Shown here: positions 1-10,324 of the stretch, piece after piece
How the letters are laid out: every line of letters begins with the position of its first letter
How positions within the stretch are numbered: the stretch's first letter is position 1
Virus record (IMG/VR): IMGVR_UViG_2648501400_000005
Source of the DNA: a virus
Lineage: Duplodnaviria > Heunggongvirae > Uroviricota > Caudoviricetes
DNA: 10,324 nt
Reading direction: 5' to 3' (one strand)
The notes under the pieces: model-generated
Told to the model about the DNA's origin: nothing
Seen by the model: the letters and a program-made list of their open reading frames with translations, nothing else
Databases searched by the model: none
Translations under genes and position numbers: made by a program

Positions 1-405
1 AATATCTGGAGCACTGGAGGTATCAACCAGTTCCAGTGCGTCCAGATAATCCAGCCACAAATTATATTGCACCAGTTCCTCACCTTTCAGGCGACCAATC
101 GCCGCTTTACCAGGCCATTGCTTACTGTTTATGTATTCGTTGACCTGATTAATCAATTGCTGCTTTTTCAGTTCGGCTGCGGCAATTTGTTCCTCATGAG
201 TTGGCGGTGGAATATCAATCCATGCAGGCATTCCGTCGATGACACCTCTGTATTTTCCTTCTGGTGCTTCCTTCATAAATTCGGCGGCAACAGTGTCGTC
301 AATTTCGATTCCATCATCGGGCCATTCGCCGGATTCCTGATAAGCGATTTTAAGCTCCACAGGGAAAAACGCATTTTTATCGGCACTGAAAATATATTTC
401 TGCAT
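1..405 (-). CDS. Tail fibre assembly protein (Tfa/U family); N-terminal 135 codons in window, C-terminus runs off the left edge
   Basis: My own translation of the minus strand from the ATG at 405-403 gives MQKYIFSADKNAFFPVELKIAYQESGEWPDDGIEIDD...ELVDTSSAPDI with no stop before position 1. The ending resembles the conserved Tfa C-terminal motif (lambda Tfa ...DTSTAPDIEWP). An SD-like AGGACGG lies just upstream on the minus strand. It is absent from the supplied ORF track because it leaves the window. Confidence 0.8.
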   Translation of the reverse strand, partial: MQKYIFSADKNAFFPVELKIAYQESGEWPDDGIEIDDTVAAEFMKEAPEGKYRGVIDGMPAWIDIPPPTHEEQIAAAELKKQQLINQVNEYINSKQWPGKAAIGRLKGEELVQYNLWLDYLDALELVDTSSAPDI

Positions 406-407
406 TT

Positions 408-806
408 CTACCGTCCTATCGAAATATAACTGAATCTGTATTGCTGTGAGATATCACTGGTTGCCACACGCCACGCTGAATTACTGATATGTTCAAAATT
501 TACAGACAAAACCTGCGGGGCAGGACTCGACGGGTCTGACTGAACGGCATCAGACATAACACTGACTGAAACCATCGGCTGATTAGGGAATGGTATAGGG
601 AAGTGTCCACTGATAAAGCGGGTCGTGTTTCCTGAAAAAGTGCCAAACTGAACAATATATCCACCTGGTAGCCTGAACCATCCCGAACCAGAAGCGAATG
701 CTCCCATATCCGGTATCTGATTATCTCCTGTGCCCACATCCCTTTTCGCCGCTTCTCCCAAACCAACGTTTATGAAAATGCAGAGATAACGGGCAACTGG
801 CATCAT
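408..806 (-). CDS. Tail fibre C-terminal variable segment (Mu S'v / e14 StfE-like cassette), probably the silent copy in the present orientation; the 5' boundary is not a real start
   Basis: Minus-strand ORF whose stop (410-408) sits 2 nt before the tfa ATG (405-403), suggesting coupling. The reading frame runs through the candidate crossover site at 753-778. Its position right next to the invertase gene matches the Mu G-segment and e14 layout. Assignment is by synteny; I cannot confirm homology by eye. Confidence 0.5.
   Translation of the reverse strand: MMPVARYLCIFINVGLGEAAKRDVGTGDNQIPDMGAFASGSGWFRLPGGYIVQFGTFSGNTTRFISGHFPIPFPNQPMVSVSVMSDAVQSDPSSPAPQVLSVNFEHISNSAWRVATSDISQQYRFSYISIGR
753..778. 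other. Candidate 26-bp DNA-invertase crossover site (hix/gix/pix-like) with central AA dinucleotide
   Basis: Sequence TTCTCCCAAACC-AA-CGTTTATGAAAA is an imperfect dyad. It closely resembles hixL as I recall it (TTCTTGAAAACCAAGGTTTTTGATAA). It lies about 55 bp upstream of the invertase start and inside the tail-fibre reading frame. Confidence 0.6.
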
Positions 807-833
807 CTCCGGTTTTTATTCAGGGGGATGCTC

Positions 834-1427
834 ATGCTTATTGGCTATGTACGCGTGTCAACAAATGACCAGAACACGGAATTGCAGCGTAACGCGCTGG
901 AGTGCGCAGGATGTGAGCTGATTTTTGAGGATAAAATCAGCGGCACTAAGTCCGACCGACCGGGACTGAAAAAACTGCTCAGGACATTATCGGAGGGGGA
1001 TACACTGGTGGTCTGGAAGCTGGACAGGCTGGGGCGTAGTATGCGGCATCTGGTCATTCTGGTTGAGGAACTGCGCGAACGCGGCGTTAATTTTCGCAGC
1101 CTGACGGATGCTATTGATACCAGCACGCCGATGGGGCGTTTTTTCTTTCATGTGATGGGTGCCCTGGCTGAAATGGAACGAGAACTCATTGTCGAGCGGA
1201 CACGCGCCGGACTGGAAGCGGCCAGAGCTAAAGGTCGTATTGGTGGCAGACGTCCGAAGCTCACCGCGAGTGAGTGGGAACAGGCAGGACGGTTGCTGGC
1301 TGCGGGTGAATCACGTCAACGCGTGGCGCTGATTTTTGATATTGGCCTGTCCACGCTCTATAAAAAATTCCCCTCATCAGCGACAAAAAATAAATTGTGC
1401 CATCCCTTAGCCAACCGGGACAAATAG
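834..1427 (+). CDS. Serine recombinase, DNA invertase of the Gin/Cin/Pin/Hin family
   Basis: Translation MLIGYVRVSTNDQNT...DRPGLKKLL...VVWKLDRLGRS...MGRFFFHVMGALAEMERELI...GRIGGRRPKL...LSTLYKK has the catalytic-serine motif (YVRVSTNDQ) and a C-terminal HTH typical of Gin/Pin. The start is set at ATG 834 (GGGGGA 823-828, 5-nt spacer), not the track's ATG 828, which has no spacer. Confidence 0.9.
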   Translation: MLIGYVRVSTNDQNTELQRNALECAGCELIFEDKISGTKSDRPGLKKLLRTLSEGDTLVVWKLDRLGRSMRHLVILVEELRERGVNFRSLTDAIDTSTPMGRFFFHVMGALAEMERELIVERTRAGLEAARAKGRIGGRRPKLTASEWEQAGRLLAAGESRQRVALIFDIGLSTLYKKFPSSATKNKLCHPLANRDK

Positions 1428-1486
1428 CCTGACATCTCCGGCACAACTGAAAATATCACTCACCCATTAACCACGGAGTTAAACGG

Positions 1487-2677
1487 ATGAGTGACTATCA
1501 TCACGGCGTGCAGGTGCTGGAGATTAACGACGGCACCCGTGTCATTTCCACCGTATCCACTGCCATTGTTGGCATGGTCTGCACGGCCAGCGATGCGGAT
1601 GCGGAAACCTTCCCCCTCAATAAACCGGTGCTGATTACCAATGTGCAGAGCGCAATTGCAAAGGCCGGTAAAAAAGGCACGCTGGCGGCATCGTTGCAGG
1701 CTATCGCCGACCAGTCAAAACCGGTCACCGTTGTTGTGCGCGTGGAGGACGGCACCGGCGACGACGAAGAAACGAAACTTGCGCAGACCGTTTCCAATAT
1801 CATCGGCACCACCGACGAAAACGGTCAGTACACCGGACTGAAAGCCCTGCTGGCGGCGGAGTCAGTAACCGGTGTTAAACCGCGTATTCTCGGCGTGCCG
1901 GGACTGGACACCAAAGAGGTGGCTGTTGCACTGGCATCAGTCTGTCAGAAGCTGCGCGCTTTCGGGTATATCAGCGCATGGGGCTGTAAGACCATTTCCG
2001 AGGTGAAAGCCTACCGCCAGAATTTCAGCCAGCGTGAGCTGATGGTCATCTGGCCGGATTTCCTCGCATGGGATACGGTCGCCAGTACCACCGCCACCGC
2101 GTATGCCACCGCCCGTGCGCTGGGCCTGCGCGCTAAAATCGACCAGGAGCAGGGCTGGCATAAAACGCTGTCCAACGTCGGGGTAAACGGTGTTACCGGC
2201 ATCAGTGCCTCTGTATTCTGGGATTTGCAGGAGTCCGGCACCGATGCTGACCTGTTGAACGAGTCAGGTGTCACAACGTTGATTCGCCGTGACGGTTTCC
2301 GCTTCTGGAGTAACCGTACCTGCTCGGATGACCCGCTGTTCCTCTTTGAAAACTATACCCGCACCGCGCAGGTGCTGGCCGACACGATGGCTGAGGCGCA
2401 CATGTGGGCGGTGGACAAGCCCATCACCGCAACGCTGATTCGCGACATTGTTGACGGCATCAATGCCAAATTCCGTGAGCTGAAAACAAACGGCTATATC
2501 GTGGATGCGACCTGCTGGTTCAGCGAAGAATCCAACGATGCGGAAACCCTCAAGGCCGGAAAACTGTATATCGACTACGACTATACACCGGTGCCTCCTC
2601 TTGAAAACCTGACCCTGCGCCAGCGTATTACCGATAAATACCTGGCAAATCTGGTCACCTCGGTTAACAGCAATTAA
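1487..2677 (+). CDS. FI: Contractile tail sheath protein (P2 gpFI homologue)
   Basis: 396-aa ORF beginning MSDYHHGVQVLEINDGTRVISTV..., recognisable as P2 FI. GGAG lies upstream of the ATG. It is the first gene of the FI-FII-E-T-U-D block. Confidence 0.93.
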   Translation: MSDYHHGVQVLEINDGTRVISTVSTAIVGMVCTASDADAETFPLNKPVLITNVQSAIAKAGKKGTLAASLQAIADQSKPVTVVVRVEDGTGDDEETKLAQTVSNIIGTTDENGQYTGLKALLAAESVTGVKPRILGVPGLDTKEVAVALASVCQKLRAFGYISAWGCKTISEVKAYRQNFSQRELMVIWPDFLAWDTVASTTATAYATARALGLRAKIDQEQGWHKTLSNVGVNGVTGISASVFWDLQESGTDADLLNESGVTTLIRRDGFRFWSNRTCSDDPLFLFENYTRTAQVLADTMAEAHMWAVDKPITATLIRDIVDGINAKFRELKTNGYIVDATCWFSEESNDAETLKAGKLYIDYDYTPVPPLENLTLRQRITDKYLANLVTSVNSN

Positions 2678-2689
2678 GGAGCCTGACCG

Positions 2690-3208
2690 ATGGCAATGCC
2701 GCGCAAACTCAAGTTAATGAACGTCTTTCTGAACGGCTACAGCTATCAGGGCGTCGCGAAGTCCGTCACGCTACCAAAACTGACCCGTAAGCTCGAAAAC
2801 TATCGCGGTGCGGGGATGAACGGCAGCGCACCGGTAGACCTCGGCCTTGATGACGATGCGCTGTCAATGGAGTGGTCGCTCGGTGGCTTCCCGGATTCGG
2901 TTATCTGGGAGCTTTACGCCGCAACCGGTGTGGATTCCGTACCGATTCGTTTTGCAGGCTCTTACCAGCGCGACGATACCGGCGAAACGGTGGCCGTCGA
3001 GGTGGTCATGCGTGGACGTCAGAAAGAAATCGACACCGGCGAGGGCAAACAGGGAGAAGACACCGAGTCGAAAATCTCCGTGGTCTGCACCTATTTCCGG
3101 CTGACGATGGACGGTAAGGAGCTGGTCGAAATCGACACCATCAACATGATTGAGAAGGTGAACGGCGTCGACCGGCTGGAGCAACACCGCCGCAATATCG
3201 GCCTGTGA
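2690..3208 (+). CDS. FII: Tail tube protein (P2 gpFII homologue)
   Basis: 172-aa ORF MAMPRKLKLMNVFLNGYSYQGVAKSV... with AAGGAG 2676-2681 upstream, starting 12 nt after the FI stop. Confidence 0.92.
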   Translation: MAMPRKLKLMNVFLNGYSYQGVAKSVTLPKLTRKLENYRGAGMNGSAPVDLGLDDDALSMEWSLGGFPDSVIWELYAATGVDSVPIRFAGSYQRDDTGETVAVEVVMRGRQKEIDTGEGKQGEDTESKISVVCTYFRLTMDGKELVEIDTINMIEKVNGVDRLEQHRRNIGL

Positions 3209-3264
3209 TTTTCATCCGGTCAGCCTGGCTGACCGGTTAACCCCGATTCAGAAGTGAGAAAACC

Positions 3265-3540
3265 ATGAACAAAGAAAATGTGATTACCCTGGACAATCCG
3301 GTCAAGCGTGGTGAGCAGGTTATCGAACAGGTCACGCTGATGAAACCTAATGCCGGGACGCTGCGCGGTGTCAGTCTGGCTGCGGTCGCGAACTCCGAAG
3401 TCGATGCACTGATTAAGGTGCTGCCGCGCATGACGGCACCGATGCTGACCGAGCAGGAAGTCGCCGCGCTGGAACTGCCTGACCTTGTGGCGCTGGCCGG
3501 TAAGGTGGTCGGTTTTTTGTCGCCGAACTCGGTGCGGTAA
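3265..3540 (+). CDS. E: Tail assembly chaperone E (P2 gpE homologue), zero-frame product
   Basis: 91-aa ORF MNKENVITLDNPVKRGEQVIEQVTLMKPNAG... in the position and at the size of P2 E. It contains a T6G slippery run near its 3' end. Confidence 0.9.
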   Translation: MNKENVITLDNPVKRGEQVIEQVTLMKPNAGTLRGVSLAAVANSEVDALIKVLPRMTAPMLTEQEVAALELPDLVALAGKVVGFLSPNSVR

Positions 3541-3692
3541 CGTTCCCGAAAAATCTCTCGGTCGATGACCTGATGGCGGATGTGGCAGTGATATTTCACT
3601 GGCCGCCATCAGAACTGTATCCCATGAGCCTGACCGAACTCATCACATGGCGCGAAAAGGCGCTCCGGCGAAGCGGAAACACGAATGAGTAA
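3265..3692 (+). CDS. E': Tail assembly chaperone E+E', produced by a programmed -1 ribosomal frameshift at 3513-3519 (predicted 142 aa)
   Basis: The -1 frame is open from 3519 (VAELGAVTFPKNLSVDDLMADVAVIFHWPPSELYPMSLTELITWREKALRRSGNTNE) to a TAA at 3690-3692, overlapping the T start at 3685. P2 is known to make E+E' this way, analogous to lambda G/GT. Confidence 0.7.
3513..3519 (+). other. Slippery heptamer T_TTT_TTG for the E/E' -1 frameshift
   Basis: Seen directly: GGT TTT TTG in the E frame. A -1 slip continues into a 57-codon open frame. Confidence 0.7.
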
Positions 3693-6132
3693 CAATGTAA
3701 AATTACAGGTATTGCTCAGGGCTGTTGACCAGGCATCCCGCCCGTTTAAATCCATCCGCACAGCGAGTAAGTCGCTGTCGGGGGATATCCGGGAAACACA
3801 AAAATCACTGCGCGAGCTGAACGGTCACGCATCCCGTATTGAGGGATTTCGCAAGACCAGCGCACAGCTTGCCGTGACTGGTCATGCACTTGAAAAGGCA
3901 CGGCAGGAAGCCGAAGCCCTTGCCACACAGTTTAAAAACACTGAACGTCCGACCCGTGCTCAGGCGAAAGTGCTGGAATCCGCAAAGCGTGCGGCGGAGG
4001 ACTTACAGGCGAAATATAACCGCCTGACAGATTCCATTAAACGCCAGCAGCGGGAACTGGCCGCTGTGGGAATTAATACCCGCAATCTTGCACATGATGA
4101 GCAGGGACTGAAAAACCGTATCAGTGAAACCACCGCACAGCTTAACCGTCAGCGTGACGCGCTGGCGCGTGTCAGTGCACAACAGGCAAAACTTAACGCA
4201 GTAAAACAGCGTTATCAGGCCGGAAAGGAACTGGCCGGAAATATGGCCTCAGTGGGCGCTGCCGGTGTGGGGATTGCTGCTGCGGGAACGATGGCCGGAG
4301 TTAAGTTGCTGATGCCCGGTTATGAGTTTGCGCAGAAAAACTCAGAATTGCAGGCTGTGCTCGGTGTGGCAAAAGACTCCGCCGAAATGACCGCACTACG
4401 CAAACAGGCGCGCCAGCTCGGCGACAATACCGCCGCCTCGGCGAATGATGCGGCCGGTGCACAGATAATCATCGCGAAAGCGGGTGGGGATGTTGATGCC
4501 ATTCAGGCGGCAACGCCGGTCACGCTGAATATGGCGCTGGCGAACCGCCGCACGATGGAAGAAAACGCCGCCCTGCTGATGGGGATGAAATCCGCCTTTC
4601 AGCTTTCAAACGATAAGGTCGCTCATATCGGGGATGTTCTCTCCATGACGATGAACAAAACCGCCGCCGATTTTGACGGCATGAGCGATGCGCTGACCTA
4701 TGCCGCACCTGTGGCAAAAAATGCCGGTGTCAGCATTGAAGAAACCGCCGCAATGGTCGGGGCGCTGCATGATGCAAAAATCACAGGCTCAATGGCGGGG
4801 ACGGGAAGCCGTGCCGTGTTAAGCCGCCTGCAGGCACCGACGGGAAAAGCATGGGATGCACTCAAAGAGCTTGGAGTGAAAACCTCAGACAGCAAGGGAA
4901 ACACCCGGCCAATATTTACCATTCTGAAAGAAATGCAGGCCAGTTTTGAGAAAAACCGGCTCGGTACTGCCCAGCAGGCTGAATACATGAAAACTATTTT
5001 CGGGGAGGAGGCCAGCTCAGCCGCCGCCGTGCTGATGACTGCCGCCTCAACCGGAAAGCTGGACAAACTGACCGCTGCGTTTAAAGCCTCAGACGGGAAG
5101 ACCGCCGAGCTGGTAAATATCATGCAGGACAACCTAGGCGGTGACTTTAAGGAGTTTCAGTCCGCTTATGAGGCGGTGGGGACTGACCTGTTTGACCAGC
5201 AGGAAGGCGCACTGCGTAAGCTCACGCAGACGGCCACAAAGTATGTGTTAAAACTCGACGGCTGGATACAGAAAAACAAATCACTGGCGTCAACCATCGG
5301 CATCATTGTCGGTGGTGCACTGGCGCTGACTGGTGTCATCGGTGCCATTGGCCTCATAGCCTGGCCGGTTATCACCGGCATCAATGCCATCATCGCGGCA
5401 GCAGGCGCAATGGGGGCAATCTTCACGACGGTTGGCAGTGCTGTTATGACCGCCATCGGGGCGATTAGCTGGCCGGTTGTGGCCGTGGTGGCCGCCATTG
5501 TCGCCGGGGCGTTGCTTATCCGTAAATACTGGGAGCCTGTCAGCGCATTCTTTGGCGGTGTGGTGGAAGGGCTGAAAGCGGCATTTGCGCCGGTGGGGGA
5601 ACTGTTCACGCCACTGAAACCGGTGTTTGACTGGCTGGGCGAAAAGTTACAGGCCGCGTGGCAGTGGTTTACAAACCTGATTGCTCCGGTTAAAGCCACC
5701 CAGGACACCCTGAACCGTTGCCGTGATACGGGCGTCATGTTCGGGCAGGCACTGGCTGACGCGCTGATGCTGCCGCTTAATGCGTTCAACAAACTGCGCA
5801 GCGGTATTGACTGGGTACTGGAAAAACTCGGTGTTATCAACAAAGAGTCAGACACACTTGACCAGACCGCCGCCAGAACTCATGCCGCCACGTATGGCAC
5901 CGGTGGTTATATTCCGGCGACCAGCTCTTATGCAGGCTATCAGGCTTATCAGCCGGTCACGGCACCGGCTGGCCGCTCTTATGTGGACCAGAGTAAAAAC
6001 GAATATCACATCAGCCTGACGGGTGGTACTGCGCCGGGGACACAGCTCGACCGCCAGTTACAGGATGCGCTCGAAAAATACGAGCGGGATAAACGTGCGC
6101 GCGCCCGTGCCAGCATGATGCATGACGGTTAA
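3685..6132 (+). CDS. T: Tail tape measure protein (P2 gpT homologue)
   Basis: 815-aa ORF with an N-terminal coiled-coil-like, Q/A/K/R-rich region, a central Ala/Gly-rich hydrophobic stretch (GIIVGGALALTGVIGAIGLIAWPV...) and the P2 T length. It immediately follows E/E'. Confidence 0.9.
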   Translation: MSNNVKLQVLLRAVDQASRPFKSIRTASKSLSGDIRETQKSLRELNGHASRIEGFRKTSAQLAVTGHALEKARQEAEALATQFKNTERPTRAQAKVLESAKRAAEDLQAKYNRLTDSIKRQQRELAAVGINTRNLAHDEQGLKNRISETTAQLNRQRDALARVSAQQAKLNAVKQRYQAGKELAGNMASVGAAGVGIAAAGTMAGVKLLMPGYEFAQKNSELQAVLGVAKDSAEMTALRKQARQLGDNTAASANDAAGAQIIIAKAGGDVDAIQAATPVTLNMALANRRTMEENAALLMGMKSAFQLSNDKVAHIGDVLSMTMNKTAADFDGMSDALTYAAPVAKNAGVSIEETAAMVGALHDAKITGSMAGTGSRAVLSRLQAPTGKAWDALKELGVKTSDSKGNTRPIFTILKEMQASFEKNRLGTAQQAEYMKTIFGEEASSAAAVLMTAASTGKLDKLTAAFKASDGKTAELVNIMQDNLGGDFKEFQSAYEAVGTDLFDQQEGALRKLTQTATKYVLKLDGWIQKNKSLASTIGIIVGGALALTGVIGAIGLIAWPVITGINAIIAAAGAMGAIFTTVGSAVMTAIGAISWPVVAVVAAIVAGALLIRKYWEPVSAFFGGVVEGLKAAFAPVGELFTPLKPVFDWLGEKLQAAWQWFTNLIAPVKATQDTLNRCRDTGVMFGQALADALMLPLNAFNKLRSGIDWVLEKLGVINKESDTLDQTAARTHAATYGTGGYIPATSSYAGYQAYQPVTAPAGRSYVDQSKNEYHISLTGGTAPGTQLDRQLQDALEKYERDKRARARASMMHDG

Positions 6133-6146
6133 GGAGGTGACGAAAA

Positions 6147-6626
6147 ATGATGCTCGCGTTAGGTATGTTTGTTTTTATGCGCCAGACGCTGCCACACCAG
6201 ACCATGCAGCGTGAATCAGATTATCGCTGGCCGTCAAATTCCCGTATCGGTAAACGGGATGCCTTTCAGTTTCTCGGTGTTGGCGAGGAAAACATCACGC
6301 TTGCCGGTGTGCTTTATCCCGAGCTGACCGGCGGAAAGCTGACGATGACTACGCTCAGGCTGATGGCAGAGGAAGGCCGGGCGTGGCCGTTGCTGGATGG
6401 CACCGGCATGATTTACGGCATGTATGTCATCAGCAGGGTGAGTGAAACAGGGAGTATTTTCTTTGCAGACGGCACCCCCCGAAAAATTGATTTTACGCTG
6501 TCGCTCACCCGCGTTGATGAATCACTGGCCGCGCTTTATGGCGATATCGGTAAACAGGCGGAATCGCTCATCGGTAAGGCTGGCAGTATGGCGACTAAAT
6601 TCACGGGTATGACGGGGGCGGGATAA
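6147..6626 (+). CDS. U: Tail protein U (P2 gpU homologue)
   Basis: 159-aa ORF with AAGGAGGTGA 6131-6140 upstream, placed between T and D as in P2. Confidence 0.9.
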   Translation: MMLALGMFVFMRQTLPHQTMQRESDYRWPSNSRIGKRDAFQFLGVGEENITLAGVLYPELTGGKLTMTTLRLMAEEGRAWPLLDGTGMIYGMYVISRVSETGSIFFADGTPRKIDFTLSLTRVDESLAALYGDIGKQAESLIGKAGSMATKFTGMTGAG

Positions 6627-7789
6627 TGCTGGATGCGCTGACATTTGATGCAGGCAGTACGCTGACGCCGGATTACATGCTGATGCTCGACAGCAGGGAT
6701 ATTACCGGCAATATCAGCGACCGTCTGATGAGCATGACTCTGACGGATAACCGGGGCTTTGAGGCTGACCAGCTTGATATTGAACTGAACGATGTCGACG
6801 GGCAGGTCGAACTGCCGGTTCGTGGCGCTGTCCTGACGGTGTATATCGGCTGGAAAGGTTTTGCCCTGGTATGCAAAGGGAAATTCACCGTTGATGAGGT
6901 AGAACACCGGGGCGCGCCGGATGTGGTCACCATCCGGGCCCGGAGTGCAGATTTTCGTGGCACGCTCAATTCCCGCCGTGAAGGCTCCTGGCATGACACC
7001 ACGCTCGGTGCGATTGTTGAGGCGATAGCCTCCCGTAACAGGCTGGAAGCCAGTGTCGCTCCGTCACTGGCCGGAATTAAAATCCCGCACATCGACCAGT
7101 CGCAGGAGTCTGATGCAAAATTCCTGACCCGCCTTGCTGAACGCAACGGCGGTGAGGTGTCGGTAAAAATGGGAAAACTGTTGTTTCTCAAAGCGGGGCA
7201 GGGGGTGACGGCCAGCGGTAAAAAAGTCCCGCAGGTCACCATAACCCGCAGCGACGGCGACCGCCATCATTTTGCGATTGCTGACCGTGGAGCCTATACC
7301 GGCGTAACGGCAAAGTGGTTACACACCAAAGACCCGAAGCCGCAAAAGCAGAAGGTAAAACTGAAACGCAAAAAGAAAGAGAAACACCTGCGCGCACTGG
7401 AGCACCCGAAAGCGAAACCAGTCACGCAGAAGAAAGCGCCAAAAGTACCGGAAGCGCGCGAAGGTGAATACATGGCCGGTGAGGCTGACAACGTTTTTGC
7501 ACTGACCACGGTATATGCCACGAAAGCACAGGCCATGCGCGCCGCTCAGGCGAAGTGGGATAAACTGCAACGGGGTGTAGCGGAGTTCTCCATCAGTCTG
7601 GCTACTGGTCGGGCAGATATTTACACGGAAACGCCGGTCAAAGTGTCAGGTTTTAAGCGCGTCATAGACGAGCAGGACTGGACAATCACTAAGGTGACAC
7701 ATTTTCTGAATAATAGCGGCTTCACGACGTCCTTGGAGCTTGAGGTCAGGCTTTCTGATGTGGAGTACGAAACAGAAGATGATGAGTGA
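6626..7789 (+). CDS. D: Tail protein D (P2 gpD homologue, late gene D)
   Basis: 387-aa ORF whose ATG overlaps the U stop (ATAATG at 6623-6628). It has a Lys-rich internal linker and is the last gene of the tail operon before ogr. Confidence 0.9.
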   Translation: MLDALTFDAGSTLTPDYMLMLDSRDITGNISDRLMSMTLTDNRGFEADQLDIELNDVDGQVELPVRGAVLTVYIGWKGFALVCKGKFTVDEVEHRGAPDVVTIRARSADFRGTLNSRREGSWHDTTLGAIVEAIASRNRLEASVAPSLAGIKIPHIDQSQESDAKFLTRLAERNGGEVSVKMGKLLFLKAGQGVTASGKKVPQVTITRSDGDRHHFAIADRGAYTGVTAKWLHTKDPKPQKQKVKLKRKKKEKHLRALEHPKAKPVTQKKAPKVPEAREGEYMAGEADNVFALTTVYATKAQAMRAAQAKWDKLQRGVAEFSISLATGRADIYTETPVKVSGFKRVIDEQDWTITKVTHFLNNSGFTTSLELEVRLSDVEYETEDDE

Positions 7790-7870
7790 TGTTTTTGTTT
7801 TATCTGTTTGTTTTATAAGGATAAATTAACTAAAATGGCACCATCAACAAAACCGGAAGAGGTGCTCGCG

Positions 7871-8089
7871 ATGTTTCATTGTCCTTTATGCCAGCATGCC
7901 GCACATGCGCGTACAAGTCGCTATATCACTGACACGACAAAAGAGCGTTATCACCAGTGTCAGAACGTGAATTGCAGCGCCACGTTCATCACTTATGAGT
8001 CTGTACAGCGATACATTGTGAAGCCGGGAGAAGTCCACGCCGTGAGGCCGCACCCGTTGCCGTCAGGGCAGCAAATTATGTGGATGTAA
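7871..8089 (+). CDS. ogr: Ogr, zinc-finger activator of P2 late transcription (72 aa)
   Basis: MFHCPLCQHAAHARTSRYITDTTKERYHQCQNVNCSATF... has the Cys4 arrangement C-X2-C-X22-C-X4-C of Ogr/Delta proteins. The track ORF begins at a TTG (7808), but the recognisable Ogr N-terminus begins at ATG 7871. Confidence 0.9.
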   Translation: MFHCPLCQHAAHARTSRYITDTTKERYHQCQNVNCSATFITYESVQRYIVKPGEVHAVRPHPLPSGQQIMWM

Positions 8090-8101
8090 TTACAAACAGA
8101 A

Positions 8102-8127
8102 AGCCCCTCAGTCGAGGGGCTTTTTTT
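8102..8127 (+). terminator. Rho-independent terminator downstream of ogr
   Basis: Perfect 7-bp GC-rich stem GCCCCTC/GAGGGGC (8103-8109 and 8114-8120) with loop AGTC, followed by seven T (8121-8127). Confidence 0.75.
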
Positions 8128-8191
8128 GTCGATGTGGTCAATGTGTGGACGTGACCAGAAATAAATCCTTTTATTTCAATTTGTTGTACGT

Positions 8192-8218
8192 AAAAAATAA
8201 GCCCGTGTAAGGGAGATT
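8192..8218. other. Prophage attR core (P2-type att core), overlapping the 3' end of cyaR
   Basis: AAAAAATAAGCCCGTGTAAGGGAGATT matches the 27-nt P2 att core as I recall it. It sits at the boundary between the phage gene ogr and the host gene yegQ. Confidence 0.55.
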
Positions 8219-8278
8219 ACACAGGCTAAGGAGGTGGTTCCTGGTACAGCTAGCATTTTATGGGTTATGTTTTTCAGC
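8192..8278 (-). ncRNA. cyaR: CyaR (RyeE) Hfq-dependent small RNA
   Basis: The reverse complement reads GCTGAAAAACATAACCCATAAAATGCTAGCTGTACCAGGAACCACCTCCTTAGCCTGTGTAATCTCCCTTACACGGGCTTATTTTTT, matching E. coli CyaR as I recall it. It includes the CCUCCUUA anti-SD-like seed and a terminator hairpin plus U-tract. This is the known yegQ-ogr intergenic location. Confidence 0.8.
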
Positions 8279-8312
8279 GAAACGGATGATAACCTTAATA
8301 AATGCAGCTGTA

Positions 8313-8328
8313 TGTGATCGGTTTCTAA
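8313..8328 (-). promoter_or_regulatory. Candidate CRP site (TGTGA-N6-TCTAA) about 42 bp upstream of the cyaR 5' end
   Basis: Perfect TGTGA half-site and a 3/5 second half-site, at class II spacing from the inferred cyaR start at 8278. CyaR is known to be CRP-cAMP activated. Confidence 0.4.
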
Positions 8329-8362
8329 GAATTTTCCATCCGGGAAAAATAATCGAAATTAA

Positions 8363-9724
8363 TCACTTACCGTGGGGGGTACGCGTGGTTTCCCCGGAGA
8401 AATTACGCATCAGCAGCGCGTAATTTAGCTCAAGATCCTGCGGCACCGGGAGCCACACAGTATAACCATCGCCTGGTGCGACCGGCATAGCTTCACCTTT
8501 GGCGTTTTCCATGTGCTCAAGGGTAAAGTTAATGTTGCCTTGCGGCGTCATTAGCTCAAGGCTGTCGCCAACGGAGAATTTATTTTTCACCGCTACCGCC
8601 GCGAGGTCCCCCTTGCGCTCACCGGTAAACTCACCAACAAACTGCTGGCGGTCAGAAACTGAATAACCGTATTCGTAGTTCTGATAATCGTCGTGAGTAT
8701 GACGACGCAGGAAACCTTCGGTATAGCCACGATGCGCCAGACCTTCCAGCGTTTCCAGCAGGCTGGTATCGAACGGTTTGCCCGCAGCGGCGTCATCGAT
8801 AGCTTTACGGTAAACCTGCGCGGTGCGTGCGCAATAGTAGAAAGATTTGGTACGGCCTTCGATTTTCAGCGAATGCACGCCCATTTTGGTCAGGCGTTCA
8901 ACATGGGCGATGGCGCGCAGATCTTTCGAGTTCATGATGTAAGTGCCGTGCTCATCTTCAAACGCGGTCATATACTCGCCCGGACGCTGGGCTTCTTCGA
9001 TCATAAACACTTTGTCGGTTGGCGTGCCGATACCCAGCGTCGGCTCAACATTTTGCACCGGAATCGGCTCGTACTTGTGTACGATGTTGCCAACGTCATC
9101 TTCTTTCCCTTCCTGGACGTTGTACTCCCAGCGGCAGGCGTTGGTGCAGGTGCCCTGGTTCGGGTCGCGCTTGTTGATATAGCCAGAGAGCAGGCAGCGA
9201 CCGGAGTAGGCCATGCACAGCGCGCCGTGAACGAAGATTTCGATTTCCATATCCGGCACCTGATTGCGGATCTCTTCAATCTCTTCCAGTGACAGTTCGC
9301 GAGAGAGGATCACGCGGGTCAGACCCATTTGCTGCCAGAATTTCACCGTCGCCCAGTTTACGGCGTTAGCCTGTACCGAGAGGTGGATTGGCATTTCCGG
9401 GAAGTGCTCACGCACCAGCATAATCAGCCCTGGATCGGACATAATCAGCGCATCCGGCCCCATTTCCACCACCGGTTTCAGGTCACGGATAAAGGTTTTC
9501 AGCTTGGCGTTGTGCGGTGCAATGTTGACCACGACATAAAACTTTTTCCCCAGCGCGTGGGCTTCATTGATGCCGAGCTGAAGATTTTCGTGGTTGAATT
9601 CGTTGTTGCGCACACGCAGGGAGTAACGCGGCTGGCCCGCATAAACAGCATCTGCGCCATAAGCGAAAGCGTAACGCATATTTTTCAGCGTTCCCGCCGG
9701 GGAAAGGAGTTCCGGTTTAAACAT
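8363..9724 (-). CDS. yegQ: Peptidase U32-family protein YegQ (RlhA, 23S rRNA 5-hydroxycytidine synthase)
   Basis: 453-aa ORF MFKPELLSPAGTLKNMRYAFAYGADAVYAGQPRYSLRVRNNEF... recognised as E. coli YegQ. Synteny with cyaR and yegP supports this. Confidence 0.93.
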   Translation of the reverse strand: MFKPELLSPAGTLKNMRYAFAYGADAVYAGQPRYSLRVRNNEFNHENLQLGINEAHALGKKFYVVVNIAPHNAKLKTFIRDLKPVVEMGPDALIMSDPGLIMLVREHFPEMPIHLSVQANAVNWATVKFWQQMGLTRVILSRELSLEEIEEIRNQVPDMEIEIFVHGALCMAYSGRCLLSGYINKRDPNQGTCTNACRWEYNVQEGKEDDVGNIVHKYEPIPVQNVEPTLGIGTPTDKVFMIEEAQRPGEYMTAFEDEHGTYIMNSKDLRAIAHVERLTKMGVHSLKIEGRTKSFYYCARTAQVYRKAIDDAAAGKPFDTSLLETLEGLAHRGYTEGFLRRHTHDDYQNYEYGYSVSDRQQFVGEFTGERKGDLAAVAVKNKFSVGDSLELMTPQGNINFTLEHMENAKGEAMPVAPGDGYTVWLPVPQDLELNYALLMRNFSGETTRTPHGK

Positions 9725-9870
9725 AATTCTCTCGTTCTGATGACAGGTCAGAGCCGCTTCACCTGATGAAGCGGTTAGGGGAGTGCCCCCACTTTAAGGG
9801 CGGGCATTGTAGCGCTGTGGGGGTAACTGGTAAAGCGCCGGACGCCAACAACCTACGCCCGGCATCGTAA

Positions 9871-10203
9871 TTACGTATTGTCTTTCACCGTCTGGCTTGT
9901 GCCATTTGCTTTAACGGAGGCTATTCCGGTTTCACGAGATTGCGCGGTGGCATACATCTGGCTGGAGCCGATAATTTGATGATTGGCGGCTTTCAGATTG
10001 AAATAGAATTTGCCATTGCTTGCCGTTTTTTTCTCATAGCGTTCTTCTTGCGGGCTGTTGCTACGCACCGACGCGATGCCCTTTTCCGCAGAGGCTTTTG
10101 AGGTATACAGCTCGCTGGTGAGGATAGTCTCACCATTGCCCGCTTTTAGCACAAACCGGAACTGATTATCACTGCTCTTACTGAGTTCAAACCAACCAGC
10201 CAT
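9871..10203 (-). CDS. yegP: YegP, UPF0339/DUF1508 tandem-domain protein
   Basis: 110-aa ORF MAGWFELSKSSDNQFRFVLKAGNGETILTSELYTSKASAEKGIASV... with two internal repeats (..FRFVLKAGNGETILTSELYTSKASAEKGIASV.. and ..FYFNLKAANHQIIGSSQMYATAQSRETGIASV..). AAGGAG lies 7 nt upstream of the ATG on the minus strand. Confidence 0.9.
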   Translation of the reverse strand: MAGWFELSKSSDNQFRFVLKAGNGETILTSELYTSKASAEKGIASVRSNSPQEERYEKKTASNGKFYFNLKAANHQIIGSSQMYATAQSRETGIASVKANGTSQTVKDNT

Positions 10204-10324
10204 AATGACTCCTTGATTGAAATTGCGGTAAGCGTCAACGGAGCACCGTATTGACGCTTATTTATTGGTGAGTACTACGTTCCATGGCAGGAGTTCATCA
10301 ACTCGGTTGGAAGGCCATTCCGGC

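Follow-up and report, generated by a model that had tools for sequence, protein, structure and literature searches.

The archetypes of tail-fibre DNA-inversion switches are the G segment of phage Mu, with its invertase Gin, and the C segment of phage P1, with its invertase Cin. In both, the constant N-terminus of the fibre is encoded outside the invertible segment and two convergent Sv-U cassettes are located inside it, while the invertase gene lies just outside the segment and carries the enhancer within it. A P2-family example is Fels-2 of Salmonella LT2, in which the annotated gene order is H, G, G' (inverted), H' (inverted), invertase and FI. Kutsukake et al. 2006 is reportedly the likely primary source on Fin, the invertase of Fels-2. 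In the P2 record itself, gene G is followed by a terminator, fun(Z) on the minus strand, the binding site for the activator of the late promoter PF, the PF start and then FI, so that P2 has fun(Z) and a terminator in this slot, without an invertase or a second cassette. The likely primary source on diversity at the Z/fun locus is said to be Nilsson et al. 2004. More recent work describes swapping of tail fibre and assembly genes at the Z/fun hotspot in P2-like phages, and a DNA invertase that is often encoded at this locus with the adjacent genes inverted (Egorov et al. 2024, bioRxiv 10.1101/2024.10.15.618418). The P region of e14, a defective lambdoid remnant, is laid out as stfP-tfaP / tfaE-stfE (inverted) / pinE, and its inversion has been demonstrated experimentally (PMC4272514, PMC12529663). 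In P2-like prophages of EPEC E2348/69, an invertase is likewise accompanied by alternative fibre C-termini; whole-genome sequencing and PCR showed orientations to coexist in two of these prophages, and all such variable loci alternate tail-fibre structures according to the same authors (Goldberg et al. 2014, PMC4272514).

We analysed a stretch of 10,324 bp (hereafter the window) that is a whole draft contig (JHSW01000069.1, GCA_001266175.1). We assign positions 1-1427, with a probability of about 0.9, to the right-hand part of a Gin/Pin-type tail-fibre inversion switch together with its invertase, in a P2-like prophage of E. coli located next to yegQ. As the contig has no sequence beyond the window, the invertible segment is cut short: the contig lacks the left crossover site as well as the expressed cassette and the H constant part, and the portion of the segment within the window amounts to 764 bp, the right-hand 40% of a segment that measures 1.8-1.9 kb in the closest relatives. 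The original prediction, made from the sequence alone, had correctly recognized that only the right half was present, and each of the four elements that it described in positions 1-1427 was found, displaced by a few bases at most from the place given for it. The features to which we refer are the following:

1-405, minus strand: tail-fibre assembly (chaperone) gene tfa' of the currently unexpressed cassette (Pfam Caudo_TAP, E 7e-30)
408-764, minus strand: variable tail-fibre C-terminus (Sv'-like cassette) in the invertible segment, pointing away from H (Pfam Gp53-like_C, E 3e-9)
753-778, plus strand: 26-bp crossover site at the right end of the invertible segment, TTCTCCCAAACC-AA-CGTTTATGAAAA, identical to the e14 site beside pinE
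765-806, minus strand: leader outside the segment, with ATG ATG at 806-801, opening an ORF that runs through the crossover site into the stored cassette (ORF list)
779-833, plus strand: spacer separating the crossover site from the invertase start, near-identical to the e14 spacer before pinE
834-1427, plus strand: DNA invertase of the Gin/Cin/Pin/Hin group, 197 aa, with Resolvase and HTH_7 domains
852-923, plus strand: probable recombinational enhancer (sis, Fis-binding) at the 5' end of the invertase gene, by positional homology to the P1 cin enhancer
1395-1486, plus strand: P2 late promoter PF region, by alignment with the P2 record, in which the Ogr/activator site and the transcription start are annotated
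1487-2677, plus strand: tail sheath gene FI, the conserved right-hand neighbour of the cargo slot (Pfam Phage_sheath_1, Phage_sheath_1C and Gp18_domIII_N)

Downstream of the module, the window contains FI, FII, E/E', T, U, D, ogr and attR in this order, and all prophage-arm genes up to attR are intact ORFs in the ORF list; FI is 95-98% identical to the FI genes of the P2 family. Positions 8192-8218 hold what we take to be an exact copy of the att core of P2, with the host genes yegQ and yegP beyond it, which identifies the window as the right arm of a P2-like prophage inserted beside yegQ. Since the contig ends within the segment and no complete E. coli genome matched the entire window at more than 97.8%, we used relatives as a stand-in for the left half. 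Region 1-1486 was found at full length and with 96-99% identity in 85 complete E. coli genomes.

Comparison with the P2 record by megablast located the right boundary of the module. Homology to P2 resumes at window position 1395, which corresponds to P2 position 17560 and falls inside the annotated activator site of PF; the module (second tfa, second fibre tip, crossover site and invertase) therefore fills the Z/fun slot exactly, and its right bound, the PF activator site, is the same as in P2. The placement of the switch between G and FI, where P2 carries Z/fun, was thus correctly predicted. The last 11 codons of the invertase gene and its stop codon (1425-1427) lie within this P2-homologous promoter DNA, and the C-terminal tail of the protein is 13 aa longer than that of PinE because it is encoded by PF promoter DNA. 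Fels-2 has its invertase and inverted genes in the same slot, with other cassettes, a slightly different crossover site (TTCGCCTAAACCGAGGTTTATGAAAA) and a nucleotide identity of about 76%. The e14 module shares the layout and the gp53-like cassette type with that of the window, but e14 is a lambdoid remnant whereas the window module lies among P2-type tail genes, with G on one side and PF-FI on the other.

The invertase ORF spans 828-1427 (199 aa), and the RefSeq relatives begin at its second ATG, at 834, which gives a protein of 197 aa; the original prediction was right about the Gin/Pin family and off by one about the length, which it had put at 198 aa. Pfam searches returned Resolvase (PF00239, E 2e-52) and HTH_7 (PF02796, E 1e-12, residues 140-183), and the best match among solved structures was Mu Gin (3uj3, E 1.7e-94). 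With its catalytic domain, its C-terminal HTH and a length close to 190 aa, the protein belongs to the small serine recombinases. Alignment to known members bore out its place in the Gin/Cin/Pin/Hin group, with 85% identity to PinE of e14, 85% to Fin of Fels-2, 78% to Cin of P1 and 77% to Gin of Mu. The nucleophile Ser9 is present, and Ser9, Arg7, Asp64, Arg65 and Arg68 are invariant in the alignment with Gin, Cin, PinE and Fin. The exact 197-aa sequence occurs in 4,932 blocks of a public protein-position index. Upstream of the gene, the spacer at 779-833 presumably carries the invertase promoter and a ribosome-binding site (GGGGGA at 823-828); a simple sigma-70 consensus scan of 779-833 returned no invertase promoter.

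The 5' end of the invertase gene was compared with P1 cin, in whose record an enhancer is annotated at nt 19-90 of the gene, equivalent by position to 852-923 in the window. Identity to P1 cin is 81% over this stretch and 67% over the remainder of the gene. Among five invertase genes, synonymous codons were identical in 56% of pairs for codons 7-30, against 40% for codons 31-180, and the Fisher p of 1e-5 attached to this synonymous conservation is indicative only, given the non-independence of the pairs. The gene sequence also contains two 15-mers that have G and C at their ends, at nt 23-37 and 71-85 and with centres 48 bp apart; a scan with a degenerate Fis consensus listed only the second of them, and its matches were not discriminating. 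Taken from the sequence, a Fis-binding enhancer within the 5' end of the invertase gene is probable.

The 26-bp crossover site at 753-778, predicted at exactly these positions, consists of two 12-bp half-sites around a 2-bp core, with the central dinucleotide at 765-766. It is present as a single exact copy in the window and was found in 0 of 200 shuffled sequences, even with 3 mismatches allowed. The site aligns with Mu gixR, with which it shares 17 of 26 positions, and with the Fels-2 site, and the inverted repeats of e14 are quoted with the same core (PMC12529663). A search of the window for a partner site with up to 3 mismatches returned none, as expected. In the relatives, by contrast with the truncated window, an inverted partner was located inside gene H in all 18 complete examples examined, at a distance of 1.8-3.2 kb to the left. 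The six relatives inspected for gene order (L001-L006) each have exactly one such partner, TTCTCGCATACC-TT-GGTTTGGGAGAA, inverted inside H and 1.78-1.90 kb to the left. The site halves inside the segment are perfect inverted repeats in the relatives and the outer halves differ. Two inverted copies of the exact 14-mer TTGGTTTGGGAGAA occur in 15 related loci, e14 included, and the others carry a variant site pair: in two prophages with an identical invertase (L015 and L019), the 14-mer is absent and the variant sites are about 3.2 kb apart. The relatives of the window have exactly two sites, and a shufflon with additional ones, of the kind found in an EPEC prophage whose locus has three inverted repeats and four variants, was therefore ruled out.

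To the left of the site, the window holds the inversely oriented pair that had been predicted, a tail-fibre C-terminus with a Gp53-like_C match followed by tfa' with a Caudo_TAP match, both on the minus strand. The sequence of tfa' at 1-405 covers the N-terminal 135 of about 146 codons, its 3' end being lost at the contig end, and a tail fiber assembly protein of 146 aa is annotated at the matching position in relatives. The cassette at 408-764 is promoterless and has no N-terminal fibre shaft of its own. Together with the leader it forms the minus-strand ORF 408-806 (132 aa), which accounts for the Gp53-like_C match (E 3e-9). The in-frame leader, M(M)P...IFINVGLGE, is common to 21 related loci, including e14, Fels-2 and Mu; the start codon of this leader lies 28 nt beyond the segment boundary and is shared by Mu, Fels-2, e14 and the P2-like prophages, and the cassette in the silent slot is always part of an ORF opened by this codon.

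Gene order was the same in all six of the relatives L001-L006: H, tfa (plus strand), a convergent tfa (minus strand), a fibre C-terminus (minus strand), invertase and FI. Each cassette is followed by its own tfa and the two cassettes are convergent, the right pair being visible in the window and the left pair in the relatives only. To reconstruct the alternative orientation, we joined in silico the constant part of H from a 99%-identical relative to the reverse complement of window positions 300-764 at the core dinucleotide. This flip yielded an open, in-frame H of 394 aa, in which ...LLAYLGLGE is continued by AAKRDVGTGDNQ...ISIGR and a stop codon, with the window's tfa directly after it; the residues on the two sides of the junction are ...LLAYLGLGE and AAKRDVG... 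Matches to this flipped junction over its full 901 bp came from 40 complete E. coli genomes, the highest identity being 99.3%, and in these the other cassette sits in the silent slot beside the invertase; the native junction region is present in 85 such genomes. The real counterpart of the flipped H is an ORF of 399 aa in EC4115.

Both orientations were also found among O157:H7 genomes, whose prophage at the same yegQ site encodes an invertase 98% identical to that of the window and has an identical right site: 49 genomes have one orientation and 76 the other. Between the O157:H7 isolates TW14359 and EC4115, the stretch of 1,901 bp delimited by the core dinucleotides is an exact reverse complement with 0 mismatches, the flanks are identical (800 bp on the left and 1,000 bp on the right), and the point of exchange is at the core. 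The tail-fibre switch interpretation is upheld by the in-frame flip, by the two orientations in complete genomes and by the inverted partner in H of the relatives. These sequence comparisons are strong, if indirect, evidence that the switch works; we regard it as real and probably active, and we infer its activity in this strain.

In the mechanism that we propose, the invertase would bind the two inverted 26-bp sites, one within H outside the contig and the other at 753-778. An invertase tetramer would synapse the two sites, activated by host Fis bound to the enhancer near the start of the invertase gene, and strands would be exchanged at the central dinucleotide. The 1.8-1.9 kb between the sites would then flip, at low frequency and reversibly, which would swap the receptor-binding C-terminus of H, together with the chaperone gene that follows, for the pair stored in reverse; in the window this stored pair corresponds to 408-764 and 1-405. 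A population of lysogens would in this way release virions with two fibre tips. Tetramer synapsis, Fis activation, a low flipping frequency and two receptor specificities are proposed here from the biology of Mu, P1, e14 and Hin. The dependence of inversion on Fis is likewise something that we infer by analogy, and a change of host range through the fibre-tip swap would follow the precedent of Mu and P1.

The switch could be a frozen relic in this particular strain, with the left site or H damaged or interrupted, so that no inversion would take place and a single fibre type would be made. The contig does stop inside the segment, and insertion sequences interrupt or adjoin the segment in some relatives that encode the exact invertase (an IS66-family element in L014, and L020). 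However, the invertase, the site, the cassette and all the downstream tail genes are intact ORFs, most relatives are complete, and a break at the repeated 3' end of tfa is the usual outcome of short-read assembly, all of which makes a relic decidedly unlikely.

We also considered that the module might serve mainly in host defence, the invertase flipping the segment of its own or of another prophage and the short receptor-binding protein encoded by ORF 408-806 blocking the adsorption of other phages. An adsorption-blocking defence has been reported for PinQ and StfE2 of e14 (PMC12529663), and the window has the same crossover core as e14 as well as a cassette that shares the Gp53-like_C domain with StfE2 (PMC12529663). 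The in-frame start outside the segment, conserved in the 21 related loci with a silent cassette that is always an ORF, points in the same direction, but an open leader of 14 codons lends it little weight. Moreover, the minus-strand ORF 408-806 starts only 27 bp from the invertase start, and the right arm of the prophage looks complete and functional, so that a function in the virion suffices to explain the module. A mainly defensive role is thus highly improbable; it is possible that such a role would add to the fibre-switch explanation, which it would not replace.

A narrower proposal is that the silent slot may be expressed, ORF 408-806 yielding a free gp53-like receptor-binding domain of 132 aa, in which case each flip would change both the fibre tip and a receptor-masking exclusion protein protecting the host. 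We consider this very unlikely. If true, it would extend the PinQ/StfE2 finding of e14 to thousands of intact P2-like prophages, and the open leader, conserved ahead of the silent cassette, is the sole loose end that deserves an experiment.

That the contig is an assembly chimera, joining the Pin-type invertase region of another prophage to P2 tail genes, was rejected as having a negligible chance: it is a short draft contig ending in a repeated gene family, but the same contiguous arrangement recurs at 97-99% identity in 85 complete E. coli genomes and in the isolated phages pro483 and MET_P1_103_31.

With the tail-fibre switch retained as the preferred reading, its layout was compared with those already described. 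It is of the Mu G-segment and e14 P-region type, as had been predicted, and it also matches the P1 C segment and Fels-2. Mu and P1 differ from the window module in their larger segments (3 and 4.2 kb, respectively) and in being unrelated host phages. Compared with e14, the right site is identical, the spacer is near-identical and PinE is the 85%-identical counterpart of the invertase. The module is carried by isolated P2-like phages, namely pro483, 500465-2, P2 of O157:H43 T22, MET_P1_103_31 and Klebsiella KP12, and the stretch from the invertase to FI is 97% identical between pro483 and the window. The novelty implied by the original prediction does not stand, as the layout is annotated in Fels-2 and in many P2-like phages and has been covered in the literature (PMC4272514; bioRxiv 10.1101/2024.10.15.618418). 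The feature is already known and very common, and what was correctly recognized is a textbook mechanism at a locus where annotations of it go back years. It accordingly carries little weight as a discovery, this type of switch being known and annotated in Fels-2, pro483 and others.

The comparison of relatives also bears on how such loci are read in genome data. Invertible segments break draft assemblies, and flips between otherwise identical isolates, such as TW14359 and EC4115, can pass for strain differences. They mislead automatic annotation as well: the EC4115 record gives a pseudogene and a fragment where H is in fact flipped and intact.

The silent slot, defined as the end of the invertible segment that lies beside the invertase gene and holds the inversely oriented tail-fibre C-terminus cassette and tfa, is preceded by an open leader:

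765-806, minus strand: leader with start codon ATG ATG, in the frame M(M)P...IFINVGLGE...

The ATG ATG is located 28 nt beyond the segment, and its frame passes the crossover site into either cassette occupying the silent slot. Both the start and the frame of this leader were kept in 21 related loci, including those of e14, Fels-2 and Mu together with every P2-like relative examined. Such conservation may simply reflect the constraints of the crossover site and of the invertase promoter. Alternatively, by analogy with what has been claimed for StfE2 of e14 (PMC12529663), translation of the silent cassette may yield a short independent protein.

For many phages and prophages, the match begins or ends no more than a few bases from the crossover site (window 750-752 or 771): the match to phage SKA5 spans window 1-771, and those to pro483 and S164 begin at window 744-752 and continue rightward. 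These breakpoints in sequence homology suggest that cassettes are swapped between elements at the crossover site, besides being inverted. In two related prophages (L014, 3687-6272, and L020, 6076-6780), insertion sequences of the IS66 family and with an rve-type transposase were located inside or beside the invertible segment. Both genomes carry exactly the invertase of the window, and the switch is presumably inactivated there by these insertions.

In E. coli O157:H7 EC4115 (NC_011353.1, locus L007), where the segment is in the flipped orientation, the tail-fibre gene H is annotated in RefSeq as a C-terminally incomplete pseudogene (2623-3012), with a separate “gp53-like domain-containing protein” at 3412-3822. 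The DNA at 2623-3822 forms a single intact ORF of 399 aa, showing that automatic annotation was misled by the inversion state.

The window corresponds to the full draft contig JHSW01000069.1 (10,324 bp, assembly GCA_001266175.1), whose end at window position 1 falls within the invertible segment, 11 codons short of the end of tfa. At that point in the relatives, two convergent tfa genes overlap and have a conserved 3' region in common. The contig end is probably a repeat-induced assembly break rather than a sign of mixed orientation, the latter being disfavoured because such a break would fall at the crossover sites.

On the other side of the switch, the invertase frame continues, at window 1395-1427, into sequence that shares homology with the PF promoter of P2. 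The last 11 codons and stop codon of the gene overlap with the annotated binding site for Ogr/activator, which places the cargo junction inside this site; the leftmost 5-6 bp that the site has in P2 are replaced in the window.

A 27-bp exact match to the P2 attachment core was found at window 8192-8218 and marks the prophage right end; a distance of 145 bp separates it from the 3' end of yegQ. At this place K-12 is not known to have more than the ogrK remnant. Relatives of the same prophage were also found at other sites, adjoining fieF or a pfl-like gene. Between yegQ and yegP, a ParDE-type toxin-antitoxin pair, absent from the window (corresponding positions 9725-9870) and from O157:H7, is inserted in GF4-3 (L003, 14828-15431).

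Follow-up and report, generated by a model that had tools for sequence, protein, structure and literature searches.

The 26-mer TTCTCCCAAACCAACGTTTATGAAAA occupies positions 753-778 (+ strand) of the 10,324-nt viral DNA stretch analysed here (IMG/VR record IMGVR_UViG_2648501400_000005; hereafter, the window). It is embedded in a minus-strand open reading frame (ORF), close to a serine invertase gene, which raises the question of whether it is a crossover site at which DNA inversion joins a tail-fibre gene to alternative ends. An earlier reading, made from the sequence alone, had proposed a hix/gix-like site of the Hin/Gin type; the coordinates and sequence that it gave, the dyad around a central AA and the residues quoted from the overlapping frame are all correct. 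We conclude that 753-778 is, with high probability, the pixR-type crossover site on the invertase side of a Din-family inversion switch carried by a P2-like prophage. The features discussed below are, in window coordinates:

1..405, minus strand: tail-fibre assembly (chaperone) gene that goes with the adjacent cassette (Caudo_TAP, E 7e-30)
408..764, minus strand: alternative tail-fibre C-terminal cassette, GLGE-AAKRDVGTG...ISIGR, with a gp53-like receptor-binding domain (from translation, Gp53-like_C match and in-frame fusion)
752..766: 15-nt arm CTTCTCCCAAACCAA, repeated perfectly and in inverse orientation at the partner site of related prophages
753..778: 26-bp crossover site, present, unique and identical (26/26) to published pixR
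753-764: inner half-site, inside the invertible segment
765-766: core dinucleotide AA
767-778: outer half-site, outside the segment, on the invertase side
779..833: 55-bp spacer from the site to the invertase start codon, the minus strand of which carries an in-frame ATG-ATG leader (MMPVARYLC...)
834..1427, plus strand: serine DNA invertase gene, 197 aa, Pin/Gin/Cin/Hin (Din) family (Resolvase plus HTH_7)
855..918: candidate recombinational enhancer within the invertase gene, at its 5' end, with two G-N13-C 15-mers (855-869 and 904-918)

Sequence of the crossover site

The site is laid out as TTCTCCCAAACC AA CGTTTATGAAAA and is unique in the window even when up to three mismatches are allowed, with zero occurrences expected from 200 shuffles. 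The two halves form an imperfect dyad, TTCTCCCAAACC and the reverse complement of the right half, TTTTCATAAACG, agreeing at 8 of 12 positions around the central AA. A dyad of this quality might have arisen by chance in coding sequence and play no role in recombination, and the window has many short, imperfect inverted repeats. We consider the chances of this minimal, given the identity of the 26-mer to a characterised site, the invertase gene 55 bp away and the recombination evidence reported below.

Identities were counted against the published table of Din-family sites (PMC3241671, Table 3), in which pixR is listed as TTCTCCCAAACC AA CGTTTATGAAAA. The window site is identical to pixR at all 26 positions, to pixL at 21, to hixL at 20, to cixL and cixR at 19 each and to gix at 17. 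The AA core is that of hix, cix and pix, while the core of gix is GA. The label hix/gix-like, for which alignment to hix, gix and cix had been suggested as a check, is therefore right in kind, and the precise name is pixR. TTC, AAAC, a core -A and GTTT, the marks of Din-family sites, are all present; the terminal GAA of the family is AAA in 753-778, as it is in pixR. The sequence is that of a Din-family (Hin/Gin/Cin/Pin) crossover site.

The identical 26-mer adjoins pinE in the e14 element of E. coli K-12. The pixR and pixL sites and PinE of the e14 P segment are credited to Plasterk and van de Putte (1985) in PMC4272514 and PMC3241671, and the pixR sequence, as cited there, was already published in that year. 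The exact 26-mer also occurs in at least 120 IMG/VR viral contigs, and an invertase 5' motif follows it in 108 of 112 cases among the matches listed. When bacteria were represented by one genome per species, the exact site was found only in E. coli and Shigella flexneri records; the three representative genomes carrying it contain different prophages.

The invertase gene and a candidate enhancer

The gene at 834-1427 is intact and full length, with a 55-bp gap separating it from the site to its left. Its product is a small serine recombinase with an N-terminal catalytic and a C-terminal helix-turn-helix domain, as evidenced by Pfam matches to Resolvase (E 2e-52) and HTH_7. It is 87% identical to PinE and 80% identical to Gin; the best structure matches are the Gin structures 3UJ3 and 4M6F (E about 1e-94), and Hin's DNA-binding domain bound to hix (1HCR) aligns to residues 139-188. 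The catalytic Ser9 is present (VRVSTNDQ). Residues Q151, R154 and L155 of Hin, along with the basic residues 47, 48 and 51, are conserved only in Fis/enhancer-dependent invertases (PMC3798978). Their equivalents in the window protein are Q150, R153 and L154, and the helix-B basic residues K46, K47 and R50, with an offset of -1 relative to Hin taken from the 1HCR alignment. Judged by these residues, the window protein belongs with the Fis/enhancer-dependent invertases.

The gin enhancer lies within the 5' end of the gin gene. G-N13-C 15-mers are found at gene positions +22 and +71 in the window invertase gene, and pinE and gin carry them at equal positions. The mean column identity among window, e14 and Mu is 84% over the stretch running from the site to about 170 bp into the invertase gene. 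The two 15-mers are 49 bp apart, start to start, which departs from the 48 bp of Hin. The strict Fis pattern GNNYRNNWNNYRNNC fits the second 15-mer only (904-918). From the crossover core to the centre of the first 15-mer the distance is about 96 bp, compared with about 100 bp between hix and the Hin enhancer in the native arrangement (PMC3798978). Region 855-918 may hence be regarded as a candidate recombinational enhancer.

Genetic context

To the right of the invertase gene, the window carries a P2-type tail module comprising sheath FI, tube FII, chaperone E, tape measure T, U, D and ogr. The assignments are based on Pfam matches (sheath, tube, TAC_7, tape measure, GpU, GPD and Ogr_Delta), and the annotation of relatives is concordant. 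The gene order, H-G-(invertase)-FI-FII-E/E'-T-U-D-ogr, is that of P2-like phages (Peduovirus). The window thus covers the right-hand half of an invertible fibre segment, together with the invertase. Host genes, yegQ and a yegP-like gene, follow the tail module.

Three further observations concern this region. The tail assembly chaperone E (Phage_TAC_7) spans 3265-3540 and is followed by a short overlapping ORF, to 3692, that the annotation of relatives assigns to the GpE family; the layout is that expected for P2 E/E+E' with its programmed -1 frameshift. The prophage-host junction maps to 8090-8362, between the end of ogr at 8089 and the minus-strand gene yegQ (peptidase U32), which runs from 9724 to 8363; the right attachment site should therefore lie in this gap of ~270 bp. 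Between yegQ and yegP, the window has a 146-bp gap (9725-9870), where E. coli GF4-3 carries a ParE/RelE-ParD toxin-antitoxin pair (L007 12726-13622).

The partner site in related prophages

Within the window, searches for the 26-mer with up to three mismatches, for the core pattern AAACCNNNGTTT and for inverted repeats identified no partner site; the constant part of gene H is likewise absent from the window. A match at 5617 was considered and rejected, as it lies inside the tape-measure gene and has no flanking similarity.

Related prophages extend further to the left. Window 1-1500 matches 84 complete E. coli genomes (at least 80% of the length) at up to 99.3% identity, and a Salmonella Peduovirus at 97.6%. 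The best complete E. coli genome matches the window at 97.8%, and no 100% identical record was found. Partner sites were sought in three loci: E. coli F163 (L001; 99.3% over window 1-1500 and 97.6% over 8.2 kb), Salmonella phage MET_P1_103_31 (L002) and E. coli GF4-3 (L007; 98.1% over window 1-1500 and, at 97.8%, the closest relative over the whole window). The near-identical L001 prophage is integrated elsewhere, beside fieF/pfkA.

In all three, the longest inverted repeat pairs the window-type site with TTCTCGCATACC TT GGTTTGGGAGAA (+ strand), located inside the tail-fibre gene H, 1,803-1,857 nt upstream. Since its core on the + strand is TT, the partner is inverted, and reads TTCTCCCAAACC AA GGTATGCGAGAA on the other strand; inner half-site and AA core are equal to those of the window site, and the two sites have a perfect 15-nt arm in common. 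At the partner site, gene H runs ...SGKDVAGLLAYLGLGE|GSALPVGVPVPW.... From core to core, the segment contains two convergent cassettes, each composed of a fibre C-terminus and an assembly chaperone. The sequence-only reading had named an inverted partner with the same central dinucleotide as a check on its proposal, and such a partner is found in these prophages, of which those of E. coli are 97.6-97.8% identical to the window. Judging from these relatives, the window's own partner would lie beyond its left end, in a + strand H gene, with the expected pattern NNNNNNNNNNNN-TT-GGTTTGGGAGAA.

The same arrangement recurs in IMG/VR. Among the matches listed, an inverted partner with an AA core is present in 74 of the 78 contigs with at least 3 kb of left flank, at a distance of 1,455-4,093 nt (median 1,868). 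A few listed matches (L008-L127) have other configurations. For instance, the partner of five sites is a full pixR copy, resulting in a perfect 26-bp inverted repeat, one locus with two partners has three sites and is shufflon-like, and four loci have no partner within 6 kb.

The alternative tail-fibre cassette

The minus-strand frame through the site reads C-I-F-I-N-V-G-L-G-E-A-A-K and is part of ORF 806..408, which translates as MMPVARYLCIFINVGLGEAAKRDVGTG... and is annotated as a coding sequence (CDS) by NCBI in relatives. Residues 45-132 match Pfam Gp53-like_C, a tail-fibre C-terminal domain (E 3.3e-9). The site had been described as lying in frame within a minus-strand tail-fibre ORF. The frame is as described; tail-fibre sequence, in contrast, begins only at G-L-G-E, as I-F-I-N-V is encoded by the outer half-site and thus falls outside the invertible segment.

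Cassette 408..764, on the minus strand to the left of the site, is gp53-like and promoterless. It has no fibre N-terminus in the orientation of the window, in which it is the unexpressed cassette, and inversion would fuse it to the constant part of gene H (Hc). The associated chaperone gene (405..1) breaks off at the window's left edge, about 36 nt short of its stop codon; its counterpart in L001 is a 441-nt CDS, and its product is 52% identical to e14 TfaP. Joining the constant part of H to the window cassette at the core generates an open 394-aa fibre, ...LLAYLGLGE|AAKRDVGTGDNQIP...ISIGR. This in-frame fusion (Hc...LLAYLGLGE|AAKRDVGTG...) is annotated as a CDS in the flipped copy described below, which bears out the earlier idea that inversion fuses a constant N-terminal fibre part to alternative C-termini, the junction being GLGE.

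Equivalence of the window cassette to the StfP/StfE2 cassette of e14 was considered and rejected: the two share a Pfam family, but only the leader and the junction align (64% over 25 aa).

Natural inversion of the segment in related prophages

The two junctions predicted for the flipped state were built and searched against complete E. coli genomes. The flipped left junction (Hc plus the window cassette) was found as one contiguous match to the entire query (100%), with identities of up to 99.6%, and is present in 44 genomes (at least 80% coverage), versus 84 with the orientation of the window. The flipped right junction, which is common to e14-like elements, was found in 925 genomes.

E. coli F163 carries two copies of the related prophage, one per orientation (L001 and L003). 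Aligned as they stand, the copies show 1,327 differences over 6,001 bases, all within L001 6949-8751; this span is exactly the interval between the repeat arms, and corresponds to window 752 and leftwards. After in-silico reverse-complementing of L001 6934-8766, from core to core, 0 differences are left over 6,001 nt. The copies are therefore identical over the 6 kb compared, save for the orientation of a 1,833-bp segment, and the breakpoints fall within the perfect 15-nt arms (752-766 in window coordinates). Hence, inversion with breakpoints at the site occurs in near-identical prophages, and the search for junctions in sequencing data, an earlier suggestion, turned up the flipped state in sequenced genomes. 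The two F163 copies map to separate loci (NZ_OY754349.1 4629461-4646960 for L001 and 1770500-1776500 for L003), and could represent a double lysogen or an assembly duplication.

These data bear on two other explanations. A chance dyad is rejected on the basis of the identity to pixR, the inversion endpoints in F163, which lie inside the site, and the inverted partner recurring in 95% of independent contigs among the matches listed. Alternatively, the site might be a relic, kept because one half encodes the GLGE junction, in a segment frozen by a silent invertase or by loss of the partner. Cryptic elements such as e14, in which stfE is annotated as a pseudogene, do retain pix sites; the exact site has no detectable partner in 4 of 78 viral contigs among the matches listed, the window itself lacks a partner site and no promoter is predicted for the invertase. 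In contrast, the outer half-site (767-778) is conserved exactly though it encodes no fibre sequence, the invertase ORF is full length and keeps catalytic and Fis-contact residues, and the tail module looks complete. Moreover, the presence of otherwise identical prophage copies in both orientations implies recent activity. We consider a relic improbable, and an inversion switch of the Hin/Gin type, as first proposed, is the supported reading, with the partner of this particular genome deduced from relatives.

The leader and the spacer

ORF 806..408 opens with an ATG-ATG leader (806-801) that sits just outside the invertible segment (779-806). The leader, MMPxxRYxCIFINVGLGE, is kept in all 30 spacer variants listed, out of 36 distinct ones in viral contigs, and also in e14; the motif TGGCAT.AT in the spacer is invariant across window, e14 and Mu. 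The ORF might accordingly use this ATG as a start of its own and yield a free protein of 132 aa, composed of the leader and the gp53-like domain and analogous to StfE2 of e14, in which case inversion would toggle a defence or exclusion function. Conservation of the leader and annotation of the ORF as a CDS are in line with this notion. Moreover, StfE2 (125 aa, with leader and gp53-like domain) is claimed to be made in e14 and to block T2 adsorption, and lowers it according to the same report (PMC12529663).

Several features point the other way. The Shine-Dalgarno-like GGAG abuts the first ATG, with a spacing of 0-3 nt that is poor for initiation, and a scan of 650-1500 predicted no sigma-70 consensus promoter for either the invertase gene or the minus-strand ORF. 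Leader residues that vary among the listed spacer variants change non-synonymously, and beyond the leader the window protein has no sequence similarity to StfE2. The 55-bp spacer presumably holds the invertase promoter as well, even though none is predicted there, and the leader bases probably double as invertase promoter and 5' untranslated region (UTR), a role that would explain their conservation. The leader could mark where small StfE2-like proteins begin, or be no more than invertase promoter and 5' UTR. Independent expression of ORF 806..408 is unlikely, and so is the specific scenario in which the cassette is translated from the 806-801 leader and the gp53-like protein masks a surface receptor of the lysogen. 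If true, a single crossover site would toggle both the host range of the virion and superinfection exclusion by the lysogen. Expression of a free protein would add to the crossover-site explanation, not replace it.

A weak terminator-like stem-loop (AACTGGCATCATCTCCGGTT, followed by TTTATT) is located at 795-814 (+ strand), between the site and the invertase start, and overlaps the conserved TGGCATCAT.

Comparison with known inversion systems

The closest known system is the P segment of e14. This 1,797-bp segment has been shown experimentally to invert between 5'-TTGGTTTGGGAGAAGG and CCTTCTCCCAAACCAA; PinE catalyses the reaction, as do PinQ and PinR in trans (PMC12529663). The site-to-invertase spacer measures 55 bp in the window and 54 bp in e14, in equal orientation. 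The invertible segment (1,833 bp in the relatives of the window) similarly consists of two convergent cassettes, each with a fibre tip and a chaperone. One cassette is StfE-like (in relatives), the other gp53-like, and the GLGE junction is the same. The two systems differ in several respects. The window derives from an apparently complete P2-like (Peduovirus) prophage, whereas e14 is a defective lambdoid element. Because P2 gene H provides the constant part, the outer half of the partner site differs, being GGTATGCGAGAA in relatives and GGTTTTCGAGAG in pixL. The sequence of the gp53-like cassette diverges from StfP, the fibre tips being alignable over the first 25 residues only.

The G segment of Mu has the same Sc-[site-Sv-U / U'-Sv'-site]-invertase architecture. 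The invertases are 80% identical, the 5' end of the invertase gene is conserved as DNA, and the crossover site is in frame in the fibre gene. In contrast, the gix sites match at 17 of 26 positions, with a GA instead of an AA core, the G segment is 3 kb long and the fibre proteins are unrelated beyond the junction. The Hin system, which mediates flagellar phase variation in Salmonella, similarly features a 26-bp site made of two 12-bp half-sites and an AA core, an enhancer (a candidate in the window) about 100 bp from the proximal site, within the invertase gene, and the same Fis-contact residues. However, Hin flips a promoter together with its own gene, whereas here the invertase lies outside the segment and a coding-sequence fusion is switched.

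Invertible segments are known also in P2-like prophages. Those of EPEC E2348/69, as described in PMC4272514, and Fels-2 Fin, as cited in PMC12529663, resemble the window in element type and in their position between the fibre genes and FI. Phase variation of the EPEC fibre segments has been detected at read level (PMC4272514). One EPEC locus features three repeats and is shufflon-like, unlike the simple two-site form seen in the relatives of the window. The locus consequently adds one more example of a system already described, as is the sequence of its site, and is an ordinary feature. It is distinguished only by the P2-type constant part, and hence by the different outer half of the partner site, and by the divergent gp53-like cassette.

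Proposed mechanism and implications

The steps by which the segment would invert are modelled on the Hin/Gin mechanism (PMC3798978). An invertase dimer would bind each 26-bp site through the C-terminal helix-turn-helix domain, and the two sites would assemble with a Fis-bound enhancer, located within the invertase gene's 5' end, into an invertasome at a branch of supercoiled DNA. Ser9 would then cut all four strands at the central AA/TT with a 2-bp stagger. Rotation of one pair of subunits by 180 degrees and religation of the ends would leave the segment inverted, and the non-palindromic core would enforce inversion. We infer staggered 2-bp cleavage, phosphoserine linkage and dependence on supercoiling from the 80-87% identity to Gin and PinE.

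In one state, the constant N-terminal 276 residues of fibre H (...LLAYLGLGE) would be joined to the StfE-like tip. After flipping, the same constant part would be joined to the gp53-like tip (window 408-752), and the matching chaperone would be co-transcribed with whichever tip is joined.

For annotation, the 132-aa CDS found beside the invertase, recorded as phage tail protein or gp53-like, is best read as gene H's alternative C-terminal cassette. A 1.8-kb inversion may be a legitimate difference between assemblies of such prophages, and the host range predicted for the phage depends on the orientation that was sequenced. Two tail-fibre tips would provide the phage progeny with two host ranges.
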